Positions 1 through 64,000 of a stretch of 64,000 bases of DNA are shown piece after piece. The stretch is from positions 20,572-84,571 of the forward strand of contig JAZAAK010000014.1 in NCBI GenBank assembly GCA_036138175.1, in the 5' to 3' direction. Source of the stretch: Thermoplasmatota archaeon. Lineage in GTDB: Archaea; Thermoplasmatota; Poseidoniia; Poseidoniales; Thalassarchaeaceae. The first letter of the stretch is position 1, and each line of letters starts with the position of its first letter. The notes under the pieces were generated by a model, which was not told the origin of the DNA, did not search any database, and saw only the letters and a program-made list of their open reading frames with translations. The translations under genes and the position numbers were made by a program.

Positions 1-3000
1 AACTCCAGTTCCTGTTGCTGGCACAACTTCTTATGGTCCAAATACCAATACCTACGAAGACACAAGCGTACGTTACCACATGATGAACCTCGCTCATTGC
101 CCTGACATGAATAATATCGGTATACACACGCGTACTTGCGATGGTACATCTGTAAGAAATACCAGTGCCGGTGGAGAACTATTTTACTATCCCACTGAAG
201 AATTAACTGAATTCCACGGAGATTTCGAAGTCGGTTACATCGCTAATGGATGGACTCAAGTCGGCCCAAGCAGCTACTGGTGGTTCGCCCAAGGTGATCG
301 AATTATAGATGGAAATTACACCGCTCAATCAGGTAACCTAACTCACAATCAACACTCAACTCTAGAATACGCTGGAGCAATGGCATCGGGAACTTTATCT
401 TTCAATTACTCAGTATCCAGCGAGGCAAACTATGACTATCTTCTGTTTTGTATTGATAATCCGAACTGCTCGAGAAGTTCCTTTACATCCGCTTGGTCTG
501 GAGAAAGTAACGGCACCTATACGGCAACGGTTTCACCAGGATATCACACATACACCTGGAAGTATGTCAAGGACGGTTCAGTATCTCATGGAAATGACTC
601 AGCTTGGATTGATAACGTGCAGCTTCCAATTGCTTCATACACTGAAGAAATGAACAATATGGTGAGTGCAATTATCAACATTACAACAGGAAGTGGAGCG
701 ACCAACACCTTCCTCACTGTGTTGAACCCTTACTCAATTCTCTCAAACCCAAGGTCAACTTGGTCTGTAGGAGATTCTGGACATACCATTGATGAAAATA
801 CAGGTCAATATCAGGAAGATATCGGACCAGATACCGATTGGTATTGGAGAGAAGATGGCGGTGGTTGGGATACTGTTGGTCATCTAGTATTGGTCAATGA
901 CACTCAGATTTCCAAGGGGCATGGTTGGGCATTAAATCCGGACGTCAATGTTGACGATGACGGTAACATCCACATTGTTTGGATCGATGGAAGAAGCGAA
1001 TTCCCTTCCAAAGATGGACCAAGTCAACTGCACTATATGCAACTTGATCCAGACAGACAGGGTGAACTTGACGGAGAGCCTAACGGGCTTATATTGTCAG
1101 AAGTATCTACTGTGAAAGACACTGCAGTACTTTCCTCTAACCTGATTTGGGGGGCAAATCCAAGGGTCGATTTCGACCGAGATGATTCGATCCATATCAC
1201 TTGGTTTGAAACAGGTGCAAAGTGGGATTCTGATGTTGTTGAACTTCGCTGGACTCGAATCCAATCTCCAGTGATGAATGGGTTGGAGGAATTACCATTG
1301 AATCGTTATCTTACTCAGGCATATAGTGTGGTGAATACCCGAACAATCACAGCCAGTACAAATAATTTGATGGGAATATTTGGAAGTGAATTCGATGCTA
1401 GTGCCCAGCCTATTGTCAAGTTCGCTTGGCCTGAACGAACAATCGCTTGGACAGCAAATGATTGCACTGACGAGAGATTCGCAACTAACAAGTGGGATGT
1501 TTGTATGTGGAGTGAAGATCTATACGATATGTCACTAAATCTCGAACCAACTGAAAGTGGCTACGTTACGATTCAACCGGACCAATCAATAGAAGTGGAA
1601 ATGAATCTCCGTCCAATACAAATTCCTGGCGAGGTTGACATAGTTACAATCGATGTTGAGGGTACACTTGATCTATGGGATATTACAGCTGGATTTGGAG
1701 ATAACTATCAATCTTCAACCTCGATTGCAGAGGGCACGTTGGAAGAGGTCAACTTACTAATTCGAGCACCTGATATTCGTCTAGTGAACGATGATCAGTC
1801 GTTTGATGTTATAGTAAAGGTCCAATCGACTTCAGACCAGTTTGCAAACGCTGAACAATTGGTAAGAATCAATCTAGTCAATGATAACGATTGGAATGAT
1901 GACGACCAAGATGGAATCTTGGATGAGTATGATCTATGTCAATTCGGCGATAGTGGCTGGCAATCAACAGCCATGACTGATTATGATGGAGATGGCTGTA
2001 GAGACGAAACAGAGGACCTCGATGACGATAATGATGGAGTCGAGGATGCTCTAGATGAATGCCCAACTGGCATGATGAATCCAGATAGATTCGACGCAGA
2101 TTTCGATGGTTGTGATGATAATCTGGAAGACACTGATATCGATGGCGACTTAGTACTAAACCACGAAGACCTCTGTCCAAATGGTGCACAATACTGGAAT
2201 ACATATTCAACCGACTACGATGGAGATGGATGTCGAGATATGGACGAGGATGACAACGATGATAACGACCCATATCTCGATGTTTTCGACGACTGTCCAA
2301 CAGGAGTAATTGGTTGGACAGGAGCGGCTTACGACCATGATTCAGACGGCTGTCAAGACCACGAGGAAGACTTAGACGATGATAACGATGGAGTTCTAGA
2401 TAGGGAAGATTCCTGTCCATATGGAATGATAGATTGGACCTCTAATGTGATTAGCGATCAAGATGGAGATGGCTGCAATGATGTATACGAAGACGCCGAC
2501 GTTGATGACGACGGAGTGCTAGACATCGAGGATTCTTGTACGACAGGAAAATTCGGATGGCAATCTACACCTCTGAATGATTGGGACGGCGATGGCTGTC
2601 ATGACTCAGAGGAAGATGAAGACGACGATAACGATGGCTTCCTAGATTCAGAAGACTCCTGTATTCGAAGTGCGTCACCAAACCTAGTTGATGCGGATAT
2701 GGATGGTTGTGATGATCGTGGAGAAGATACAGATTTGGATAACGATGGAATCGAATCCTCTGAGGATAATTGTGAAATAAATCCAAATCCAGGATGGGTG
2801 TCATCCCTCAATTCAGACCGAGACCGAGATGGTTGTGCTGATGCAACCGAAGATATCGACGATGATGGCGACGGAGTACTCGACGTCGATGATGCATGCC
2901 CTATCAGCACTCGAATTACAATCGATCATGATAGCGATGGATGTATGGACGAATACGATCTTGATGATGATAATGACGGAGTTCCTGATACTAGAGATCA

Positions 3001-3427
3001 GTGTGCTCACGGAATAATCGCTTGGATTTCTACAAAGGAAACAGATGTTGATGGCGACGGATGTCAAGATTCCTCTGAAGACAAATCATTGCCGAGAGGA
3101 ATTGTTCAGACCATCACCGATTCTCCGGTTCTGATGACTGCAATTTCCGGCTTAGCTCTAATCGTGCTATTGGGAGCCGTTCTACAGCGCCGCTCAGAGC
3201 GCAGAGGTCAAGATGGAATTAGAGATGATACGAGAGATGTCATGGATTCTATGAACGCCGAAGATAAATTATGGGCGGTCAAGACTGAGACCATACAAAT
3301 ACCTACGAAAGCCGAAGTAGAGGATGACAGCCAATACCTAAGATTAGTCGAAACCGGCTATTCTCCTGAAGTCGCGAGAGCAATCGTTGCTTCAGAGGAT
3401 GCAATGAGAAAACAGTCTGAGGAGTGA
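1..3427 (+). CDS. Giant cell-surface protein, 5'-truncated by window edge. It has an N-terminal beta-sandwich region, about 8 tandem acidic calcium-binding thrombospondin type-3-like repeats, a single C-terminal TM anchor and a ~90-aa cytoplasmic tail
   Basis: Reading frame is open from nt 2 with no upstream stop, and the first ATG (nt 80) has no signal peptide, so the true start is upstream of the window. Repeated DxDGDGCxD...DDDNDGxxD...CP units are present. A hydrophobic helix SPVLMTAISGLALIVLLGAVL followed by QRRSERR gives a type-I anchor. A YxWKYVKDGSVSHGNDSAWIDNV motif resembles MAM/choice-of-anchor-J-like adhesin domains (inference). Confidence 0.7.
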   Translation, partial: TPVPVAGTTSYGPNTNTYEDTSVRYHMMNLAHCPDMNNIGIHTRTCDGTSVRNTSAGGELFYYPTEELTEFHGDFEVGYIANGWTQVGPSSYWWFAQGDRIIDGNYTAQSGNLTHNQHSTLEYAGAMASGTLSFNYSVSSEANYDYLLFCIDNPNCSRSSFTSAWSGESNGTYTATVSPGYHTYTWKYVKDGSVSHGNDSAWIDNVQLPIASYTEEMNNMVSAIINITTGSGATNTFLTVLNPYSILSNPRSTWSVGDSGHTIDENTGQYQEDIGPDTDWYWREDGGGWDTVGHLVLVNDTQISKGHGWALNPDVNVDDDGNIHIVWIDGRSEFPSKDGPSQLHYMQLDPDRQGELDGEPNGLILSEVSTVKDTAVLSSNLIWGANPRVDFDRDDSIHITWFETGAKWDSDVVELRWTRIQSPVMNGLEELPLNRYLTQAYSVVNTRTITASTNNLMGIFGSEFDASAQPIVKFAWPERTIAWTANDCTDERFATNKWDVCMWSEDLYDMSLNLEPTESGYVTIQPDQSIEVEMNLRPIQIPGEVDIVTIDVEGTLDLWDITAGFGDNYQSSTSIAEGTLEEVNLLIRAPDIRLVNDDQSFDVIVKVQSTSDQFANAEQLVRINLVNDNDWNDDDQDGILDEYDLCQFGDSGWQSTAMTDYDGDGCRDETEDLDDDNDGVEDALDECPTGMMNPDRFDADFDGCDDNLEDTDIDGDLVLNHEDLCPNGAQYWNTYSTDYDGDGCRDMDEDDNDDNDPYLDVFDDCPTGVIGWTGAAYDHDSDGCQDHEEDLDDDNDGVLDREDSCPYGMIDWTSNVISDQDGDGCNDVYEDADVDDDGVLDIEDSCTTGKFGWQSTPLNDWDGDGCHDSEEDEDDDNDGFLDSEDSCIRSASPNLVDADMDGCDDRGEDTDLDNDGIESSEDNCEINPNPGWVSSLNSDRDRDGCADATEDIDDDGDGVLDVDDACPISTRITIDHDSDGCMDEYDLDDDNDGVPDTRDQCAHGIIAWISTKETDVDGDGCQDSSEDKSLPRGIVQTITDSPVLMTAISGLALIVLLGAVLQRRSERRGQDGIRDDTRDVMDSMNAEDKLWAVKTETIQIPTKAEVEDDSQYLRLVETGYSPEVARAIVASEDAMRKQSEE
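1876..3082 (+). repeat. Protein-level tandem array (~8 units of ~45 aa) of thrombospondin type-3-like calcium-binding repeats. The DNA-level copies are diverged
   Basis: Recurrent D-x-D-G-D-G-C-x-D ... L-D-D-D-N-D-G-V-x-D ... C-P pattern read in the translation. The nucleotide copies share the GAT/GAC-rich skeleton but are not identical. Confidence 0.6.
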
Positions 3428-3446
3428 TTTCCCATGACTGAGGGTT

Positions 3447-3468
3447 TGGATGGCATTTCGCCATCCTT
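3447..3468 (+). terminator. Hairpin ggatggc-atttc-gccatcc followed by a TTT(CC) run, 20 nt after the stop of the surface-protein gene. Putative transcript-end structure
   Basis: Perfect 7-bp inverted repeat with a 5-nt loop seen directly in the sequence, followed by a pyrimidine/T run. Archaeal terminators are oligo-T based. Confidence 0.35.
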
Positions 3469-3469
3469 T

Positions 3470-3528
3470 CCCTCGCAACCAGTATTGAGCACCTTGAAAA
3501 CGCCAAGGGGGGACTGAGGGTTGCGAGG
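3470..3528 (+). promoter_or_regulatory. 10-bp inverted repeat cctcgcaacc...ggttgcgagg with a ~38-nt spacer, overlapping the start codon of the HTH_10 regulator gene
   Basis: Seen directly in the sequence. The right arm ends at the first codons of ORF 3521. It could be an autoregulatory operator or an RNA structure sequestering the start. Confidence 0.25.
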
Positions 3529-4189
3529 CAACCACATGAGGGCGGTCAGAGTAGAGTGCGCTTTCTCTGCAATCGAGGACGACTCTAGAGCCCAAGCAGG
3601 CTTGCAGTGCATTTCCTGGGACTTCCGTTCCATGCTTGGGATGGTAGATGGAAATCTGCGAATAATGGTCGAATGTATCACCATTGATGGGAATTGTCCT
3701 CGTGAAGGGAAATATGTCGATGGTATCCGTATTGTGCAAATCCTCGAAGAGTGGCAATCTGACATCCTAACTCACCATCTTGTAGTGCTAGAATTTTCTT
3801 CGGACTTTGTCGGTCATTACTTCCATGGTGGGGATTTGGCTATTCTTGCAGGATCAAACTTCACAGCTAATGGTTTGGTATTGCAAATCGCAGGTCGACA
3901 TGAATCAATGATTCGCTTCTTATCGGATATCAGAACTAAGATTTCAGTCGAGCGCGTTACCTCTGCGAAAGGCTCTGAAGGTTTGGTCCAGAAGGGTCCT
4001 ACTTTGCAACAACACCGAGTCGTTCGACTTGCACATGAAAGTGGGTGGTATGAGGTACCAAAGAGAACTTCAATCCGTGACTTGGCGGACAAGTTAGGTC
4101 TTTCCAAGTCAACAGTTGCAGAGCAATTAGTCAAGGCTGAGGGCGAGATAGTTGCGAGTTTCCTAGACACATCCTTAGATTCTGAATGA
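3521..4189 (+). CDS. Transcriptional regulator with a C-terminal HTH_10 (bacterio-opsin-activator-type) DNA-binding domain
   Basis: C-terminal WYEVPKRTSIRDLADKLGLSKSTVAEQLVKAEGEIVASFL is the typical halobacterial-type HTH_10 motif. It appears to use a TTG start, and an alternative ATG lies 5 codons in. Confidence 0.6.
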   Translation: MRGNHMRAVRVECAFSAIEDDSRAQAGLQCISWDFRSMLGMVDGNLRIMVECITIDGNCPREGKYVDGIRIVQILEEWQSDILTHHLVVLEFSSDFVGHYFHGGDLAILAGSNFTANGLVLQIAGRHESMIRFLSDIRTKISVERVTSAKGSEGLVQKGPTLQQHRVVRLAHESGWYEVPKRTSIRDLADKLGLSKSTVAEQLVKAEGEIVASFLDTSLDSE

Positions 4190-4247
4190 TGCTTGAAATA
4201 CGGATATTCATAGGTGCGAAAAAACTCGCAAAATTTGAGAGGATACA

Positions 4248-4679
4248 ATGAGTAAGATTCCCGCTGTCAAACTACAGCAATTAATGGGTCTCGATGAGTA
4301 TGAATTGACCTTAGCCATCGATAGGGTAGCCAGCGAGTTAGGCATCACTGCAGAAGAGGTTCAATCAGAACTTGATTCGTTAGACTCTGGTTCTTCTTCA
4401 AACCAAATTGAATCTCCCCCACCTTTAGAACCACCACAACGAAAATCGATATTTTCACGAAATCAATCAACCTCCGGAGACGATTCTCCAACATTTGTAT
4501 CGGATGTATCAAAATTCAGAGTATCCTACGATCCAAGCCATGAAGGGAAAAAAAGACAGCAACAAGTCAATCAGGCAATTGTCTGCACTAATTGTTCCGT
4601 ACCGCTCGGTATTCCAAATATCAGACCGATCAAGGTAACCTGCCCTTCCTGTGGGGTTGAAACCACATACGAGAGTTAG
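4248..4679 (+). CDS. Small protein with an acidic N-terminus and a C-terminal CxxC...CxxC zinc ribbon. Function unknown
   Basis: ORF with ATG start. CTNC...(17 aa)...CPSC spacing is typical of zinc ribbons. It has a Ser/Pro-rich linker. Confidence 0.5.
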   Translation: MSKIPAVKLQQLMGLDEYELTLAIDRVASELGITAEEVQSELDSLDSGSSSNQIESPPPLEPPQRKSIFSRNQSTSGDDSPTFVSDVSKFRVSYDPSHEGKKRQQQVNQAIVCTNCSVPLGIPNIRPIKVTCPSCGVETTYES

Positions 4680-5896
4680 ATACCCCAGTATCGATTGCTA
4701 CCGTCATCATCTGTTTCCGCAGTAACTGAATCAATTGCAGTCTTCAGAAGATAGTAGAATACAATCGCGATAATTGGGAAGAACCAGGTGTCAGATACAT
4801 TGCCTGCAGTAATGTCGTAACCTTCACCACCCAACTCAGCTAATGTTACCTCAATAACAGCCTTTGTAATCGAATAAACCACTGCTCCAAGTCCTACCAG
4901 TATCAAACTTTGACCTGTGAATGACCCTTCCTTCCAACGTAGAACACCAAGGGAAAGAACGAATGAGAAAGCGGAGACTAGAATCCACGTTAATGCTTGA
5001 TCAATTGCAATTACCCAAACCGCAAAATCTCGATTGACTGCGTCTAAGTCGAAACTGTCAATTCGACGGAATGTGTCCAAAACATAGGCATTTAATTCTG
5101 CAGGGTTGCCGTAGAAAACCGAATAGAAAGTTAAGATTGAAAACAACACTGAAACAATGGATAACCCCCATAACAAAGAAGACCAAATTCCTCCAGTTGC
5201 ACTTTCTCTCATGTCAATCATTAACCGCTCCAATTGGTGTTCCCAACCTAATCCCTTGGCAAGAATCCAGATTCCTATAATCAATGGCATTGCACCGATT
5301 AGAACAGCGCCATTTGGTAAAATCAAGCCGAGTCCAAAGATAATCAAAAACAAAGCAGCAGGAACGAGTAATCGCGCCCTCCAACGAGGGTCTTCGATTG
5401 CCTTGGCGACGTAGTAGTAAGTACTCTCAATTCCCTTTGATTGCCTCACAATAATCTTCTCAACGTGATCGACCCTTACTCTAGATGTTAGGATTGGTAG
5501 TGACGCTTCATCATCTGCTCCATCGGTGACTAACACGGCTGTATCCGGTTGAAATTCCTGAATCACTTCGTCGAGTTGGCTCGCAATCGCTCGGTCTGAC
5601 CGAGGGCCAACTCGGACATCACCAGTCAGAATTGCAATTTCAATTTCATCTTCGCCATCATTCCTCTCACTCAATCGGTCGTGATGATGAAGGGCTCCTA
5701 GAATGGCGTTTGTATCGGACTCTTCAGGGTCAGCAATACCTAGTTTTAGGGCCGCAGTCAAGGTCGCTTTACGACCGATTACTGGCCCCCTAATTCCAGC
5801 TTTAACTCCAAGATCATTGTCTCTGTCAATGGTGATAACGAGTGTCCGCACCATACTGGAAGCCTCCGTTGCGATGTGCAATGAGGCCTTCCCCAT
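4676..5896 (-). CDS. DUF373-family archaeal membrane protein
   Basis: N-terminus MVRTLVITIDRDNDLGVKAGIRGPVIGRKATLTAALKLGIADPEESDTNAI matches the conserved DUF373 N-domain. Several TM helices follow. Confidence 0.7.
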   Translation of the reverse strand: MGKASLHIATEASSMVRTLVITIDRDNDLGVKAGIRGPVIGRKATLTAALKLGIADPEESDTNAILGALHHHDRLSERNDGEDEIEIAILTGDVRVGPRSDRAIASQLDEVIQEFQPDTAVLVTDGADDEASLPILTSRVRVDHVEKIIVRQSKGIESTYYYVAKAIEDPRWRARLLVPAALFLIIFGLGLILPNGAVLIGAMPLIIGIWILAKGLGWEHQLERLMIDMRESATGGIWSSLLWGLSIVSVLFSILTFYSVFYGNPAELNAYVLDTFRRIDSFDLDAVNRDFAVWVIAIDQALTWILVSAFSFVLSLGVLRWKEGSFTGQSLILVGLGAVVYSITKAVIEVTLAELGGEGYDITAGNVSDTWFFPIIAIVFYYLLKTAIDSVTAETDDDGSNRYWGI

Positions 5897-7122
5897 TATG
5901 AAGAATCGGCAGGATTGCTTGTTTCAGAAGCACCTTCGGTGCGTTCTGGAGTTTCTTCGGTTTGAGATGAACGTACTTCATTTTGGTATCGCCTTTTTTG
6001 TTTGGCTCTGAGATATTTCAGCGGATGGTTCATCCACTCCTGATCACACAAACGATCGTCTCCCGGATTAACTGGGCAGCGAGCACCAGTCTTCAGTGCA
6101 GAGCATCCGTGAGGTGTGTATTGGTGTTCATAGATATGGCCGACTTGGTATGAAGTAGTCTCTGCATTGTAGTCTGGGGCGTTTTCGAAAAATGAGCAAG
6201 TAATTTCTGGCGTATGCCCCATAGCCCTTGACATTGCGGCCAAGAAGACTCGCCCTGTATGATTGACATTGATGCCTTGACTCAATTCAGCCACTGCAGA
6301 TTCGAAGCAAGGCGGCCAATCCTCTCGGACAGCCGCCGTCATTGGCATCTCGGCGCTAACCCTTTCAGAGAGTAGGCCGAGAATTCTGTCGACGGGGTCA
6401 GCAAAAAGGGCTGCAAATGCATCATCCATCTTGTCCATGCGGTCGGTACAATCCTCTGTCAAAGATTGTCTAACTCGTTCCTTCAATAGACGCGCAGTGC
6501 GCTGTTGACTATTCTCTCCGCTGGCTGGATCCATCTGAACCCAGCCTTCTTTCACCGGCCGATTTACCAATCGCCAATATCCACCGGTTATTTTTGGACA
6601 AAGTTCCAAGAAATCTACCATTGGAACGTGATAGATAATTTCGGTCGTACCTGCAACCGTCTCGCTGCGAATATCAGAGAGATAGGTGCGAGCGATAATT
6701 TCGAAGTGATTAGCATCCATTCCAAAGAGTTGGTCGGCACGACTAGATTCTCCTTCCACCCAGCGATTTAGCAGACGTTCTTCGAAGGAAGCACAAACGA
6801 CCAGCATGGCATGCAGGAAGGATAGAGCCTCGGTCATTCTGCCTACGTCTGAAGAGAGGTCGACGGTAGTGGTGGAGTCAACCCCTTCCTTGTGAACTAC
6901 TGACTCAACCAAGCGTAAACTTCCACGACGTCTTATGTCTTCCAGCCAAGGTTCTTCGATGAGTCCCTCAACAGAAATTCCATTTGCACTTAGTTGGTTA
7001 CGAATAAAATCTCGACTCTGTGGAAGGAATGGATAGCGCGCTAGAACGGACTCATCTTCGACGGCCGGTGGAGTGAGCGGCATTGGCATTGTAAGTCGCA
7101 ATATATCGAGAGGGTATTTCAA
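5896..7122 (-). CDS. priL: DNA primase large subunit PriL
   Basis: Conserved WPPCF motif and four C-terminal cysteines (CSFF...CSALK...CPVNP...CDQEW) of the Fe-S domain. Overall length of 408 aa fits. Confidence 0.7.
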   Translation of the reverse strand: MKYPLDILRLTMPMPLTPPAVEDESVLARYPFLPQSRDFIRNQLSANGISVEGLIEEPWLEDIRRRGSLRLVESVVHKEGVDSTTTVDLSSDVGRMTEALSFLHAMLVVCASFEERLLNRWVEGESSRADQLFGMDANHFEIIARTYLSDIRSETVAGTTEIIYHVPMVDFLELCPKITGGYWRLVNRPVKEGWVQMDPASGENSQQRTARLLKERVRQSLTEDCTDRMDKMDDAFAALFADPVDRILGLLSERVSAEMPMTAAVREDWPPCFESAVAELSQGINVNHTGRVFLAAMSRAMGHTPEITCSFFENAPDYNAETTSYQVGHIYEHQYTPHGCSALKTGARCPVNPGDDRLCDQEWMNHPLKYLRAKQKRRYQNEVRSSQTEETPERTEGASETSNPADSS

Positions 7123-7156
7123 GCCTCACCGAACCCTTCCACTGGAGAGGCCTCTG

Positions 7157-7915
7157 ATGCAGACTAAACCCACCGACCTGAATCCAGTTGACGAGCGTTT
7201 GCTCGAACTTCAGGATGAAGTGCGTGAATTCTTCGGTTGGGGGCTACAAGCGGATGTAGATAGTGCCCTTTCTTTGGTTGCCAATGTTGATGATTTAGAG
7301 ATTGAATCTTGGTCCAAACCTTGGCGAGCCAAAACACTGGCATCCTTGCACAGAAGGCTAGTCCTTCGAGATACCAAGGTTGCTATTTTGGGCGCGGCGA
7401 TAACCACTCATGAAATAGAACAGGTGTTGGAAAGCAATTGCCTAATGATTGCCGCCGACGGCTCTTGTGGTGTACTAGACAAGCTACCTAATTCAGTATC
7501 AGAGCGTGCTTGGTCACGTTTGGTTTGTATCGTTAGCGACGCGGATGGCGGAGATGGTACTGTCGCCGCCGTCAAACGGGGCGTTCCAGTAATTTTGCAC
7601 GCACATGGAGATAATTCAGAATCATGGTCTGAATTGTTAGAATTAGCAAGTTCTCAACGCTCTCCGCCACCGATTGTACTGACACATCAAACACCTAAAT
7701 CGATTGAAGGAATGCACAATCCTGGAGGCTTCACTGATGGCGATCGAGCCGTGTGTTTCGCTCGAGCGTTAGGAGTTGAAAGAGACAACATCTTACTTCT
7801 TGGAACTCGAACCGATATAGTAGGTGAGTGGTCGGGTACGACCGATCCTAAACGTAAATTGGTCAAACTTCAGTGGATGGCTGAGGTTCTGCAACACTTG
7901 GGTTTCCTAGTCTAA
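7157..7915 (+). CDS. MptE-like 6-hydroxymethylpterin diphosphokinase (DUF115 family)
   Basis: IAADGS and IVSDADGG motifs plus the hallmark HAHGDN motif of archaeal MptE/DUF115. The ORF track starts at 7073 and overlaps priL. The ATG at 7157 avoids the overlap. Confidence 0.6.
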   Translation: MQTKPTDLNPVDERLLELQDEVREFFGWGLQADVDSALSLVANVDDLEIESWSKPWRAKTLASLHRRLVLRDTKVAILGAAITTHEIEQVLESNCLMIAADGSCGVLDKLPNSVSERAWSRLVCIVSDADGGDGTVAAVKRGVPVILHAHGDNSESWSELLELASSQRSPPPIVLTHQTPKSIEGMHNPGGFTDGDRAVCFARALGVERDNILLLGTRTDIVGEWSGTTDPKRKLVKLQWMAEVLQHLGFLV

Positions 7916-7918
7916 ATA

Positions 7919-10900
7919 TCAAAGGAAGTCGCTCAGTGTCATTACCGTCACAGTATCGTCATTGAATAGGGAATCAACACTATCCGACAACCAATCAACG
8001 CGTTGCCTGGTGTAAAGGTCAACTCCGTAATTCTCCATAACGTGTTGAGTGACTTTGATGTATTTTCTAACAGAACCTTCCGATACGGTCAGAACGATAT
8101 TTCCACCACACATGGAGGAGGAATCATCTCTGCCATTTGACAAACCTCCTTCGTTCCTCTTTCGCTGAATACATCGACCTGCCAATGGCATTCTCCTGTA
8201 TGACTGCCCACATCTAACACAACGGACCTTCTGTCTAGTGAAAGCAACAAGGTTGCCTCTCAAATCAGGTAAGAAGTGCGATTCAATCACCTGACTTGCA
8301 ACCTTAGAAACATCCACTGGGCGCAACTTTGATCCTAATTCCAATTGAGCCGTCATTTTGTCAACCATAGTCTCCAATGTCTTGTAGGATGAATTAGCAG
8401 GACCCGCATCTAGAGCGCCGGAATCATGAGTCCAACCATATCCACGCAAGTCCCCGTAAGTGCCGAGACGATGCTCAACAATTTCGATGTGAGATTTCAA
8501 TTCAGCAGGGTGCGGCTGTCCTTGAGAAGCCTCATAGAATGCTCTAGGGTAGTGCCATGAGCAGTCTACGTTCAATGCCTCTTTGTCAATCTCGGAGGGA
8601 TTCAGCCTGGTGGTCAATACGAGAGGTGCATCCATCCTTCCTCCTCGATTGGCTGGAAGGATTGCTCTTGAGAAATTCAACAAACCATCCATCAACATCA
8701 TGATACTGTCCTCATCACCATCACAATTGCGTCGCTTGGCTGCATGGAACAGTGGGTGTGCATAGCCGGCTGATGCATCGGTCCAACCAATGATTCGACA
8801 CAAAACGCCTCCAGAGGTGTGAGGTGCTAGACCAATTGCCAGATGACCAACTAAATCATCAGCGGAGTTTACTCTGTAGAATGGCTGCATTCCATAGAAT
8901 CTAGTCAGCAACTCATCGACGAAATTGCAAGTCGAAGTAAGGTGCTGTATTGCTAGGGATGAAGGGATGAAGTCCTGAGGAAATAACTCAAGGATTTGTT
9001 CATCTCCAGTTAATGGGTTTCCATCGACGTCGTGGGAGTATCCTAGTTTGCTTAGTATCTCCCAAGAAGTATGGATTTCAGATGGTCGAAAATGAGTTAC
9101 CGGCACATCAATCATATCGTATCTTGCCGTCCCATCTCTAAACACTGAAAGCTCATTTCTTGCTCTCAATATGCCTTTTTCCAAAGGTTCAGGTGTTTGT
9201 TCATAGGACATTAGACCCTTTACAGACTTGATCTTTTCAGGCAATCTGTCTAGGCCAAGAGAACGGCGCTTTACCTCAAGTAATCCTGCGACAGGAATAC
9301 TTGTCCTCTGGCCTAATCTTCGAGGCGTTCTATTTCCTCTAATCGGTCGGGGACGAGTCTTCCCCCCACACTCTTCAGGAACAGAAGAATCCGGCCGAGT
9401 ATGGCATCGTAACATTGGTGACTCCATGCCGCATTTTACACAAATTCGAGGGCCAGTTTCAACTCGAATTCGACCGCGCTTTGCGGCTTCACCAAGTAAG
9501 CGCTGCGGTCCTCCATGATCGCCGATTGGGAATAACGAGTGGACTAATGGTTTCATTTCACGCCTACTGGCTTTCTCAGGCCGACCCATTCTAGAACCGA
9601 CTCGACAGGGTACTGCATCTTCCCATCTCAAATCGGATAATTTCCTAACCAGCCAAAGCGTTCTGTCCACCTCATGATCATCTAGAAGATGTTGTGCAGC
9701 CATCAATTCCTTTCGGTTCGGAGGGCCGGGGTCTTCGATTGCTTCTGCCGCTTCGTCACCTTCTTTTTCAGTCTCGGCAATACTCATGCCTCTTTGTCGA
9801 GCGGCGGTTTGTGCTCTAACACGCTCTACATCACGCTCTGCTTCAATCTCCTCTCTTCGAACATCTTCCACTCGTAAGGTTTCAGTCGCGGCTCTAATTT
9901 TGGCAACTCTATCCGTAACATGCGGTGCAGCGTCTGCGCGTATTTTGATTTGTGAGCCCTCTGCCTCAAGTCCAAGCCCCTCCAATAGCGCTTCCCAATT
10001 TGATGGTATTACAATATCTCCACGTCGGTGGTGGTGCTGTATTCCCAGAACCAATAGTGAAGATTTGATTACACCATGTGTCTCTAATTCAGTCCATCTA
10101 GGCCAAACCCCTGTTGAAGGTGAATCGAGTCCGATGTCCTCGAGTTTTTGTTCCGGAGACCAGCCTTGAACAACATCAGGAATCCTTAGCCCCTTACTCT
10201 TGATTTTGGAGTTCAATAGTGCCTCGATTAATTTCCCTGTAAATGATAGTGGTAAGTCCGACCACCATGGGTTGAATGGAGGTGGGGGCGCGGTTCCGAA
10301 TTTGATACAAATTTGCTTAATTTGTGACCAATCCATCTCAAGATTACGAAGGTAGCGATTCCAATCCCTCTTTCGACGGACGCGGTCCAAAGCTGGCTCT
10401 CCACCACGACTAATCGCGCCATTGAATGGTAATCCAGGAGGAAAATTCTCTCTACTTACACCAATTATTGATGCGAATTCTTCGACTTTTTGCGGCTGAT
10501 CGAGATTTTCTGCGAGGTCAGCCGCCCACCAGTCTTTATTGTAAGGAGAGGGAACAAGATTCTTGTTATTCTCAAGGAATTCCCCAAATCCAACTAACAT
10601 CTCTCCAGAGTCCCATAGACTGACAACGGTATCTTTGATACTATTCCATTCCTCCATCGAATCAATCCGATGGAACCCACCATCTTCAAGCAATACCATT
10701 GGTCCTTCGATATCGATTGCAGGAGTAACCGCCGCCGCTTTTCCTGGGCGCTCGACTTTCATCTGGGTTCCAACTGCAAGGAATCCTTGCATTGCTTCCA
10801 TAGAAACGGGATTGATTCCTGCCGCGGCCAATCCGGACGCCCTACTGCGACCATATCTTATTCGGAAAGCACCAGGCTGGCTGGGCTCACCAAAAACAGG

Positions 10901-11944
10901 TCTGCCGGCGATTACATCATCCATGAACCGAGAATCAGTTTTGATTACTCTACGCTTGAAAGAGTTCTCCTGCTCCTCAGTTTTTCCTTTTGAGGCAAAG
11001 TGAGCGATGAAATCCCACCCAGGAATGTTTAGTCGGTCTGTGTGTTTCTGAACTTTAGGAGCCTTGAGGCATAGACCCTCTCCAATTACTAGCAGAACCC
11101 CTCCCCTAACTCGGGCGCCATCGATATTACGAACTTCCTTGAATCCAGAACATTCGATATCTTCTGTTGACTCTCCGTTAATCATCACTGGACAAGCCCT
11201 TACAATCATTTCAATTTCTTCTGGTGGAGGCTTGTATTGCAACCCCTTTCGATATAGGCCAAATTCCTCCTTTACCCTCTCAACTTCTGGTGTACTAGGA
11301 ATATATCGATTCAATCCTAGTTCACGCCTGACCATGTCACCAATCAGCACACCAAGAGCCTGCGCAGTACCTCCTGCGGCCCTAATTGGTCCACAGAATT
11401 CGATTGATAGGAACTCTGTCCCATCTTCATTATTGAGAATCTTAACATCGCCAATTCCTTCCAGAGGGGCGACTAGAACGGCCTCGGTAAGTACCGCCAA
11501 TCCGACACGAAGGCCTGTGTCTATCGATCGTCGAACATCGGCCGTTAGTTTGTGCATTCTTTTTCCAACTTCAACGGCGATTTGAATCGAAGCAGTCTCA
11601 CGGTCTACCTTGCTAAGCAATTTACGCAAGTCATTCTCAATTCTGATGGGGTCGTCATCTGGAGTTGGTCTGAGGTATTCCTCAAGCAATTTCTCTGTCC
11701 TACTTGCCAAGTCCGCAGCACGCGGAATTTCAACATATTCGGCAAAATCCAGGCCTTTTGAGCGAGCCTCTTCTGCGATTTGGTAAGCCTTCTCTGTATT
11801 TTCTTCAAGCCAGTCTCTGTAGGACTCTAGCTCGCTAGAAAGACGAGCCTCATCCACTACGATTTTTGGGCTGTCTTGACCTAACATGTCGCATACGCTC
11901 CGCTGCTGAACATTCGACGACCGCACTAGGCCGTCCAAGAACAT
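7919..11944 (-). CDS. polC: DNA polymerase II (PolD) large catalytic subunit DP2
   Basis: 1341 aa. It carries the catalytic NCDGDEDS motif and the zinc finger CVRCGQSYRRMPLAGRC characteristic of archaeal DP2. No intein is evident. Confidence 0.9.
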   Translation of the reverse strand: MFLDGLVRSSNVQQRSVCDMLGQDSPKIVVDEARLSSELESYRDWLEENTEKAYQIAEEARSKGLDFAEYVEIPRAADLASRTEKLLEEYLRPTPDDDPIRIENDLRKLLSKVDRETASIQIAVEVGKRMHKLTADVRRSIDTGLRVGLAVLTEAVLVAPLEGIGDVKILNNEDGTEFLSIEFCGPIRAAGGTAQALGVLIGDMVRRELGLNRYIPSTPEVERVKEEFGLYRKGLQYKPPPEEIEMIVRACPVMINGESTEDIECSGFKEVRNIDGARVRGGVLLVIGEGLCLKAPKVQKHTDRLNIPGWDFIAHFASKGKTEEQENSFKRRVIKTDSRFMDDVIAGRPVFGEPSQPGAFRIRYGRSRASGLAAAGINPVSMEAMQGFLAVGTQMKVERPGKAAAVTPAIDIEGPMVLLEDGGFHRIDSMEEWNSIKDTVVSLWDSGEMLVGFGEFLENNKNLVPSPYNKDWWAADLAENLDQPQKVEEFASIIGVSRENFPPGLPFNGAISRGGEPALDRVRRKRDWNRYLRNLEMDWSQIKQICIKFGTAPPPPFNPWWSDLPLSFTGKLIEALLNSKIKSKGLRIPDVVQGWSPEQKLEDIGLDSPSTGVWPRWTELETHGVIKSSLLVLGIQHHHRRGDIVIPSNWEALLEGLGLEAEGSQIKIRADAAPHVTDRVAKIRAATETLRVEDVRREEIEAERDVERVRAQTAARQRGMSIAETEKEGDEAAEAIEDPGPPNRKELMAAQHLLDDHEVDRTLWLVRKLSDLRWEDAVPCRVGSRMGRPEKASRREMKPLVHSLFPIGDHGGPQRLLGEAAKRGRIRVETGPRICVKCGMESPMLRCHTRPDSSVPEECGGKTRPRPIRGNRTPRRLGQRTSIPVAGLLEVKRRSLGLDRLPEKIKSVKGLMSYEQTPEPLEKGILRARNELSVFRDGTARYDMIDVPVTHFRPSEIHTSWEILSKLGYSHDVDGNPLTGDEQILELFPQDFIPSSLAIQHLTSTCNFVDELLTRFYGMQPFYRVNSADDLVGHLAIGLAPHTSGGVLCRIIGWTDASAGYAHPLFHAAKRRNCDGDEDSIMMLMDGLLNFSRAILPANRGGRMDAPLVLTTRLNPSEIDKEALNVDCSWHYPRAFYEASQGQPHPAELKSHIEIVEHRLGTYGDLRGYGWTHDSGALDAGPANSSYKTLETMVDKMTAQLELGSKLRPVDVSKVASQVIESHFLPDLRGNLVAFTRQKVRCVRCGQSYRRMPLAGRCIQRKRNEGGLSNGRDDSSSMCGGNIVLTVSEGSVRKYIKVTQHVMENYGVDLYTRQRVDWLSDSVDSLFNDDTVTVMTLSDFL

Positions 11945-12027
11945 TCACTATCTTCCAACTCTTCTAACCCCTTCCGAGTGCGAACCTTCATCCGATTACC
12001 ACCAAGCCGAAATGGAAGGGAAGAGGC

Positions 12028-12612
12028 ATGTCGACTACTGTTGCTGAAGCAAAACAACGTCTAATCGAACGTGTTCGTGATTTGGCATATCTACACTCTC
12101 CTGACGAATTATTCACTCTTGCCAGCGGCCGACAGAGTCCACATTTCTTTGATATGAAGCCAGTAATGATGGACCCGGAATGTGCTCATCTAATCGGTGT
12201 ACTGCTCCACGCAGAAATAGAATCAATCGGCGGAGTCGACGCGGTCGGCGGACTCGAACTGGGAGCTGTACCACTCACCGGTATTGCGATTGCAAAAGCA
12301 GGAAAGGGTTCTGACCTCCGGGGCTTCTTAGTTCGCAAAGAAGCAAAAGGTCGAGGCGGTCGAAAAACAGGAAACCCACCTGGTATTGAAGGGTCAACCC
12401 TGCGACAAGGCGACCGGGTTGTATTGTTGGAAGATGTCACCACAACTGGAGGCTCCGCTCTCAAAGCTGCTAATCGATTAATCGATATGGGGTGCGATGT
12501 TGCGGCTTGTATTACTATTCTAGATCGAGAGGAAGGAGGCCAAGACACCTTCAAATCTGCCGGAATTAGCTTACATCCACTCATTCTTCGCTCGGATGTA
12601 ACGGGTGAGTGA
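12028..12612 (+). CDS. pyrE: Orotate phosphoribosyltransferase
   Basis: PRPP-binding motif VVLLEDVTTTGGS. Size of 194 aa fits. Confidence 0.8.
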   Translation: MSTTVAEAKQRLIERVRDLAYLHSPDELFTLASGRQSPHFFDMKPVMMDPECAHLIGVLLHAEIESIGGVDAVGGLELGAVPLTGIAIAKAGKGSDLRGFLVRKEAKGRGGRKTGNPPGIEGSTLRQGDRVVLLEDVTTTGGSALKAANRLIDMGCDVAACITILDREEGGQDTFKSAGISLHPLILRSDVTGE

Positions 12613-13008
12613 ATGTCGGAACATGTTATTGATTCCAGCGAGCCGTACCATCCTGACAAACTAGAGAAAAAGGACTACGTCGGAGCAGCCGCTTACTTTG
12701 AATTAGATTTGCGAACTGGTATCATACTCAAAGTCGAAGAATTCCCAGACATGCGTAAACCCTCTTACAAAATTGAAGTTGACTTCGGCCCGGTCATTGG
12801 TAAACTTTGGAGCTCGGCCCAGATTACCAACTATTCCCGAGCAGAGTTGGTTGGACGAACTGTAGTTGGAGCATTGAATCTTGGCGACAAGACTTTGCCG
12901 ACCGGTTTTGTCAGCCAATTCCTTGTCTTAGGGGCCTTAGAAGCAGATGGCACGGTTAGGTTGTTAGAACTTCCAGAAGGGGTCAAACCCGGGTCGATGG
13001 TTGCTTAA
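12613..13008 (+). CDS. tRNA-binding protein (Trbp111/CsaA/Myf-type OB fold)
   Basis: ELDLRTGIILKVEEFP...KPSYKIEVDFG matches the tRNA-binding domain shared with the MetRS C-terminus. It abuts the pyrE stop, giving an operon. Confidence 0.7.
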   Translation: MSEHVIDSSEPYHPDKLEKKDYVGAAAYFELDLRTGIILKVEEFPDMRKPSYKIEVDFGPVIGKLWSSAQITNYSRAELVGRTVVGALNLGDKTLPTGFVSQFLVLGALEADGTVRLLELPEGVKPGSMVA

Positions 13009-13014
13009 GAGAAG

Positions 13015-13578
13015 TTGAAAAACCCGGTCGTAGTTCTGGTAAATATGCAGGAACAGGCGGGTTACGCTGATAGCGACCAAATTATGTCTGTAGAATTCGA
13101 CAAAAAAATCATCATTTATTGGTGGCTAATGGCTAATTTAGGCCTCCTAACGTCATTTATAGGAATCCCATTGATGCTGATTTGGCTTCCATTTGGTTGG
13201 ATAGTTCACCAGAAGCAGTACGAACATATGAGCGGGGCTCTAACTGCTCGTTCCCTCAATATGCGTATGGGTTGGTTATTCAAGAAGCAACAGAACATCG
13301 CTCTAGACAAACTTACTGACGTATCAATTTCAGAAGGACCAATTCTGAAAGCACTCGGGGTTGTTAAGATGCAATTCGAGACAGCAGGTGCTGCACCTTT
13401 CATTCTGTCTGGGGTGAAAAACGCGGATCAATTCCGCGATGTCGTTCTCCAACACAGAGACTCATTGATGGCTACTCCATCTCCACAGTCCAGCCCATCA
13501 ACTGAATCCAATGACGTTCTAATTGAAATCAGAGATTTACTGAAAGAAATCAATACTAATCTTTCCAGCGAAGAGTGA
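13015..13578 (+). CDS. Membrane-anchored bacterial-type PH domain protein (bPH_2/YdbS-like)
   Basis: TM hairpin followed by the DKLTDVSISEGPILKALGVVKMQFETAG pattern of bPH_2 domains. Confidence 0.55.
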   Translation: MKNPVVVLVNMQEQAGYADSDQIMSVEFDKKIIIYWWLMANLGLLTSFIGIPLMLIWLPFGWIVHQKQYEHMSGALTARSLNMRMGWLFKKQQNIALDKLTDVSISEGPILKALGVVKMQFETAGAAPFILSGVKNADQFRDVVLQHRDSLMATPSPQSSPSTESNDVLIEIRDLLKEINTNLSSEE

Positions 13579-13624
13579 CAACTCAATCGTCATGCTATTG
13601 GACTAGACGCCCTTCGTTGCCCTC

Positions 13625-14116
13625 ATGCCTACCATGGTTAGAATGACGACAAGCGCTGGAGATATTGACATTGCACTGTATACAGAGGATTGTCCTGAGA
13701 CAACAGGCAACTTCCTCAGATTGGTGGACGAGGAATTCTACAACGGATTACACTTTCACCGCGTCATTAAGAATTTCATGATTCAAGGCGGATGCCCGAG
13801 ATCAAAGGACCCATTCGATGGAAGAGCAGGAACAGGCGGCCCAGGTTGGAAAATCCCTTGCGAGGCATCGGCATTGGCAAAAAAACACGACAGACCAGGG
13901 CTATTTTCCATGGCGAACGCAGGCCCTAACACAGGTGGCTCACAATTCTTCCTAACAACCGTTCCAACACCTTGGTTAGACGGTAATCATGCTATTTTTG
14001 GAGAGGTTATTGCAGGTATGGAGAATGTCTACAAGATTGAGAACTGTGATACGAAGCCCGGCGATAGGCCGTATGACCCTCAAAAAATCATCTCTGTTCA
14101 GCGATTAGAAGAGTAA
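13625..14116 (+). CDS. Cyclophilin-type peptidyl-prolyl cis-trans isomerase
   Basis: HFHRVIKNFMIQGGCP and FSMANAGPNTGGSQFF cyclophilin signatures. Confidence 0.85.
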   Translation: MPTMVRMTTSAGDIDIALYTEDCPETTGNFLRLVDEEFYNGLHFHRVIKNFMIQGGCPRSKDPFDGRAGTGGPGWKIPCEASALAKKHDRPGLFSMANAGPNTGGSQFFLTTVPTPWLDGNHAIFGEVIAGMENVYKIENCDTKPGDRPYDPQKIISVQRLEE

Positions 14117-14130
14117 TCGTTGTATAGAAA

Positions 14131-14165
14131 GCCAATAATTAATTTTATTAATAACTAATTAACAG
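14131..14165 (+). promoter_or_regulatory. 29-nt almost pure A/T block with palindromic sub-elements (aattaatt; ttaataa/ttattaa) immediately upstream of the RHH-fumarase gene. Candidate TATA/BRE plus operator
   Basis: ccAATAATTAATTTTATTAATAACTAATTAAcagg seen directly in the sequence. It is striking in a ~47% GC genome. Confidence 0.3.
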
Positions 14166-14172
14166 GCTGTTT

Positions 14173-15774
14173 ATGGCCAAACATCGGGCGGGCGACCGTC
14201 GCATAATCAGTATCAGCATACCAGAAGAGCTTGCAAGGAAGCTAGACAGAAGGGTCGGGAAGGGCCGAAATGATGGTAGATCCGCAACAATAACAAAAAT
14301 GATACAAAACGGTTTGGAAACTGAGCAAACCGTAGCAATACAAACCCCAGTTAGCGAGCAAAGAAGCGCATCTGGAGTCACAGGTGAAATCAGAATCGAA
14401 AAAGACACCATGGGAGAGTTAGAAGTCCCAGCAGATCGATACTTCGGAGCGCAAACCGCTCGCTCTCTAATCAACTTCGATATAGGTACTGACACGATGC
14501 CGCCGTCAGTAATCAGAGCCTTCGGGATTCTAAAACAAGCGGCGGCAGAAACTAATGTTGATCTCGGCCAATTGGACCCTCAGATTGGCGCTCTAATTTC
14601 TTCTGCTTGCGATGAAGTAATCTCTGGCTCATTGGATGAACATTTTCCGCTTCGAGTTTGGCAAACGGGTTCGGGGACACAAACCAACATGAATAGTAAC
14701 GAAGTAATTGCTAATCGAGCAATAGAGATGGCCGGAGGTGAATTAGGTAGCAAATCACCCGTGCACCCTAATGATCATGTAAATCGCGGCCAATCCAGCA
14801 ATGACACTTTCCCAACAGCAATGCACATCGCAGCCGCCGAGGAAATCCACCATCGATTATTGCCTGCGGTTAGATTACTACATAATGCTCTGGCAACAAA
14901 GGCGGATGAGTTTGAAAATATAGTAAAAATCGGCCGAACTCACTTAATGGACGCAGTCCCACTTACTCTTGGTCAAGAATTCGGCGGCTATGTTTCCATG
15001 TTATCATCTGATATTCAACGAATTGAAGCCGCTTGGGACGATTTGCTACAGTTAGCTCTGGGTGGTACAGCAGTTGGAACGGGCCTAAACACCCATTACG
15101 AATTCGCCGACAAAGTAGCCGATAGAATCGCCGAGAAGACTCAATTACCATTCGTCTCGGCTGAAAATAAGTTTGCTCAATTAGCGGCTCATGATGCAAT
15201 CGTAGCAGCCTCAGGAGCACTCAACACTCTCGCTGTAAGTCTAATGAAGATTGCAAATGATATTCGTTGGATGGGTTCAGGGCCACGCTGCGGATTTGGT
15301 GAATTATCTCTACCAGCCAATGAACCAGGCTCGAGTATCATGCCAGGAAAGGTGAATCCAACTCAATCCGAAGCTATGACAATGGTGTGCTGCCAGGTAA
15401 TGGGTAACCACACAGCGATTAGCGTCGGAGGCAGTCAAGGAAATTTTGAACTCAACGTCTTCAAACCTTTGATGATCTACAATTTACTACACAGCACTAG
15501 GTTGCTCGCGGACACTTGTAGGGCCTTTACCGAGAAATGTGTTGATGGGCTTGAAGCCAATGAAGGAGTAATCGCTTCTCATCTTGAGAATAGTTTGATG
15601 CTGGTCACAGCTCTGAACAATCACATTGGATATGATAGCGCTGCAAAGATTGCAAAACACGCTCACTCAAGTGGTTCTACACTAAGGGAGTCAGCGCTTG
15701 AACTTGGATTAGTCACAAACGATCAATTTGACCAATGGGTGAAACCTAGAGAGATGATAGGCCCTAAAGAGTAG
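14173..15774 (+). CDS. fumC: Class II fumarate hydratase with an in-frame N-terminal ribbon-helix-helix (CopG/Arc-like) domain
   Basis: Fumarate-lyase signature [17 protein letters not shown] and [18 protein letters not shown]. Homology to FumC begins at [23 protein letters not shown]. The preceding ~70 aa contain [21 protein letters not shown], a beta-strand/helix RHH pattern. No stop codon separates them. Confidence 0.8.
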
Positions 15775-15775
15775 T

Positions 15776-15975
15776 CTAACTGGAGTTAGTTCTGAACTAA
15801 CGAAATCATACATTGAAGGGAGAAAGGCTCCGCAATGATTGATAATTAGATGGAATGGGGCTCAGCCGTACTTTGGTACAAGGTGGGAGCAGCAGGGGGT
15901 TCTGCACATGGGGGAGCATCCCCCCCTGCTATCTCCGCAGGGTCCGGTTCCATCCGGGCTTGCGCCCTTTTTTTC
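15776..15975 (+). ncRNA. Candidate structured RNA element (3'-UTR structure or small RNA). It has two alternative hairpins at the fumC stop, a long interrupted G/C stem, a CCGG hairpin and a terminal GGGC-ttgc-GCCC stem followed by T7
   Basis: Inverted repeats read directly. These are ctaac-tgga-gttag / gttagt-tctga-actaac (15776-15801), ggagcagcaggggg...ccccctgctatctcc (15886-15937) and guccgg-uuccau-ccgggc. The T7 run lies at 15968-15974. No Rfam family was recognised. Confidence 0.2.
15954..15975 (+). terminator. GC stem (gggc-ttgc-gccc) followed by TTTTTTT
   Basis: Seen directly in the sequence. The oligo-T is consistent with archaeal termination signals downstream of fumC. Confidence 0.4.
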
Positions 15976-15984
15976 CCGGGTAGA

Positions 15985-16545
15985 TGACTACATTGCTCCG
16001 AAGAGCCTTTTCGTCGTTTCCCGCTTCTTCGAGGATCGCTCCCCGTTTCTGCGTTTCCATTTCCCTCCCCGGCTCTCACCGGTTTGTTCTTTGGAATGAG
16101 TGCCGGTCCTCCACGCGTCTCCGCGCTCTTGTTCCCGCCGCGTTTCCCTCTGGTTTCTTTTCCCCTTCCTTGCGTCCAGTTTTTGTCTTCCTTTGTTCCC
16201 CGCAGATTCGCCTCAAGCTTTTCCCATCTCTGGTTCTCTCGCTCTTCGCTTATGCACTCACGGCCTGGTTAGTTGGCACGGTATGCGTTTTCCCTGCCTA
16301 AGCAGTGCGGTTGTGTTTTCCCCAACTTTCCCTGTTGCTTCCTTCCCCTTCCTTTCGTCCGGTTTTCTCCACCTCAGTTCGACCGTATCTCCCCTGGCCC
16401 AAGTGCCAAGTTCGATCATCCCCGGTCCCCTTGCGGTTTCCGGTTCTACCACCCCGAGTTCGGGGTTCGGTTCTGTGGCCCGCGGTGTTTGCCGAAGCTC
16501 GCACCACACCACTCTCCCAGAGCGGCATCTTTGGTCTGAACGGCG
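15985..16545 (+). repeat. Long strand-asymmetric polypyrimidine (C/T) tract. It is GC-rich, low-complexity and non-coding
   Basis: Sampled 60-nt lines contain 46-51 pyrimidines out of 60 on the + strand (77-85%). All six frames give overlapping short ORFs with low-complexity translations (P/S/F/L-rich on +, G/E/R/K-rich on -) and none is credible. Confidence 0.6.
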
Positions 16546-16635
16546 GAGGCACATAAACATTTCGCTAAATGAGGTACTGTGGACCGGAAATAGGGGTCTA
16601 GGGATGTTAATTTCCACTGCATCCCAGGCCGAGAA

Positions 16636-17679
16636 TTACCGATTTCTTAACATCCTTAGACGAGCTCGAAGATCTGATTTTTCAGAATATTCTTCAGGCT
16701 CTTCTTGATGTGAATTTATTCTTCTCTTCATAACTTCAGATTCTACAAAGTAGACTCTTCCCTGGTCATCTGCGAGTACTATTCTATTGAATGATGAATC
16801 CATCTGTCGTAACCTAGAATCATGGGATATTTTATTCGATATTTCGCCAATTATCATTATCCAAACATTCATTCCATCGAAGGAAGATGCCCAACCATTA
16901 GTTTCGATAATTTCGACCGCATCAACAGAACCAGGTAGTTTTTCTGATACGGCTTTCATCGAGATGCTACCATCTTCATGACCAGAAATCCAGCCATTGG
17001 GACTAGAAGCAATCGAGGTAATCAACGATCCCGCCTCGAGTACCGATTCATCCAATGAACTCAAGGAGCCATCAGCGTGTCCAAAAATCAAATCTTTATT
17101 TTCTCCAGAACCACAGGTGACTGGACTGTTTGTTGGTAGCGCGTTATGCTCGACAGGGGCTTCAGGGCGAACTCTGAGATAACCGCACCTAGGTCGCCCT
17201 AAACCTAGAACAATTCCTCCAGAACCATCCGAAGAAATATGCCAAGCACGTTCAGCGACTACCCAACGTTCCAATTCATTTCCCAATTTATCGAATCTCC
17301 AAATGGTGGATTCGATGAAGTCGGCGACCTCTAACTCGTAAACTGATGAGGTCGCCCAGATATTCCCATCCACTGCTAATACATAGTCACTTGCTCCTTC
17401 CAATTTTTTATTCCAAAGAAGCAACCCATTCTCTATGTCAACTGCATGAAGAGAATTAGATGCTGCGACATAAACGCTGCCTGAATCTACAGAGATATCA
17501 GAAATCGGGCCGCTAATTGAAACTCTCCAACGTTCAACTCCGCTGGAAGCATCCCAGGAAACAAGTAATCCATCGTGCGACCCAGCGAATAGTAAATCCT
17601 CGACTAGAAGTAATGCGGAACAGGAGCTGAAAAGGTCTCGCACATAGGACGAGATAGCCTCAAGGGAAAGTCCGGCCAC
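16636..17679 (-). CDS. PQQ-like beta-propeller repeat protein
   Basis: Repeated ...DG.LYA.DA.TG...W pattern (LLVSWDASSGVERWRV, LHAVDIENGLLLWNK) typical of PQQ/BamB-like propellers. Confidence 0.6.
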   Translation of the reverse strand: MAGLSLEAISSYVRDLFSSCSALLLVEDLLFAGSHDGLLVSWDASSGVERWRVSISGPISDISVDSGSVYVAASNSLHAVDIENGLLLWNKKLEGASDYVLAVDGNIWATSSVYELEVADFIESTIWRFDKLGNELERWVVAERAWHISSDGSGGIVLGLGRPRCGYLRVRPEAPVEHNALPTNSPVTCGSGENKDLIFGHADGSLSSLDESVLEAGSLITSIASSPNGWISGHEDGSISMKAVSEKLPGSVDAVEIIETNGWASSFDGMNVWIMIIGEISNKISHDSRLRQMDSSFNRIVLADDQGRVYFVESEVMKRRINSHQEEPEEYSEKSDLRARLRMLRNR

Positions 17680-17717
17680 AGAGCCTCTACTCGACTGCTG
17701 GATATCGTATTTTGTGT

Positions 17718-19220
17718 CTAAGCGGTCAAGCCATAGAGCCGTTCGACCTTGTCTTGGAGATATTCTACGAATGCATCAGGAGATGGCGGCGAGCCGGTAG
17801 CCTCCTCGATTAAGGCAGCAGGCTCCAGAATACTACCTCGCGCGTGCACGCGCGAGCGCATCCAGTCCAAAATCGGCGCGAAATCTCCGTTGCGAATTTG
17901 TTCGTCATGGTCTGGAAGGTCTTCTCTTGCCTTGGCAAGAAGTTGCGCAGCGTAGAGGTTTCCAAGTGTGTAAGTGGGGAAATATCCGAAGGCTCCCATA
18001 GACCAGTGTATGTCTTGCAGAACACCTAGAGTTCGATTTGGCGCTCTAATTCCTAGGAATTCTTCGTACATGTCGTCCCAAACATCAGGGAGATCGTCAA
18101 CTTCGATTTCACCAGCGATTAACTTCTTCTCGACTTCATATCGAATCATTATGTGCAGGTTGTAGGTTGCCTCATCAGATTCTGTACGAATTAAACTCGG
18201 TTCTACTAGATTAACCGCCCTCCAGAGATCTTCTGCACTTACTCCTTTCATATTTTCTGGGAAATTTTCCTTCCAAATCGGTAATGCCCATTCACAGAAT
18301 TCTCTGCTTCGACCAACCTGATTCTCGAATAGTCGACTCTGACTTTCATGAACACCTAGTCCATTAGCCTGTCCGGCAGGTTGGAAGTCTAGGTTACGAG
18401 GCCGACCTTGCTCGTACAAACCGTGACCAGTCTCATGCATTGAACCGTAAAGAGAGCCGAATGGATCAGCTTCTGAATACCTAGTTGTCCAACGCACATC
18501 ATCAGGATTTGGCCCACCACAGAATGGATGAGTGGATGCATCACGACGTCCCGCAGCAAAGTCGAAACCAAGGGCTTCGGATACGGATTGAGAAAGAGAT
18601 TCTTGACCTGATTGGCTCCAAGAATTATTCTCGATGAAGCCCATTTCAGGACGCTCCCCTAGCTCCACGACGGCCTTTACAAGAGGCGCAACATTCTCTC
18701 TCAATCCAGCGAATAAAGGGTCTACTCTTGATACACTGAGGCCGGATTCATAGATGTCCAATAGAGCATCGTAGCGAAGCTCTTCATAGCCCAAATAGTC
18801 AGCTTTTTGTCGAGCCAGGTCAACCATCTTTGCCAGGTCGTCTCGGAAAATCGAGAAATCGTCCTCGGCTCGAGCCTTCTGCCAAGATATCAAAGATTGA
18901 GACTTGTGCTTTGCCATCTCTTCAACAAATTCTGTTGGTAGTTTTGTGGCTTTATCGTAAGAGTCGCGCGCGAGCCGAACGTTGGCTGCTTGTACGTCGT
19001 TTAGGTCCTCGCGCGCTTCCAGCTCAGTGAGTAATTCTCCAATTCTAGAGTCAGTCGTCGCTTCGTGTCCGGTTTTAGAAACCCAAGCCAATTGTTCCGC
19101 TCGGAGCGCCGCGGCTTTTGGTGGCATCAATACTTCTTGATCCCAGCCTAGTAGACCGCCGATTTGGGAGATCAAGTCAATGTTCTTCAAACGTTCAAGT
19201 AACTCATCGTAAGCATCCAT
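17718..19220 (-). CDS. Carboxypeptidase Taq (peptidase M32)
   Basis: [11 protein letters not shown] zinc site (HExxH), [10 protein letters not shown] and [20 protein letters not shown]32 signatures. 500 aa. Confidence 0.85.
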
Positions 19221-19355
19221 ATAAGGACCGGGATGGTACCCCTCATCAAACCCTTCGATATAGCAAATTCACAATTGGATTTCCCATTATCTGGCTATTT
19301 TTCCTTCACACCAAGAGTCAGAACTCTCTTGAGTAGTTTAGCACGCGCGGAGCGC

Positions 19356-21179
19356 GTGTCTCGCACTACTATCAGCCTACTATTGGCGCTGTTGTTCACA
19401 GCTCCAATGTTATCGGGCTGTTTTGGTGATGCGATGAAGATAGGAGATTCCTCGGATTCAGAACATTGGCTTCCGCCTGTCGAGGAAAGAGAAAATCTAG
19501 TTTACGATAATAGTGATGTATTCAGCCGAGTATCTTGGAATGGAACATATGGAATCGATATGGTTCGGTCTATCTATGTCTCTGTACCAGAAATCACAAC
19601 CGCAGATGGAGGAGCAGGTGTAACAGGTGGCGCGGAGGTCCATCTCGGACTTTGGTTGCCTCAGATAGAAGGCTGCGATTACGATGCAACCGAACTTCCT
19701 GACGAATGCAAAGTACCTGTAATCGCTGAAATCGGCCCATATTATGACGACGGGGATGTCGATGCATTAACTCCTGCAAATCGACTAGGCCGCTTCCTCA
19801 TCGAGAACTTCGTTCCACATGGATATGGAGTTGCCCAGGTTAGCGTATTTGGTACCGGCAACTCAAATCATTGCATGGATCTAATGGGCCTAGATGAGCA
19901 GGAGGGTATACACGCCGCCGTCGAATATCTAGGAAGCGCCCCATTTTCGAATGGTGCTGTCGGAATAATCGGTAAATCCTACGACGGCTCAACTCCATGG
20001 GAGGCTGCAGCGATGGGTTCTGAATATCTGAAAACCATCGTTCCTATGTCCGGACTTATTGGAGTACAGGACCTCATGTGGCGTAATGGTAGCATGGAAG
20101 CTAGAGGAGCCATTATGCACAACGGAGTATACGGCAGTTTTGGACTAGATGGAGACTCAGGAGATATTGAAAATGCATGCGAAGGTTATGTCGAAGGCTA
20201 CTATGCTGGACCATTAGCCTACGTTACGGGAGATAACCTGGCTTGGTTAGGTTCGGATTATTGGGAAGAACGGCACTTCCTTGAGCGAGCGATTCAAAAT
20301 TACAAGGGATCTGTATATATCATTCATGGATTGCAAGATTGGAACGTAGACCCTCACATGGCCTTCCCTGTACATCGTATGATGGAAGATGCCGGCTTCG
20401 AGGTAAAGGGGCTTTACGGTCAATGGGGGCACGATTACCCCGACCGAATGAGCGGCCATCAAGGGCTTTCAAGCGGCCGCGGCGGGGAAGCCTTCCCATT
20501 CACTTTGAGATGGGACTGGGCTGATGATTTACTGGAATGGTTCGATTACTATCTCTTGGAAAAAGGATCACAGCCAAGATTGATTGCAGAGGTTCAGGAC
20601 AATATGGGTGGCTGGAGGGTAGAAGAGACATATCCTCCAGCCAACCAAGACTGGATTCGATTCGGAATGGATGAATGCAATATAATCGGTGGAGGAGAGA
20701 CAATTTCGTCTAGTTCATTCTTGAGAATCGAATGTCCAGAATTCGAAGATGACACTCGAATAGTAGGAACTCCAACTTTCCATGTAGATGCCACCGTTTC
20801 CGCATTCTCAACTAGTGGGCATCTATTCGTAGAGATGGTTCAGGCTAGCAATGACATGCATCTCGGCCACGCGGTTATGGATCTTCGATTCCACGCTGGT
20901 GGCAAAGATGGAGAAGTGCTTGGGCCTGGAGAAACCGTCAATGCGAAAATGGAATTCTTTGGAATGGATGTGTTGATTCCTGCGGGCGATGGTATCCATC
21001 TAATTATCACCCAAACTGGCGAGGACTACATCCCAAGTCCTGTATCTATGCAAGCGGTAACCGTTGGTGTAGGTGCGACCAGCATTCTCTCTCTTTCAAC
21101 TGTTGATCGTGGTTGCGATGATTTGTTCATGCCACCTATGATGGATGACCCCTACCCTCAATGTGTTGTGGAGGATTAA
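19356..21179 (+). CDS. Xaa-Pro dipeptidyl-peptidase / CocE-NonD family hydrolase (peptidase S15), predicted lipoprotein
   Basis: GKSYDGS nucleophile motif (GxSYxG) of S15. The ORF track starts at 19233. A GTG at 19356 gives [22 protein letters not shown], a signal peptide with an LSGC lipobox, and leaves a 135-bp divergent promoter region shared with the M32 gene. Confidence 0.7.
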
Positions 21180-21183
21180 TCCA

Positions 21184-22731
21184 ATGGATTCCCCTTCCAG
21201 TAAGGTCAACATCGCAGTTGCTGACCGCATTTTGTTACATCTTTGGGAACAGGACCACCAGGCCGACCACTATTTGGTTAGTCGGGAAGTCACTAGACCT
21301 GGAATAGCTGAAATTTGCGCACTCCATCCTCCTAATGTATCTCGAACTATGCGTGAATTGGCAACCGATGGAATGGTCAGTGAACATACTAGAGTAGTTC
21401 GGGGGGACGAGCGTAGACAGAAAACTTGGCAATTAACAGATGAAGGCCGAGAGCAAATACAACACAGATTACCAGAATTGCGGACCACCAATGTACTGCT
21501 GCGAGAACGTAATGGCAACCTCCTAGAGGTGCGAGCGGACGAGGCGGGGTCTCGCTTAGAGACAGGACTTACTCTGTTACAGGTATTGATGCACGCTCAG
21601 CACGAAGGTGTACTCAACTTTGGTGATATTCGATTTGGTGCAATCGTTCGAACCGACCCGGAAGAATCGCCAGCCCCTGGCTCACTGAGATTACTCTCTG
21701 GAGCTCATTCGACATATCACACACGACCGCCTGAAACTCGTATAGTTCATGGGAGAGATAGCGAGGTTGCTGTGCTAGACGAATGGTTCGCAGGTACAGC
21801 TGCTATGGCGGTTGTATCAGGCATTGCCGGATGTGGAAAAACCACACTGACAAGCCATTGGCTAGAGCAGGCTCTCGAGAAGAATCCTGAACTCGACGTG
21901 ATGTACTATCCGTGTCAGCCTTGGGATAGCAGCTTAGGCATCGCAACGAGCCTATTGCACAGGCTGCAAATAAGTTCGGAAGAAGATAATCAAGACCCCT
22001 ACGGGGTCTTGGACACCCTTCCAATGAAGCCAGGAGCGCATTTAGAACTCGATCAATACCGACGCCGTCTAATCGCTCACTTACTCGACGAAGAAGGTAA
22101 ACGAGGAGAGAAAGAAAACGATTTACTAATCATACTAGATGATGTTCACAACCTAGCCTCAGATGGTAACTATTTGTTTGGGGCACTGCTCCAGGTAGCC
22201 GAGTCAACGAATATGCGATTACTACTTGTCTCGAGGACTAATTTGGCATTCTACGACCGTCGAGATGTTCACACTCGGGGCAGGGTTGTAGAACTCAGAT
22301 TAACCGGTCTTTCTCTGGAAGAAGTAGCCGAATGGATTGCTTCAATCAACCTACCATCAGAAGCTCCGGCAGAAGAAATTCACAAGGCCACCGGAGGTCA
22401 CCCCCTCGCTGTAGAACTTCTGGAACTATACGGCCAGACGCTACACGATGATTGGCTTAGATTCCTAGATGAGGAGATTCTAGACGTCCTGCCTCAAGAT
22501 CATCGAGAACTTCTTGCACTGCTAGCAGTAGCAGACAGGCCAATTCCTTGGGAAAAATTGGCCTCAGCAGCAGGATACGATGGAAAGCCACCAGAAGCGC
22601 TGGTATCTCGTGGGTTAATGCTGGAACTTGAAAGTGGAATGTGGCTACATGAAGCCCTACGTTCTCGCTTGCTGAGAGAAGTTGGACAGCCACTCGAAGA
22701 GCGTGCAACAAAATTGAGAGAATCAGTATAA
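21184..22731 (+). CDS. Winged-helix plus STAND/AAA_16-type P-loop NTPase, a putative ATP-dependent transcriptional regulator
   Basis: N-terminal MarR/PadR-like wHTH (...VSRTMRELATDGMVSEHTRVV...). Walker A VSGIAGCGKTTL and Walker B LLIILDDVHNL. C-terminal helical/wH region. The ATG at 21184 lies 5 nt after the S15 stop, whereas the ORF track starts at 21145. Confidence 0.6.
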   Translation: MDSPSSKVNIAVADRILLHLWEQDHQADHYLVSREVTRPGIAEICALHPPNVSRTMRELATDGMVSEHTRVVRGDERRQKTWQLTDEGREQIQHRLPELRTTNVLLRERNGNLLEVRADEAGSRLETGLTLLQVLMHAQHEGVLNFGDIRFGAIVRTDPEESPAPGSLRLLSGAHSTYHTRPPETRIVHGRDSEVAVLDEWFAGTAAMAVVSGIAGCGKTTLTSHWLEQALEKNPELDVMYYPCQPWDSSLGIATSLLHRLQISSEEDNQDPYGVLDTLPMKPGAHLELDQYRRRLIAHLLDEEGKRGEKENDLLIILDDVHNLASDGNYLFGALLQVAESTNMRLLLVSRTNLAFYDRRDVHTRGRVVELRLTGLSLEEVAEWIASINLPSEAPAEEIHKATGGHPLAVELLELYGQTLHDDWLRFLDEEILDVLPQDHRELLALLAVADRPIPWEKLASAAGYDGKPPEALVSRGLMLELESGMWLHEALRSRLLREVGQPLEERATKLRESV

Positions 22732-23049
22732 TTATGCCATGTGTCGATCAAGCCATTGATCGAACATTGGTTTTGGCATAGCTCCAGCCTGCTGGTCTAC
22801 CAACTGTCCGTTGTGGAATAGAAGCAAGGCTGGGATTCCGCGAATACCAAATTTTCCAGAGGATAGGGGGTTGATGTCCGTGTTGACTTTGGCAATCGTC
22901 ATATCTCTCTCTCCTGATAATTGCTCGAGAACAGGGGCAATCATCTTGCAAGGCCCACACCAAGGCGCCCAGAAGTCAACTAACACCCATTCATCGCTCG
23001 CTGTTACTGCGTCAAAATCACCATCACTTGCCTCAATCAGCCTTCCCAT
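22732..23049 (-). CDS. trxA: Thioredoxin
   Basis: WAPWCGPCKMIAP active site. 105 aa. Confidence 0.85.
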   Translation of the reverse strand: MGRLIEASDGDFDAVTASDEWVLVDFWAPWCGPCKMIAPVLEQLSGERDMTIAKVNTDINPLSSGKFGIRGIPALLLFHNGQLVDQQAGAMPKPMFDQWLDRHMA

Positions 23050-23108
23050 TATGTCGCCCCATAGTTCGTGTGGATAGTGGTTTTATCAATGCTAGTATCT
23101 TAATTTGA

Positions 23109-23840
23109 GTGAGAACTGTTGAGAACCCCCTTCCACTCCGAAAGAATGAGGGGAGCATCATCGAAATCACTCCGAGCATTCTGACAGCGGATTTTTCTCG
23201 TCTTGGCGAGACTCTAGAAGAAGCTGTAGATGCTGGGATAAATTGGATTCACATGGACGTAATGGACGGCAATTGGGTAGTTAACAAGACTATCACTTTC
23301 GGACCTGCATTAATTCGTTCGGTTCGAGATAGACTCGGTCCGAATGTTTTTATCGATTGCCACCTGATGATAACAAATGCAGAAGAAACATGGTCGCAGT
23401 ACGTCGATGCGGGGGTAGATTTAGTCATCGCTCACATCGAGGCTATCGAGGACCCAGCCGAACTAATCTCTTCTATACAAGAGGCTGGTTGTCAGGCAGG
23501 TTTAGTCCTAAATCCAGATACTCCGACAAATTCAATTCTACCATATCTCTCAGATTTAGACCTAGTATTGGTGATGTCAGTAGTTCCAGGAAAGGGCGGC
23601 CAATCTTTCATGCCAGAGGTTGAAGGCAAGGTGCGTGAATTTCGTATTGCAATAGATGAACAAATCAGTAATGGGGGAAGAGCGACTAAATTGATGATTG
23701 ATGGTGGTATCAAGCACCACAACTCCGCCATGGTTTCAGAGTGGGGGATAGATGTGGCAGTCGTTGGAAGTGGCCTCATCAATGACAAAGCCAGCGTCGC
23801 TGATAACCTCGCAGAAATCAATTCGGCCCTAGGCCTTTGA
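23109..23840 (+). CDS. rpe: Ribulose-phosphate 3-epimerase
   Basis: ITPSILTADFSRLGE...IHMDVMDGNWV matches the Rpe N-terminus and metal site. VMSVVPGKGGQSF. Confidence 0.85.
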   Translation: MRTVENPLPLRKNEGSIIEITPSILTADFSRLGETLEEAVDAGINWIHMDVMDGNWVVNKTITFGPALIRSVRDRLGPNVFIDCHLMITNAEETWSQYVDAGVDLVIAHIEAIEDPAELISSIQEAGCQAGLVLNPDTPTNSILPYLSDLDLVLVMSVVPGKGGQSFMPEVEGKVREFRIAIDEQISNGGRATKLMIDGGIKHHNSAMVSEWGIDVAVVGSGLINDKASVADNLAEINSALGL

Positions 23841-23888
23841 TTGGTTCACGCGCGCGAGCATTCAAATCACAGCGACCCGAGCAGGTGA

Positions 23889-24218
23889 TTGATGGTCACG
23901 GAGCAGTGGGTGGTTGAGGAAGTTCTGAAGGTAGTGCCAGATGCTACTGTAGAAGCCAAGGACTTGCATGGCAGCGGCGATCACTTCCACGTTCGGGTCA
24001 TATCGAAGAGTTACGAGGGAGTGCGTCCATTACAGAGACAGCGACCTATTCTTAGCCACTTCAAGCCCTTCATCGCGCAAAACACCGTACACGCCTTGGA
24101 TTTGAAGTGCATGACACCCGAACAGGCAGAGAAGTCTGGAGATACATCTTTTGACCCCCACGGTGAAAAAGAAATGCAATTCTTTGGAGTGCACATCCGC
24201 CGACCAGATCAGGAGTGA
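23889..24218 (+). CDS. BolA-family protein
   Basis: SGDHFHVRVISKSYEG...RPLQRQRPILSHF matches the BolA fold signature. Confidence 0.7.
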   Translation: MMVTEQWVVEEVLKVVPDATVEAKDLHGSGDHFHVRVISKSYEGVRPLQRQRPILSHFKPFIAQNTVHALDLKCMTPEQAEKSGDTSFDPHGEKEMQFFGVHIRRPDQE

Positions 24219-24222
24219 TAGA

Positions 24223-24555
24223 ATGAGTTTCAATTGGACCCCAGACGAACTAAATGCCCTAGTAAATGAACACCGAATAGTTCTCTTCATGAAGGGAACA
24301 CCAGAACAACCACAATGTGGATTTAGCAATAGAGCTGCAACGGTTTTGAATCAACTCGGGGAACCTTTCGCAAGTGTAAATGTGCTCGCCGATCCAAGGG
24401 CCATACCGTCAGTCTGCACTTGGGCCGACTTCCCAACAATGCCCCAAGTATACATTCATGGAGAACTAATTGGCGGCTCTGATATCGCACTCGAAATGTT
24501 TCAATCTGGAGAGCTTCAACAAATGATTGCCGACGGCGATGCAAACTCTGAGTGA
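24223..24555 (+). CDS. Monothiol glutaredoxin (Grx4/GrxD-type, CGFS active site)
   Basis: VLFMKGTPEQPQCGFSNRAATVLNQLG...VYIHGELIGGSDI. The start is 5 nt after the BolA stop, and the BolA-Grx pairing is a known Fe-S module. Confidence 0.8.
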   Translation: MSFNWTPDELNALVNEHRIVLFMKGTPEQPQCGFSNRAATVLNQLGEPFASVNVLADPRAIPSVCTWADFPTMPQVYIHGELIGGSDIALEMFQSGELQQMIADGDANSE

Positions 24556-24564
24556 GGCGATTAG

Positions 24565-25497
24565 ATGGCGACGGCGGAAGACCGTCGCACCATGATTATC
24601 GCCTTAGCAGGGGCGACGGTGATATCCTTCGCTCCTCTACTGTATATTCGCTCAGATACAACAGCATTGACTGGAGCATTCTATCGAATGTTCTACGCCC
24701 TTCCTATCTTGGGATTATTGGTTTTGATTTCCAAAAAGGAAGACCCTCGAGACTCTAATTCACGCTGGCTTGCCTTTGGGGCGGGCATTTTACTCGCAAT
24801 CGATTTCGCAGGTTATCACAGTGCAATAGACTACATTGGTAGTGGGATTGCAACAATGATTGGTAACTCTCAGGTAATTATTGTCACATTGGTTAGTTGG
24901 TGGTTATTTGGTGAACGACCAAATCGGTTTATTCTTCTCTCATTGCCAATGGTGATGATTGGCTTATTGTTGATTTCTGGAATATGGGACGAAGATCCCT
25001 TTGGCGATGATCCGGTAAAGGGAGTAATCGGAGGGATGGTTGCAGCAGTATTCTATTCCTCCTTCTTGATTGCTTATCGCCAATCGAATAGAATAGGTGG
25101 TCCCGCAGTAAATGCCCAATTCGATGCAACCGCTGGAGCAACACTCGGGATTCTGATCTTAGGCACTATACCCCCAACCTCTCTAGGAATAGAAGCAATC
25201 GACCATTCAATCACATGGCCAAATCATGGCTGGCTACTTTTACTAGCAATATCTTGCCAAGTAATCGGTTGGATTGCCATTACCTACGCTCTTCCTCGAC
25301 TACCCGCTGCCCATACCTCCTTCGCGGTCTTATTACAGCCGGTGCTGACCATCGTTTGGGGCGTGATTATACTCAATGAATCGCCCTCATTACAACAATC
25401 CGCAGGAATGGTGCTAATTTTCTCTGCAATCATCGCAGTTACATTATTTGGGGCTGCTGAGGAATCAGTCCCTTCTACAGACAATTTAGAAACCTGA
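24565..25497 (+). CDS. EamA/DMT-superfamily transporter
   Basis: About 10 TM helices in two similar halves. 310 aa. Confidence 0.65.
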   Translation: MATAEDRRTMIIALAGATVISFAPLLYIRSDTTALTGAFYRMFYALPILGLLVLISKKEDPRDSNSRWLAFGAGILLAIDFAGYHSAIDYIGSGIATMIGNSQVIIVTLVSWWLFGERPNRFILLSLPMVMIGLLLISGIWDEDPFGDDPVKGVIGGMVAAVFYSSFLIAYRQSNRIGGPAVNAQFDATAGATLGILILGTIPPTSLGIEAIDHSITWPNHGWLLLLAISCQVIGWIAITYALPRLPAAHTSFAVLLQPVLTIVWGVIILNESPSLQQSAGMVLIFSAIIAVTLFGAAEESVPSTDNLET

Positions 25498-25738
25498 AAC
25501 CTCGGATAAAGCCTCCGCGTACCCCGAAAAGGTGTACAGGGCGAGAGACACAAGCGAGGGGATGGGATGCACTCAGCGAGAACCTCAACGGCCCCGTACG
25601 GCTGGAGTTCGGGGCAGACGATAGATAATCGTTGTGCGAATTAGGCCTCTAAACCCCAATAACGCTATACTGAGGCGTAGTTTAATGATTTCACCAATAT
25701 ACTCGATTTCTATTCTTGATTGTCAAGAATTAACAAAA

Positions 25739-26752
25739 TCATTCGACGGTAAGTACCTCTGGTCCACCTTCTGTAATCCAAACGGTGTGCTCATATTGGC
25801 CCACTAGGCCACGGTCTTCGCAACGTAGTGCAGCGTATGTTTCTAGGAATCTAATTGAGATTAATTTCTTGACTAGAGCGTTCCATTTCTTACGAAGAAT
25901 TTCCTCCTCTTCTCCTGGGAATGGTTTCTCTAGAAGAGGATAGGCCCATCGTTCTGCAAATGGAAGAGTATGGTAGCGTTCTTCGATATACCTCGACATT
26001 GTTGCACCAATCGGTTTGAGTTTATTTTTTGCCATTGCCTTGCGTATTGTTATGTTCCCTGTAACTCTGTAAATATTGCTGGAATTACTAGGATGTATAT
26101 TCTCAACCATTCCTGATTTACCTGTTGTATTAAACGGCTCTACTGCGTAAATCGAACCTAATTCTACCTCACCCTTGAATCCTGGATTATCTGCTCCACA
26201 AGCGTGAGCAGGAATAGATGTCCCAGCATGTAGATTCCAACGGGTCAATTCATGCCCGCATAGGTTGCGAATAGGCTCGAAGCCTGCGTCTTTGTGAACC
26301 TGTTCCGCAGCAGCACCAATTTCATGCCATGGGGTTCCAGGATGCATCTTCTCAATCGACGCATCCCTTGCTTCCTTTGCGGCCTTAATCTGCTCTGTAT
26401 GCTTACCTCCATTACCGACTTCAATCGTCATAGCATTGTCCGCAATGGCTCCGGCAACATGGACTCCAACATCGAGCTTTACAAGGTCACCTTTCTGAAA
26501 AATCATCTCTCCTTCCCAACCATCAGGAGCGGTCAGTCGATGGTCACTTGTGTAATGGGCGGCGATATCATTGACAGAAATAGTCACAGGGAATGCAGGA
26601 GTTCCTCCATGCCTTCGAATGAACCGCTCAGCCGAATCAATTACTTCGTCCCAAGCCTTGCCTGCAACTATTTCTCCTTTGATTCCTTCAAGGGTTCTTC
26701 GAGCTACATGACCGGCGTCTCGCCATTGTTTCAGATCTGACTCTTCCACCAT
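25739..26752 (-). CDS. map: Methionine aminopeptidase, type 2 (archaeal/eukaryotic type)
   Basis: Aligns along its length to archaeal MetAP2, with FPVTISVNDIAAHYT, DLVKLDVGVHVAG, NLCGHELTRWNLHAG and QYEHTVWITEGGPEVLT. A C-terminal helical insertion is characteristic of type 2. Confidence 0.85.
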   Translation of the reverse strand: MVEESDLKQWRDAGHVARRTLEGIKGEIVAGKAWDEVIDSAERFIRRHGGTPAFPVTISVNDIAAHYTSDHRLTAPDGWEGEMIFQKGDLVKLDVGVHVAGAIADNAMTIEVGNGGKHTEQIKAAKEARDASIEKMHPGTPWHEIGAAAEQVHKDAGFEPIRNLCGHELTRWNLHAGTSIPAHACGADNPGFKGEVELGSIYAVEPFNTTGKSGMVENIHPSNSSNIYRVTGNITIRKAMAKNKLKPIGATMSRYIEERYHTLPFAERWAYPLLEKPFPGEEEEILRKKWNALVKKLISIRFLETYAALRCEDRGLVGQYEHTVWITEGGPEVLTVE

Positions 26753-27414
26753 AACATAACCTCCTCAGTAGCAATTATTCCCTCTCTCAGCACCTCTATG
26801 CTCGCGTTATCGGATGAATCACAGACCGAATACCACGCTATCAAAGTACTGGGTGAGCCTCCGGGAGTATTTCCCTTCACTAAACCGACTTTATGGCCAG
26901 CTTTTTGTAGGGTTTCTACGGCATCAGGACAATTGGCTTCCGGCTCGGTACCACTGATGTTTGCAGAGGTCGCTGTAAGTGGGCCTGTGGCTCGCAGTAG
27001 TGCTTTTGCGACTGGGTGAGCGACTACTCGGATAGCAATTTTATCTGCCCCGAGCCGACTATCAAGAGTCTTCTTTGCTGGAAGTACCAAAGTTAGAGAA
27101 CCCTCCGGGAATGAAGCCAATAAGTCAGGAATATCATCGGTTAACTCGACCAAGTTTGAGGCCTGTTCTAAATCGGCCACACCAATACTTACAGGCATAT
27201 GCGCAGGTCTGTTTTTGATTGCATACAAACCATCCAAGGCAGTACTTGTTGGAAGGCAACCTAGAGCAGGTTGAGTTGAGGTAGGGTAGACAATACAACC
27301 CTCGGCGGCAACAATAGATAGAGCCTCGGAATTGACAATTTCAGAGTCTTCAGCCAAACTTTGACCCTCCTCACTTGATATGCTTACGATTTGCAGGAGG
27401 CAAAGAATCTGCAT
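26731..27414 (-). CDS. YrdC/Sua5-family L-threonylcarbamoyladenylate synthase (YrdC-only form)
   Basis: IVYPTSTQPALGC and LTATSANISGTEP motifs of YrdC. It overlaps the map start by ~20 nt. Confidence 0.7.
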   Translation of the reverse strand: MQILCLLQIVSISSEEGQSLAEDSEIVNSEALSIVAAEGCIVYPTSTQPALGCLPTSTALDGLYAIKNRPAHMPVSIGVADLEQASNLVELTDDIPDLLASFPEGSLTLVLPAKKTLDSRLGADKIAIRVVAHPVAKALLRATGPLTATSANISGTEPEANCPDAVETLQKAGHKVGLVKGNTPGGSPSTLIAWYSVCDSSDNASIEVLREGIIATEEVMLWWKSQI

Positions 27415-27979
27415 GTGCGACTATAGAACCGACGTGCAAATCAATATTCGATTGGTGAGTGTGTCTTTGAGAAATACGCGCTAATTCCCGAACCCCTTGA
27501 ATTATGTTTAGTATTGGAATAAGAAAAACCAACTTTCTCCAAGCGCGATGATCCCACATCTGGCTAGTCATCGCTGAACCGTCTTCGGCAAGCACAGCGA
27601 TACCAAACATTCTCTGACCCAATGAGCGAGAATACCTAAGTCCAGTCAGTCGCCAGTACAACCAATGTGCAGCGAAAATTAACAACGCCATTGCTAGTGA
27701 ATAATGAAAGTTAGAAGAACCCCAGAGAGTTAGATTCCATGCATCAATAATTTGTCCTCTGGTAGCCACCATCAATATGGTTGTGACAATAACAATATCG
27801 ACTGATAGTGCAGCGATTCTACGGACTCCAGAGGCTAGAATAGTGCCTTCGGGGACAGGCCAATGGCCACCTTCCTCAGCCGTTACAATTTGCTTTGCAA
27901 GCGTCCCTCCGCCTTGTAGCGATATTGGCGAATCGTGGTCACCCATGCTAATCCTCAACCCATGCCGAGAATGTGCCAC
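27371..27979 (-). CDS. RDD-family membrane protein
   Basis: RRIAALSVDIVIVTTILMV...YWRLTG pattern with 3 TM segments. Confidence 0.5.
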   Translation of the reverse strand: MAHSRHGLRISMGDHDSPISLQGGGTLAKQIVTAEEGGHWPVPEGTILASGVRRIAALSVDIVIVTTILMVATRGQIIDAWNLTLWGSSNFHYSLAMALLIFAAHWLYWRLTGLRYSRSLGQRMFGIAVLAEDGSAMTSQMWDHRAWRKLVFLIPILNIIQGVRELARISQRHTHQSNIDLHVGSIVAHADSLPPANRKHIK

Positions 27980-29916
27980 GCCTCAAGGTTACGTCCACGA
28001 ATGTAATCCAACCATGAAGCCCAGGTCTCATCATTCCGAAGTGTATCCGGGTCTCCAATTACTATTAATCCACGTTTTGCTCTTGTCAAAGCAACGTTTA
28101 GACGTCGTTCATCCGAAAGAAATCCTACTGTTCCATCCGAATTTGAACGTACGCAGGAGAAGATGATGACCTCCTTTTCCCTGCCTTGATAACCATCAAC
28201 GGTGTGAACCTCAACTGATTCATTTAGTTCAGGCAGGGCGTCACGAATTGCTCTAACTTGTCCAGCATAAGGCGTAATTATTCCAATATCCGCCTCTTCC
28301 AAATCACCTGCCTGTAATAGATTTTCAAGTATTTTTGCAACCCAACCAGCCTCTGCAGGATTTTCTTTCGAAGCCCCATCAGGTGATAGTAACTCATCTC
28401 CATTAACAGGCAGAAATGCCATTGGAACTCCCCAATCATTCCAAAGAAGCCCTGCAGGATTGGGTCGTTCGGCTGCTGTGATACCATCCACTAACCTTCC
28501 TTGGTAGAAGGTGCGGTTAGGGAAATCAGAGATTGCAGGATGCATTCTATATTGTGTATCAAGTAACATTGGTTCGATTCCCATAGCAACCAATCTTTCG
28601 AATAAAGAGCGCCGCAGGCCACCTTTTTCCGCCCTATGGCTGATTACAGTTGGAGGTAGTTGTCGATGGTCTCCAACCAAGACGATTTGCCTTGCACCTC
28701 GAACAAGAGGCACAAGGCTAGCGGGCTCTGTTGCCTGAGTCGCCTCATCGAGCAAAACACGACTAAATCTTCTACCATCCAGTAGTTGGTGCCCTACACC
28801 GATACAAGTGCAACAGAGGACTTGAGCGCGATCTAAAATATCATCACGCATTTGTCGCTCAATACGTCTAACCTCTTTCCAACCACGATTCAAATCTCGG
28901 TGAGCCAAGCCTTTCTCCTTTCCTTTCATCCCTGGAATCCGCCGTGCTAATTTTTCATTCAATTCCAAATGCTCCTCAAGGTCACGACGAAGTGGATGAC
29001 TTTCCATCTGGGCATCAACGGTAGCTTCTCGCAATGATTCTCTAACCTTGACCGGCTGACCGAGTCGAACCGCACTTACACCCAGACCTAGTAACCCCTC
29101 CAGGAGATTGTCTACGGCTACATTTGAGTCAGCGACGGCTAGAATTGTCCCGACATTTTGGCTTGACCAAGATTGTAAAATTCGCACTGCTGTATGGGTT
29201 TTTCCAGTACCAGGAGGTCCTTGAATTAGGGTAAGTCGCTGGGATATTGCGGCTTCACAGGCAACCTTTTGTGATTCGTTGAGTCCTTCAGGCCTGCTCG
29301 CAGGCCTTCGATTTGCTCCACCTAATTCTGGACCCAGACCTGCAGTCCCCACCGGGTCGTGAACTAATCCAAGAAGTAGATCTCTAAGCGGTGCACCTCC
29401 CTCCTCTTCGAAAATAGAATTTAGTGCATCTCGCATTCGATCGAAGGCTACCTTATTGGCGGCTCGGTCTATCCTCCAATACCCACTACGAACCCCGCTG
29501 GGTAATTCAGGCAAAACAATTCGAATTTTATTCCGCGAACGATCCGACACTATTGCTTCAATTGGCTTCTCACCAATGGGGTCGCCGCGACTCAGCATCA
29601 CGATATCCCCCTGACGAAATCTGTGTTGGCCCATATCGGCTCGACCGTCTAACTCCAGTTTGACAATCCGCTGCCCGAATAACCATCCATCCGGTCGGGC
29701 TCGTAAATCGAATAGAGCCAAACCGTGAGCAGCTAATTTTGCACGCGACCAATTGCGCAATCTTTCATCGGTCGCGTCCAATTCATCATCCAATTCCCAT
29801 TGAATTAACGGCAAATATGCCTCATGGTGATCTTGGCTACGAGTAAACCTCGCAGGGACTGCAGAGTCAGAACTCACGACACCTCTGCAGGGCAGGCGAC
29901 ACATCAGATTTCGCAA
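27955..29916 (-). CDS. Superfamily-1 helicase of the Upf1/DNA2-like clade (AAA_11/AAA_12)
   Basis: Walker A GPPGTGKTHTAV and motif II VLLDEATQATEP. C-terminal TVDGYQGREKEVIIFSCVRSN is typical of Upf1-like helicases. Confidence 0.8.
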   Translation of the reverse strand: MRNLMCRLPCRGVVSSDSAVPARFTRSQDHHEAYLPLIQWELDDELDATDERLRNWSRAKLAAHGLALFDLRARPDGWLFGQRIVKLELDGRADMGQHRFRQGDIVMLSRGDPIGEKPIEAIVSDRSRNKIRIVLPELPSGVRSGYWRIDRAANKVAFDRMRDALNSIFEEEGGAPLRDLLLGLVHDPVGTAGLGPELGGANRRPASRPEGLNESQKVACEAAISQRLTLIQGPPGTGKTHTAVRILQSWSSQNVGTILAVADSNVAVDNLLEGLLGLGVSAVRLGQPVKVRESLREATVDAQMESHPLRRDLEEHLELNEKLARRIPGMKGKEKGLAHRDLNRGWKEVRRIERQMRDDILDRAQVLCCTCIGVGHQLLDGRRFSRVLLDEATQATEPASLVPLVRGARQIVLVGDHRQLPPTVISHRAEKGGLRRSLFERLVAMGIEPMLLDTQYRMHPAISDFPNRTFYQGRLVDGITAAERPNPAGLLWNDWGVPMAFLPVNGDELLSPDGASKENPAEAGWVAKILENLLQAGDLEEADIGIITPYAGQVRAIRDALPELNESVEVHTVDGYQGREKEVIIFSCVRSNSDGTVGFLSDERRLNVALTRAKRGLIVIGDPDTLRNDETWASWLDYIRGRNLEAWHILGMG

Positions 29917-29960
29917 ACCTTGGAATCCTTATTGCTGAAGAATATAGTTTCCAACAGGAC

Positions 29961-31364
29961 GTGAGGGTTATACGCAGAACGCAGCCGAACTGGCTCGTCT
30001 TTGGGGGACTTGAGATGGTATTTGACAAGTTCAAAGGTTGGCGAAAGGCAGAAGCGGGCCCAACTATTCAATGCCCTCTTTGTCAGACTCACAATCCCGA
30101 GGAAGCCACAGAATGCTCCCAATGTATGTACCAATTAGGTAAGGCCGCGTTTGAACAAGTCGCATCGGTTGACGAGGAGGAAGCAGGAAACTTATTCGAT
30201 GAACTGCTCGCTGATATTGAGGATGATGAAGAGGAGCAAGTAATCGATTGGTCAAAGGGGACCTTCACCATGGACGACGTCACAATAGATGTCGAACAAT
30301 ATGGTGATGATGATGGAATCAAACTCAGCGAGAATCCAACTTTTGCAATGACCGTCGACCATCCTGATCCTGTTGATGAAGAGGAGGAAGACGATTACCA
30401 ATTGACATCTGCTGACGCTCCTAAATTTGTCACAAAATTCGAGGTTCCTGAAACTGAATTAGAACCGCTTGAAGAGGCTCAACCTCAACAAGTAGAATTG
30501 GTACAACCTACTGCTATCGCTCCGGAGAATGATCCGATTGTTTCAGCAGACGATATAACCGATGACGATGATGAGGTTATGGCTCCGGAACAAGCCACAG
30601 AAGTTCAGCAAGAAACCGAGCAAACGGTCGAAGAAGAGGCAAGTCCTGAAGTTGAAGAACAAGTAGAGGAGATCGGCGAGGAAGAGAAATTACTCGGCCT
30701 CAAGAAAGTCGAATTGGTTGAAATCGCAGCCGACAAAGGGCTAGCGACCAGCGGAACCAAGGCAGAATTAGTTTCTCGAATTCTATCTGGCGAAGCGCCT
30801 ACCGAAGAAGATGTGGAACCCGAAATCGAGGAAGAAGTAGTCGCTGAGCCAGAACCTGAGGCTCCAACTTCAATTGCAGTACCTTCAACACCAGCGGGAT
30901 TACCTATTCCTCCACCGGTGTCGGCGAGACCGGTGGACCCAATGGACGCGGCGTTTGATGGCGATACACCGGAACCGGTTATTCCAGCCATTCCCAAACC
31001 ACCAAAAATACCCAAAATACCAAAATTACCTCACATCGAAGAAGCAAATTCTGTTGAAGATGAGTCAATGAATAATGGATTTTGGCCCTGGCCTCAACAG
31101 GAAGAATGGTCCAATAGGGATGTAGCAATGAAAATCAAAGAGGCCATGGAAGCCGCAAAAAGTCGAAACATGGCACAGAGCACAGTGCTGTTAGACGAAG
31201 TAGGACCCCATCTTGGTGATCGAACAAAACTAATCTATCCAGTAGGGGCCTTATTACAGCGGATAGGTAGAGCAGCGGCGGTAGATAGAATGCTAGAAGT
31301 AGCAATGAAAAATTCTCCTGATGACCCCCACGTTCAGACTGCAAAGGCCAAGTTAAGGCCTTAA
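29961..31364 (+). CDS. Very acidic protein with an N-terminal CxxC...CxxC zinc ribbon, a SAP/Rho_N-like DNA/RNA-binding motif, a PKIPKIPKLP proline repeat and a C-terminal helical domain
   Basis: CPLCQTHNPEEATECSQCMYQ. LLGLKKVELVEIAADKGLATSGTKAELVSRIL is a textbook SAP motif. Long D/E-rich linkers. Divergent from the helicase gene with a 45-bp gap. Confidence 0.6.
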   Translation: MRVIRRTQPNWLVFGGLEMVFDKFKGWRKAEAGPTIQCPLCQTHNPEEATECSQCMYQLGKAAFEQVASVDEEEAGNLFDELLADIEDDEEEQVIDWSKGTFTMDDVTIDVEQYGDDDGIKLSENPTFAMTVDHPDPVDEEEEDDYQLTSADAPKFVTKFEVPETELEPLEEAQPQQVELVQPTAIAPENDPIVSADDITDDDDEVMAPEQATEVQQETEQTVEEEASPEVEEQVEEIGEEEKLLGLKKVELVEIAADKGLATSGTKAELVSRILSGEAPTEEDVEPEIEEEVVAEPEPEAPTSIAVPSTPAGLPIPPPVSARPVDPMDAAFDGDTPEPVIPAIPKPPKIPKIPKLPHIEEANSVEDESMNNGFWPWPQQEEWSNRDVAMKIKEAMEAAKSRNMAQSTVLLDEVGPHLGDRTKLIYPVGALLQRIGRAAAVDRMLEVAMKNSPDDPHVQTAKAKLRP

Positions 31365-31411
31365 TTGACCGCGCCGTAGCCCTCATTCGTTCAATACTCT
31401 GAGGCAATAGT

Positions 31412-31981
31412 ATGCAGCGGCGCGCGACGACGACAATTCAAGTCGACGACGGACTAATTATGCGGCCTGCAAATACAACTTACAAGAACAATCTACTCGA
31501 GGCATTTGAGGAAACTTGGCCGGAGGTAAGCAGGGCTATGCCTTGGATTCTACCTGAGAAGGAAATTGAGCCGCAATTGGCCGATTTTCTTGCTGAAACT
31601 GAACGCACTGGAAGAGTCGGTCGAATGCATCATTGGGTGCTCATTCGACCTTGGGATGAGGCCGTTCTTGGACTGCTAGGATTTGATAGAGTTACACGTT
31701 CAGGAATTGCAGAATGGAATCTCGGCTATTGGGTCAGATCATCTGAACAAAGGAGGGGTATTGCCAGCCGAGCCATTGAGGCAGCTTTGACTTGGCTCGC
31801 TGAATTAGAACCGGTTTCTGTTGAGTTGAAAGTCGACCCCAATAATGCTGCTGGAAAAAGGACGGTAGAGAGAACCGTCCGACGTTGGAATGGGAGTCGC
31901 TGTGTAGTGGGAGATTCGGCAATTATCATTGCCGGAGTACGCACTCTACACGAATGTCACCTAATTGAAATTAGACCTTAA
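31412..31981 (+). CDS. GNAT-family N-acetyltransferase (RimL/RimJ-like)
   Basis: LGYWVRSSEQRRGIASRAIEAALTWL acetyl-CoA binding motif. Confidence 0.7.
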   Translation: MQRRATTTIQVDDGLIMRPANTTYKNNLLEAFEETWPEVSRAMPWILPEKEIEPQLADFLAETERTGRVGRMHHWVLIRPWDEAVLGLLGFDRVTRSGIAEWNLGYWVRSSEQRRGIASRAIEAALTWLAELEPVSVELKVDPNNAAGKRTVERTVRRWNGSRCVVGDSAIIIAGVRTLHECHLIEIRP

Positions 31982-32069
31982 TTCGGTCCTCTTTGAGGAC
32001 CGGTCTCTAACGCGACCATTCAAATCGGTCGGTATGGTCGCAAGTCTGCCCGAAGGGCAGGTGTTGGCG

Positions 32070-34724
32070 ATGTCAATCAATCACAGACAACGACTTCCCG
32101 ACATCGACCCAGAGGAAACCGACGAGTGGCTGGAGGCCCTGCGTTCAGTCGTTGATGCTCATGGTATTGAGCGAGCCCGCCTGCTTTTGCACGAGTTGAT
32201 GGCGGAGTCGGAAGACCTCGATGTTGAGATTGCGCCAATCTCCAAAACGCCCTATGTCAATACCATATCTTGGGACCAACAACCACCATACCCTGGAGAC
32301 CTCGATACCGAGAGAGAAATCCAAAACTCAATTCTTTGGAATTCTGCAGTTATGGTTTCAGATGCCAACCGCAGACTCGATGGAATCGGTGGACACATCT
32401 CCACCTATGCTTCCTCCTCAACACTATACGAAGTAGGATTCAATCATGTATTTCGTGGAAAGGACAGCAATGGTATTGGAGATGCTCTCTACATCCAAGG
32501 TCATGGAAGTCCCGGGATTTATGCTAGAGCTTTCTTAGAGGGAAGGCTGACCCGTGAACAATTGGCTAACTTCCGTCAAGAAGCATTTGCCGATGGACTC
32601 TCTTCCTATCCACACCCTCGATTGATGGCTGATTTCTGGGAGTATCCAACAGTTTCAATGGGACTTGGACCATTAGGCGCGGTTATGCATGCACGATTTT
32701 GGAAATACCTTCACAATCGAGGCTTGGCCGATACATCAGAATCGACTGTCTTCGCTTTCCTCGGTGATGGTGAGATGGACGAGCCGGAATCCATCGCCGC
32801 AATCGCGGTTGCTGGCAGGGAAAAACTGGGCAATCTAATCACAATCGTAAATTGTAATCTGCAACGATTAGACGGACCCGTTCGCGGGAACGCCAAGATA
32901 GTTCAGGAATTAGAAGGGCTCTATCGAGGAGCCGGCTGGGAGGTATTCAAGGTCCTCTGGGATTCTAATTGGGACAGACTATTTGCTCAAGATCGAGAAG
33001 GGTTGTTACTCGCTCGTCTTGAAGAAATAACAGATGGTGATTTCCAACGTATGAGCACTCTAGAACCAGCAGAATTCCGAAATGAATTATTCGCTGGTAA
33101 TCCGAAATTGGTAGAAATGGGCGAAAACATATCCGACCAAGAAATCGGTCTATTGCGAAGGGGCGGTCATGATCCAATCAAGGTCTGGTCGGCTTATCAT
33201 GCGGCCAAACAGTCGGACAAACCTGCAGTAATTCTAGCCCATACAGTGAAGGGTTGGGGAATCGACTCCTTTGAGGCTAGAAATACCACTCATCAGAAGA
33301 AGAAAATGAGCCTTGAAGATCTCAAACAATACAGGGATGACCTAGGGGTTACCGTGGCAGACGAGAACCTAGAGAATGACCCGTTACATGAGTTTGAAGA
33401 GGATAGCGATGCTCTCGCATATCTTCATCAAAGAAGGAAGGAATTGGGAGGATATCTTCCTAGTCGACTTTCTCCAACCATCGAAGAGGCCCTACCTGCT
33501 AACGAGACTTACGCTGCCTTCGACGAGGGAACTCCAGAAGGGCAAGAAGTTTCGACAACTATGGTATTCGTTCGCCTGTTGAGAAACCTAATGAAATCGG
33601 AAATCGGTGAGAAAGTAGTCCCGATTATTCCTGATGAAGGTAGGACATTTGGTATGGATCCACTCTTCAGCGAGTTCGGAATCTATTCTTCATTTGGTCA
33701 ACTCTATACTCCGGTTGACCATAAGATGCTGATGAATTACAAGGAATCGACAAGCGGACAAATTCTTCAGGAGGGCATCTCAGAAGCCAACTCAATTGCA
33801 TCTTGGATAGCCAGTGCAACATCCTATTCACACGCCGGAACTCCAACTCTACCATTCTACGTATTCTACTCGATGTTTGGATTCCAGCGCGTCAACGACC
33901 AGATTTGGGCTGCGGCAGATGCTCGAGCCCGCGGATTCCTGATGGGCGCAACAGCCGGACGAACAACGCTGAATGGGGAAGGCCTGCAACATCAGGATGG
34001 GCACTCTTTGTTACACGCTAGCACTGTACCATCCTGTCGTGCTTGGGATCCTGCATACGCTTACGAGTTGGCAACAATAATCGAAAATGGCATCGATGAA
34101 ATGTGGGGTAAAAACAAGGACATATTCCATTACATAATGCTCTACAATCAGAATGAACAACAGCCACCTAAACCTAAGGGAATAGATGCCGACTTAATGC
34201 GTGGAGCTTACCTCTTTAGCGAGGCCCCAGATGGAGACGGCCCATTAATTCGTTTGCTTGGTTCTGGGCCCATACTTTCTCACGTTCGAGGGGCGGCTGA
34301 ACTGTTGATAGAATATGGAGTAAGGTCAGAAGTCTGGTCAGTACCTTCCTATGGGGAACTGCGAAGGGCAGGACTAGCAGCGGAGAGGGCAACCCGACTT
34401 GACCCTCAAAACCCTCAATCAGCATTTGTTTCAGAGTGTTTTGGTGATGATGTAACAACCGTTGCTGCTTCAGATTATATCGCGGCTGTACCAGAGATGA
34501 TTCAACGCTGGGTTGGAGGACGATTTGTAGTGCTTGGAACCGATGGTTACGGCCGTTCAGATACCCGTGAATCACTCCGCAGATTCTTCGAAATCGATAC
34601 TGCCAGCATTGTAGTTGCCTCCCTATCTGCATTAGAGCAAGAAGACTCTCTTGATACTGGAACTACAAAGAAGGCAGCTAAAAAATTGGGCATCTCAAGT
34701 CAGAGATACGATAAGACCGAGTGA
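32070..34724 (+). CDS. aceE: Pyruvate (2-oxoacid) dehydrogenase E1 component, homodimeric AceE type
   Basis: N-terminus MSINHRQRLPDIDPEETDEWLEALRSVV parallels E. coli AceE. GHISTYASSSTLYEVGFNHVFRG and LGDGEMDEPES (ThDP/Mg site). About 885 aa from the ATG at 32070, whereas the ORF track starts at 31965 and overlaps the GNAT gene. Confidence 0.85.
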   Translation: MSINHRQRLPDIDPEETDEWLEALRSVVDAHGIERARLLLHELMAESEDLDVEIAPISKTPYVNTISWDQQPPYPGDLDTEREIQNSILWNSAVMVSDANRRLDGIGGHISTYASSSTLYEVGFNHVFRGKDSNGIGDALYIQGHGSPGIYARAFLEGRLTREQLANFRQEAFADGLSSYPHPRLMADFWEYPTVSMGLGPLGAVMHARFWKYLHNRGLADTSESTVFAFLGDGEMDEPESIAAIAVAGREKLGNLITIVNCNLQRLDGPVRGNAKIVQELEGLYRGAGWEVFKVLWDSNWDRLFAQDREGLLLARLEEITDGDFQRMSTLEPAEFRNELFAGNPKLVEMGENISDQEIGLLRRGGHDPIKVWSAYHAAKQSDKPAVILAHTVKGWGIDSFEARNTTHQKKKMSLEDLKQYRDDLGVTVADENLENDPLHEFEEDSDALAYLHQRRKELGGYLPSRLSPTIEEALPANETYAAFDEGTPEGQEVSTTMVFVRLLRNLMKSEIGEKVVPIIPDEGRTFGMDPLFSEFGIYSSFGQLYTPVDHKMLMNYKESTSGQILQEGISEANSIASWIASATSYSHAGTPTLPFYVFYSMFGFQRVNDQIWAAADARARGFLMGATAGRTTLNGEGLQHQDGHSLLHASTVPSCRAWDPAYAYELATIIENGIDEMWGKNKDIFHYIMLYNQNEQQPPKPKGIDADLMRGAYLFSEAPDGDGPLIRLLGSGPILSHVRGAAELLIEYGVRSEVWSVPSYGELRRAGLAAERATRLDPQNPQSAFVSECFGDDVTTVAASDYIAAVPEMIQRWVGGRFVVLGTDGYGRSDTRESLRRFFEIDTASIVVASLSALEQEDSLDTGTTKKAAKKLGISSQRYDKTE

Positions 34725-34831
34725 TTTTCATGGCTAATCCAATCCGTACCATTTGGGCCATATTCAAGTTCATGGGTAGGGTTGGAGTAATTCTTAGTTT
34801 CATCAAGCGAATCTTTCGGCGAAAATAGAGT

Positions 34832-35584
34832 TCAAGCCGCTATATCGTCATCGAATCTCTGGAATGGTAAGTTTTCGAAGACCTCCAATTCCCTTGCATT
34901 CAATGCATAATTGTGTGCTAATGCTTCAGCGACTGATACCCAATCAGGAGTAGAACCGTCAATCCAGTCATATCGATGACCGGGAATTAATCTCCAATCT
35001 TGTGGTAAGTCGCGAAGAATTCCTCGAGCGAATAAAACAGACCACCACTGTGCGGTTGGGTCTGAGCCTGGTAGGTCGACTCTACCTGATGCGGCTGTGA
35101 AAAGCAGGTCTCCCGCGTGGTAGACTCCATGTCCATGGAAGGTGCAGTGCCCTGGGGCATGACCAGGCGAGTGTGTGACACTCAGAGTAATTCCTCCTGC
35201 TGACCATTCAACGCTGGAGTTAGGATGATGATTCCACTCATTCGTCAAAGAAACGTTCCCGAAGACAAAACGTCCGAGTAAGGATTTGTGAATAGAATCA
35301 TGATGTCCCCATACTTCCACTTCCGGAACTAAATCCTTCATTTTCGCATACCCAGCAGTATGATCTCTGTGGGTATGTGTATAGAGTATGTGAGTGGGCA
35401 TCAGGCCCTCATTTGCAAGCGCTTCAACCCAACGCTCTGAATCAAATGGGTCGGTGATTGCGACGACTCCATTTTCTCGGTCAATCCATGCTGTATTCAT
35501 ATTCATGAAATCACCCATTTGGGTGACCCAAACCTCGATTCCTGCCTCATCAGTGTGGATATCAAACTCGCCATCGGCTAGCAT
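34832..35584 (-). CDS. Metallo-beta-lactamase-fold hydrolase (glyoxalase II-like)
   Basis: HTHRDHTAG (HxHxDH) motif plus downstream His/Asp ligands. ATG at 35584, with a TTG one codon upstream. Confidence 0.75.
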   Translation of the reverse strand: MLADGEFDIHTDEAGIEVWVTQMGDFMNMNTAWIDRENGVVAITDPFDSERWVEALANEGLMPTHILYTHTHRDHTAGYAKMKDLVPEVEVWGHHDSIHKSLLGRFVFGNVSLTNEWNHHPNSSVEWSAGGITLSVTHSPGHAPGHCTFHGHGVYHAGDLLFTAASGRVDLPGSDPTAQWWSVLFARGILRDLPQDWRLIPGHRYDWIDGSTPDWVSVAEALAHNYALNARELEVFENLPFQRFDDDIAA

Positions 35585-35627
35585 CAATACCTCCGAGAGG
35601 CTTCTGAGGCATAGCGATGGCGATTGA

Positions 35628-35637
35628 TTGACGTCAA
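35628..35637. promoter_or_regulatory. Perfect 10-bp palindrome TTGACGTCAA in the divergent MBL/leuS intergenic region, ~44 nt upstream of the MBL start. A second IR tcaatc-N4-gattga lies 15 nt away
   Basis: Seen directly in the sequence. Confidence 0.3.
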
Positions 35638-35753
35638 ACTTGCTTTCTCAATCCAATGATTGAAAGAGAGAAGGCCCGACGGCCAAGTATGGCGCGAATG
35701 CCTGCTTCACCTAACTTCGCGGCGGGCTACTCGCTCGACCTGCTGCTTAGCTT

Positions 35754-35789
35754 GGGAGTCTGAAAGGACTCCCATTTCGAATGAGGTGA
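35754..35789 (+). promoter_or_regulatory. Hairpin gggagtc-tgaaag-gactccc, followed by a Shine-Dalgarno-like GAGGTGA 5 nt upstream of the leuS ATG
   Basis: 7-bp perfect stem. GAGGTGA is complementary to the archaeal 16S 3' end (…GAUCACCUCC). Confidence 0.35.
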
Positions 35790-35793
35790 AGAA

Positions 35794-38667
35794 ATGGTAT
35801 ACGATTCGGCGGAAATCGAGACGCGCTGGCAGGCTCGATGGCGTGACGCCCGCGTATTCGATGCAGAAGTAGACTATTCTCGTGAGAAATTCTACTGCCT
35901 TGAGATGTTTCCATATCCATCTGGCTACATGCACATGGGCCACGTAAGAAATTACTCGATTGGCGATGCCATGGCTCGATTCCAGCGTTTGATGGGAAAG
36001 AATGTCCTTTATCCGATGGGATACGACTCATTTGGAATGCCCGCCGAGAATGCTGCCAAGAAGGAAGGAGGTCATCCTCATAGCGTCACTGAGAGAAATA
36101 TCGAGATGATTAGAGCCGATCAGGAGAGAATGGGATATTCATACGACTGGAGGCGAATGTTTGCGACTTCTACACCGGAATATTATCGCTGGAATCAAGA
36201 ATTATTCCTTCGATTCAACGAGGCGGGTTTGGTAGAAAGGAGATTCGCACCAGTCAATTGGTGCGATGATTGTGATACAGTACTTGCAAATGAGCAAGTC
36301 AAGAATAATCGTTGTTGGCGTTGCGGTCTCGAGGTAGTTCAGAAGGATATGGCGCAGTGGTTCTTGCGCATGACAAAGTATGCTGACGAATTATTGGATG
36401 AATTAGACCACATTGAATTTCCAGAGAACGTCAAAGCGATGCAGCGAAACTGGATTGGCCGTTCACATGGTGCCCACATAGAATTCCCTGTGATAGGAGA
36501 TGTCGATGGTGAATCAGCTAGCATTGGTGCATTTACAACCCGTCCAGATACAATTTTCGGAGTCACTTTCGTTACTCTATCCCCTGAACATCCCCTATGT
36601 GAGCCACTAGTAAGCGGAACCGAATACGAACAGGCTTGGAGAGATTTAGCAGAGGAATGCGCACGAATGACTGAATTTGAGCGAATCAATATGCTGAAAG
36701 AAAAGAAAGGAGTTCCTCTTGGTAGATTTGCAACTAATCCAATCACTGGAGAAGAAGTGCCAATTTTTGCTGGTAATTTTGTTGTTGCAAGTTATGGAAC
36801 CGGTGCTGTGATGGCAGTTCCAGGACACGATCAGCGAGATTACGACTTCGCCAAAAAATACGGACTTGAAATCAAACCTGTTCTATCAAGGAATGAGGGT
36901 GGTGAAGGAGTTGAGGAGAATCCAGTATTCGATGGATTAGGATGGATGGTCAACTCAACCATAGAAGGATTCGATGGTCTATTCGGTAATGATGCAAAGA
37001 CTACGGTAATTTCAGCCTTAGAAGAAAAAGGAGCGGGCCACGGTTCCACTGAATATCGGCTAAAGGATTGGTTACTGAGCCGCCAGCGCTTCTGGGGAAC
37101 TCCAATTCCAATGTTACATTGTGATTCTTGTGGAGTAGTTCCTGTACCCTACGAACAACTACCCGTAGAGCTGCCTTTGGATGTGACTTTTAGTTGGGAA
37201 GAGAGTGGTAATCCACTGGCTCGCAGTGAATCCTTCCTTACTACAACTTGTCCGCAGTGCAACGGTGCTGCACGCAGAGAGACCGATACAATGGATACAT
37301 TCTATGATTCATCTTGGTACTTTATGAGATTCGTCGATTCATCAAATGATTCAGCCCCATTCGATCGTGAAGCAGTAGATTACTGGATGAATGGAGGTGT
37401 TGATTTGTACATTGGCGGTATTGAACACGCCGTCATGCATCTTCTGTATGCTCGATTCTTCACAAAGGCTACTCGCGACCTAGGTATGAATGAGGTCAGC
37501 GAGCCATTCGGGCGCTTAGTCTGTCAAGGGATGCTCAACGCACCCGCGCCATTCTGTGTAGATTGTAATACTGAGTATCACATAGATAATTTTGGAGGAG
37601 ATTGCCCCAATTGTGGACAAGGATTGGGTTCACGTTCTGCCAAGATGAGCAAGAGTCTAGGCAATACTGTGAGCCCAGGAGAAATGGTAGACCGATTTGG
37701 TGCTGACACTGTCCGTCTGTTCATTCTCTTCGGTGCCAACCCAGAGGCAGGAATGGATTGGTCTGACAATGCTGTAATTGCAAATCACAAGCAAGTTTGT
37801 TCAATAATTGACGCCTTCAATCACGGAATTTCCCTTTCAGACTCTCCCGGTCCGATGGATTCCTGGTTACTGGCTCGCCTTAGGGCCAATCAGGATCGTT
37901 GGCGAGAGTGTATGGAAGCAGTAAGCCTCCGAGAAGGAGTCATGGCAAGTCACTTCGAGATGTTATCTGATTGGCATTGGTATCTACGAAGAGGAGGGGC
38001 GGATAGGGACACTGCGCGCCAATATCTTCGCGGATGGGCGCCAATGTTGGCGCCAGCAACCCCGCATATCGCAGAAGAATTCTGGTCAGAACTTTCGATG
38101 GGCGAAGCATCCGATATGTTGGCGACACATGAAATGAAGTTCTACTCGGGTGAGGAAAAAGATGCTAGTATTCTTGCTAGAGAATCTTACTTACGTGGAG
38201 TTATTGAATCTGCCCGTAACCTAAGGGGGCTAGCAGAACGCCACTCTGATGCGGAAATTTCAGGAGTTGTAATTCAAACCGCGCCATCTTGGAAGGTTGA
38301 GTTATCGCGTGAAGCGGTAAATTTGGCAAGTGAAGATTTTGATTTCAAAGCAAAAGGCCAAGATCATCTGAAGTCGATGGCGATTTTCGATAATGAAGCC
38401 TTGAGGGGAGAAATATTCCAAACTTGGATGGCCTTGACTATGGGGTCGAAGAAGAAAAGAGGCCGAATACACACCTGGGCCGAAGGCGAGAAAGAATTGA
38501 TATTGAGCGGCCTTGATGAAAGCGAAGTAATCAATTCTGCTGCGGACTTTATCGCGGCTGTTTTGGAAGTCAATTCTGTTGTTGCATATCCGGTTGGCGA
38601 AGGTGAAGATATTGGAGGAAAGGCACGCTTCGCTTTCCCATTGGAGCCAGGTATCGCCTTTGTGTGA
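35794..38667 (+). CDS. leuS: Leucyl-tRNA synthetase (archaeal/eukaryotic type)
   Basis: HIGH-region PYPSGYMHMGHVRNY and KMSKSLGN. 957 aa. Confidence 0.9.
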   Translation: MVYDSAEIETRWQARWRDARVFDAEVDYSREKFYCLEMFPYPSGYMHMGHVRNYSIGDAMARFQRLMGKNVLYPMGYDSFGMPAENAAKKEGGHPHSVTERNIEMIRADQERMGYSYDWRRMFATSTPEYYRWNQELFLRFNEAGLVERRFAPVNWCDDCDTVLANEQVKNNRCWRCGLEVVQKDMAQWFLRMTKYADELLDELDHIEFPENVKAMQRNWIGRSHGAHIEFPVIGDVDGESASIGAFTTRPDTIFGVTFVTLSPEHPLCEPLVSGTEYEQAWRDLAEECARMTEFERINMLKEKKGVPLGRFATNPITGEEVPIFAGNFVVASYGTGAVMAVPGHDQRDYDFAKKYGLEIKPVLSRNEGGEGVEENPVFDGLGWMVNSTIEGFDGLFGNDAKTTVISALEEKGAGHGSTEYRLKDWLLSRQRFWGTPIPMLHCDSCGVVPVPYEQLPVELPLDVTFSWEESGNPLARSESFLTTTCPQCNGAARRETDTMDTFYDSSWYFMRFVDSSNDSAPFDREAVDYWMNGGVDLYIGGIEHAVMHLLYARFFTKATRDLGMNEVSEPFGRLVCQGMLNAPAPFCVDCNTEYHIDNFGGDCPNCGQGLGSRSAKMSKSLGNTVSPGEMVDRFGADTVRLFILFGANPEAGMDWSDNAVIANHKQVCSIIDAFNHGISLSDSPGPMDSWLLARLRANQDRWRECMEAVSLREGVMASHFEMLSDWHWYLRRGGADRDTARQYLRGWAPMLAPATPHIAEEFWSELSMGEASDMLATHEMKFYSGEEKDASILARESYLRGVIESARNLRGLAERHSDAEISGVVIQTAPSWKVELSREAVNLASEDFDFKAKGQDHLKSMAIFDNEALRGEIFQTWMALTMGSKKKRGRIHTWAEGEKELILSGLDESEVINSAADFIAAVLEVNSVVAYPVGEGEDIGGKARFAFPLEPGIAFV

Positions 38668-39035
38668 GAGTGTTAGAGATGGGCTCTCAGTACACCGTTC
38701 TCATCGATGGTTTTTGTCCGGTTTGTACTGGCTGGGCGGCTTTCATTAACAAGCGAGATTCATCAAATCGATTCTCGGTTGTGGCCCAAGAGACCAATGA
38801 GGGGGAACAAGTTCTAAGCAATCTTCCGGAAAAAATGAGAGAACTTGATTCAGTGTTTCTAATCGATGAATCTGGGAAATGGCATGCTCAATCTTCAGCA
38901 GTTATTCGCATTCTTCTTGGCCTTGGTTTCCCCTATAATTTTGGGGCAATCATTTGGTTCGTTCCGAGCCCCATACGTAATTTTGCTTACGACTTATATG
39001 CTCGTAATCGAAACAGAAACTCCAGTAATTCATGA
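38664..39035 (+). CDS. DCC1-like thiol-disulfide oxidoreductase (DUF393)
   Basis: TVLIDGFCPVCTGWAAFINKRD, a CxxC near the N-terminus characteristic of DUF393/DCC. Confidence 0.7.
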   Translation: MRVLEMGSQYTVLIDGFCPVCTGWAAFINKRDSSNRFSVVAQETNEGEQVLSNLPEKMRELDSVFLIDESGKWHAQSSAVIRILLGLGFPYNFGAIIWFVPSPIRNFAYDLYARNRNRNSSNS

Positions 39036-39095
39036 TTTGAAATCGGGCTTCTTTAGCGCGAGGGTTCATGGACGTCCGACATCTCGCAAGTCTCG

Positions 39096-40151
39096 TTGAG
39101 CGAGAATAAGGAAGGTGGAGGCCGCCGCAGAAGGCGTCGGTCTCGAAGGAAGCCGACCAATGGTGCCGATTCTAGGCCATGGTCACAAGGCGATCCCGAT
39201 GCTGTTGAGCAAGCCTTGGCACGTTTCAATCAGTCACCACCTCCGATGGGAATGCCTGAATCAATCGATCCCCCTCCACAAGAAAGACAATTGAAGTGGA
39301 GAACTAATGCAGTTCCAAAAAATATCCAAAGGAAGGTAGGAGACATTGTCTGTAAACCTGGAGAATTTGGCTTTCTTCCGGAAGAAAGAGTAGATGAGAT
39401 TAGAGGACAAATAGGCCATCTTCCAATAACCATAGAACAAGCACTTTCGCTTCGCGGTGCCCTGAACCAAGAAAAGAGTGTTCATTCACACGGACGCTTG
39501 ATGCGAAATGCAAACCAATTACGAAGACGATACGATAAGGGCGAGGGAGTACTGACTCTTTCCCAACGATTTGATGCGCCTCCAGTCAATACATTCAGAG
39601 CGATATTAAGCGGCCGAGGATGGTCAAAGAATCGAATCAAAGAGACTCTGAAAAATCCGGATAGAATGAATGAACGTGACCAAGATGAGTTCGCTAAAGC
39701 GGAAGAAGCCGATAAGGTCAGTTCAGTCAATCAGTCCGATACTCAGACGGCCGCTGAGGTTTTCGAAGACATACTATGTGCACACTTTGATTCCCTAGAC
39801 ATTCGTTTTCGAAGACAGGAGGATTTACTTCGTGAGCAGAAAGAATCTGAAGGCCGAGCGGTAGTTACCCCTGACCTACTGTTGCTTGATGATGTCAGAA
39901 TCAATGGAGTTCCTTGTGCCTGGATTGATGCTAAGCACTTCTATGGAGCGGACCTAAGATTCCCTCGAAAGAAGACTCAGAAACAGGTTGACCGATACGT
40001 CAAGGAATATGGCCAGGGAGCAATTGTGTATAGACACGGATTTACTGGTTCTTTAGTTCAAAGAGGTGCAATTTTACTCGATGCTAGCCCTCTAGATTTG
40101 ACTCCACTTGATGAGTTCCACGAAAAGCGAGCTGGCGGCTCACATTCATGA
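39096..40151 (+). CDS. TPD-domain protein (CDIN1/C15orf41-like) with an Arg-rich N-terminus and a C-terminal putative PD-(D/E)XK nuclease fold
   Basis: VVTPDLLLLDDVRINGVPCAWIDAKHFYG contains the eponymous T-P-D motif followed by D-x-K (IDAK) of restriction-endonuclease-like folds. N-terminal GGGRRRRRRSRRK. Confidence 0.5.
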   Translation: MSENKEGGGRRRRRRSRRKPTNGADSRPWSQGDPDAVEQALARFNQSPPPMGMPESIDPPPQERQLKWRTNAVPKNIQRKVGDIVCKPGEFGFLPEERVDEIRGQIGHLPITIEQALSLRGALNQEKSVHSHGRLMRNANQLRRRYDKGEGVLTLSQRFDAPPVNTFRAILSGRGWSKNRIKETLKNPDRMNERDQDEFAKAEEADKVSSVNQSDTQTAAEVFEDILCAHFDSLDIRFRRQEDLLREQKESEGRAVVTPDLLLLDDVRINGVPCAWIDAKHFYGADLRFPRKKTQKQVDRYVKEYGQGAIVYRHGFTGSLVQRGAILLDASPLDLTPLDEFHEKRAGGSHS

Positions 40152-41120
40152 TAGTGGCCCGACTTTAGTTAGAGTAACATCCAACCCTTCTTCGGTTAAT
40201 TCCGACAATAAATTCTCTAGGGAAATATCCTTTGAAAGATCTCGCGGAACAATGGCAATACTTTCTCCTAGCATACACAACAAAACCGATGTTTCTGAAT
40301 CTAAACCGGCTCTTAGCGAGGCGTTTTTTCCTTTCTCTACCAATTCTGAACGAGATGCATCATCACTCAGCCCAGATTGTTTTGAAAATGCCTCTGCAGA
40401 GTTGAGAAGTTCGCCCCATCGAGAATTATCCCAAAGCCCATCAGAAAGCAGGTCCATTTGTTTTCTTCCTGCCTGTGTAATCGACTGTTTCCAGTCATCA
40501 TCGTCAATATATTCCGATGTGTGTCTTCCGGGGTTTGCCCGCCAAGCTAAAACTACAGGAATCGATTCTGTCCAACCTTCGGAACGACCAGGTCCATTCA
40601 ATAGATCAGGGCCCGAATAGGGAGAGCCTGGACTCAATCTGCGCTCTACTCCTCCAGCGGCTAGTGCAGTAACATCTCCGAGCCCGGTTGAATTCTGCCT
40701 CTCAACCATATGAGCGATAGCAAGAGATCTTCGCAAACTCTCCTCATGGGGTAATCCGAGGGCTCTTTGGAAAGCAGAGGCGGCGGCAATTGCGCCGGCG
40801 GCCGACATTCCAAATCCTTGTGATGATGGTAATTTGTTTCTAATCGCGATTTCCCAACTATAGTCTAAAATCGCCGAAATTTCCTCACTCAGCAGGCCTA
40901 AAACCTGCTGGAACATCTTTGAATCGCCATTTCCATCTAGCAGTTTTACTTCTAGGGAATAATCGCCTAAGTCCCCTCTAGCAATGACTTCTGCTCCATC
41001 ATTCAGGCACAACCCAGCGCCCAGACTACCTTGCTTGATGGGGTCCTCATCCATGTCTTCGACTGTGAACAGTAGTGTGACGTGACCCCCGCAGGTGCCT
41101 CTACCCAAGACCGCAGTCAT
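40146..41120 (-). CDS. GHMP-family kinase, possibly pantoate kinase-like
   Basis: GHMP ATP-binding motif LPSSQGFGMSAAGAIAAASA. An N-terminal GGHVTLLF resembles the pantoate-kinase PGHITGFF motif, but the specific assignment is weak. Confidence 0.6.
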   Translation of the reverse strand: MTAVLGRGTCGGHVTLLFTVEDMDEDPIKQGSLGAGLCLNDGAEVIARGDLGDYSLEVKLLDGNGDSKMFQQVLGLLSEEISAILDYSWEIAIRNKLPSSQGFGMSAAGAIAAASAFQRALGLPHEESLRRSLAIAHMVERQNSTGLGDVTALAAGGVERRLSPGSPYSGPDLLNGPGRSEGWTESIPVVLAWRANPGRHTSEYIDDDDWKQSITQAGRKQMDLLSDGLWDNSRWGELLNSAEAFSKQSGLSDDASRSELVEKGKNASLRAGLDSETSVLLCMLGESIAIVPRDLSKDISLENLLSELTEEGLDVTLTKVGPLS

Positions 41121-41162
41121 ACGCCTTCATCTCCGAGGTAATGCAAGAATGCTACGTCGGCA

Positions 41163-42155
41163 TCAGAGAACAGCTTTCAGGTCGTCTCCAAGAGAGCTGA
41201 ATGTCTCTGATAGAGAAGAGGAAGCCATCTCAAGTGCAGTTTGTGGGCTCATTGAACCATCAGTTTCGAAGCTGAAAATGAACTCTCCAGGTACGTCTTC
41301 GATTGTGATTGCCTTCTTGAATTCGGTCTGTATCTCTGTTCCATCACCAACATGGTGAAGTTCCTTTGCGAGAGTCTCAACCTTCTCAATATCATCAAGG
41401 CGGCCATCTTTATCGAAATCCTTTGCATTGATTGTGAGATTCAAATCCCAGAGCATTTTCGCCTTGGTTTTGTTGTTCAAGATTCCAACTTGCCTTGGTA
41501 CGAAAGTAACACCGCAAACAGGTGACCACTTTGCATGCTGACTTCCACGACCCATTACTGCGGTAGCGTAGAATTCCAACATCTGTCCCTTATACAACTT
41601 AGTAATAGGGATAGATCTGTAGTGCTCAGGAATCTCAAGACTTTGATCACCCAAGTAAATCATGTCACCTGCGGTAACGGTCATACCTTCTTCAGTTCCA
41701 AATGCCTTGCAAGTGTATATCATGTTGCAAGTAGGGCATCCGCGATCTTCCGGGACCAAATCCTTGCAAGTTGGACAAGTTTCCTCGTAGTGGAACATCT
41801 TATGGTCGGTTGGAATTGGAATCATTGCAAGGCGCTGAGCTACCATCTCATCTGGTATTGCACCGTTGGTTTCCCAAACTGTGTAATCAACACCCTCTTT
41901 CTCCAATTTCTTTCCACACTGATTGCAACCTGAACCTCCAGATGATTCACGGGCTGCTGCAGCAGGATTGAGATGTCCGCAAGAAAGACAAAGGTCAAAT
42001 GAACCCATTTGGAAGCGAATAGTTTCAATTGCCATCTTCGGAGTTTCTGACATCATAGTTCGGCGAAGGGCGTTTGCAAATGCACGGTCGCTATCTTTAA
42101 TCAAGAGCTTAGCATTCTCTGCTCCCATGTCTAAAACTTCTATTTTCACCATCAT
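41163..42155 (-). CDS. rpoD: DNA-directed RNA polymerase subunit D (Rpb3 homologue) with extra Cys4 zinc-ribbon insertions
   Basis: AFANALRRTMMSETP and EMVAQRLAMIPI D/Rpb3 signatures. CLSCGH...CNQCG and CPTCKD...CPTCN motifs. Start taken at MMVKIEV to avoid overlap with S11. Confidence 0.85.
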   Translation of the reverse strand: MMVKIEVLDMGAENAKLLIKDSDRAFANALRRTMMSETPKMAIETIRFQMGSFDLCLSCGHLNPAAAARESSGGSGCNQCGKKLEKEGVDYTVWETNGAIPDEMVAQRLAMIPIPTDHKMFHYEETCPTCKDLVPEDRGCPTCNMIYTCKAFGTEEGMTVTAGDMIYLGDQSLEIPEHYRSIPITKLYKGQMLEFYATAVMGRGSQHAKWSPVCGVTFVPRQVGILNNKTKAKMLWDLNLTINAKDFDKDGRLDDIEKVETLAKELHHVGDGTEIQTEFKKAITIEDVPGEFIFSFETDGSMSPQTALEMASSSLSETFSSLGDDLKAVL

Positions 42156-42162
42156 AATCACC

Positions 42163-42546
42163 TCAGACCCTACGGCCTCTTCGGCCGCCCTTCTTCTTGG
42201 TCCCATTGGTTGGGATAGGAGTTACATCTTCAATTCGAGTGATTTGTACGCCTGCACGTGTTAATGCACGGATAGCAGCAGTAGCACCAGGTGCACTGTG
42301 CGATCGATTTCCACCTGCTCCACGATACTTCACGATAACTTGGTCAAATTCTTTCTCGGCTAGCATTTCAGCAATCATTTCAGCCGCTCTTGTTGCGGCA
42401 AACTGACCACCTGCATCGCTTCCTTTCTTGGTTACCATTCCACCAGAAACCTTTGCCAGAGTCTCTGCTCCGGTGAGATCGGTTGCGGTAATTAGTACGT
42501 TGTTGTACGTGCTGAAGATGTGTAAAACAGCCTTGTGACCCATCAC
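42163..42546 (-). CDS. rps11: 30S ribosomal protein S11 (uS11)
   Basis: Conserved ...[20 protein letters not shown]-terminus. 127 aa. Confidence 0.9.
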
Positions 42547-43235
42547 TCATCGCCTCCTTCAGGGATTGTTTCCTCTACTGTAGGTGCTTCTTCAGCATCA
42601 GCCTTGATTTGTTGAACAAAATCATCATTATCGGTGGTAGCTCTTACTCCGCCGACTTCTTCCAGTTCCTCTTCATCAGTCTGTCGAGTCATTCGGAGTT
42701 GCTCCATCTCAACACGGAATGGATGGTTCTCATCTAGGTAAGGGGATGTTGCACTATACTGCAGACTATCTTCCTCTTGTCGAAGAATCTTGTATCCAGG
42801 AACGGTCATTCTCTGTTCGCCGATTGAGATATGTCCGTGAACTATCATATTTCGAGCTGCGCGCATAGACGGTGCAAGACCACGGTAGTAGACCACTGAT
42901 TGTAGCCTTCGAGCAAGCATGTGTTCTACGGAAATCTGCAGAACATCGTCTACACTCGATCCCTCGGCTAGAAGCCCCTTGCGAACAAGAGAATCGACCA
43001 AGTCGGTTTTCTCTTGGGCATAGTGACCTTCTGAGGAATCAACTCTACCAATGAGTTTCATCGCCTGATTTCGGTGGCGTCTTAGGGCTGATTTTTCTCG
43101 CCAAATCTCGCGCATTCCACCGACCTTCTTTAGGCCGAATTGATCCTTGAGGGCGTGTTCTTCTTCGATTCTAGCAGCCTTCCAAGGATGTGTCGGAGTC
43201 TGAGTCTTAGGTCGTGCAAACTTAGGATGTCCCAT
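42543..43235 (-). CDS. rps4: 30S ribosomal protein S4 (uS4) with an acidic C-terminal extension
   Basis: [10 protein letters not shown]...[13 protein letters not shown]. About 50 aa of D/E-rich tail. Confidence 0.9.
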
Positions 43236-43246
43236 ACTTCACCACC

Positions 43247-43714
43247 TCACTTCTTCCTCTGCACACCGAGTGTGCTACCACTTCGACCATTACTGCGAAG
43301 ACGCTGACCGCGAACCTTGTGGCCGCTGCGGTGGCGTATTCCGCGGTATGTTTTGATTGCAGCTAATCGTGCAACATCATCGTCTCTAGTCAATCGGACT
43401 TCTGTTCCGATGATGTGCGCGTCTTCGTTAGACTGCAAATCTCGCTGTCTGTTGACGAGCCACCAAGGCACGTTCAACGCATATTCGTCAATTGTTGTTC
43501 GAATCCTGTCTTGCTCTTCTTCGGTCAGATGACCTCCGAGTTTACTTCCATCGACTCCTGCCATGCGACAAATCTGACCGGCCGATCGCTGTCCAACTCC
43601 GTTAATCGAAGTTAGTCCTTGGGCAATCGGTCGAAGACCATCGATGTCAGAGTCTGCAAGCCTCAGGATATAGGAGAAATCCTCTCCTAGTTCTGCTTCA
43701 TTCACTTTTGCCAT
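43247..43714 (-). CDS. rps13: 30S ribosomal protein S13 (uS13)
   Basis: ILRLADSDIDGLRPIAQGLTSINGVG...IRHRSGHKVRGQR. Confidence 0.9.
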   Translation of the reverse strand: MAKVNEAELGEDFSYILRLADSDIDGLRPIAQGLTSINGVGQRSAGQICRMAGVDGSKLGGHLTEEEQDRIRTTIDEYALNVPWWLVNRQRDLQSNEDAHIIGTEVRLTRDDDVARLAAIKTYRGIRHRSGHKVRGQRLRSNGRSGSTLGVQRKK

Positions 43715-43833
43715 AATACGGTTCCCCCGTGTTCATCGGTTGCCCGATGGCCCTCATAGGGCATCCCGCCGACCTGCCCTCCATATTTGAAGGAGACGGC
43801 CGCCCCTACGGGGCGATAAAATTGCTAATCGAC

Positions 43834-45138
43834 TCACTGCTCCTTACAAACGATGTATAGGGTATGACTTCCACTACCTCTATCCAAATCTAGGTCCACC
43901 ATGAATCCATTTTCTCCTTCAAATTCCTTCATCGCCTTATGTAATCTACGTTGTAGGGTCGGATGCTCGTCTGGATCGAGACTACATCTTAGGATAACCT
44001 TCCCAACACCATTACGAGCAGCGGAAGCGGCGGTTTGTTCGATTGTATGAAGTTCGGGAGGGGTTAGTCGGTGTTGGACAATTTCTCCATTTGCAATCAC
44101 GAAAGCATCGATTTCATCATCTTTAATCGGTGGTTCTGTGCTAATCAGTAGAGGCCTTCTGCCTTCCAACCTAAGCCAAGAATGGCCTGCACTCTTCGGA
44201 ATCGCCCTGTCAAGCCAAGCCTCGTGTAGCCCGGATTGAACAAGTGCCGGGTCAACTATTGTCAGATATGCACCATACGGCGGAGGAGAGCTCATGCTAA
44301 CCAATTCTGATTCTGCCATCTTACCTTCAATCGTAGCCATAATTTTCTTCTTCCCCATCCTGATACATCTAGAGGGTTCTTTTGAGGAAAGAGAACCTAT
44401 CCAAACCGATAGTCGGTCAATTCTCCCTCCGCCTTGACTGAGGTATTCCCAAGTTCTTGGGATTCCGGGAAAAGTCGTCTCAATAGTAGCATCAACAAGT
44501 GACCGTTGGTGTTCGTTTAGTCTAGGGGATAAATCAAGCAAAATTGCCGGACCACGAGGGCCTGTTTCAAGATGATTAGCCCAGGCCTTTAGCAACGGAC
44601 CAAGTGCAGGTTGCATCTCATCAATTTCGTGTCTCTGAGCATCTCTTGGCCTAGCAGGATCTAGATGTAACATACCAATAGGTGGATGTGCCCTAGTTCC
44701 TGCATCCCTTAGGCTATTCCAGTAGGCCACAATTGCATTCTCTGCATCTGTTCCATCTCCCACAAGAACACGATCCATACTTCGCTGCAGGTCGGTCTCT
44801 TCGCCTGTAATATGCATGTTTGCAGCACACAGTAATCCTATATTCGGGTCTAATTCTATAGCCAATCCAGGACGCTTTAAGCCAGTGGTCAATGCGATAA
44901 GTTGCACACCGCTTCCAGCCGCTGCATCTAGGATTACTCCAGCAGGTAGGTCAGTAGTCTGAATTTGTTCAGCTCTGGCTTTAGAAATAGACCAAGGAGT
45001 GGACAATCGTCGCATTTCTTCGGTCATGTGGAATTTCGGTTCTCCCTTGCGTGCGGATTCAGCCTTGGCAACCTTCGAAGCCCTCTTCACCAGGTCCGAT
45101 GAGGGGTTCAGAGCGTAGTGGCTTGGCTCCTCGTTCAT
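43834..45138 (-). CDS. Class I SAM-dependent methyltransferase, probably RNA-modifying
   Basis: Motif I ILDAAAGSGVQLIAL. Located directly downstream of the ribosomal/RNAP block on the same strand. Confidence 0.55.
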   Translation of the reverse strand: MNEEPSHYALNPSSDLVKRASKVAKAESARKGEPKFHMTEEMRRLSTPWSISKARAEQIQTTDLPAGVILDAAAGSGVQLIALTTGLKRPGLAIELDPNIGLLCAANMHITGEETDLQRSMDRVLVGDGTDAENAIVAYWNSLRDAGTRAHPPIGMLHLDPARPRDAQRHEIDEMQPALGPLLKAWANHLETGPRGPAILLDLSPRLNEHQRSLVDATIETTFPGIPRTWEYLSQGGGRIDRLSVWIGSLSSKEPSRCIRMGKKKIMATIEGKMAESELVSMSSPPPYGAYLTIVDPALVQSGLHEAWLDRAIPKSAGHSWLRLEGRRPLLISTEPPIKDDEIDAFVIANGEIVQHRLTPPELHTIEQTAASAARNGVGKVILRCSLDPDEHPTLQRRLHKAMKEFEGENGFMVDLDLDRGSGSHTLYIVCKEQ

Positions 45139-45187
45139 GCACTCCGCTCCTTTGTTGAACTCAAGTCCTTTTCCTGTCTAGTGATTC

Positions 45188-46195
45188 TCAAATGGTTGCT
45201 CTATCCACCTTTAACTCAAATCGCAACCAAGATTCTTGCAGTTCATGACCATCGCTGTTGCCGTAAGCAATTGGTGGTGGTAGTAATGTAATATGTGTAG
45301 TTCCAGTATCCCTACCAGGTATTAGCCCTCTATCTTCATCGATATCTAGGCCGATTGCAGACCATCCAAACCCCTGAATGAAGTTCGAATCATCGCCAGC
45401 TGTGACAATTAAATCGCCTTCGTCAAGAAGCTGTTCTGTATCAGCATCCCAAACCTTGTAATGAACCTCTAAAGTATCTCCATCGGTAGCATGCAAATCT
45501 CTAGGATTGGAGCCTTTGAAGATATGAACATCGAGAAGTACTTCCGCTTCTCGAACATTAAGATGGGATGCTTGAATCTGTATATCATGCTCTGTTACTG
45601 GATTATTCAACTGAATTTCTACAATTGCAGTTTCATTAACTCCTATTTCATTCACAGTAAGCATAGTGTCGCCTTCTGAGGCAAAGACTACCTCTCCACC
45701 GATTATTTCGAGAACAATATCTAGGGTTTGGTTACCTCTATTGTATATCGCAACACTGGCTCTATCACCATCTCCTTGATGCTCCCAATCACAGCGTAAT
45801 TCACCAGGATAAAGGAACACATCGTCTTGTTCAGACAAAACATCCGGCCAATCCCAATCACCTAGTCTAGAATCACAGGTGTCGAATAACAAGTCTACTT
45901 CCCAGTACCATCTATCGTTATCGTCCTTGAGCAAATCTTGATCCGTTACGGAGAACGCATCCTCATTCTCTTTGACGAATACGTAGACACTGTAACCAAC
46001 GACTACAGTTGATCCAATTAGTAGGGCGGCGGTGGCCAATGATAGCAAAATTGCGGCCCGTGGAATCGCCATTTCATTGATGCCTAGAGGTACAGTAGGG
46101 TGCTCGACCTCATCGGGAGTGTCGGAGATCCAACTGCGAGACACGGTATTCGACCACACCCCGTCAGTCATCAAGGTTAGTGCTACGCAACTCAA
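45188..46195 (-). CDS. Membrane-anchored FKBP-type peptidyl-prolyl isomerase
   Basis: N-terminal TM AAILLSLATAALLIGSTVVVGY. C-terminal FKBP domain GDTLEVHYKVWDADTEQ...FIQGFGWSAIGLDIDE...ITLLPPPIAYG...LRFELKV. Confidence 0.65.
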   Translation of the reverse strand: MSCVALTLMTDGVWSNTVSRSWISDTPDEVEHPTVPLGINEMAIPRAAILLSLATAALLIGSTVVVGYSVYVFVKENEDAFSVTDQDLLKDDNDRWYWEVDLLFDTCDSRLGDWDWPDVLSEQDDVFLYPGELRCDWEHQGDGDRASVAIYNRGNQTLDIVLEIIGGEVVFASEGDTMLTVNEIGVNETAIVEIQLNNPVTEHDIQIQASHLNVREAEVLLDVHIFKGSNPRDLHATDGDTLEVHYKVWDADTEQLLDEGDLIVTAGDDSNFIQGFGWSAIGLDIDEDRGLIPGRDTGTTHITLLPPPIAYGNSDGHELQESWLRFELKVDRATI

Positions 46196-46305
46196 CTAAT
46201 CGGTGATTCGAAAATCAATTACCAAACGCCGCTTGTGAGTTATTGGCAACAGACTTTTCCAATGTGGGGTGATTGATTAATTCAATTGTGTTATACAAAT
46301 CCAAA

Positions 46306-49300
46306 TTAATCCTGTAACAATGCTTCTTGATTTCTTTGCCCTAACCAAGTCACTAGAGCCAGTTCGGCTCCGACTACAGTTAAAAGAAGGAATAATCCAA
46401 TTGCATCTATCGATGAAGCAGCGCCTAGCATCAGCAGAGATGCTGCAACTCCAAGGATGAGGTCTCCGAATCCCCAGATTCGTAAAATGCGGCGCAAATG
46501 GAATATTCCAACAACCCAAAGGGTCGTTGATATGGCAAATAATGCGATTGGATAAATCATCCAAATATTCACCATAGTAAGTCCTGCAAACATCAGTATG
46601 TGGCAATCAATGGCTGCCATCATAGTCCAATTGCCATTTCTCATTGGTACGGATGCAGCCACAAATCCAAGCATGATAAATCCACCAGCAAGAATAATCC
46701 AATCTAGATATTCGATAATTTGTGGAATGAATGTACCCATGGAAAATAGTGCTAATGGGAGACAAATTATTGACAGTCCTACAGCCTCTACCTGTCGGTG
46801 TTTACGTCCAGCATAAATGGCATTAGCCACTGCAAGAATTGCAGCAGGACCCCAAGATATCATCACGTATGCCAAGGCGCGCAGACCTCTTCCTGAACTC
46901 CCAAGATGCGTATCTCTGCCTACACTAGACCTTCGGGAATCTATCATCACATCTATTGCAATTGTGAAGATTAGCAATGCCTCAAGTAGCAACCAAGGAA
47001 TTTGCCATCCAATTAAATCTCCATCGAATGGGTCAACGGTAAATGGGAATGGTAGAGACTCAACAAGAAACGCTCCTGCAATTCTACCAAGAACTAGGGG
47101 TAACACAAACCAATCAATTGCAATCGGTATCCTATCGAGTAAGTTATCCCTTTGGTACAGAGAAATAATCACAAATTGTAGAATTAGGATTGTCACTACT
47201 GCTAAGTCTAGTAGTTCCTTATTGCTCGCTCCAGGCCCCAAATGACCTGATATTAATGCGACTATTAGTCCAATAATTGAGTATGCAATTGGCATTTCGA
47301 TTCCCATTACTGTTGGCAAATCAAGGTCGAGTTGTTTGGTTCGTAATCTAGCGATTGCAACCAAAACGGTTGCGAAAATTCCGGCGGTGAGTAGAATGAA
47401 AGGAGAAGAAGAGAACAACAGACCCCATACGATTACAGAACCGAGAACTAGGAATAGGACCAAGAGAACAATTGTTGGTCTGTGAGATACATCTGTAGTG
47501 TACAATTCTGAATCATCTTTGGTTGTGGTTAGATCTCTCCTCTTCTTGCGCTTTTGCTGCAGTTCCAGTCTTTTTGGATCATAGGTGTCCAATTGCCCAG
47601 TTCCTAGACTCAATTTTTTGACATTGTCTTGACCGGCGATTGCCAAAAGTTGTTCTCTTTGCGATAAAGTCTTCAGTTCAGCTCTAATTTCTCCCCGAGC
47701 AACAAGCCATAGTGCGCTCAATGCAAATAAACCGATGCCAGCCATGGTAGAGGTTTCGTTTTCCAATTGTAAAGAAAGTCCGATTGTAATCACTAGCAAC
47801 CAAAGAGCCGCCGCCGCTGGTTTGAGCAATTTTTCCATCTTTTCCGCTCGAGGGAGGTAGAATGCCATCACCAAACCGGTGCAAGTAACGGAAGTCAATG
47901 ATAGGTCGAAACTGGGAATGGAATCAGTAGATTCTAGAATACGGCTAGGTTCTTTGGTGGATATTGCAATAATTAGTGGAAGGGACATTAGAGCCATTCC
48001 ATTGGTGAATACGGACTCGTCCTGAGGGTCTCCTCGATAGAGAATTGAGGCGGTAGCAATAAGCAAGAGAATAATCCACATTTCATCTAATCCATGCCTC
48101 CAACCAAGTACAGCCGCACTGACTGCAATTACCCCCAAGAGTGCAACTGGTCCACCGAGTCTTTTCCCGGCAAATTCTGCACCTAAGTGAGATAATGAGA
48201 CAACTGAAACCACAGCCAATAGGGTAATTGCGGTAAAACCACCTGCATGAGCCATGACTACGATAGTGACCATAGGTAACCACAATCCAATCGCCCACAA
48301 TTGCAATGCTCCGGAGTCTCGAATAGAGGCTGATACTTCGGTAATTCCAAGAAATCCTGCCGCGAGATTTACTCCGGTCTCTCCCAACTGCAAATTCACA
48401 ATAAGCATCAGAACTACTGAGATGATGAGATAGGCCGCGAACGGCATTGTGGCTAGGTGAATGAGATTTCCAGGATCGGTCCAACCGTTTGCTATAATCA
48501 CGGTTCGGAATGATTCGACCACAAATTCCTGCAATAAAACCCAAGACCAAGGAAGTAGTACCGTAGCGCCAGCCAGAGAAGGTGCTTGCCTCATTATTGC
48601 AAGAATTGCAGTACCTATGTGGAGCGCAGTTAGAAGCCCTAGGAGAACCAATCCTCCATCCCCTCCATTTGCTTCGGATTTTGCCGGGATTAGTACAACT
48701 AACAATACCAGAATGCCAACCGAACCAACCCATAACACACGATCAGTGACGTGATTTTGATCCCGTAAAATGACAAATGCCGTCAGAATCGCGGCGAAAA
48801 TTGTGAATGTCTCATAACGGTCGAAAAATGATACCGCTTCGGTAGAATCTCCAAAGATTAGCAATAGAGGAAATAATGTCGCTCCAGCCAATAGGGGTAT
48901 GGTTACTCTAAGTCTTTCAACGCCTCTTACAACCAGATATGAACCTCCAAATGCTCCAGCAAGGAAGGTCACCATTCCCAATGCATATCCAGAATCTTCT
49001 CGACTTGATGCAACAGCCATTAATGCTCCAATCATTCCTAAGGAAATCGAAACTCCCCAAAGTCCGGGTTGACCGAGTCCGGCCGCCTTGAATCCCTCCG
49101 AGAACCAGTTTTCTTCTCGTGCAAAACGCGCTGCCATAGCAGCGTTAATTCCGGATACGAGCATCAATAATAGGAAGAGAATTAGTGGTGTATCAAGAGG
49201 CTCGATAACTAAGGAACCAGCACTAAATCCACCAGTAATTGCATGCATACCTATCCACAGATTCGAAGCCGCCACTCCTAGCGCGGCGAGATTTCCAGAG

Positions 49301-50100
49301 CCTCTGTGAAGCGCTAGACCATGGAGTAAAAAGGTAGCCAATAGAATCATGACCGCGACTCCAACTTCTCCTCCAATTGAGCCAGCAGTAGAGCCAATAG
49401 CCAATAGAACGAGAGTTGCCTGTGCTGCGATTGCATCGTGATCATGCCGATAAGCAATGAATACGTTTAGGGCAACGAGCAATAACAATAGAATCGCTAG
49501 AACCTCTACAGATATGGGAAGGAAACCACCTAATTCCCACCGATTTAGCTCGATTGCTAGGCCGTAGAGGACCTTCATCGAAATTATGACCCAAGAAACG
49601 CCAAGTAAGTGCAAATTCTTGTCAGGAACCCATCGTTCTCCAAAAGCAAATCCTACACCTGCTAGAATTAGCAGTAATACCAATGAAATCATTGGCGGGA
49701 ACGCTGTTCCCGCAACTACGCTTAGAGCACTAAAGACGAATATCATCGACACCATCAGTGACCAATTTACTCGTCGTTCACCATCCTTTGCCATCGAGGT
49801 AACAATGTCATCTTCGGGAGCACTGGCTACTGTTCCGTCAGAAGCTATCGCTCCTGCTTCGTTGCCTATTGTTTCTTTGAAGGGGTCGAAGACATCGCCT
49901 AGAGCCTCATCCACTTCTTCGGCCTCATTTCCTTCGGAATCCGACAGATTTGAGTCGGCAACTTCCTCGGATTTTTCACCTATTCCTAGGTCACCGATGT
50001 CTAGGTTTGCACCGATTTTGAATCGACGTTCGCGAATCACGCGGTCGTCCTTCTCATCGCTCACGCGCTCGCGAGGAACGGCATTCGGCGATAATCGCAT
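46306..50100 (-). CDS. Very large (1264 aa) polytopic integral membrane protein of unknown function
   Basis: Acidic ~100-aa N-terminal cytoplasmic region. Dozens of hydrophobic helices along the whole length, with one basic cytoplasmic loop (QQKRKKRRD) near residue 820. No recognisable catalytic motif, and no WWDYG. Confidence 0.6.
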   Translation of the reverse strand: MRLSPNAVPRERVSDEKDDRVIRERRFKIGANLDIGDLGIGEKSEEVADSNLSDSEGNEAEEVDEALGDVFDPFKETIGNEAGAIASDGTVASAPEDDIVTSMAKDGERRVNWSLMVSMIFVFSALSVVAGTAFPPMISLVLLLILAGVGFAFGERWVPDKNLHLLGVSWVIISMKVLYGLAIELNRWELGGFLPISVEVLAILLLLLVALNVFIAYRHDHDAIAAQATLVLLAIGSTAGSIGGEVGVAVMILLATFLLHGLALHRGSGNLAALGVAASNLWIGMHAITGGFSAGSLVIEPLDTPLILFLLLMLVSGINAAMAARFAREENWFSEGFKAAGLGQPGLWGVSISLGMIGALMAVASSREDSGYALGMVTFLAGAFGGSYLVVRGVERLRVTIPLLAGATLFPLLLIFGDSTEAVSFFDRYETFTIFAAILTAFVILRDQNHVTDRVLWVGSVGILVLLVVLIPAKSEANGGDGGLVLLGLLTALHIGTAILAIMRQAPSLAGATVLLPWSWVLLQEFVVESFRTVIIANGWTDPGNLIHLATMPFAAYLIISVVLMLIVNLQLGETGVNLAAGFLGITEVSASIRDSGALQLWAIGLWLPMVTIVVMAHAGGFTAITLLAVVSVVSLSHLGAEFAGKRLGGPVALLGVIAVSAAVLGWRHGLDEMWIILLLIATASILYRGDPQDESVFTNGMALMSLPLIIAISTKEPSRILESTDSIPSFDLSLTSVTCTGLVMAFYLPRAEKMEKLLKPAAAALWLLVITIGLSLQLENETSTMAGIGLFALSALWLVARGEIRAELKTLSQREQLLAIAGQDNVKKLSLGTGQLDTYDPKRLELQQKRKKRRDLTTTKDDSELYTTDVSHRPTIVLLVLFLVLGSVIVWGLLFSSSPFILLTAGIFATVLVAIARLRTKQLDLDLPTVMGIEMPIAYSIIGLIVALISGHLGPGASNKELLDLAVVTILILQFVIISLYQRDNLLDRIPIAIDWFVLPLVLGRIAGAFLVESLPFPFTVDPFDGDLIGWQIPWLLLEALLIFTIAIDVMIDSRRSSVGRDTHLGSSGRGLRALAYVMISWGPAAILAVANAIYAGRKHRQVEAVGLSIICLPLALFSMGTFIPQIIEYLDWIILAGGFIMLGFVAASVPMRNGNWTMMAAIDCHILMFAGLTMVNIWMIYPIALFAISTTLWVVGIFHLRRILRIWGFGDLILGVAASLLMLGAASSIDAIGLFLLLTVVGAELALVTWLGQRNQEALLQD

Positions 50101-50194
50101 CCCCGTCAGGGATAGTTGAATTTCAATATCTTAGAGAAATCATCTCAACGGGTTATCCGTAATGGTTGAAAGGTAAACATCTGAGGCGTGATAC

Positions 50195-51811
50195 ATGGAG
50201 AGCACCTCGCGCTCGTCCACCACCGCTGTCTCAGCGACCCCTTTGTCGACGCACGGATTGAATCCTAGCGGCTCTGTACATTGGAATCTGTCCTCGGATG
50301 AATTGCACGAAACGGCAGTAAAGGGTGGTGAAGCAGAGATGACAGCACACGGTGTCTTACTCGCAACCACTGGAGAACGCACCGGACGTTCACCAAATGA
50401 CCGATTCATCGTAGACGAACCAGGATATGCAGACCATGTTTGGTGGGGTAAAGTGAATCGCCCAACAAGTCGCTGGGTGTTTGAGAATCTTCTCAAGAAG
50501 GTGCAATCTCACCTCGACTCAGCAGACCAATTATTCGTAAAAGATGCACATTGTGGCGCGGATACAAATTATGCAATGCCTGTTCGACTAGTTACCGAGA
50601 AGGCTTGGCACGCTGCCTTCTTCCACAATATGTTCGTTCGCAGTGACCCTTCTGAATTGAATGATCACGTTCCCGAATACACAATTTTGCACGCTCCAGA
50701 TCTAATGGCTGACCCCGAAGACGATGGTGTAAATTCTGGGGTCTTCGTGATATTGGCCTTAGACCGCGGTTTGGTAATTATTGGTGGAACTCATTATGCA
50801 GGGGAAATCAAGAAAGCAATCTTCACCATAATGAATCATATTCTACCTGAAAGAGGAATCATGCCAATGCATTGCTCGGCAAACACAGATGGCGAAGATT
50901 CGGCCCTATTCTTTGGATTATCTGGAACAGGAAAGACGACTCTTTCCGCAGATCCTCACAGAGCATTAGTTGGTGATGATGAACATGGTTGGTCAGATGA
51001 TGGCGTATTCAATTTTGAAGGAGGGTGCTATGCCAAATTAATCGGTCTGTCTGAGGAAGATGAACCAGAAATCTATGCAACAACTAGAATGCCTGGAACC
51101 ATTTTGGAGAATGTAATCCTTGATTCAAATGGAGTTCCAGATTTTGATGATGGAACCCTTACTCAGAATACTCGAGCATCCTATCCTATCGAAGCAATAG
51201 AAAATAGAACTGCAGATTCCACTGCAGGTCATCCAAAGAATGTAGTGTTCCTGACCTGTGACGCCTTTGGAGTTCTACCTCCACTTTCTCGATTAACTCC
51301 AGACCAAGCCGCTTACCACTTTATGTCAGGTTATACTGCAAAGGTTGCTGGAACAGAAATTGGAGTTACCGAGCCTCAAGCAACATTCTCAACTTGTTTT
51401 GGTGCACCATTTATGCCCCGTCATCCTAGCATTTATGCCGACTTGCTTTCCAAGAAAATTAGTCAACAAAATGCGAATTGCTGGTTGATCAACACTGGAT
51501 GGGTAGCTGGCGGATATGGCGAATCTAATCGAATCAAAATTCGCTGGACTCGCTCTCTTTTGAATGCAGCACTACGTGGCGATTTGGAAGATGTAATATT
51601 CGTCGAAGACGAGCGCTTCGGCTTCTCAGTACCTTTAGAATGTGAAGGTGTACCGAGTGAAATACTCCAACCTAGAGAGACATGGTCTGATAAGCAAAGA
51701 TACGACAATGTAGCGAATCTTCTCGCACAGATGTTTAGGGAAAATTTCCAACAATATGAAGAAGGATGTAGCGAGGAAGTTTTAGCCTCATCTCCAAAGG
51801 TCCTACTTTGA
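50195..51811 (+). CDS. pckA: Phosphoenolpyruvate carboxykinase (ATP)
   Basis: Kinase-1a loop GLSGTGKTTLS. Overall match to ATP-PEPCK at 538 aa. Confidence 0.9.
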   Translation: MESTSRSSTTAVSATPLSTHGLNPSGSVHWNLSSDELHETAVKGGEAEMTAHGVLLATTGERTGRSPNDRFIVDEPGYADHVWWGKVNRPTSRWVFENLLKKVQSHLDSADQLFVKDAHCGADTNYAMPVRLVTEKAWHAAFFHNMFVRSDPSELNDHVPEYTILHAPDLMADPEDDGVNSGVFVILALDRGLVIIGGTHYAGEIKKAIFTIMNHILPERGIMPMHCSANTDGEDSALFFGLSGTGKTTLSADPHRALVGDDEHGWSDDGVFNFEGGCYAKLIGLSEEDEPEIYATTRMPGTILENVILDSNGVPDFDDGTLTQNTRASYPIEAIENRTADSTAGHPKNVVFLTCDAFGVLPPLSRLTPDQAAYHFMSGYTAKVAGTEIGVTEPQATFSTCFGAPFMPRHPSIYADLLSKKISQQNANCWLINTGWVAGGYGESNRIKIRWTRSLLNAALRGDLEDVIFVEDERFGFSVPLECEGVPSEILQPRETWSDKQRYDNVANLLAQMFRENFQQYEEGCSEEVLASSPKVLL

Positions 51812-51877
51812 TTTATACTCAATTGAATGTGAATCGGCTTCGGAGAAAATAAAATATGAGAGAATCTCTTTCACATC

Positions 51878-54484
51878 ATGCGTAAGATACCCGTCATACT
51901 TTCACTGAGCATTTTATTGCTGATGTCACTTTCTTCGGTGATTCAAGAAGCAAGTGAATTAAACACAGAAGCACTAGAAATGAGGGCCCCAAATGATGTT
52001 CCAGATCCTTTGCATCTTGTTGATGATTCAATGTTTTCCGAGACCGTAAATGGCATGGATTATGATGACTCTGGAAATCTCTATTACGGTGGATCATTAT
52101 GTGGCCGTTCAAGCACTGACATAAGTACTACTTTTGAATGTGAATTAACTTCTGAATCTGGTACCGAATCAACACTGAGTTTTACCCCTTCGTATGTTGC
52201 CGTAATGGACAATGAAGGAAACAGGATTGCTGCCCATCTCTTCCACAGTGGTTATGGAGATAGAATCGATGAGATAATTGTCCTAGAGAATGGTGATATC
52301 TTAGTCGCTGGTGGGTTTTGTTGGCTTTCGAATGAATGTTATTTCCAAGGGGATGGTATGCTTCTCGAAGCACCAGGGAGAAATTTGGACGCATTTGTTT
52401 TCAGAATGAATCCTTCAGGAGAGGTAATCTGGTCTCGTGCTTTTTGGTCTGCTGGAAATGATTTAATCCACAGTTTGGACGAGGGCCCGAACGGTGAAAT
52501 TTACCTTCAGGGAACATTTTGCGCGGATGCTACTGGCTCGGGATGTAGATTGAATTCAGTTGAAGGGGTCGAAGGCCCTTTGACCAAAGGTGGTTCTGAT
52601 ATTTTTATTGGCAAATTAACCTCTGATGGTTCTTTGGATTGGGTCAAAACTCTAGGAAGCTCCACGGAGGATCATACTCTTGGAGGCGGTTATTGGTCTC
52701 TACAACAGATGGGCATCGTAGCATCATCAGACGGCGGAGTATTGGTTACTGGTTCAGTTTGTCACGACGGTTCATTCTTCGACACATGCTCATTCAGACT
52801 GTCTCCTAATGACGTAATCACTAGTCAAGATGGTTTTGTCGCAAAATATTCTGCTAACGGGAGTTATGAATGGTACGAGAAAATTGGAGGTGCTGGTGTT
52901 GATTACGTACAAGTTACAGTACCTATTGATGATAACAGAATACTAGTAGGTGGAAACCATTATTCTAGCAATTTTTCAGTCACAGGATATTGGGTGAATA
53001 ACTCTGGTAGTTCTGATGCTTGGTGGGCAATCTTCAATCACCAAAACCAGGAATGGGAGGGCCTTTGGGATTCTGATGAAACTGGAGATTCTTACATACA
53101 TTCAGCTTCGGTTGGCCTAGATGGCGAAATTATAGTCGCAGGTTCAGGTTGTTGGCAGATCACACCTTGCACAATTGAAGTTGCAGGCAAATCACACAAT
53201 GGTCGTTCTTATGGAATAGGTTGGGCATTGAAGGTCGATGAAGAAGGAAACAGTGAATGGATTCGAGGAGTATACTCTACAACTAGATCGGCATCTCCTG
53301 TTTCTCAAGTATTGCAAAACAACTTCGGTGACATTGCAATGTCGATACCAAATTGTTACAGTGAAGATAATGAGAATGATTGCAGTATTACAATGGCGGG
53401 ACATACTTTCAACTCCGTTGAGAATGCCACTTTAATCCGAGTAATGATTCTAGATTTTGATAGAGATGGAGTAGTTGATGAATTCGACAATTGTCCTGCA
53501 GGAGATCAAGGATGGACAAGTGATGCCTCAAACGACAATGACGCAGATGGCTGCAATGATATTACGGAAGACCTAGATGACGACAATGACGGTTGGCTCG
53601 ATTCGGAAGAAATTGCTTGCTCTCACTCACCAATAGATCCAACCTCAATGCCAACCGATACGGATGGCGATGAAATCTGCAATAATCTCGACAACGATGA
53701 TGATGATGATGGCTATCTTGACGTTGAAGACGCGTATCCTTACAATTCCGAAGAATGGGTAGACAATGATATGGACGGAATAGGAGATAATCAGGACGAT
53801 GACGATGACAATGATGATTGGAAAGATCATCAAGACGATTTCCCTAACGAAGCATGCGCCTACATTGATTCGGACGGAGATGGTCGCCCCGATTCCTTTG
53901 TGGTTCCAAATTGTCCTACTTCTTTAGAGGAAGATGTTGATGATGACGGAGATGGAGTCGACGATACCGTCGATGCCTGGCCATTGGACCCAGCGATGGG
54001 ACTGGATACAGATGGAGATGGTCTCCCTGACAAACACAAATCAGGATTAACCGGTTCAATAGCTGAGGACACAGATGACGATAATGATGGATATCTGGAT
54101 ACAGAAGACGATTTCCCACTGGATGCTAATCGTTGGTTAGACACCGATGGTGATGGAATTGATGATTCAATAGATACCGATAGAGATGGCGATGATTGGA
54201 GCGATATAGACGAAGAGAATTGTGGTACGGATTCAATGGACAGTGGAGATTGGCCTACTGATTCAGATAATGATGGAATCTGCGATGCAATGGATAAGCA
54301 AGGAATAACTGAAGTCTTTTCAGGTGGAATTGGAATTGCATTTGCTCTCGCTTTCTTGCTAATTCTAGGAGCAATTGCCTACTCTAGGCAAGAATCTTCG
54401 CTAGTTGAATCAGACTCGCAGATTCCTCCTCCTCCATCACTTGATGAGGTAATGGAAGTAGAAGTAGAGGATGATTCAGATTAG
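51878..54484 (+). CDS. Secreted surface protein with a signal peptide, SBBP-type beta-propeller repeats, thrombospondin type-3-like Ca-binding repeats, and a C-terminal TM anchor with an acidic tail
   Basis: Signal peptide MRKIPVILSLSILLLMSLSSVIQEAS. Repeated ...GSDIFIGKLTSDGSLDWVKTLG / DGFVAKYSANGSYEWYEKIGG (SBBP pattern). Then DxDxDGxxDxxD acidic repeats. TM GGIGIAFALAFLLILGAIAY. Confidence 0.75.
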   Translation: MRKIPVILSLSILLLMSLSSVIQEASELNTEALEMRAPNDVPDPLHLVDDSMFSETVNGMDYDDSGNLYYGGSLCGRSSTDISTTFECELTSESGTESTLSFTPSYVAVMDNEGNRIAAHLFHSGYGDRIDEIIVLENGDILVAGGFCWLSNECYFQGDGMLLEAPGRNLDAFVFRMNPSGEVIWSRAFWSAGNDLIHSLDEGPNGEIYLQGTFCADATGSGCRLNSVEGVEGPLTKGGSDIFIGKLTSDGSLDWVKTLGSSTEDHTLGGGYWSLQQMGIVASSDGGVLVTGSVCHDGSFFDTCSFRLSPNDVITSQDGFVAKYSANGSYEWYEKIGGAGVDYVQVTVPIDDNRILVGGNHYSSNFSVTGYWVNNSGSSDAWWAIFNHQNQEWEGLWDSDETGDSYIHSASVGLDGEIIVAGSGCWQITPCTIEVAGKSHNGRSYGIGWALKVDEEGNSEWIRGVYSTTRSASPVSQVLQNNFGDIAMSIPNCYSEDNENDCSITMAGHTFNSVENATLIRVMILDFDRDGVVDEFDNCPAGDQGWTSDASNDNDADGCNDITEDLDDDNDGWLDSEEIACSHSPIDPTSMPTDTDGDEICNNLDNDDDDDGYLDVEDAYPYNSEEWVDNDMDGIGDNQDDDDDNDDWKDHQDDFPNEACAYIDSDGDGRPDSFVVPNCPTSLEEDVDDDGDGVDDTVDAWPLDPAMGLDTDGDGLPDKHKSGLTGSIAEDTDDDNDGYLDTEDDFPLDANRWLDTDGDGIDDSIDTDRDGDDWSDIDEENCGTDSMDSGDWPTDSDNDGICDAMDKQGITEVFSGGIGIAFALAFLLILGAIAYSRQESSLVESDSQIPPPPSLDEVMEVEVEDDSD
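53455..54300 (+). repeat. Protein-level tandem thrombospondin type-3-like Ca-binding repeats
   Basis: DNDADGCNDITEDLDDDNDGWLD, DTDGDEICNNLDNDDDDDGYLD, DNDMDGIGDNQDDDDDND... read in the translation. Confidence 0.55.
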
Positions 54485-54530
54485 AACGGCTAACCATTTC
54501 CGTTAAATCTGAAATTGATTTGATTCAATC

Positions 54531-55301
54531 GTGCGCATCAACCCAGTTGTGATATTGACGGTATTCTTACTGTCCCCTGCGTCTGTTGGATGCCTCTCCA
54601 ATTCGCAAGAAGATAGCGTTATTGACTTAATTGTAAATTATGAATCTACAAATGGTACGATTGTTGAAACATATGTTGATGGAGATTTACAATCTAAATC
54701 GAAAATCATACTAGATTTCGATTTTACAAAAACAAGCTCAGAGCATGATTTAGTTAGTTTTGGAATTGATCCCAATAATGGTCGAAGCCCGGTTATAGTA
54801 TCCGCAGAAACGTCACAAATGGTCTCAGTCGAATTCTCCGAGCACGGGATTTACCATCTAGATGTATTTGCAGTCGACGAGATGGAATCAAGAGAGAACC
54901 TAACAATTGTTGTCAGAATCGAACTCAATATCGAATGGAATGAAGATACAACGAATGAGCCAACTCCCCTCGAAATAGACTCCATACCCAAGAATGGGGG
55001 GCCATATCCTTCGATGATAATCATCGACTCAGATGTAGAAAATCCAGAACTAATCGAGAATGTGGGAGGCGGCAGAGAGGTAGAAATCACTTGGCGCCTT
55101 TTAGACGAAGCAGATCATGCTTGCTTGATTCGTCCGACTACTGTTGACGAGGGGGAAATCGCAAATTGGAAGGTACATCACAGAATAACAAATGAAGTTC
55201 ACGACTTAACAATTAGTTATGATAGTGGCCAAGATTACATAGACATCGATCAATCGATATCAATTCTATATGAGGAAATTGAGTCTCCACCAAATCCTTG
55301 A
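54531..55301 (+). CDS. Secreted protein or lipoprotein of unknown function. Probably co-transcribed with the upstream surface protein
   Basis: Signal peptide MRINPVVILTVFLLSPASVGC with Cys after a small residue. 46-nt gap on the same strand. Beta-rich, no known motif. Confidence 0.55.
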   Translation: MRINPVVILTVFLLSPASVGCLSNSQEDSVIDLIVNYESTNGTIVETYVDGDLQSKSKIILDFDFTKTSSEHDLVSFGIDPNNGRSPVIVSAETSQMVSVEFSEHGIYHLDVFAVDEMESRENLTIVVRIELNIEWNEDTTNEPTPLEIDSIPKNGGPYPSMIIIDSDVENPELIENVGGGREVEITWRLLDEADHACLIRPTTVDEGEIANWKVHHRITNEVHDLTISYDSGQDYIDIDQSISILYEEIESPPNP

Positions 55302-55327
55302 GATAAAGGCGGGCTGGGGCAAACAGA

Positions 55328-56254
55328 ATGTCTTCTGAACTGCACGTAGTAACCGGCGCCTTCGGTTATAGTGGCAGATGGATAGCAAAGCAACTCCTGT
55401 CTGAAGGAAAACAGGTTCGTACCCTTACCAATGCTGCCGCTAGGGATGATCCATTCGATGGTGCAGTCGAAGTTCACCCATTGAATTTCGATGATTACGA
55501 ATCATTGGTAGAATCTCTGAAAGGCGCAGATGTACTCTATAACACATATTGGGTTCGGTATAACGATAATCAGCGGAATTTTGACCATGGAATCGCTGTT
55601 GAAAATTGCAAGAAATTGTTCGATGCTGCTAGCGAAGCGGGAGTTAGAAGAGTAGTCCATTTCAGTGTTGCAAAACCGGACCAAGCCCCTGGTTGGACTT
55701 ACTTTGTAGGTAAGGTTGAGACCGAGAGATTGCTCAGGGAATCCGAGCAATCCTACGCCATCGTTAGACCAACGGTATTCTTTGGCGGCGGACGAAATGT
55801 TCTGATCAATAATATCGCTTGGATAATGAGAAAATTCCCAATATTCGGAGTTTTTGGTTTTGGCAAGTATCCTATCCAGCCAGTGCATATTCGTGATGTG
55901 GCAAGGGTGTCGATTGAACTTGGAGCAAGTGATGAAGACATCACTCGAGATATTGCCGGCCATCAGAGATTTACCTACAGGGAATTTATATCTTTGATAG
56001 GAAAGAGTATGGGAGTAAGGAGATTGATTATCCCAATTCCTCCAATCTTTGGTTGGCTAGCGGGGAAATTGATTGGAATATTTCTGCGTGACCGAGTCAT
56101 TACAAGAGCGGAGATTCGAGGATTGATGAACGGCTTGGTGGCATCTGAGGAAGAGCCGTTAGGAGAAATCAAATTCAGTGATTGGATTGCAGAAAACGGC
56201 TCAGATTTAGGTAGAGAATATCAGAACGATTTGCAAGAAAGAAGCTACAATTGA
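55328..56254 (+). CDS. NAD(P)-binding atypical SDR (NmrA / NDUFA9-like epimerase-dehydratase family)
   Basis: N-terminal Rossmann VTGAFGYSGRWIAKQLL. 308 aa. Confidence 0.7.
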   Translation: MSSELHVVTGAFGYSGRWIAKQLLSEGKQVRTLTNAAARDDPFDGAVEVHPLNFDDYESLVESLKGADVLYNTYWVRYNDNQRNFDHGIAVENCKKLFDAASEAGVRRVVHFSVAKPDQAPGWTYFVGKVETERLLRESEQSYAIVRPTVFFGGGRNVLINNIAWIMRKFPIFGVFGFGKYPIQPVHIRDVARVSIELGASDEDITRDIAGHQRFTYREFISLIGKSMGVRRLIIPIPPIFGWLAGKLIGIFLRDRVITRAEIRGLMNGLVASEEEPLGEIKFSDWIAENGSDLGREYQNDLQERSYN

Positions 56255-56266
56255 TGAGGTAATATA

Positions 56267-56389
56267 ATGATTGAAGAGATTGTAGGAATTGCTGCTATTC
56301 TGCTAATAATTCCAGGTTGGGCCATAGGCCTAGTGGCGATAATCGCCTATCTTTGGAGATTATTCTTCAAGCGAAAGAAAGTGGAATGA
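56267..56389 (+). CDS. Candidate 40-aa single-TM micro-protein (MIEEIVGIAAILLIIPGWAIGLVAIIAYLWRLFFKRKKVE). It is below the ORF-track cutoff
   Basis: ATG start 13 nt after the upstream stop. Uninterrupted hydrophobic helix with a positive C-terminus (inside-positive). It fills a 148-bp gap between convergent genes. Confidence 0.3.
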   Translation: MIEEIVGIAAILLIIPGWAIGLVAIIAYLWRLFFKRKKVE

Positions 56390-56402
56390 ATCAAAGGGTA
56401 CC

Positions 56403-56879
56403 CTATGATTCGTACTCGTTCCTCTCACTTGGTTCTTCACTGAAGTACTGGATGAACTCATACTCATTATTGTCATGATCGAAGAAGTAGTATCTGTGTC
56501 TGTGAGGGTGATCTAGGTAGGTCGCTCCTTGTTTGTAACCAGCCTTAATCATGCGCTCAGCTAAAGCCTCTCCATCGCTGACCACGAATCCCATGTGGTT
56601 CATCCCAGGATGAACGTACGGCTGATGTGGCCCTTTCTCAGTAGCTCCACGATCTTCTATGCAAAGGTAAGAATCCTCAGTGCCAATATGCACCCAGCGC
56701 TGTGCTTTCTCCCCTCCTCCTTCTCCTCTGATACTGAATTCTGGCATTGCAGTTAGAAGAAACTGGATGGTCTCATCCACGTCTGTGGATGTCATGTTCA
56801 GGTGCTCTAGGAATGGCTTCATGGAATGTTGAGGGGCAATCCGCCTTATGTTGTCATCGGTATCCATTGATGCAATCAC
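56403..56879 (-). CDS. Glyoxalase/bleomycin-resistance/VOC-family protein
   Basis: Paired beta-alpha-beta-beta-beta modules with His/Glu metal ligands (HIGTEDSY..., HMGFVVSD...). 158 aa. Confidence 0.65.
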   Translation of the reverse strand: MIASMDTDDNIRRIAPQHSMKPFLEHLNMTSTDVDETIQFLLTAMPEFSIRGEGGGEKAQRWVHIGTEDSYLCIEDRGATEKGPHQPYVHPGMNHMGFVVSDGEALAERMIKAGYKQGATYLDHPHRHRYYFFDHDNNEYEFIQYFSEEPSERNEYES

Positions 56880-59158
56880 AAACGCTGTCTTGCGTGCCTT
56901 TGTGCATCAACGGCAGTTATTGCAGCCATGTGGACAACCTGCCTAACCGAGTCACCCCGTTGGAGTACGTGAGCAGGCTTGGCTAGACCTTCTAGAATTG
57001 GACCCGTCATTTCTGCGCCCGCAATTCTCTGAAGCAATTTGTAGGCAATATTTGCCGAAGCCAGGTTAGGACAGACCAATACATTGGCAGGCCCGTCAAA
57101 TTCCATGAATGGGAACTCGTTCTGACGGTCAGGAACAAGAGCAGTATCTGCTTGCATTGGACCATCGATAACAAGACCACGATCTAATTCACGAGCCATT
57201 GCGATGGCTTCCTCAATTCGGTCAGTACGCAATTCGTTTGAGGTTCCAAAGTTAGAGAATGAAAGCATAGCAACCTTGGGACTAACTCCAAATCTTCGAG
57301 CAACCTTGGCGGTTTGAATAGCAATTTCTGCCAGCGTTCTAGCATCTGGATAGATGTTGATTGTAGCATCTGCAATGAACATCAGTTGACCATTTACAGT
57401 CATCATGTATAGACCCACAATTCGATGCGAAGAAGAGTCAGGGCCAATTGTTTGCAGGCATGGCTTTACGATATCTGGATAGTTATGAGCAATTCCTCCA
57501 AGATACCCATCAGCATCTCCGCAGTGCACCATCATTGGGCCAAAGTAATTTGGTGACTTCAATTGGTTAATCGCATCCCTTCGTGTTAGTCCTTTACGTC
57601 CACGAAGTTTGTGTAATTCATCTGCATAATCTCCACGCCTGCGAGGATCATATCTTACGTCGATAATTTCACAATCAAAAGTAAGCCCAAGCTCCTCCTT
57701 AACCGCTTCAATACGCTCAGGGTGACCTAGAAGGATTGGATTGCATATTCCCTCGACCATACATTGAGCCGCAGCCTTGATAATAGTCGGCTCTTCACCT
57801 TCTGAGAAGACAATTTTCTTCTTGTCTTTCCTTGCTTGATTGATTACGTGGCGCATAATTGAACGAGTTAATCCTAACCTTGCCTCAAGGTCCTCTCTGT
57901 ACTTCTGAACGTCGAATTCCTCAGCACTAATTCGAGCCATTCCCTCATCCACAGCTGCTTGCGCCACTGCACTGGCTTCCCAAATTAAGACACGTGCATC
58001 GAATGGTTTTGGAATTAGATATTCAGGCCCAAATTGCATTTGCTCTCCTGCATATGCAGCGGCGACTTCGTCCGGTACAGGCTCCTTGGCCAAATCCGCC
58101 AGAGCCTTGGTTGCGGCCATTTTCATTCCTTCAGTGATTTCTGTAGCACGTACGTCCAATGCGCCACGGAAGATGTAAGGGAATCCGAGTACGTTGTTAA
58201 TTTGGTTGGGGAAGTCTGATCGTCCTGTCGCGATAATTGCATCATCGCGAACCGCTTGCACATCGGTTGGTAGAATCTCAGGGTCAGGGTTTGCGAGAGC
58301 GAAAATCAATGGTCGCTCAGACATAGATTCGACCATCTCTCCTGAGACCAGTCCACCTTTTGATAACCCGAGGAATACATCGGCATCGACCATTGCCTCG
58401 GCTAATCCGCCGTCTTCAACATCCCTCGCAAAGGCGAGTTTGTATTCGTTTAACTCACCATTATCACCACGTGATTTGGTGAGGATTCCCTTGCTATCGC
58501 ACATCAGCAAATTATCCGCACTAACCCCTAGACGAAGGTAGTGCTGAGCGCAAGAAATTGCGCTCGCACCAGCGCCAGAAATCACTACTTTGACTTCTGA
58601 TACATCCTTCTCGACAACTTCCAATCCGTTGATTAGAGCAGCACCAGAAATAATTGCGGTACCATGCTGATCGTCGTGCATAACTGGAATATCTAATTCT
58701 GCGACTAGCCTACGTTCGATTTCGAAGCATTCTGGTGCCTTGATATCCTCAAGGTTGATTCCACCGAAAGTAGGAGCAATCGCCTTTACCGCTTCGACAA
58801 ATTCGTCGACATCAGTCCTGTCGACTTCGATGTCAAAAACATCAATGTCGGCGAATGCCTTGAACAATAGGCCCTTTCCTTCCATAACCGGCTTTCCGGC
58901 AAGCGCACCAATATCTCCTAAACCAAGAACTGCAGTTCCATTACTGACAACTGCCACTAAATTTCCTTTTGATGTGTACTTGTAGGCATCATCTGGGTTC
59001 TCAGCAATCTCTTCGCAAGGATATGCAACACCAGGAGAATATGCCAGCGAAAGTTCCCGAGCGGTTCCGTGTGGTTTTGTAGGCTCAACTCGGATTTTTC
59101 CGGCTGGTTCAGTAGCGTGGTATTCCAACGCCTCCTCCCGCAGTCTGTCGTCGACCAT
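56876..59158 (-). CDS. maeB: NADP-dependent malic enzyme, MaeB type (malic enzyme domain fused to a PTA-like domain)
   Basis: N-terminus [29 protein letters not shown] parallels E. coli Mae[15 protein letters not shown](P) site. C-terminal PTA-like region. The ORF track starts 9 codons upstream at 59185. Confidence 0.9.
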
Positions 59159-59346
59159 GCCTACTCCTCGAGAACCTTCGGGCAATGCCTCCCTCTTTGA
59201 TGCTATCCTACAGAATTCGAGTGGTTTATCGGCCCTTGGAAATGCGCTTTCAATAATCCCTACTCCCTCATTAGAGGGAGAATCATGTATAACTCAACAA
59301 ACCCACCCTTTCTTAATGGGTAGAAGTAGGCCGATGGTTCGTAGCC

Positions 59347-62300
59347 ATGTCTAATCCTCGTCAACTGCTGAGCAAGCGCAGGTATGCCTTGCTTCTTGCA
59401 ACATTGATGGTTTTGTTGCCTTGGTCTGCATATTCTGACGTGAATCAGTTAGAATCAGAGCAAGAAATTCGTGAGGTTTCGCAGGCTGCATGGGGCGCCT
59501 CGGGAAGTAACGACACCGGATGGATTGATTTGGTCGCTACCGGAGCCGATCCGAATAATGGTAGTTATGCATACAGCGACTTATTCCTGCCATTTGCTCC
59601 AGGGGCACAAATTTCGAATCTAACCTTCGAAATTGCGGTAAATGGCTCTGCAGGATACTGGGCAAATGAGCCTCAGATAACTCTGATGGACACTCAAACT
59701 CCAATCCTCGATTGGAGAGGTTACGGAGACCTCGGTCAGCAGAATGAGATGCAGAACAACCCTCCGAGTGTTCTGAACGGTACTCTAAGCACTCATCTGA
59801 AACCCAACTCAATCTCTGATGCCTCGTGGGAATTACCGGCCGGAGTGACACTAACTGACATGGTAATCGAGGCATTAAGGCCGGCCGACCCAATGGTTTC
59901 CTATTCAGCAGTCGACATAGACATTCATGACTCCACGGTAAATCCGCATGATGGTCGATTGTACATATTGTTAGACGATGACCTTCTACATCTAGACGCT
60001 CGTTCTCAGAAACCAATTGTGGATATTGAAACAGGAATCAGGGGAAGGTCGTTAGCAATAGACAATGACGCTGGAACTTTACTAATTGGAACAGAAGATG
60101 GTTCAGTTCTTTCACGGAGTTTGTACGATTCCTCAGAAATTCCGAATTTAAGGGAACCAACCGGTTTACAAAACGCAGGAATCTATTCACTATCGGTCGA
60201 TGATTACGGGACGGTCTGGGCTGCTGGAAATTGTAGCATTCACTTCAAGCCAATTGGAGAAGTAGTCTGGAGTGAGTATGATTACTGTCCGACGCTAAGC
60301 ATAGAAACTCCATCTGACATTATGATAATTGGCGACAGTGTTTACTTGGCAACAACAAATGCTGGAGTTCACATTCTCAATTACATCACTTCATCTTCCT
60401 CAGGAAGTGTTTCTGTATCTATCGATTCCCAAACAGATTGGAGCACTCAGAATTTTCTTTCCTCGGACCTAATTTCCGACCTCGAGGTTGTTGGCAATCA
60501 TCTGCTAATTGCAACCGCTGATTCAGGCATCAACCGTAGAGACTTAACCGCACAATCTTGGATAGCCACATGGTCAACAAATAACTGGTTGGCTTCTAAT
60601 CAAATTCATGGCCTATCTCTGACACCAGGTTGGCTACATATTCTCGCAGGTACCACAGTTCATGCTTACGATACCAATTCGTTAATCTTCCAATCTCAGA
60701 ATCAACTCTCACAACTTGGTTTGTATGGAAATGGCGCAATGGCTATCGCTTGGCCAGCACACCCATTCCGAGGACCAATCTCCTCAACCGCCCTGTTTAG
60801 TGATGGCTCAGGAACTCTTGGAATGCAGATTGCTGAGAATCCCGCTGGAACATTGGCTCTAGTCAGTGGTCCTTCTATCGATGGGATGGATGTAGTATCT
60901 CGTATTGATGATGGAGATAGTGGAGAGATTTGGGTTGCAAGTGGCAGAATAATCGATCGATTCGATGAAGCCGATCGTACTTGGAAGAATCCAATCGATA
61001 TCCGTGATTATGTCAGCAATCCTGGCCGAATCATTGCTATTCAACAAGATGATAACTATAATGTTTGGATTGGAACAACCAACGCTGGAGTTTTGAGGTT
61101 AGAAAATACCGATGGCAGTTACATAGGAACCGTATCCGGATTAAGCTCAAACGTCGTTAGTTCCCTGGCCTTTGACGATACAAATGGCTACTTGGTAGTC
61201 GCCCATAGCCAATCTGGAATATCAATTATCGATACCAATCAGATGACACTAGTGGATACTATCACCACTTCGGATGGTCTAGATTCCGACTTTGTTAATT
61301 CGGTTGCCACTAGATTTGGAATAGCATACATGGCCACTCCTGACAAGGGAGTAATGCGAGTTGAATTGTCCACTTCGACCATCATTGGCTCTTGGCAATC
61401 ACTTGGCGCCGATGATTTAGATGCAACACCGGTTGCAGTTGATGGCGATGTGGTTTATATTGGATTGTACGAGTTTGGAATTCTTGTTGTAGATAGGCTA
61501 ACTGGCGATATTTCCGACCTTTGGAATCAGGACACAAACTCGCTTCCAGATGATGATGTATTATCTCTAGAGATGGATGATTTTGGAGGCCTATTGGTCG
61601 GCTCAGAAGGCTCTTTCTCGCGCTATGATGGTAGCACTTGGACTACATTGACTACCAGTGGTGCATGGTGGAATCGACCTAGTGTATTCTATGATGTAAC
61701 AAGCGATGGAGATGGTCTTTACGCTGGCACAAATAGGGGGGCATGTAAATGGAATTGGCAATATCAATTCGAAGATTGCGTAAGTTCTGGCGATGGCCTA
61801 GAAAGTCGCTTCGTGTACACAATCGAGATGCTCGCCCCTGACAGAGCATACACAGGAGGAAACCAAGGCGCTGGTATAGTTAACATGGACAACTTCAGCG
61901 TAATTGAGACTTGGACTGCAGGTGACAATACTCAGCGTGCTCGCACAGTCAAAGTTGACGACATCCTTTACCTTGGATTCGAAAATACCGGTATAGCTCG
62001 TTATGACTTAACCAACAATGAATGGCTAACGACTTGGGATGGCGATCAAGGATACATCAATGATGATGATGTAACCGCTCTTGTACCCGGTCTGACCTAT
62101 GGTACCATTTGGGCCGGTGGTGACTTTGGGCTTACACTAATCGATGTCATCAATGATGTAGTGCTCATCTCATGGGATAGAGGTTCGAATCCAAATGGTC
62201 CTACTCTTTCCAATTCAATACCCGCTGACATAGAAATTTATGGCGGCATTTTACATTACTCTACCCAGCGTTCAACCAGTTGGTGGGGTGGTGGTTCTGA

Positions 62301-64000
62301 TAGTATTTACCGCATCAATTTGACAACTAATACCAGCCTGACACCCATAGAGGTCGACGACCGCACAGGCTGGAATGGTGTAATCAATGGAATTGGAATA
62401 GTTGATGACCAATTGTGGATTGGTATTCGACCGACTCAGACTTGGAATAATGGAGATGGAACAATCGTTCGCTGGAATATGACCAATGAGTCATGGGAAG
62501 ATGATTTGTCAACAATAGGTAATGTATTGCGAGTAAATGCAAGATTCCTTGGTGAGTGCTTCCCGCTGAACACAAGCTCGTGCGAACTATGGGTCGCCTA
62601 TGGAAACTTCATCCTACGGCGATTCAATGCAGATACAATGACACTACTAGACGAGTGGACGGACGTAGATGGTCCAATCCGTGGAATGGAAGAATACCAA
62701 GGAGAATATCTCTTCGCTAGTATGAACGGTATCCTACGATGGGATCCTGTAAACGAAACATGGCTTGATTCATGGACTCCAGGTGATGGTTTACCATCGA
62801 ATACAGAAGAGGAATTCTATTCTATGAAAGTCATCGGTACCGACCTATGGGTTGGAAATATGGAATCTAGTGGATGGAACTCAAATGCTCAGATTTTGAG
62901 AAAGGATGGAATAACTGGAAATTGGTCTTCATGGGATTTAGGGACTGGAGATATTCCAGGTGGATATGCAGCAGACATCGGTATCTGCGATGACATTGTG
63001 CACGTTGCTATAGGGGCCCGATTTTGGTGGGGTAATCAAGGCGGTGTAGCCCGATATGACCTCATAGATCACGATTCTGATTCAATTACCAATGAATGGA
63101 TTAGTGCGATGACCTCTGGTAGCTCTGGGCTGTCAAATAATGATCCTAGAGCAGTGACGTGTGATGAAGCCAATGATATCCTCTACATTGGATACGATAC
63201 ACAAGGGGTCGGGATTGATCGATACAACTACAATACCGACTCATATCTTTCAACACTCACCGCCGCAGATGGAATAAGCGAGGACAGAATTTTCCCAGGT
63301 GGATTATTACATGACAACAACGTTCTCTTGGCCGCACATCAGTACGACAACCAAGGCGGGATTTCTCGACTGATAACTTCCGGAACAGCAACCGCCAACG
63401 GGCAGGTTCTAGATCCTGGAATGGATGGCTGTTCGATAGATAGGGCTCCTTCATCAACAAGTCAGGTAATCTATGCCATTGGAAGGTCTGGACAAACGAC
63501 AGGCCTGAACAGAGTTGATAGATTGGATAGTTCGGGATTGATTGCAAGTGGCTATGACGAATTGGCTGGACTAACCAGCGGTCGTGTTTTGGAAATAATT
63601 TCTAACGACACTCATGTATGGATAACCTCAGCATTGGATTCTAGTTCATATTACGGCTCTTCGATCCTTCAAGGAAAAATTCTAGCAAATGGTTCGGTTA
63701 GGTGGGAATATGGTTACAATTTCCAACAAGATGTAGTCAATGAAATGACCCTGGATGGAGAGACTCTGTGGGTTTCTACGGCTGGCCGTGGACTCAAGGC
63801 GATTGACCTTAAGCAACGCCGCATAGTGTCCACCCCTCCCGCGCTCCACGCCCAGATGGATGGGATGATAATTGAGAACAACACAATGTATGTTGGACTA
63901 ATGGGCAATGAAGGCTCAGCGGCCGGATTCCAAACCTTCGATACCCTAAGTCGGCAATGGGGCTATGGAAGCCTAATCGCCGGACTACCCAGCAATCTCG
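59347..64000 (+). CDS. Giant secreted multi-beta-propeller repeat protein (two-component-regulator-propeller / Reg_prop-like repeats), 3'-truncated by the window edge (>1550 aa)
   Basis: The frame was checked codon by codon and is open from the ATG at 59347 to nt 64000. Signal peptide MSNPRQLLSKRRYALLLATLMVLLPWSAYS. Many W-containing repeats (VWIGTTNAGVLRL, LWVGNMESSG, LWIGIRPT, LYIGYDTQG). It is absent from the ORF track only because it lacks a stop. Confidence 0.75.
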   Translation, partial: MSNPRQLLSKRRYALLLATLMVLLPWSAYSDVNQLESEQEIREVSQAAWGASGSNDTGWIDLVATGADPNNGSYAYSDLFLPFAPGAQISNLTFEIAVNGSAGYWANEPQITLMDTQTPILDWRGYGDLGQQNEMQNNPPSVLNGTLSTHLKPNSISDASWELPAGVTLTDMVIEALRPADPMVSYSAVDIDIHDSTVNPHDGRLYILLDDDLLHLDARSQKPIVDIETGIRGRSLAIDNDAGTLLIGTEDGSVLSRSLYDSSEIPNLREPTGLQNAGIYSLSVDDYGTVWAAGNCSIHFKPIGEVVWSEYDYCPTLSIETPSDIMIIGDSVYLATTNAGVHILNYITSSSSGSVSVSIDSQTDWSTQNFLSSDLISDLEVVGNHLLIATADSGINRRDLTAQSWIATWSTNNWLASNQIHGLSLTPGWLHILAGTTVHAYDTNSLIFQSQNQLSQLGLYGNGAMAIAWPAHPFRGPISSTALFSDGSGTLGMQIAENPAGTLALVSGPSIDGMDVVSRIDDGDSGEIWVASGRIIDRFDEADRTWKNPIDIRDYVSNPGRIIAIQQDDNYNVWIGTTNAGVLRLENTDGSYIGTVSGLSSNVVSSLAFDDTNGYLVVAHSQSGISIIDTNQMTLVDTITTSDGLDSDFVNSVATRFGIAYMATPDKGVMRVELSTSTIIGSWQSLGADDLDATPVAVDGDVVYIGLYEFGILVVDRLTGDISDLWNQDTNSLPDDDVLSLEMDDFGGLLVGSEGSFSRYDGSTWTTLTTSGAWWNRPSVFYDVTSDGDGLYAGTNRGACKWNWQYQFEDCVSSGDGLESRFVYTIEMLAPDRAYTGGNQGAGIVNMDNFSVIETWTAGDNTQRARTVKVDDILYLGFENTGIARYDLTNNEWLTTWDGDQGYINDDDVTALVPGLTYGTIWAGGDFGLTLIDVINDVVLISWDRGSNPNGPTLSNSIPADIEIYGGILHYSTQRSTSWWGGGSDSIYRINLTTNTSLTPIEVDDRTGWNGVINGIGIVDDQLWIGIRPTQTWNNGDGTIVRWNMTNESWEDDLSTIGNVLRVNARFLGECFPLNTSSCELWVAYGNFILRRFNADTMTLLDEWTDVDGPIRGMEEYQGEYLFASMNGILRWDPVNETWLDSWTPGDGLPSNTEEEFYSMKVIGTDLWVGNMESSGWNSNAQILRKDGITGNWSSWDLGTGDIPGGYAADIGICDDIVHVAIGARFWWGNQGGVARYDLIDHDSDSITNEWISAMTSGSSGLSNNDPRAVTCDEANDILYIGYDTQGVGIDRYNYNTDSYLSTLTAADGISEDRIFPGGLLHDNNVLLAAHQYDNQGGISRLITSGTATANGQVLDPGMDGCSIDRAPSSTSQVIYAIGRSGQTTGLNRVDRLDSSGLIASGYDELAGLTSGRVLEIISNDTHVWITSALDSSSYYGSSILQGKILANGSVRWEYGYNFQQDVVNEMTLDGETLWVSTAGRGLKAIDLKQRRIVSTPPALHAQMDGMIIENNTMYVGLMGNEGSAAGFQTFDTLSRQWGYGSLIAGLPSNL

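What the first reader, a model, noticed from the sequence alone, without database searches (positions are those of the whole stretch)
14117..14400. Ribbon-helix-helix DNA-binding domain fused in frame to class II fumarase, behind an A/T palindromic block
Homology to FumC starts at about residue 75 ([23 protein letters not shown]). The ORF extends upstream through [24 protein letters not shown]...ITKMIQNGL, a pattern characteristic of CopG/Arc/MetJ-type RHH repressors, with no intervening stop. Immediately upstream is a 29-nt almost pure A/T element with palindromic sub-motifs (aattaatt, ttaataa...ttaattaa). This suggests an operator bound by the fused RHH, that is, an autoregulating or moonlighting TCA enzyme. 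Alternatively, a small RHH gene has lost its stop codon. RHH-enzyme fusions are known for PutA and NikR, but I am not aware of one described for fumarase.
Basis: partly seen in the sequence, partly recalled or inferred. Interest (0 to 1): 0.55.

Follow-up and report, generated by a model that had tools for sequence, protein, structure and literature searches.

The report
DNA-binding domain fused to archaeal fumarase
In Marine Group II archaea, which are abundant in ocean plankton, the TCA-cycle enzyme fumarase carries a conserved N-terminal ribbon-helix-helix DNA-binding domain, so the enzyme probably also acts on DNA, most likely as a regulator of its own gene.

Summary
ORF 14173-15774 (533 aa) has three parts: a ~48-residue ribbon-helix-helix (RHH) domain, a ~24-residue linker and a complete class II fumarase (FumC).

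It is not an accident of one genome. The RHH-FumC junction is in frame in 80 of 80 species-level Poseidoniales genomes fetched, and 255 matched the scan. Hundreds of 530-537 aa proteins in public databases have the same layout. They are named only 'class II fumarate hydratase'.

The RHH is under purifying selection as strong as the enzyme (dN/dS 0.033 vs 0.030). The linker varies in sequence but its length is fixed to within one residue.

The A/T block is first of all a promoter. TTTATTAA sits 28-32 nt upstream of the ATG in nearly all loci, position -1 is always a pyrimidine, and there is no Shine-Dalgarno motif. This fits a leaderless mRNA starting at Met1, and Met43 is not conserved. The palindromes inside the block are no more than chance for A/T-only sequence. 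The block is nonetheless the only one of its kind in 64 kb, and a 15-nt motif within it is conserved in 59 of 83 loci.

Best reading: a PutA-like 'trigger enzyme' that represses its own promoter. DNA binding and the operator are inferred, not shown.

I found no paper describing this fusion.

The parts
14134..14162 (+). 29-nt A/T block (28 of 29 A/T). It is the promoter region of the RHH-fumC gene and a candidate operator.
   Evidence: the only stretch in 64 kb with at least 26 of 30 A/T; conserved upstream of the gene in related loci.
14144..14151 (+). TTTATTAA, a TATA-box-like core starting 29 nt upstream of the A of the ATG.
   Evidence: single occurrence in the window; the core starts at -30 or -29 in 67 of 78 unique loci and always lies between -32 and -28; exact octamer in 72 of 83 loci; 70 of the 85 occurrences in 552 kb of MGII DNA are at this promoter.
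14148..14162 (+). Conserved 15-nt element TTAATAA-C-TAATTAA (family consensus TTAATAASTWATTAA). It overlaps the TATA core and extends toward the start site. It is either a promoter-proximal element or an operator half.
   Evidence: unique in the window with up to 2 mismatches; found with up to 2 mismatches in 59 of 83 loci, against 17 of 4150 shuffled upstream regions; variants do not strictly keep the dyad.
14173..14175 (+). ATG start codon (Met1) and probable transcription start of a leaderless mRNA.
   Evidence: position -1 is a pyrimidine in 83 of 83 loci; no purine-rich Shine-Dalgarno motif between -12 and -5; in-frame stop at 14152-14154.
14173..14316 (+). RHH domain, residues 1-48. It has a basic N-terminal arm ([10 protein letters not shown]), a beta-strand (IISISIP), helix 1 (18-30), a G-x-G turn and helix 2 (GRSATI..., 36-51).
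   Evidence: Pfam RHH_1; invariant residues. AlphaFold2 secondary structure; dN/dS 0.033.
14317..14388 (+). Linker, residues 49-72. The sequence varies and the length is conserved. About residues 48-60 are predicted disordered, and 61-72 are predicted to lie on the FumC body.
   Evidence: dN/dS 0.184, pN 0.555, and the FumC motif starts at residue 72-74 in all 68 sequences scored; pLDDT below 50 for 48-60 and about 80 for 61-70.
14389..15774 (+). Class II fumarate hydratase (FumC) body, residues 73-533, plus the stop codon. It keeps the signatures TGSGTQ (165-170), HPNDHVN (198-204) and the SS-loop [11 protein letters not shown] (386-396).
   Evidence: TIGR00979 769 bits against a cutoff of 664.75; invariant columns; best solved matches are fumarases, E about 1e-202, aligned from query residue 70-74 onward.

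Best explanation
The gene encodes one polypeptide that is both an active class II fumarase and a sequence-specific DNA-binding protein.

It is transcribed from its own strong TATA promoter as a leaderless mRNA that starts at Met1. FumC enzymes are homotetramers and RHH domains fold only as dimers (established knowledge of both families). The holoenzyme should therefore carry two RHH dimers on short tethers, an arrangement that recalls NikR and PutA.

The most likely role is that of a 'trigger enzyme', as in trifunctional PutA. The RHH dimers would bind the A/T-rich element that overlaps the TATA box and the region between it and the start site of its own gene. This would compete with TBP/TFB or RNA polymerase and tie fumC transcription to the amount of enzyme. 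It might also tie it to the substrate state of the enzyme.

Shown here: the fusion, its age, purifying selection on the RHH, the promoter geometry, and the uniqueness and conservation of the A/T element.

Inferred: DNA binding, the identity of the operator, repression, and any effect of fumarate or malate.

The confidence given is for the whole chain including autorepression. The fusion being real is about 0.97, and DNA binding by the RHH is about 0.7.
For: - Fusion is real and ancient. The junction is in frame in 80 of 80 GTDB species loci from both Poseidoniaceae and Thalassarchaeaceae, and 76 are full length at 530-538 aa. 255 genomes matched the scan. More than 120 full-length clusters of 529-545 aa were listed.
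- RHH identity. The domain alone scores above the Pfam RHH_1 gathering cutoff, and 16 of 16 orthologues hit it. The top PDB profile hits are two RHH proteins, the EndoAI antitoxin and NikR, aligned over strand plus helices. AlphaFold2 predicts an extended segment followed by helices 18-30 and 36-51.
- The domain is functional. dN/dS is 0.033 for the RHH, 0.030 for FumC and 0.184 for the linker. The residues RHH proteins use for DNA contact are invariant or nearly so: the N-terminal arm KHRxGDRR, S13 and S15 in the strand, and GRSA at the N-terminus of helix 2.
- Linker length is fixed to within one residue across the order.
- No separate start for FumC exists. There is no ATG, GTG or TTG in frame between Met43 and Met80, and Met43 is Leu in many orthologues.
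- Promoter geometry. The TATA-like core lies at -28 to -32, position -1 is always a pyrimidine, and there is no Shine-Dalgarno motif.
- The A/T element is unusual. It is unique in the window. It is almost exclusive to this promoter in 552 kb of MGII DNA. It is conserved over about 19 nt although synonymous sites are saturated, pS about 0.82.
- Precedent. PutA uses an N-terminal RHH as an autogenous repressor (PMC5293562, found).
Against:
- The palindromes in the A/T block are at chance level, and variants of the second half-site do not preserve a dyad.
- A subset of MGIIa loci lacks the second A/T half altogether (TTTATTAAAYGCC...), yet the RHH residues expected to read DNA are the same. The only element shared by all loci is the TATA-like octamer, which needs no repressor to explain its conservation.
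- The extended A/T run could be a promoter-proximal element that aids DNA melting.
- Foldseek with the monomer model found no RHH structure. The model has low confidence, pLDDT 66 and pTM 0.24.
- No second site was found in the 64-kb window.
- The metagenome motif scan was swamped by unrelated A/T-rich organisms and says nothing about a regulon.
Confidence: 0.45

Rival explanations
1. DNA-tethered fumarase. The RHH anchors the enzyme on the chromosome, specifically or loosely, so that fumarate and malate are interconverted next to DNA. This would be a hard-wired version of the role of class II fumarases in the DNA-damage response in yeast, human and Bacillus subtilis. It would not be a transcription regulator.
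For: Class II fumarase of B. subtilis is induced by DNA damage and co-localises with DNA, and the role is described as evolutionarily ancient (PMC5711358, PMC6068284). The RHH and its basic N-terminal arm are as constrained as the enzyme. No clear dyad operator could be shown.
Against: RHH domains are typically sequence-specific operator binders (established knowledge). The gene sits behind a unique, conserved A/T element at a fixed distance. Its neighbours are housekeeping genes with no obvious repair context apart from a PolD large-subunit gene some kilobases away.
Confidence: 0.15
2. Regulator of other genes. The RHH-FumC protein controls a regulon elsewhere in the genome, for example C4-dicarboxylate or TCA genes. 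The A/T block upstream of its own gene is only a strong BRE/TATA/proximal-element promoter.
For: The part of the upstream region shared by all loci is just a TATA-like octamer at the canonical distance. The RHH residues expected to read DNA are invariant, while the region downstream of the TATA differs between MGIIa and MGIIb subsets.
Against: No second copy of the motif occurs in the 64-kb window. None lies in front of any other ORF in 552 kb of related DNA. That sample is only a small part of each genome, so this is weak evidence.
Confidence: 0.2
3. Non-DNA role. The RHH-like module serves as an extra dimerisation or protein-interaction module, or as an intramolecular regulator of the enzyme, and no longer binds DNA.
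For: The domain has no detectable stand-alone relatives. Only 40 hits, all N-terminal pieces of this same protein, were found among 1.84 billion representatives. Linker length is fixed and residues 61-72 are predicted to pack on FumC, which suggests a geometric constraint relative to the enzyme.
Against: The conserved positions are those typical of DNA contact in RHH proteins: the basic arm, polar strand residues and the N-cap of helix 2 (assignment by established knowledge of the fold). No case of an RHH that has lost DNA binding is known to me.
Confidence: 0.08
4. Artefact. Two adjacent genes (a small RHH gene and fumC) were merged by a sequencing error, a lost stop codon or a wrong start call, and the real FumC starts downstream.
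For: Three public contigs (L001-L003) call the RHH as a separate 54-74 aa gene followed by fumC.
Against: Those three contigs are pilon-polished long-read assemblies in which neighbouring genes (PolD DP2, PEPCK) are also broken into pieces. The break lies in an A-rich homopolymer part of the linker, and the fumC frame stays open upstream of it. 80 of 80 other genomes are in frame. Protein-level constraint runs from Met1. No alternative start codon exists for a normal-length FumC.
Confidence: 0.02

Closest known systems
Trifunctional PutA (proline utilization A) of Enterobacteria
   Same: An N-terminal RHH domain of about 50 residues is joined by a linker to a metabolic enzyme. The enzyme moonlights as an autogenous transcriptional repressor (PMC5293562). 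This is the closest functional analogy, the 'trigger enzyme'.
   Different: The enzyme part is unrelated (flavin PRODH and P5CDH, not a fumarate lyase). PutA's switch is redox- and membrane-driven. Here no operator, ligand effect or switching mechanism is known, and the host is an archaeon with TBP/TFB-type promoters.
NikR
   Same: An RHH is fused to a domain that forms a tetramer, giving two RHH dimers per tetramer. NikR is among the best sequence matches of this RHH.
   Different: The C-terminal part of NikR is a small nickel-binding regulatory domain, not an enzyme. The sequence similarity is weak, with E values of 0.04-0.6.
Canonical class II fumarase (FumC, human FH, B. subtilis CitG)
   Same: Residues 73-533 are a full-length orthologue with all signatures. 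The best solved matches have E about 1e-202.
   Different: All solved fumarases align only from query residue 64-74 onward, and none of the listed chains matches the RHH region. Eukaryotic N-terminal extensions are targeting peptides.
Stand-alone CopG/Arc/MetJ-type RHH repressors and RHH antitoxins
   Same: The fold family is the same by sequence (Pfam RHH_1; EndoAI antitoxin is the top PDB hit).
   Different: The domain is not a separate small gene, there is no partner toxin, and there are no detectable stand-alone homologues of this particular RHH.

Membership tests
Class II fumarate hydratase (FumC, TIGR00979) | Full-length match above the curated equivalog cutoff | tested here: met
   769.2 bits against a cutoff of 664.75; residues 73-530 cover model positions 1-458.
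Class II fumarate hydratase (FumC, TIGR00979) | Lyase_1 and FumaraseC_C domains, and the catalytic signatures (SS-loop GSSxMPxKxN, HPNDHVN, TGSGTQ) | tested here: met
   Pfam hits. [11 protein letters not shown] at 386-396, HPNDHVN at 198-204 and TGSGTQ at 165-170 are invariant in 36 sequences.
Class II fumarate hydratase (FumC, TIGR00979) | Homotetramer with fumarate hydratase activity | not testable with these tools
   Needs purified protein. Inferred from about 55-60% identity-level matches to solved tetrameric fumarases.
Ribbon-helix-helix superfamily (Pfam RHH_1, CopG family) | Sequence match to the family profile at or above the gathering score | tested here: met
   The 52-aa domain scores 21.5 bits against a cutoff of 20.5. 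16 of 16 orthologues hit with E up to 0.01, best 5.5e-6. In the 76-aa and full-length contexts the score is 20.3 and 17.3 bits, just below the cutoff.
Ribbon-helix-helix superfamily (Pfam RHH_1, CopG family) | Strand-helix-helix topology | tested here: met
   AlphaFold2 predicts an extended segment at about 9-16, then helices 18-30 and 36-51. Confidence is moderate at pLDDT 66. The strand cannot be assigned in a monomer.
Ribbon-helix-helix superfamily (Pfam RHH_1, CopG family) | Three-dimensional match to solved RHH structures | tested here: inconclusive
   Foldseek of the monomer model against the PDB found no match. An RHH folds only as an intertwined dimer, and a dimer could not be modelled here.
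Ribbon-helix-helix superfamily (Pfam RHH_1, CopG family) | Dimerisation and operator DNA binding through the beta-ribbon | not testable with these tools
   Needs EMSA, footprinting or a structure.
PutA-like trigger enzyme (RHH-enzyme autorepressor) | N-terminal RHH, linker and enzyme in one polypeptide | tested here: met
PutA-like trigger enzyme (RHH-enzyme autorepressor) | Operator sites in its own control region | tested here: inconclusive
   A unique, conserved A/T element overlaps the TATA core. Its dyad symmetry is at chance level and is not kept in all lineages.
PutA-like trigger enzyme (RHH-enzyme autorepressor) | Substrate-dependent switch between enzyme and repressor roles | not testable with these tools
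   Needs biochemistry.
NikR | C-terminal nickel-binding regulatory domain | tested here: not met
   The C-terminal part is FumC. NikR models score 13-14 bits against cutoffs of 83-175.
Type II antitoxin of the RHH class | Small protein encoded next to a toxin gene | tested here: not met
   The domain is fused to an enzyme. Its neighbours are a cyclophilin gene and a non-coding element.

The most novel reading that the evidence does not exclude
The fumarase tetramer is itself a metabolite-sensing transcription factor, or a chromosome-bound enzyme. Catalytic or allosteric occupancy by fumarate or malate would change how its two RHH dimers engage DNA. A TCA-cycle intermediate would then be read out directly on the chromosome of one of the most abundant groups of marine archaea. 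This would also give a covalent, ancient precedent for the still puzzling link between class II fumarases and DNA transactions such as the DNA-damage response.
Probability: 0.3. Interest if true: 0.75.

Novelty: new variant of a known kind. Interest (0 to 1): 0.58.

Why it matters
- Annotation gap. Public databases name these proteins only 'class II fumarate hydratase', because the RHH falls just under the Pfam threshold in the full-length context. A DNA-binding function shared by every fetched genome of an ecologically dominant archaeal order is therefore invisible in annotations.
- A rare kind of protein. If the protein binds DNA, it would be a rare archaeal example of a central-metabolism enzyme that is also a DNA-binding factor. 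It would also be a second, independent RHH-enzyme 'trigger enzyme' besides PutA.
- Link to an open question. Why class II fumarases act in DNA-damage responses from bacteria to humans is unresolved (PMC5711358, PMC6068284). This fusion offers a new way to approach it.
- Testability. The protein is small and soluble and can be studied in vitro although the organisms are uncultured.

Tried and rejected
1. Stand-alone RHH genes. Three contigs (L001-L003) seemed to show a separate RHH gene. I rejected them as assembly frameshifts because neighbouring genes are also fragmented, the break lies in an A-rich homopolymer, and the fumC frame stays open upstream.
2. Palindromes as operator evidence. Rejected, because shuffles of the A/T block give equal or better inverted repeats in 47-69% of trials.
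3. Co-variation between RHH DNA-contact residues and promoter subtype. None was found. The residues are invariant and the subtypes do not follow RHH sequence variants.
4. Regulon search with the 19-nt motif in metagenomes. 16 of 121 sites were at this promoter, 10-13 nt from the ATG.
5. Foldseek with the monomer RHH model. No hits, judged inconclusive rather than negative.
6. Full HMMER search for distant relatives of the RHH. It returned only 40 hits, all fragments of this same protein, so the origin of the domain remains unknown.
7. Fragments with the RHH joined to other sequences (P0058, P0091, P0109). They lie on short contigs and were treated as probable chimeric assemblies. I did not follow them up.
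8. Literature. Seven searches found no description of an RHH-fumarase fusion. A survey of archaeal fusion proteins (PMC11237513) mentions only class I fumarase subunits.
9. Quaternary geometry. I could not compute where the four N-termini lie in the tetramer, because no coordinates or multimer prediction were available.
Full report
**What is in the sequence**

Window 14173..15774 (+) is one 533-aa ORF. An in-frame TAA at 14152-14154 excludes any start further upstream.
- Residues 73-530 match the class II fumarate hydratase equivalog TIGR00979 end to end, with 769 bits against a cutoff of 664.75.
- Pfam finds Lyase_1 at 81-411 and FumaraseC_C at 477-529.
- The catalytic signatures TGSGTQ (165-170), HPNDHVN (198-204) and the SS-loop [11 protein letters not shown] (386-396) are invariant among 36 aligned relatives.
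- Solved fumarases align only from query residue 64-74 onward. The first ~72 residues are therefore an extension that the aligned region of solved fumarases does not cover.

**Is the extension an RHH domain?**

By sequence, yes.
- The 52-residue N-terminus alone scores 21.5 bits on Pfam RHH_1, against a gathering cutoff of 20.5.
- Sixteen of sixteen diverse orthologous N-termini hit the same family, best E 5.5e-6.
- Within the 76-aa or full-length protein the score falls just below the cutoff, at 20.3 and 17.3 bits. This explains why the precomputed Pfam annotation of full-length relatives lists only the two fumarase domains.
- A profile of the domain finds two RHH proteins as its best PDB matches, the EndoAI antitoxin and Pyrococcus NikR. 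Both align over the strand and both helices, but with non-significant E values of 0.28 and 0.57.
- AlphaFold2 predicts an extended segment followed by helices 18-30 and 36-51, then a disordered stretch.
- Foldseek with this monomer model found nothing. I count that as inconclusive, because an RHH folds only as an intertwined dimer and the model is weak.
- NCBI itself names contig-end fragments of this protein 'ribbon-helix-helix protein, CopG family, partial'.

**Is the fusion real?**

Yes, and it is old.
- A search with the first 80 residues returned 104 proteins. All were short contig-end pieces or split calls from Poseidoniales. Most of those whose sequences I read run straight from the RHH into the FumC N-terminus.
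- An exhaustive HMMER scan of 1.84 billion representatives found only 40 hits. Those I inspected were N-terminal pieces of this same protein, including diverged ones at 49-55% identity that are still fused to FumC.
- A scan of one genome per GTDB species found 255 genomes encoding the domain. The 80 best loci were fetched.
- In all 80 the RHH continues in frame into FumC. 76 are complete at 530-538 aa. Three run off a contig end. Three have a frameshift or adapter sequence far inside the enzyme body.
- Both families of the order are represented, Poseidoniaceae (MGIIa) and Thalassarchaeaceae (MGIIb). The window itself is nearly identical to MGIIb-O1 genomes.
- A search with the whole protein lists 120 clusters of 491-545 aa, all but one of 529 aa or more. 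Where they carry a name, it is only 'class II fumarate hydratase'.
- The three contigs that call a separate 54-74 aa RHH gene (L001-L003) are pilon-polished long-read assemblies. Their neighbouring PolD and PEPCK genes are also fragmented. In L002 and L003, where I read the junction, the break is a +1 shift in the linker (A-rich in L002) and the fumC frame stays open upstream of it.

**Is the domain under selection, and where does translation start?**

Selection was measured on 61 close pairs of orthologues:

| Region | dN/dS |
|---|---|
| RHH | 0.033 |
| Linker | 0.184 |
| FumC | 0.030 |

- Over all pairs synonymous sites are saturated (pS about 0.82). pN is 0.13 for the RHH and 0.56 for the linker.
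- The linker varies freely in sequence, yet its length is fixed. The FumC motif R.E.D[ST]MG starts at residue 72-74 in all 68 sequences scored.
- The invariant or nearly invariant positions are M1, H4, R5, G7, D8, R9, R10, I11, S13, S15, P17, E18, A21, L24, D25, G29, G31, G35, R36, S37, A38 and I40.
- These include the basic N-terminal arm, the polar strand residues and the N-terminus of helix 2. RHH proteins use these elements to contact DNA. That assignment rests on general knowledge of the fold and was not tested here.
- Met43 is Leu in many orthologues.
- There is no in-frame ATG, GTG or TTG between codon 43 and Met80. A normal-length FumC therefore cannot be made separately.

**The A/T block**

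- 14134-14162 is 28/29 A/T, and it is the only stretch in 64 kb with at least 26 of 30 A/T.
- Across 78 unique related loci, a TTTATTAA-like core starts at -30 or -29 in 67 and always lies between -32 and -28 relative to the ATG.
- The exact octamer is present in 72 of 83 loci, and position -1 is a pyrimidine in 83 of 83.
- No purine-rich Shine-Dalgarno motif precedes the ATG, although many other genes in the window have one.
- This is the geometry of an archaeal TATA box serving a leaderless transcript that starts at the A of the ATG. That is an inference from established archaeal promoter architecture, and no TSS data were available.
47-69% of shuffles of the 29-mer do as well.
- Conservation and exclusivity are informative. 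A 15-nt motif TTAATAASTWATTAA, which overlaps the TATA core and reaches to about -11, is present with up to 2 mismatches in 59 of 83 loci. It occurs in 17 of 4150 shuffled upstream regions.
- That motif occurs once in the window.
- TTTATTAA occurs 85 times in 552 kb of MGII DNA. Seventy of those are at this promoter, and no other ORF has such a box 26-33 nt upstream.
- Against an operator reading: variants of the second half do not keep a dyad. A subset of MGIIa loci replaces it with TTTATTAAAYGCC-N6-GGC-like sequence, although the RHH residues expected to read DNA are unchanged.

**How it most likely works**

FumC enzymes are tetramers and RHH domains are obligate dimers, so a holoenzyme should carry two RHH dimers. 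The truly flexible tether is short. Residues 48-60 have pLDDT below 50. Residues 61-72 are predicted with pLDDT about 80 to lie on the enzyme. The fixed linker length fits a geometric requirement.

I think the most likely role is autogenous repression at the TATA/start-site region, as in trifunctional PutA (PMC5293562).
- Probability about 0.4-0.5: autogenous repression at its own promoter.
- About 0.2: regulation of other genes, with the A/T block being only a promoter.
- About 0.15: tethering of the enzyme to DNA in the spirit of the fumarase DNA-damage role (PMC5711358, PMC6068284).
- About 0.08: a non-DNA role.
- About 0.02: an artefact.

**Comparison with what is known, and novelty**

The architecture is the same kind of thing as PutA and, in oligomer logic, NikR. 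It is a member of neither family, because the enzyme part is a fumarate lyase and the NikR models fail. It is a bona fide FumC and, by sequence, an RHH_1 domain.

Seven literature searches found no description of an RHH-fumarase fusion. A dedicated survey of archaeal fusion proteins mentions only class I fumarase subunits. I therefore rate it a new variant of a known kind. It is moderately to clearly interesting because it is shared by every genome of an abundant marine archaeal order that I fetched. It is also unannotated, and it connects to the open question of why class II fumarases act on DNA-related processes.

**Side observation**

Immediately 3' of fumC, at about 15850-16640, lies a 790-nt stretch with no credible ORF. 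Its GC content is 55-58%, and the + strand is strongly pyrimidine-rich.
- It is conserved at the same place in 47 Thalassarchaeaceae loci. Another five loci keep only its last ~145 nt. It was not found in the MGIIa loci fetched.
- It is not coding. 52 of 57 indels are not multiples of three, and there is no period-3 signal.
- Several hairpins show compensatory changes.
- It has no Rfam match even at E up to 10.
- Read on the minus strand, several hairpins end in cUUCGg or GNRA loops. G-U versus A-C counts are mixed, so the strand is unresolved.
- This looks like an undescribed large structured RNA and deserves its own follow-up.

Noticed in passing
window 15850-16640 (also L004-L081 at about 4600-5480, just 3' of fumC): A ~790-nt conserved non-coding element with GC 55-58% and a strongly pyrimidine-rich + strand. 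It is present full length in 47 Thalassarchaeaceae loci at the same position. It has hairpins with compensatory changes and an internal repeated module (TTCCCCTTCCTTGCGTCCGGTT). 52 of 57 indels are not multiples of 3, and there is no Rfam match even at E up to 10. It is a candidate novel large structured RNA. Tetraloops favour the minus strand, but the strand is unresolved.
   Followed up: partly
L028, L041, L053, L082, L083 (about 4830-6055): Only the last ~145 nt of that element (GGCCYGCSG...CACACC...GAGCRGCA...ATAAAC...ATTTCC) is detectable in these more distant MGIIb loci. This suggests a more widely conserved core.
   Followed up: partly
MGIIa subset: L038, L046, L049, L052, L057, L060, L063, L064, L066, L067, L071, L074, L075, L077 (-20 to -6 from the ATG): Downstream of the TATA core these loci carry TTTATTAAAYGCC-N6-GGC-like sequence instead of the A/T motif. 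One (L075) is the perfect palindrome GCCGACGTCGGC. This could be an alternative operator or simply lineage drift.
   Followed up: partly
P0058, P0091, P0109 (public protein fragments): The same RHH N-terminus continues into unrelated sequence: a short-chain dehydrogenase (Pfam hits) in P0091 and unidentified sequence in P0058 and P0109. The contigs of P0058 and P0091 are short (938-2561 nt). These are probably chimeric assemblies, but real alternative fusions are not excluded.
   Followed up: no
P0001, P0011, P0056, P0118, L047 (ends of public contigs): Translated sequencing-adapter remnants (CLLYTSPSPRD, VSYTHLTLPTT, MCIRDR, LSLIHI) are left at contig ends. They create false C- or N-terminal extensions in the predicted proteins.
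   Followed up: no
L060 (NZEQ01000005.1): A contig carrying a typical MGII RHH-fumC gene is deposited under 'Verrucomicrobiales bacterium isolate ARS100'. It is probably a mis-binned contig.
   Followed up: no
window 13625-14116 and L001-L003: A cyclophilin-type peptidyl-prolyl isomerase gene lies upstream of RHH-fumC in the O1 clade and in L001-L003, with an asparaginase gene in between in L002 and L003. PolD large subunit and a phosphoribosyltransferase gene are also recurrent neighbours. Synteny is conserved, but RHH-fumC keeps its own promoter regardless of the upstream gene.
   Followed up: partly

Follow-up and report, generated by a model that had tools for sequence, protein, structure and literature searches.

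A predicted large structured noncoding RNA gene between a propeller gene and fumC in Poseidoniales archaea

Between two convergent genes of a Thermoplasmatota archaeon we identified a tract that is very probably the template-strand view of a minus-strand gene for a large (about 800 nt), highly structured noncoding RNA (ncRNA). In relatives the RNA would be about 700-1100 nt long, and it appears to be vertically inherited in Poseidoniales, always between a propeller gene and fumC. The best reading is a new class of large structured ncRNA. The element is more conserved than fumC, preserves no reading frame, and contains covarying base pairs whose pattern identifies the minus strand as the sense strand. 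We reject H-DNA, a protein-coding gene, and an assembly artefact as explanations.

Genomic setting, extent, and distribution

In the window (the whole 64,000-nt stretch of DNA analyzed), fumC (14173-15774, plus strand) converges on a PQQ-type propeller gene (16636-17679, minus strand), and the tract lies between them, where a sequence-only reading had placed it. That reading reported an anomalous composition, and the three 60-nt lines it quoted (16021, 16141, and 16321) do contain 46, 51, and 50 pyrimidines. From 15985 to 16545 the plus strand is 68.8% pyrimidine (A 9.8%, C 35.7%, G 21.4%, T 33.2%), which corresponds to z = 4.7 against all other 561-nt segments of the window (mean 0.494, SD 0.041, maximum elsewhere 0.599). 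A accounts for a fraction of 0.098 versus 0.272 +/- 0.031 elsewhere in the window (minimum elsewhere 0.184). GC content is raised as stated, at 55-60% (57% overall) versus 46.7 +/- 3.3% for the window. The figure of 77-85% C/T over several hundred nucleotides, however, fits single 60-nt lines only; the best 300-nt segment reaches 74%.

The ~560 bp described earlier are present at 15985-16545, but the conserved block is larger, and the tract forms the central part of a conserved element of ~800 nt (about 15820-16620). Comparison with the nearest MAG (L002) by blastn gives 86% identity over 799 nt (window 15827-16615), and nhmmer places the conserved block at 15821-16657. We take the whole predicted RNA gene to be about 800 nt (15820..16620, minus strand), its ends inferred from the conserved block.

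Both Poseidoniales families carry the element, which we located between the propeller gene and the convergent fumC in over 130 independent assemblies; most members of this order, the marine group II archaea, have it at this position. We examined 125 loci from metagenomes and MAGs, each with one copy in the same place; 96 are full length (708-1053 nt). Similar tracts do not recur in the window, where the element is single copy; it occurs once per locus. It also stands beside propeller homologues of only 28-46% identity, in Poseidoniaceae and Thalassarchaeaceae, and at those diverged loci the gene-free gap measures 790-1200 nt and holds a homologous 5' domain and 3' element. In some Poseidoniales (L008, L011, and L040), the propeller gene and fumC are 15 nt apart and the RNA gene is absent, so that it is either dispensable there or relocated. 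These types are Poseidonia-like genomes, natural "deletion" lineages at this locus.

A 15-mer scan of IMG/VR for a viral origin matched 84 DNA stretches (80 loci), and nhmmer did not detect the element in any of them. TRF found 0 tandem or CRISPR-like arrays; a 24-nt module occurs as just two dispersed copies, at a distance of 183 nt. The internal repeats of the element break MAG assemblies, and runs of N occur inside or beside it in two MAG scaffolds (L004 and L006). The two CM matches in L006 reflect a duplicated 3' part beside an N run, an assembly artefact.

Conservation and absence of coding

Between the window and L002, nucleotide identity is 84.5% for the RNA, 75.9% for fumC, and 59.5% for the propeller gene; the fumC protein is 90% identical, in contrast to 76% at the nucleotide level. 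The element is thus under selection, being conserved more strongly than the neighboring housekeeping gene fumC. Its GC content is buffered, ranging over 0.515-0.619 while the flanks span 0.435-0.644 (slope 0.42). A constant GC content as in rRNA is only partly true, as element GC correlates with flank GC (r = 0.88).

The tract was proposed to be noncoding, and this is borne out by reading frames that shift between close relatives. Pairwise length differences are spread evenly over the residues modulo 3 (1456/1440/1565). In relatives with 84-90% nucleotide identity, a 202-aa pseudo-ORF can be followed only by switching frame, and its translated identity is no higher than its nucleotide identity. 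Overall, no frame is preserved, indels do not come in threes, and protein identity is not above DNA identity. The long ORFs of the tract owe their existence only to the scarcity of U or A, which stop codons require. The pseudo-ORFs have "homologues" because the RNA itself is conserved; with their frames shifting between close relatives, they do not amount in substance to a protein with database homologues. Gene callers annotate assorted "hypothetical proteins" here, on either strand.

Base pairing and strand

For 68 predicted pairs in 53 sequences, 97.6% of positions are paired versus 91.6% in shuffled alignments and 38-51% with the partner slid, with the reservation that the structure was derived from the same alignment used for testing, which biases towards structure. 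Of these pairs, 31 change on both sides (0/500 shuffles). In the 3' element, 32 distinct sequences including deep lineages are 96.6% paired versus 83.7%, and 14 of 16 pairs are compensatory (0/500 shuffles); this alignment was fitted to a CM, which again biases towards structure, and the slid controls and deep-lineage compensations mitigate the bias. The CM-guided alignment was used here, as a MAFFT version misplaced stem gaps in deep lineages. Elsewhere, hairpin stems are swapped wholesale beneath conserved UUCG and GNRA loops. Compensatory substitutions beyond controls, the generic mark of a structured ncRNA, are thus present.

The pairs also assign the strand. There are 301 G:U cells versus 13 A:C cells, and because G:U outnumbers A:C the RNA is read from the minus strand. 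A CM of the 3' element (R1) scores 88.3 bits on the minus strand (15882-15939) versus 17.3 bits on the plus strand. The distant homologue L208 folds with z = -8.05 in the sense and -2.43 in the antisense orientation. Folded singly, the window's sequence does only marginally better than shuffles (sense z = -1.58, antisense z = -0.50), values that we did not count as evidence; a weak z-score is expected of a purine-rich RNA with few possible pairs. The earlier suggestion that minus-strand transcription would give an unusually purine-rich RNA is favored by the covarying pairing and the excess of G:U over A:C in the minus-strand sense.

Organization of the predicted RNA

We predict a conserved 5' domain composed of a terminal hairpin, a near-invariant GCCGCUC/GAGUGGU hairpin, and a multi-helix junction. 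A variable middle would follow, with hairpin arms that carry purine·purine (tandem G·A type) internal loops and very stable tetraloop caps, and then a conserved 3' domain that would close with a long bulged hairpin, GCGGAG...CUCCCA. All coordinates below are on the minus strand.

The first hairpin (16584..16617) has a GGAAAU/AUUUCC stem and a conserved loop, GACCCCUA. Its GAA, ACC, and UUCC are invariant in 53 sequences, and distant lineages keep the stem, in which L089 and L132 differ by a G-C to C-G swap. Through a 15-nt inverted repeat in the window's clade, the loop of this hairpin pairs with the final codons of the propeller gene. A conserved single-stranded motif, GCGAAA..UUUAUG (16552..16565), occurs in all lineages, including L204, L206, L208, L298, and L006. 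The nearly invariant hairpin UGCCGCUC-loop-GAGUGGUG (16507..16527) has two fixed G·U pairs. Its helix 1 (UGCCGCUC/GAGUGGUG) comprises 8 pairs that are 100% paired, with GU in 52-53 sequences at two positions; on the plus strand these would be A-C mismatches, and they therefore favor a minus-strand RNA. Next is a UUCG-capped hairpin (16482..16507; helices 2-3), whose stem sequences vary between clades and in which one pair is GC in 30 sequences versus AU in 21. Three hairpins of the multi-helix junction follow, CCCCGAACUCGGGG, CCGG..GCAA..CCGG, and UUGGCACUUGGGCCAG (16393..16465), where several pairs of helices 5-10 show 3-4 standard pair types.

In the window's clade the arms comprise two copies (0-6 in relatives) of a module capped by a GNRA loop, after which come purine runs of the GGAAGG type. 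It is these clade-specific modules and runs that make the RNA purine-rich and U-poor, and the plus strand pyrimidine-rich and A-poor. Purine module 1 (16337..16362; direct repeat D1) reads CCGGA-C-GAAA-G-GAAGG, then GGAAGGAAGC, with a 5'-GGA/3'-AAG purine internal loop below the GNRA loop. Module 2 (16153..16179) reads CUGGA-C-GCAA-G-GAAGG, then GGAAAAGAAAC. In a census of modules the closing pair is CG in 102 and GC in 15, with 0 mismatches, and the loops are GCAA, GAAA, GUAA, and CUUG. The K-turn, an L7Ae-binding motif, places tandem sheared G·A pairs beside a 3-nt bulge (an asymmetric loop); as read from the sequence, the modules have symmetric 3x3 purine loops (5'-GGA/3'-AAG) and the bulge is absent. 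Four more tetraloop hairpins (15995..16126; helices 13-15, with both-side changes in all) follow: GCGCG-GAGA-CGCGU (16113-16126), CCGG-UGAGAG-CCGG (16069-16082), GGGGAGCGAUCCUC (16031-16044), and GGCUC-UUCG-GAGC (15995-16007).

Downstream, an invariant AUCUACCCGGG precedes a variable hairpin (15956..15985; helices 16-17), GGGC-GCAA-GCCC in the window, the sequence of which is wholly replaced in relatives while pairing is kept. The 3' domain (15882..15947) consists of an invariant CCGGACCCUGCGGAG, the long bulged hairpin, GGAG..GCAGGGGG[..GC-UCCCCCAUGU-GC..GAA]CCCCCUGC..CUCC, and then CACC. We looked by eye in distant homologues for G-rich sites that could pair with the 3' hairpin loop, and the partners were inconsistent between L206 and L208. 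Long-range contacts are proposed between GGG at 16479-16481 and CCC at about 15939-15941, and between the C-rich loops and the GGGG modules. The 3' trailer (15819..15879) has motifs conserved across clades, with a small hairpin, GUAC-CAAA-GUAC (15868-15879), and a conserved CAAUCAUUGCGGAGC..CUCC hairpin (15819-15841).

Promoter-like box and 3' end

A candidate TATA-like promoter element, the A/T-rich box TTAAGAAAT (16642..16650, minus strand), lies within the final codons of the propeller gene and precedes the first conserved RNA nucleotides by about 25-30 nt. Across 52 homologues the AT fraction peaks at -30..-26, and clear TTATTTTTT, AGATATTT, or TTAATATTA boxes occur in lineages with an intergenic spacer. 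We saw no A/T-rich box upstream of the RNA in the L132-type clade, so read-through from the propeller gene is possible there. The RNA end or a terminator probably falls within the 3' trailer (15819..15879); oligo-T of at least 5 occurs within 110 nt downstream in 13/50 relatives versus a background of 4.2%. A scan for bacterial-type promoters and terminators is uninformative for an archaeon. Transcription of the RNA, its ends, and its abundance are predictions.

Proposed function and competing explanations

We propose that the RNA has its own promoter-like element, the A/T-rich box that precedes the first hairpin by about 25-30 nt, and that it may accumulate as a stable, trans-acting RNA. The conserved 5'/3' core would carry the function, which could be protein or RNA binding or catalysis, and the arms would serve as lineage-specific scaffold or expansion elements. 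A role as a scaffold or in an RNP has, in our estimate, about an even chance; some function of another kind is less probable, and catalysis is less probable still.

Several other explanations share parts of this evidence. The element may not be a gene of its own: it could belong to the propeller mRNA, as an extended, structured 3' UTR or a processed 3' end, and act in cis as a stabilizer, terminator, or insulator between the convergent genes. The first conserved hairpin begins only about 15-20 nt past the propeller stop codon on the same strand, the 15-nt inverted repeat of the window's clade links the two, and the L132 clade shows no A/T-rich box. Yet about 800 nt of covarying structure exceeds by far what a terminator or insulator needs, the RNA is conserved above the propeller gene upstream of it (84.5% versus 59.5% nucleotide identity), lineages with longer spacers have TATA-like boxes at the right distance, and lineages without the RNA keep the convergent pair 15 nt apart; we consider a UTR unlikely. 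A large ribozyme, a sub-case of the structured RNA proposed here in which the conserved 5'/3' core would be the active site, is a somewhat stronger but still doubtful prospect. The size, the many tetraloop-capped helices, the lineage-variable peripheral arms, and the near-invariant unpaired core nucleotides (GAGUGGUG, CCGGACCCUGCGGAG, GAAC, and CUCCCA) would suit it; tetraloop-capped helices, an invariant core, and a variable periphery are also the pattern of RNase P RNA and group I/II introns. Against catalysis, the RNA matches no Rfam ribozyme family, comes without a candidate substrate, chemistry, or associated processing signature, and is missing at the locus in some lineages. Purine modules repeated 0 to 6 times, and expansions of a roughly 10-nt purine repeat in some lineages, could also point to a sponge that titrates a protein or the ribosomal anti-Shine-Dalgarno via GGA, GGAG, and GGAAGG repeats, in the manner of CsrB/RsmZ. 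The modules, however, are clade-specific, and distant homologues have UUCG hairpins instead and no purine skew, so the modules cannot be the conserved function; moreover, the GGA motifs sit in stems and internal loops rather than hairpin loops, and CsrA is bacterial. A sponge is therefore quite improbable.

The remaining explanations do without a structured RNA, and we regard them as highly improbable. The sequence-only reading took the tract for a long homopurine·homopyrimidine run prone to H-DNA, and a DNA-level element (triplex or R-loop) between convergent genes would account for the strong strand asymmetry and for two near-mirror pyrimidine runs of 18-19 nt, CTTCCTTCCCCTTCCTTTC. These runs are short and interrupted, though: the longest pure ones are only 19 and 18 nt, well away from the long uninterrupted mirror repeat that H-DNA calls for, and the window has a longer run, of 25 nt, at another place. 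The element persists in homologues that lack purine skew, among them the distant L206 (A.26, C.24, G.27, U.23), and what is selected is base pairs, in which one strand alone tolerates G·U, a pattern that duplex DNA would not show. The conserved property is base pairing and tetraloops, not strand purity. A low-complexity protein, rich in G/E/K/R on the minus strand or in S/P/F/L on the plus strand, fares no better. Stop-free stretches are long in several frames, and gene callers annotated ORFs of 63-289 aa in several assemblies, but the called ORFs differ in strand, length, and identity between assemblies, no Pfam family is recorded for any ORF called in the gap, and to the shifting frames and unconstrained indels must be added the compensatory pair changes. 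An assembly chimera or artefact, which the N runs on the L004 and L006 scaffolds might suggest, has a negligible likelihood given that the same element and flanks recur in over 130 independent contigs, drawn from ENA, JGI, NCBI, Tara, and Logan assemblies.

Returning to the large structured ncRNA, we suggest, more tentatively, that it opens a new class of large "ornate" archaeal RNAs (~800-1100 nt) ancestral to Poseidoniales. In such a class the 5'/3' core might be a ribozyme or else the hub of an assembly, RNA-only or RNP, and the arm array might be remodelled by lineage, with GNRA/purine modules in one clade and UUCG hairpins in others. Apart from rRNA and RNase P RNA, we know of no large, intricately folded RNA found across a whole archaeal order. 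Marine group II archaea are plankton of the surface ocean that have not been cultured; they are abundant worldwide and rank among the most abundant archaea of those waters. The predicted RNA lends itself to further work: its genomic position is fixed, its deep natural sequence variation can inform structure inference, and natural "deletion" lineages are at hand. Its existence and abundance can be checked at once in public metatranscriptomes.

Comparison with known RNAs

The sequence-only reading found no match to rRNA, RNase P RNA, SRP RNA, or tRNA, a view that searches with Rfam 15 models and a tRNA scan uphold. No Rfam 15 model (4227 models) matched the whole 64-kb window at gathering thresholds. 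At E<=10, the region 15700-16700 gave four chance-level matches of 16-19 bits (miRNA, snoRNA, sRNA, and lncRNA models), and at E<=5 the distant homologues L206 and L208 gave chance matches only. ARAGORN identified 0 tRNA or tmRNA genes in the window. We found no description of this RNA in the full text searched, which did not extend to subscription-only papers.

Archaeal RNase P RNA carries the conserved regions CR-I to CR-V, and its P4 helix forms from segments far apart. The RF00373-type model matched neither the window (E<=10) nor L206 and L208 (E<=5). The only string similar to CR-V, GAACCCCC, pairs locally inside the 58-nt 3' hairpin; its GAAC-CCCCC strand finds its partner only about 25 nt away, not across the molecule. 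A likeness of GGAAAAGUGCUGCUCC in L208 to CR-I is not conserved in other lineages. Archaeal SRP RNA has an Alu-domain 5' fold and a helix 8 with a GNAR loop and symmetric and asymmetric loops. No Rfam SRP model matched the window, L206, or L208. The RNA described here is 700-1100 nt rather than the about 300 nt of archaeal 7S RNA, and its modules, superficially like helix 8, are missing from distant homologues. With RNase P and SRP RNA it shares a conserved core with lineage-variable peripheral helices, a purine-rich composition, and GNRA- or UUCG-capped helices; unlike them, it is missing at the locus in some Poseidoniales.

Like CsrB/RsmZ, the predicted RNA carries a variable number of a short repeated purine motif. 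Here, however, the repeats are clade-specific additions to a conserved structured core, and the motifs are not presented in hairpin loops. We know of no CsrA, a bacterial protein, in archaea. With H-DNA mirror repeats the element shares a strand-asymmetric purine/pyrimidine composition and short near-mirror runs, but the runs do not exceed 19 nt and conservation follows RNA base pairing.

The bacterial ornate classes OLE, GOLLD, ROOL, and HEARO have each opened new biology. Their covariance models did not match the window, L206, or L208, and the likeness to them as a group is in size and complexity only. OLE, too, is a structured ncRNA of more than 600 nt that is confined to one lineage, chromosomal, single copy, and set in a fixed neighborhood, with many conserved unpaired nucleotides and a function not deducible from sequence. 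OLE comes from Firmicutes, whereas the RNA here is archaeal, and OLE lies in an operon with protein partners (OapA and others). The only same-strand neighbor here is the acidic propeller protein, which is unchanged in RNA-less lineages. We considered this protein as an RNA partner and rejected it as unsupported: it has an acidic pI of 4.4-5.0, RNA-less lineages also keep its basic C-terminal RLRxLR tail, and the propeller gene and fumC remain adjacent where the RNA is missing.

GOLLD and ROOL are typically phage- or prophage-borne, near tRNAs. In contrast, the RNA here is chromosomal, syntenic, and absent from the viral contigs scanned. It resembles them in size class, in its "ornate" multi-arm build, and in tetraloop-rich arms that could mediate higher-order contacts. 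GOLLD and ROOL are large ornate bacterial and phage RNAs that form RNA-only homo-oligomeric cages (PMC12286853).

Composition of the tract

The pyrimidine-rich tract at 15985-16545 is very probably part of a structured RNA gene, and the best-supported reading of that gene is a new class of large structured noncoding RNA ancestral to Poseidoniales. As the sequence-only reading stated, the tract lies between fumC (14173-15774, plus strand) and a convergent PQQ_2-type beta-propeller gene (16636-17679, minus strand), with an M32 carboxypeptidase gene beyond it. The plus strand is A 9.8%, C 35.7%, G 21.4%, and T 33.2%. Its pyrimidine fraction (68.8%) exceeds the mean of all other 561-nt windows in the 64-kb window by 4.7 sd, and its A fraction (0.098) is far under the lowest value found elsewhere (0.184). 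GC is indeed above average (55-60% versus 46.7 +/- 3.3% for the window), and recounting the three 60-nt lines quoted earlier gave the same 46, 51, and 50 pyrimidines. However, the reported 77-85% C/T over several hundred nucleotides holds for single 60-nt lines only; at 300 nt the best window reaches 74%. The proposed triplex-forming (H-DNA) homopurine-homopyrimidine run is rejected: the longest pure runs in the tract are just 19 and 18 nt, and all are exceeded by an unbroken 25-nt pyrimidine run at 56705-56729 (CTTTCTCCCCTCCTCCTTCTCCTCT), whose sequence bears no relation to the RNA modules described below.

In the RNA sense the element is purine-rich and U-poor (mean A.29, C.22, G.34, U.14 among the matches listed). 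The purine skew marks the window's clade rather than the RNA family as a whole; distant homologues such as the locus L206 are ordinarily composed (A.26, C.24, G.27, U.23). Element GC is buffered against genome GC (slope 0.42).

Conservation and synteny

By its FumC, the window belongs to Poseidoniales (marine group II archaea): the protein is most similar to that of a MAG (90% identity), followed by proteins of Poseidoniales/Thalassarchaeaceae MAGs at 73-79%. Several of these relatives have genome GC of 43-57%, and the DNA downstream of their fumC is likewise poor in A and rich in pyrimidines, at 55-60% GC. By blastn, window positions 15827-16615 align to the locus of the nearest MAG (L002) at 86% over 799 nt, and three other loci (L003, L004, and L005) also align to the region in long pieces. 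The feature is thus about 800 nt long, and the 560 nt first noticed are its center. Compared with L002, DNA identity is 84.5% for the element, 75.9% for fumC (protein 90%), and 59.5% for the propeller gene.

Scanning metagenome contigs with a pattern built from two invariant 3' motifs gathered at least 120 stretches. By nhmmer, the element occurs once in each, and once in the window (16657-15821, minus strand). Among the matches listed, 96 copies are full length (708-1053 nt), and representatives at <94% identity comprise 53 distinct sequences. All listed matches share one locus order: M32 peptidase, propeller, and element, then, convergently, fumC and PPIase. Of the listed loci, 89 contain the propeller gene and 112 contain fumC; wherever upstream sequence exceeds 900 nt the propeller gene is there, and likewise fumC wherever more than 1500 nt lie downstream. 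The propeller family is small (126 clusters), and every organism name given by the source is Poseidoniaceae or Thalassarchaeaceae. No copy was found in viral contigs among IMG/VR scan matches checked by nhmmer.

In the contexts retrieved for propeller homologues of only 28-46% identity, from both families, a gene-free gap of 790-1200 nt always separates the propeller gene from the convergent fumC, including at loci whose outer neighbors differ. These gaps contain a 5' domain homologous to that of the element (nhmmer E 1e-10 to 1e-15), in nearly all cases the GAGUGGUG motif, and in every case the GCGGAG...CUCCCA 3' element. The same gap with homologous 5' and 3' parts in distant loci of both families indicates from sequence that the element is ancestral to the order and was inherited in place.

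At three loci the propeller gene and fumC lie about 15 nt apart with the RNA gene missing (L008 4039-4054, L011 about 5597-5607, and L040 about 1680-1693; two "Poseidonia sp." MAGs and one 33%-GC MAG). Neither the covariance model (CM) nor nhmmer finds a copy within 5.7-10 kb at these loci, so some Poseidoniales either can dispense with the RNA or carry it elsewhere.

The first ~70 codons of fumC (14173-14385) encode a ~70-aa N-terminal extension typical of Poseidoniales FumC; bacterial matches lack it, their alignments beginning at query residue ~60-74. Residues 12-48 give a sub-threshold Pfam ribbon-helix-helix match (RHH_1/CopG, E 0.0046). If true, a DNA-binding domain on a TCA-cycle enzyme would be an unusual fusion.

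Covarying structure and strand

Aligned in the minus-strand sense, homologues form UUCG- or GNRA-capped hairpins whose stems are swapped wholesale from clade to clade. One hairpin appears as GGGC-GCAA-GCCC, CCGCC-UUCG-GGCGG, CUAGUC-UG-ACUAG, or CCUGGGCC-UUAG-GGCCCAGG. Across the 53 sequences, the 68 RNAalifold pairs, derived from the same alignment on which they were scored, are 97.6% paired versus 91.6 +/- 0.2% in shuffles; sliding one partner by 1-3 columns drops pairing to 38-51%. Both sides have changed in 31 pairs (242 such cells), and 0 of 500 shuffles match the observed values. For the 3' hairpin, in an alignment of 32 distinct sequences, the deepest lineages among them, that was fitted to the CM before scoring, pairing is 96.6% versus 83.7% (48-60% when slid), with compensatory changes in 14 of 16 pairs and, again, 0 of 500 shuffles.

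Strand assignment draws on G:U versus A:C cells (301 versus 13), CM scores at 15882-15939 (minus 88.3 bits, plus 17.3 bits), and the fold of the distant homologue L208 (sense z = -8.05, antisense z = -2.43). Two positions are invariant G·U pairs (52-53 of 53 sequences). Single-sequence fold z-scores for the window's own purine-rich sequence are weak. The covarying pairs and the G:U asymmetry uphold the earlier alternative of a purine-rich RNA from the minus strand.

The rival reading, a protein, has in its favor long ORFs on both strands, and ORF "homologues" do exist. These ORFs are solely a by-product of composition, since scarce U in the sense strand and scarce A in the antisense strand leave few stop codons, and the "homologues" reflect nothing beyond conservation of the RNA. 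A 202-aa plus-strand pseudo-ORF requires a frame switch in relatives at 84-90% nucleotide identity, and its translated identities do not exceed the nucleotide identities, the opposite of fumC. Pairwise length differences split equally over the three mod 3 classes. No frame is kept, and the tract lacks coding capacity, as first proposed. Automated gene calls in public assemblies put spurious ORFs of 63-289 aa on one strand or the other of the RNA gene, with length and strand varying by assembly (window 16100-16708, plus strand; homologous loci L001 1859-2467, L294 3784-4209, L296 3677-4546, L297 3495-4136, and L204 5515-5706); the RNA therefore stands in protein databases as unrelated "hypothetical proteins."

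Anatomy of the RNA gene

On the minus strand, an A/T-rich box (TTAAGAAAT, 16650-16642) within the last propeller codons precedes the first hairpin (GGAAAU/AUUUCC, loop GACCCCUA, 16617-16584), the conserved motif GCGAAA..UUUAUG (16565-16552), a near-invariant hairpin (GCCGCUC/GAGUGGU, 16527-16507), a UUCG hairpin (16507-16482), and a junction of three hairpins (16465-16393). Two purine modules (16362-16337 and 16179-16153) and four further tetraloop hairpins (16126-15995) follow. The 3' part comprises invariant AUCUACCCGGG with a variable hairpin (15985-15956), then invariant CCGGACCCUGCGGAG with the long bulged 3' hairpin, which closes with CUCCCACC (15947-15882). Two last hairpins come after it, a small one at 15879-15868 and the conserved trailer at 15841-15819.

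Modules have the form C-Y-G-G-A-[C-GNRA-G]-G-A-A-G-G, with a symmetric 5'-GGA/3'-AAG purine loop beneath the cap and GGAAGG-type runs after the hairpin. The loop is closed by C-G in 102 cases and by G-C in 15, with no mismatches, and reads GCAA, GAAA, GUAA, or CUUG. Homologues carry 0 to 6 copies, and expansions by ~10-nt purine repeats account for their length range. In distant homologues the middle consists of successive UUCG-capped hairpins, whose internal loops are 5'-GA/3'-AG and 5'-GAA/3'-AAG. The common theme is a conserved 5'/3' core with lineage-remodelled hairpin arms, tandem purine·purine loops, and ultra-stable caps. A conserved core with lineage-variable expansions is the behavior of known core-plus-expansion RNAs.

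MAG scaffolds carry N runs inside or beside the gene (L004 about 2070-2470; L006 about 2489-2589 and 2404-2767), and L006 has a duplicated 3' part with two CM hits; internal repeats appear to break or mis-join assemblies. A 15-nt inverted repeat (16596-16610/16647-16661, 93% complementary) pairs the last propeller codons with the first hairpin's loop. Kept in the window's clade (L002, L179, L166, and L088) and not in others, it could be a processing stem or regulatory palindrome.

Where a lineage has an intergenic spacer, the first conserved CCAGUGGAA is preceded at ~24-30 nt by a TATA-like box (TTATTTTTT, AGATATTT, or TTAATATTA), and AT fraction is maximal at -30..-26 (52 homologues); no A/T-rich box was found upstream in the L132-type clade. 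Oligo-T (>=5) occurs within 110 nt downstream in 13 of 50 relatives versus 4.2% background. Both are candidate transcription signals. In one deep clade (L206 5040-5075, L208 5050-5075, and L301 upstream of the RNA), two tandem copies of the conserved 5' motif CCA(G/A)UGGAA immediately follow the A/T-rich box. They may belong to the promoter, as a duplicated site for protein binding, and not to the RNA itself.

Possible function and relation to known RNAs

The RNA would most likely serve as a trans-acting scaffold or RNP core, and may possibly be a ribozyme. The propeller protein is unconvincing as its partner, being acidic (pI 4.4-5.0), and its basic C-terminal RLRxLR tail is kept in the RNA-less lineages. 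An RNase P likeness of GAACCCCC was also rejected; the string pairs locally, not across the molecule.

Rfam 15 at gathering thresholds returned zero matches over the whole 64-kb window, in agreement with the initial failure to match rRNA, RNase P, SRP RNA, or tRNA, and permissive searches with the tract and two distant homologues gave chance-level matches only. We found no tRNA or tmRNA in the window, and no tandem repeat array. No prior description of the RNA was found in openly searchable full-text literature. The nearest known kind is the large ornate bacterial RNAs OLE, GOLLD, and ROOL (PMC12286853), which the Poseidoniales RNA resembles only in size and complexity.

What the first reader, a model, noticed from the sequence alone, without database searches (positions are those of the whole stretch)
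39096..40151. Archaeal TPD/CDIN1-like putative nuclease with a poly-Arg N-terminus
The C-terminal region contains VVTPDLLLLDD...WIDAKHFYG. This is the Thr-Pro-Asp motif that names the TPD family (human CDIN1/C15orf41) followed by a D-x-K, which together form a PD-(D/E)XK restriction-endonuclease-like catalytic core. The N-terminus is strongly basic (GGGRRRRRRSRRK), suggesting nucleic-acid binding. The gene sits between a DCC thiol oxidoreductase and the ribosomal/RNAP block. The function of this family is unknown in archaea and only indirectly known in humans (congenital dyserythropoietic anaemia I).
Basis: partly seen in the sequence, partly recalled or inferred. Interest (0 to 1): 0.55.

Follow-up and report, generated by a model that had tools for sequence, protein, structure and literature searches.

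The report
Archaeal CDIN1-family nuclease gene
This gene from a marine planktonic archaeon encodes a well-conserved relative of human CDIN1, the nuclease mutated in a rare inherited anaemia; it belongs to a family already known to occur in these archaea, so it is a sound but largely ordinary annotation with a few new details.

Summary
ORF 39096-40151 (+, 351 aa, TTG start) matches Pfam TPD/PF14811 at 70 bits against a cutoff of 27. A profile of 79 homologs aligns to human CDIN1 over both domains (hhalign 98.7%, E=2.7e-16). The catalytic residues line up: E224=E166, D260=D196, D278=E214, K280=K216, and Q297-x3-Y301=Q232/Y236. All are invariant or nearly so. The AlphaFold2 model (pLDDT 93) places them on the canonical PD-(D/E)XK elements. 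Residues 1-30, the Arg-rich tail, are disordered, and the tail is present in all MGIIb orthologs examined that have a complete 5' end.

The window comes from Marine Group II archaea (Poseidoniales). The gene evolves as slowly as LeuRS and ribosomal proteins S4 and S13, and it is syntenic in about 78 of 80 species.

The family is already annotated by NCBI. Its presence in Euryarchaeota was published in 2020, and human CDIN1 was shown in July 2026 to be a Mg-dependent, 3'-end-dependent RNA exonuclease. The most likely function here is a Codanin-free, metal-dependent nuclease that probably acts on RNA, with the basic tail helping to hold substrate.

New details: a 13-nt upstream element with a variable uORF and a conserved TTG start, and a very close relationship to marine protist CDIN1.

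Verdict: new member of a known kind; modest interest.

The parts
39096..40151 (+). CDS of the CDIN1/TPD-family protein (351 aa, TTG start, TGA stop).
   Evidence: ORF list. Pfam PF14811 at 70 bits. 899 homologs found, the best 120 listed all carrying PF14811. Orthologs in 80 of 80 Poseidoniales loci.
39096..39185 (+). Disordered Arg/Lys-rich N-terminal tail (residues 1-30: LSENKEGGGRRRRRRSRRKPTNGADSRPWS, read as M at the start).
   Evidence: pLDDT 49-68 over residues 1-30 against >90 afterwards. 9 R and 2 K, pI about 12. An R/K-rich tail is present in every ortholog locus with a complete 5' end.
39186..39710 (+). Mostly helical N-terminal domain (residues 31-205). Residues 110-205 align to the human CDIN1 N-domain. 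R168 aligns with human R101 and K186 with human R126, both mutated as predicted nucleic-acid-binding residues in the human study.
   Evidence: AF2 helices 34-45, 75-85, 96-106, 113-137, 139-147, 152-159, 163-173, 178-186 and 193-205, plus a short strand at 63-66. hhalign to human residues 34-150. Representative hits cover the query from about residue 65. No Pfam family of its own.
39735..40139 (+). PD-(D/E)XK nuclease core (residues 214-348): alpha(E224)-beta-alpha-beta(D260)-beta(D278,K280)-alpha(Q297,Y301)-beta-beta-alpha.
   Evidence: AF2 models with pLDDT 93.1 and 94.7. Pfam TPD over residues 193-323. The top PDB fold hits are nucleases, most of them restriction-endonuclease-like, but the scores are weak.
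39765..39767 (+). Motif I glutamate E224, aligned with human E166, a modelled metal ligand.
   Evidence: Invariant in 79 diverse sequences. Aligned to human E166. Coordinates checked.
39867..39875 (+). Motif II, T258-P259-D260, aligned with human T194-P195-D196.
   Evidence: Invariant. BLASTP and hhalign both align it to human TPD. Human D196A/E214A is inactive.
39927..39935 (+). Motif III, D278-A-K280, aligned with human E214-S-K216.
   Evidence: K280 is invariant and position 278 is always D or E. Aligned to the human residues.
39984..39998 (+). Q297-V-D-R-Y301, a QxxxY motif on the helix after motif III, aligned with human Q232...Y236.
   Evidence: Y301 is invariant and Q297 is conserved in at least 90% of sequences. 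Human Q232 and Y236 contact RNA in the published AF3/MD model. The resemblance to RecB/Cas4 motif IV is from my own knowledge.
39058..39071 (+). Conserved upstream element GCGAGGGTTCATGG. The G-GTTCATG core sits 27-28 nt before the TTG start.
   Evidence: Present in 79 of 79 ortholog loci that have upstream sequence. Not enriched elsewhere. No conserved RNA fold.
39068..39109 (+). A 13-codon upstream ORF (MDVRHLASLVERE*) that starts at the ATG of the element and overlaps the TTG start, out of frame with the main ORF.
   Evidence: In other lineages the same ATG is either in frame and fused to the ORF or closed after 3 or 7 codons.

Best explanation
The gene encodes a stand-alone archaeal ortholog of CDIN1 (C15orf41): a two-domain, divalent-metal-dependent PD-(D/E)XK phosphodiesterase. 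A helical N-domain and the nuclease C-domain form a cleft. E224, D260 and D278 bind Mg2+ or Mn2+, K280 activates or positions the attacking water, and T258, Q297 and Y301 hold the scissile strand. [quoted passage not shown] Archaea have no Codanin-1. In humans that partner supplies a positively charged 'feeder' surface. I infer that the conserved, disordered Arg-rich tail (residues 1-30) provides the equivalent non-specific nucleic-acid grip in cis. The gene behaves as a slowly evolving housekeeping gene of Poseidoniales and appears to be kept at low or controlled expression (conserved TTG start behind a conserved upstream element and uORF). What is shown: family membership, conservation of the catalytic residues, a confident fold with the right element order, the conserved tail, synteny, and the level of constraint. 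What is inferred: RNA rather than DNA specificity, exonuclease polarity, the role of the tail, and the expression control.
For: Pfam TPD at 70 bits against a cutoff of 27. hhalign of a 79-sequence profile to human CDIN1 gives 98.7% probability, E=2.7e-16, over 208 columns spanning both domains. The human sequence was recalled from memory and validated against 17 numbered residues in the paper. D206, E224, T258, P259, D260, W276, K280, Y301, G306 and G308 are invariant at 25-85% identity. The TPD-x16-17-W[IL][DE]xK-x~15-QxxxY signature occurs in nearly all full-length representatives. The AF2 models have pLDDT 93.1 (pTM 0.88) and 94.7, with the residues on the canonical alpha-beta-beta-beta-alpha-beta elements. 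The fold matches giant-virus TPD/CDIN1 proteins with TM up to 0.84. The top PDB hits for the C-domain are nucleases: DdmD, PspGI, BbvCI, Bax1, R2 RLE, AgeI, Hef and XPF. The profile's only PDB sequence hit is T7 endonuclease I, aligned in register on E...TPD. Human CDIN1 is an RNA-specific, 3'-end-dependent, Mg/Mn-dependent nuclease, and D196A/E214A kills its activity. T194, K216, Q232 and Y236 contact RNA in the published model, and the Codanin-1 CC domain acts as a basic 'feeder'. Independent support for RNA comes from protist relatives fused to PPR repeats and to an RNA-cap guanine-N2 methyltransferase domain. The basic tail is conserved in all orthologs with a complete 5' end. TPD's median identity of 70.2% is close to LeuRS at 71.0% and S4 at 71.1%, and well above RpoD at 56.2%. 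There is no defence-system signature.
Against: No biochemistry exists for any archaeal member. Substrate specificity is transferred from a protein only about 19-27% identical. Foldseek against solved structures gives no hit at E<=1e-3, with TM 0.33-0.38, so the fold-level link to PD-(D/E)XK is qualitative. Human CDIN1 alone is a poor enzyme and needs Codanin-1 for robust activity. An archaeal partner may therefore exist that I did not find. The residues that form the human Codanin-1 interface are not conserved (N146->A205, A160->T218, D171->A229). The PPR Pfam hits fall below the curated cutoffs. Basic tails in the protist homologs could simply be nuclear-localisation signals.
Confidence: 0.6

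Rival explanations
1. It is a structure-specific DNA endonuclease, like a Holliday-junction resolvase or T7 endonuclease I, used in recombination or repair. This was the original prediction for C15orf41.
For: The only PDB sequence hit of the family profile is T7 endonuclease I, a junction resolvase, aligned in register on E...TPD. 'Putative endodeoxyribonuclease I' scores probability 0.97 in the viral fold search. The top PDB fold hits are DNA nucleases. Earlier literature proposed Hjc-like function. Human CDIN1 does bind DNA.
Against: Two independent studies found no DNase activity for human CDIN1 on plasmids, linear DNA, flaps, forks or Holliday junctions. The T7 endonuclease I hit is marginal (E=0.03). 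The domain fusions in relatives are to RNA-related modules. No recombination or repair genes neighbour the gene in MGII.
Confidence: 0.2
2. It is a defence or mobile-element nuclease (restriction-like) rather than a housekeeping enzyme.
For: PD-(D/E)XK domains are common in restriction and defence systems. The top fold hits include restriction enzymes and DdmD. Homologs occur in giant viruses. An MGIIb-type copy sits on a virus-like contig.
Against: There is no PADLOC hit. The gene lies at a fixed syntenic position between LeuRS and the PoK/RpoD block in about 78 of 80 species genomes. Its sequence constraint equals that of LeuRS and ribosomal proteins. It has no methyltransferase, helicase or other partner gene. 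No close copy occurs in the viral contig collection.
Confidence: 0.05
3. It is a nuclease-fold protein that works mainly as a nucleic-acid-binding or scaffold subunit and needs an unidentified archaeal partner. On its own it is catalytically weak or silent, as human CDIN1 largely is without Codanin-1.
For: Human CDIN1 alone makes only a single 2-nt cut, and only at a 25-fold or greater excess of protein over substrate. An earlier study found no activity at all. The conserved helical N-domain and the MGII-specific residues 31-65 could be an interaction surface.
Against: All four catalytic residues plus Q and Y are invariant across archaea, protists and viruses, which implies that catalysis itself is under selection. 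No conserved partner gene appears in the neighbourhood beyond LeuRS and PoK, and neither of those is a plausible partner.
Confidence: 0.15

Closest known systems
[quoted passage not shown]
   Same: It has the same two-domain architecture, a helical N-domain followed by a PD-(D/E)XK C-domain, alignable over 208 columns. The catalytic residues correspond (E166/D196/E214/K216 to E224/D260/D278/K280), as do the RNA-contacting T194/Q232/Y236 (T258/Q297/Y301), the predicted nucleic-acid-binding R101/R126 (R168/K186), and the hydrophobic L178 (I236).
   Different: Identity is only about 19-27%. Motif III is D-x-K here rather than E-x-K. The archaeal protein has about 75 extra N-terminal residues, including a 30-residue Arg-rich disordered tail. 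The Codanin-1 interface residues are not conserved, and archaea are not known to have Codanin-1. The human disease position Y94 corresponds to A161.
Marine protist CDIN1 proteins (diatoms such as Cylindrotheca closterium and Bacillariaceae, MMETSP transcripts, Phytophthora)
   Same: These are the closest non-archaeal relatives, at 35-49% identity over both domains, with nuclease-domain exons up to 58-65% identical in one spliced gene. They share the same motif set, and many also carry K/R-rich N-terminal extensions.
   Different: The protist proteins are often much longer, with Stc1 zinc-finger, PPR or cap-methyltransferase fusions, and their genes have introns. The archaeal gene is compact and sits in a conserved prokaryotic gene neighbourhood.
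Giant-virus TPD/CDIN1 proteins (Powai lake megavirus, Acanthamoeba polyphaga mimivirus, A0A8F8SNR0)
   Same: The full-length fold matches (Foldseek E=7.5e-26, TM 0.73/0.84, 30% identity). The core is the same, at about 270-300 aa.
   Different: The viral proteins start directly at the conserved core, with no basic tail.
RecB/Cas4-type and T7 endonuclease I-type PD-(D/E)XK nucleases
   Same: Motifs I (E), II (D) and III ((D/E)xK) fall on the alpha1, beta2 and beta3 elements, followed by a QxxxY on the next helix. T7 endonuclease I even shares a 'TPD' at motif II.
   Different: There is no significant sequence or fold score to any solved member. There is no Fe-S cluster cysteine set as in Cas4. 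The N-domain is unique to the family. The one characterised member cuts RNA, not DNA.

Membership tests
Pfam TPD (PF14811) / CDIN1 family | Score above the Pfam gathering threshold for PF14811 | tested here: met
   70 bits against a cutoff of 27, E=2.3e-19, residues 193-323. The C-domain alone scores 72.7 bits.
Pfam TPD (PF14811) / CDIN1 family | The Thr-Pro-Asp motif followed by W-[IL]-[DE]-x-K | tested here: met
   T258-P-D260 and W276-I-D-A-K280. These are invariant across 79 diverse members.
Pfam TPD (PF14811) / CDIN1 family | Homology to human CDIN1 that extends into the N-terminal helical domain (full-length orthology, not only the nuclease domain) | tested here: met
   hhalign 98.7%, E=2.7e-16, archaeal 110-323 against human 34-258.
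Pfam TPD (PF14811) / CDIN1 family | Association with Codanin-1 (CDAN1) | not testable with these tools
   Only part of the genome is in the window. The literature reports Codanin-1 in animals and a few protists, and reports C15orf41, but not Codanin-1, in Euryarchaeota. The human interface residues N146, A160 and D171 are not conserved.
Pfam TPD (PF14811) / CDIN1 family | Mg/Mn-dependent RNA 3'-exonuclease activity | not testable with these tools
   This is a biochemical property, shown only for the human protein.
PD-(D/E)XK phosphodiesterase superfamily | Motifs I (E/D), II (D) and III ((D/E)xK) conserved and placed on alpha1, the N-terminus of beta2, and beta3 of an alpha-beta-beta-beta-alpha-beta core | tested here: met
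   E224 lies on helix 214-233, D260 immediately before strand 261-269, and D278/K280 on strand 272-280, followed by helix 288-305 and strand 308-312.
PD-(D/E)XK phosphodiesterase superfamily | Significant structural similarity to a solved PD-(D/E)XK nuclease | tested here: inconclusive
   Nucleases dominate the top hits (DdmD E=7e-3, probability 0.85; PspGI; BbvCI; Bax1), but none reaches E<=1e-3 and TM is 0.33-0.38. The profile against PDB sequences finds only T7 endonuclease I at E=0.031.
PD-(D/E)XK phosphodiesterase superfamily | Catalytic side chains clustered around a metal site in three dimensions | not testable with these tools
   Structure prediction returns no coordinates. The published human AF3/MD model has E166, D196 and E214 coordinating Mg2+.
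RecB/Cas4-like nuclease subgroup | Motif IV, QxxxY, on the helix after motif III | tested here: met
   Q297-V-D-R-Y301. Y301 is invariant and Q297 is conserved in at least 90% of sequences. Defining this motif as RecB-type rests on my own knowledge.
RecB/Cas4-like nuclease subgroup | Detectable sequence or profile similarity to RecB, Cas4, AddB or lambda-exonuclease families | tested here: not met
   No Pfam hit other than TPD at E<=10. No such PDB sequence hit. The only trace is a weak viral 'RecB family' fold hit at E=0.04.
Known anti-phage defence nucleases (PADLOC) | Match to a defence-system protein model | tested here: not met
   0 families at E<=1.

The most novel reading that the evidence does not exclude
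Poseidoniales may be the only archaea with CDIN1, having exchanged it by horizontal transfer with marine protists or their giant viruses. Supporting points are its up to 49-65% identity to a spliced eukaryotic gene against about 19% to human, and an MGIIb-type copy found fused to a RING-like domain on a virus-like contig. In the archaeon the enzyme would then have become a Codanin-independent, essential RNA-end-processing nuclease, for example for R-loop or RNA:DNA-hybrid removal or for rRNA or tRNA 3' trimming. Its Arg-rich tail would replace the Codanin-1 'feeder', and its synthesis would be throttled by a dedicated uORF and TTG re-initiation device. This would make it a minimal, partner-free model for the still structurally unsolved human disease enzyme.
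Probability: 0.2. Interest if true: 0.55.

Novelty: new member of a known kind. Interest (0 to 1): 0.3.

Why it matters
CDIN1 has no experimental structure, and its cellular substrate is unknown. The human enzyme is hard to study because it depends on the large, flexible Codanin-1 scaffold. A compact archaeal ortholog that keeps every catalytic and RNA-contacting residue, folds confidently in silico and evidently works without Codanin-1 would be a practical target for crystallography and enzymology. It could also show what the ancestral, partner-free activity of the family is. For marine microbiology, it marks a slowly evolving gene, apparently shared across Poseidoniales, whose role in RNA or DNA metabolism is uncharacterised. 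Since the family, its superfamily assignment and its presence in Euryarchaeota are all published, the finding refines the picture rather than changing it.

Tried and rejected
1. Direct sequence search of the PDB with the protein found nothing relevant. With the family profile, the only hit was T7 endonuclease I at E=0.03. No CDIN1 structure is deposited.
2. Foldseek against the PDB gave no hit at E<=1e-3, either with the full-length model or with the isolated C-domain. I therefore do not claim a statistically supported fold match.
3. NCBIfam has no model for the protein, PADLOC gives no hit, and the N-domain alone has no Pfam hit even at E<=10.
4. Cluster-member look-ups gave no organism names for ten diverse representatives.
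5. I considered a functional link to the ribosomal/RNAP block and rejected it. In the 48-52%-identical lineage (P0122) the RpoD block is replaced by QRPTase and PPS genes, while LeuRS and PoK adjacency persist. Synteny within one order is weak functional evidence anyway.
6. I considered the upstream ATG as the true start of the protein and rejected that for this window. It is out of frame here (28-nt spacing), and in other lineages it is closed by stop codons.
7. I considered a conserved RNA structure around the upstream element. RNAalifold found none, and Rfam found nothing in the whole window.
8. I considered the upstream element as a general MGII promoter or RBS signal. It is not enriched elsewhere in 941 kb of related loci or in the window.
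9. A scan of the viral contig collection for MGII-type copies found none.
10. The first tree script timed out. The repeat NJ tree is unrooted in effect, because human sits on a very long branch. It cannot give the direction of any transfer, and the deep nodes have under 50% support.
Full report
**Observation.** It begins at TTG, the first possible start codon after the upstream stop. The quoted sequence features are all present: the Arg-rich N-terminus (residues 1-30, 39096-39185), TPD (39867-39875) and WIDAK (39921-39935). The tail has 9 Arg and 2 Lys in 30 residues, with pI about 12 against 6.8 for the rest of the protein.

The neighbours are as follows:
- LeuRS, 35794-38667, + strand.
- A DCC1-like thiol-disulfide oxidoreductase, 38664-39035, + strand, overlapping the LeuRS stop by 4 nt.
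- The gene itself.
- A convergent GHMP-kinase gene with pantoate-kinase-like hits, 40146-41120, - strand. Its 3' end overlaps the TPD gene by 6 nt.
- RpoD, S11, S4 and S13, all on the - strand.

**Organism.** The closest homologs and 80 of 80 fetched genome loci come from Marine Group II archaea (Poseidoniales, family Thalassarchaeaceae, also called MGIIb). One record is labelled Chloroflexota but carries the same archaeal synteny, so it is presumably a binning error.

**Family assignment.** Pfam TPD (PF14811) matches at 70 bits against a gathering cutoff of 27 (E=2.3e-19, residues 193-323). An exhaustive search of 1.84 billion cluster representatives found 1,140 clusters at E<=1e-3. The typical hit aligns to query residues about 65-335, so both the helical N-domain and the nuclease domain are conserved.

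Nearly all full-length representatives share the signature TPD-x16-17-W-[IL]-[DE]-x-K-x~15-Q-x-x-[KR]-Y. In an alignment of 79 sequences at 25-85% identity, the invariant columns are D206, E224, T258, P259, D260, W276, K280, Y301, G306 and G308. Q297 and R168 are conserved in at least 90%.

**Mapping to the characterised human enzyme.** I recalled the human CDIN1 sequence from memory. I accepted it only after all 17 numbered residues mentioned in PMC13463051 fell on the right amino acid. It is 276 aa rather than 281, so a few C-terminal residues are missing.

BLASTP aligns TPD to TPD and D-A-K to E-S-K. The 79-sequence profile aligns to the human protein with 98.7% probability, E=2.7e-16, over archaeal 110-323 and human 34-258. 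My column-by-column reading of that alignment gives:

| Archaeal | Human | Note |
|---|---|---|
| E224 | E166 | catalytic |
| D260 | D196 | catalytic (TPD) |
| D278 | E214 | catalytic |
| K280 | K216 | catalytic |
| Q297 | Q232 | RNA contact in the published model |
| Y301 | Y236 | RNA contact in the published model |
| T258 | T194 | RNA contact in the published model |
| R168 | R101 | predicted nucleic-acid-binding residue |
| K186 | R126 | predicted nucleic-acid-binding residue |
| D206 | D147 | invariant in the family |
| I236 | L178 | disease position, hydrophobic in both |
| A161 | Y94 | disease position, not conserved |

The human residues that contact Codanin-1 are not conserved (N146->A205, A160->T218, D171->A229).

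**What is known about the human enzyme.** PMC13463051 (July 2026) shows that human CDIN1 is a Mg/Mn/Zn-stimulated nuclease specific for RNA. [quoted passage not shown] It has no DNase activity on many substrates, and D196A/E214A inactivates it.

CDIN1 alone is weak. The positively charged coiled-coil domain of Codanin-1 acts as a substrate 'feeder'. No experimental CDIN1 structure exists, which agrees with my empty PDB searches.

**Structure.** AlphaFold2 with the 79-sequence alignment gives mean pLDDT 93.1 and pTM 0.88. Residues 1-30 are disordered and everything from residue 31 on is confident. The C-domain has this order of elements:
- helix 214-233, carrying E224
- strand 238-240
- helix 241-252
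- strand 261-269, with D260 at its N-edge
- strand 272-280, carrying D278 and K280
- helix 288-305, carrying Q297 and Y301
- strands 308-312 and 325-329
- helix 336-348

This is the canonical PD-(D/E)XK core order with motifs I-III in register. The isolated C-domain model reaches pLDDT 94.7.

Foldseek against the viral library finds giant-virus TPD/CDIN1 proteins strongly (E=7.5e-26, TM up to 0.84). Below them is a tail of weak hits enriched in endonuclease I, RecB-family, Mrr-like and restriction nucleases.

Against solved structures nothing reaches E<=1e-3. With the C-domain the top hits are DdmD (E=7e-3), PspGI, BbvCI and Bax1, with R2 RLE, AgeI, Hef and XPF further down. These are all nucleases, and most of them I know to be restriction-endonuclease-like folds. 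The family profile's only PDB sequence hit is T7 endonuclease I (E=0.031), aligned in register on the motif-I Glu and on its own 'TPD'.

I therefore treat the superfamily assignment as well supported by the motif pattern, the topology and the human mutagenesis. The fold scores corroborate it only qualitatively. Coordinates are not returned, so I could not measure how closely the catalytic side chains cluster.

**Evidence bearing on substrate.** Independently of the human work, long relatives carry RNA-related fusions. P0258 has a solid RNA-cap guanine-N2 methyltransferase domain (60 bits against a cutoff of 22). The Phytophthora-type proteins P0160 and P0178 have PPR repeats, though these hits are below the curated cutoffs. 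P0136 and P0141 have an Stc1 zinc-finger.

The Q-x-x-x-Y motif resembles motif IV of RecB/Cas4-type nucleases, which are mostly end-dependent enzymes. That statement rests on my own knowledge, and no profile similarity to those families was found.

**Constraint and context.** In 80 species-level loci the order LeuRS > (DCC) > TPD < PoK < RpoD < S11 < S4 < S13 holds in 72-79 cases. DCC is detected in only 58.

Median identities to the window proteins among the divergent loci (L022-L080) are:

| Protein | Median identity |
|---|---|
| S13 | 72.9% |
| S4 | 71.1% |
| LeuRS | 71.0% |
| TPD | 70.2% |
| RpoD | 56.2% |
| PoK | 54.2% |
| DCC | 43.9% |

This is a housekeeping level of constraint. Together with the absence of any PADLOC hit, it argues against a defence or mobile role.

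In a deeper lineage (P0122) LeuRS is 41% identical, PoK 33% and TPD 51%. The order LeuRS > x > TPD < PoK persists there, but the RpoD block is replaced by QRPTase and phosphopantothenate-synthetase genes. The ribosomal adjacency is therefore not a conserved association.

**The tail.** Every ortholog locus with a complete 5' end encodes an R/K-rich stretch before the first conserved helix, typically 9-16 R+K in 26-38 residues. Giant-virus-like and many short homologs lack it. Many long protist homologs have K/R-rich extensions that may be nuclear-localisation signals.

My inference is that in the archaeon the tail supplies non-specific nucleic-acid affinity in cis, the job done in trans by the basic surface of Codanin-1 in humans.

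**An unexpected cis-element.** Exactly 27 nt upstream of the TTG (28 nt in the window's clade) lies an element with the core G-GTTCATG. In the window it is GCGAGGGTTCATGG at 39058-39071. It is present in 79 of 79 loci with upstream sequence, although the flanking DNA is otherwise unalignable.

Its ATG is used in three different ways:
- In roughly half of the loci it is in frame and fused to the ORF, adding nine poorly conserved residues.
- In the window's clade it is out of frame, giving a 13-codon uORF (39068-39109) that overlaps the TTG.
- In several other clades it is closed by a stop after 3 or 7 codons.

The TTG codon itself is kept in about 66 of 80 loci. The G-rich part (GAGGG, GGTGGG or GGTGAG) looks Shine-Dalgarno-like. 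In loci without DCC, AT-rich TATA-like boxes lie 20-35 nt upstream of the ATG.

There is no conserved RNA fold and no Rfam match. The element is not enriched elsewhere. Two readings remain open: a ribosome-binding site plus uORF that couples translation to a weak TTG start, or a protein-binding or transcription-start element.

**Relationships.** The nearest non-archaeal relatives are marine protist CDIN1s: MMETSP transcripts, the diatoms Cylindrotheca and Bacillariaceae, and Phytophthora.

On trimmed columns the window protein's identities are:

| Compared with | Identity |
|---|---|
| P0122 | 52% |
| P0123 | 49% |
| diatoms | about 40% |
| giant-virus-like proteins | about 33% |
| human | 19% |

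P0123 is a spliced eukaryotic gene, and its nuclease-domain exons are 58-65% identical to the archaeal protein. A rough NJ tree keeps MGIIb together (200/200 when P0121 is included), but the deeper nodes are weak (78-86 of 200), so it cannot give the direction of any transfer.

P0121 is an MGIIb-type CDIN1 domain fused to a Cys-rich RING-like region. It sits on an ORFan-rich contig with another RING-finger gene. No close copy exists in the viral contig collection.

**What was already known.** NCBI names the orthologs 'TPD domain-containing protein'. [quoted passage not shown] The PD-(D/E)XK prediction dates from 2013, as cited, and the enzymatic activity from 2026.

**Verdict.** The gene is a new member of a known kind. 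The new details are:
- the residue-level mapping to the human enzyme
- a confident two-domain model
- the conserved basic tail and its proposed feeder-like role
- housekeeping-level sequence constraint
- the upstream element with its uORF and conserved TTG start
- the unusually close tie to protist CDIN1

Interest is modest (0.3). The main value is as a tractable, partner-free model for an enzyme of medical interest that has no solved structure.

Noticed in passing
window 39058-39109 (element GCGAGGGTTCATGG at 39058-71; uORF 39068-39109; TTG start at 39096): A 13-nt element with the core G-GTTCATG is invariant at a fixed 27-28 nt upstream of the TPD start in 79 of 79 MGIIb loci, even though the flanks are unalignable. 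Its ATG is fused in frame, out of frame (13-codon overlapping uORF, as here), or closed after 3 or 7 codons, depending on lineage. The TTG start codon is itself conserved. There is no conserved RNA fold and no enrichment elsewhere. Either translational coupling or a transcription-start or regulator site is possible.
   Followed up: partly
L084:2140-3828 (protein P0121, 562 aa; Logan contig SRR24302422_29880, 42 kb): A CDIN1 domain 60% identical to the window protein, grouping with MGIIb in 200 of 200 bootstraps, is fused to a Cys-rich RING-like N-terminal region that contains an internal duplicated segment. It lies on an ORFan-rich contig with a separate RING-finger gene and a P-loop protein. 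This looks like capture of the archaeal-type gene by a eukaryote-associated virus or element.
   Followed up: partly
L088:90-1347 (protein P0123; NCBI assembly GCA_003568945.1, contig BDIP01004891.1): A spliced eukaryotic CDIN1 gene, with HSPs in three frames separated by gaps of about 65 and 260 nt. Its nuclease-domain exons are 58-65% identical to the MGIIb protein, far closer than animal CDIN1. This hints at horizontal exchange between marine eukaryotes and Poseidoniales. The organism was not identified.
   Followed up: partly
window 40146-41120 (- strand): A GHMP-kinase gene with pantoate-kinase-like NCBIfam hits far below the cutoffs (72 bits against 380). It converges on the TPD gene and overlaps it by 6 nt. 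The pairing persists in a lineage where the kinase is only 33% identical and sits next to phosphopantothenate synthetase and QRPTase, which supports a role in the archaeal CoA pathway.
   Followed up: partly
window 38664-39035 (+ strand), compared with L001-L080: The DCC1-like thiol-disulfide oxidoreductase gene between LeuRS and TPD overlaps the LeuRS stop by 4 nt. It is detected in only 58 of 80 related loci and is the least conserved gene of the block (median 44% identity), so it is a variable insert in an otherwise fixed arrangement.
   Followed up: no
proteins P0160, P0178, P0258, P0136, P0141 (relatives from the representative search): Long, apparently eukaryotic CDIN1 relatives carry N-terminal fusions: PPR repeats (Phytophthora ramorum type), an RNA-cap guanine-N2 methyltransferase domain, and Stc1 zinc-finger domains. 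I did not come across these architectures in the CDIN1 papers I read, and they point to RNA-linked roles.
   Followed up: partly
L044 (PBEM01000001.1): A contig labelled 'Chloroflexota bacterium' carries the full archaeal LeuRS-DCC-TPD-PoK-RpoD-S11-S4-S13 block at 72% TPD identity. This is probably a binning or labelling error in the public record.
   Followed up: no
window 1-64000: No Rfam family reaches its gathering score anywhere in the 64-kb window.
   Followed up: no
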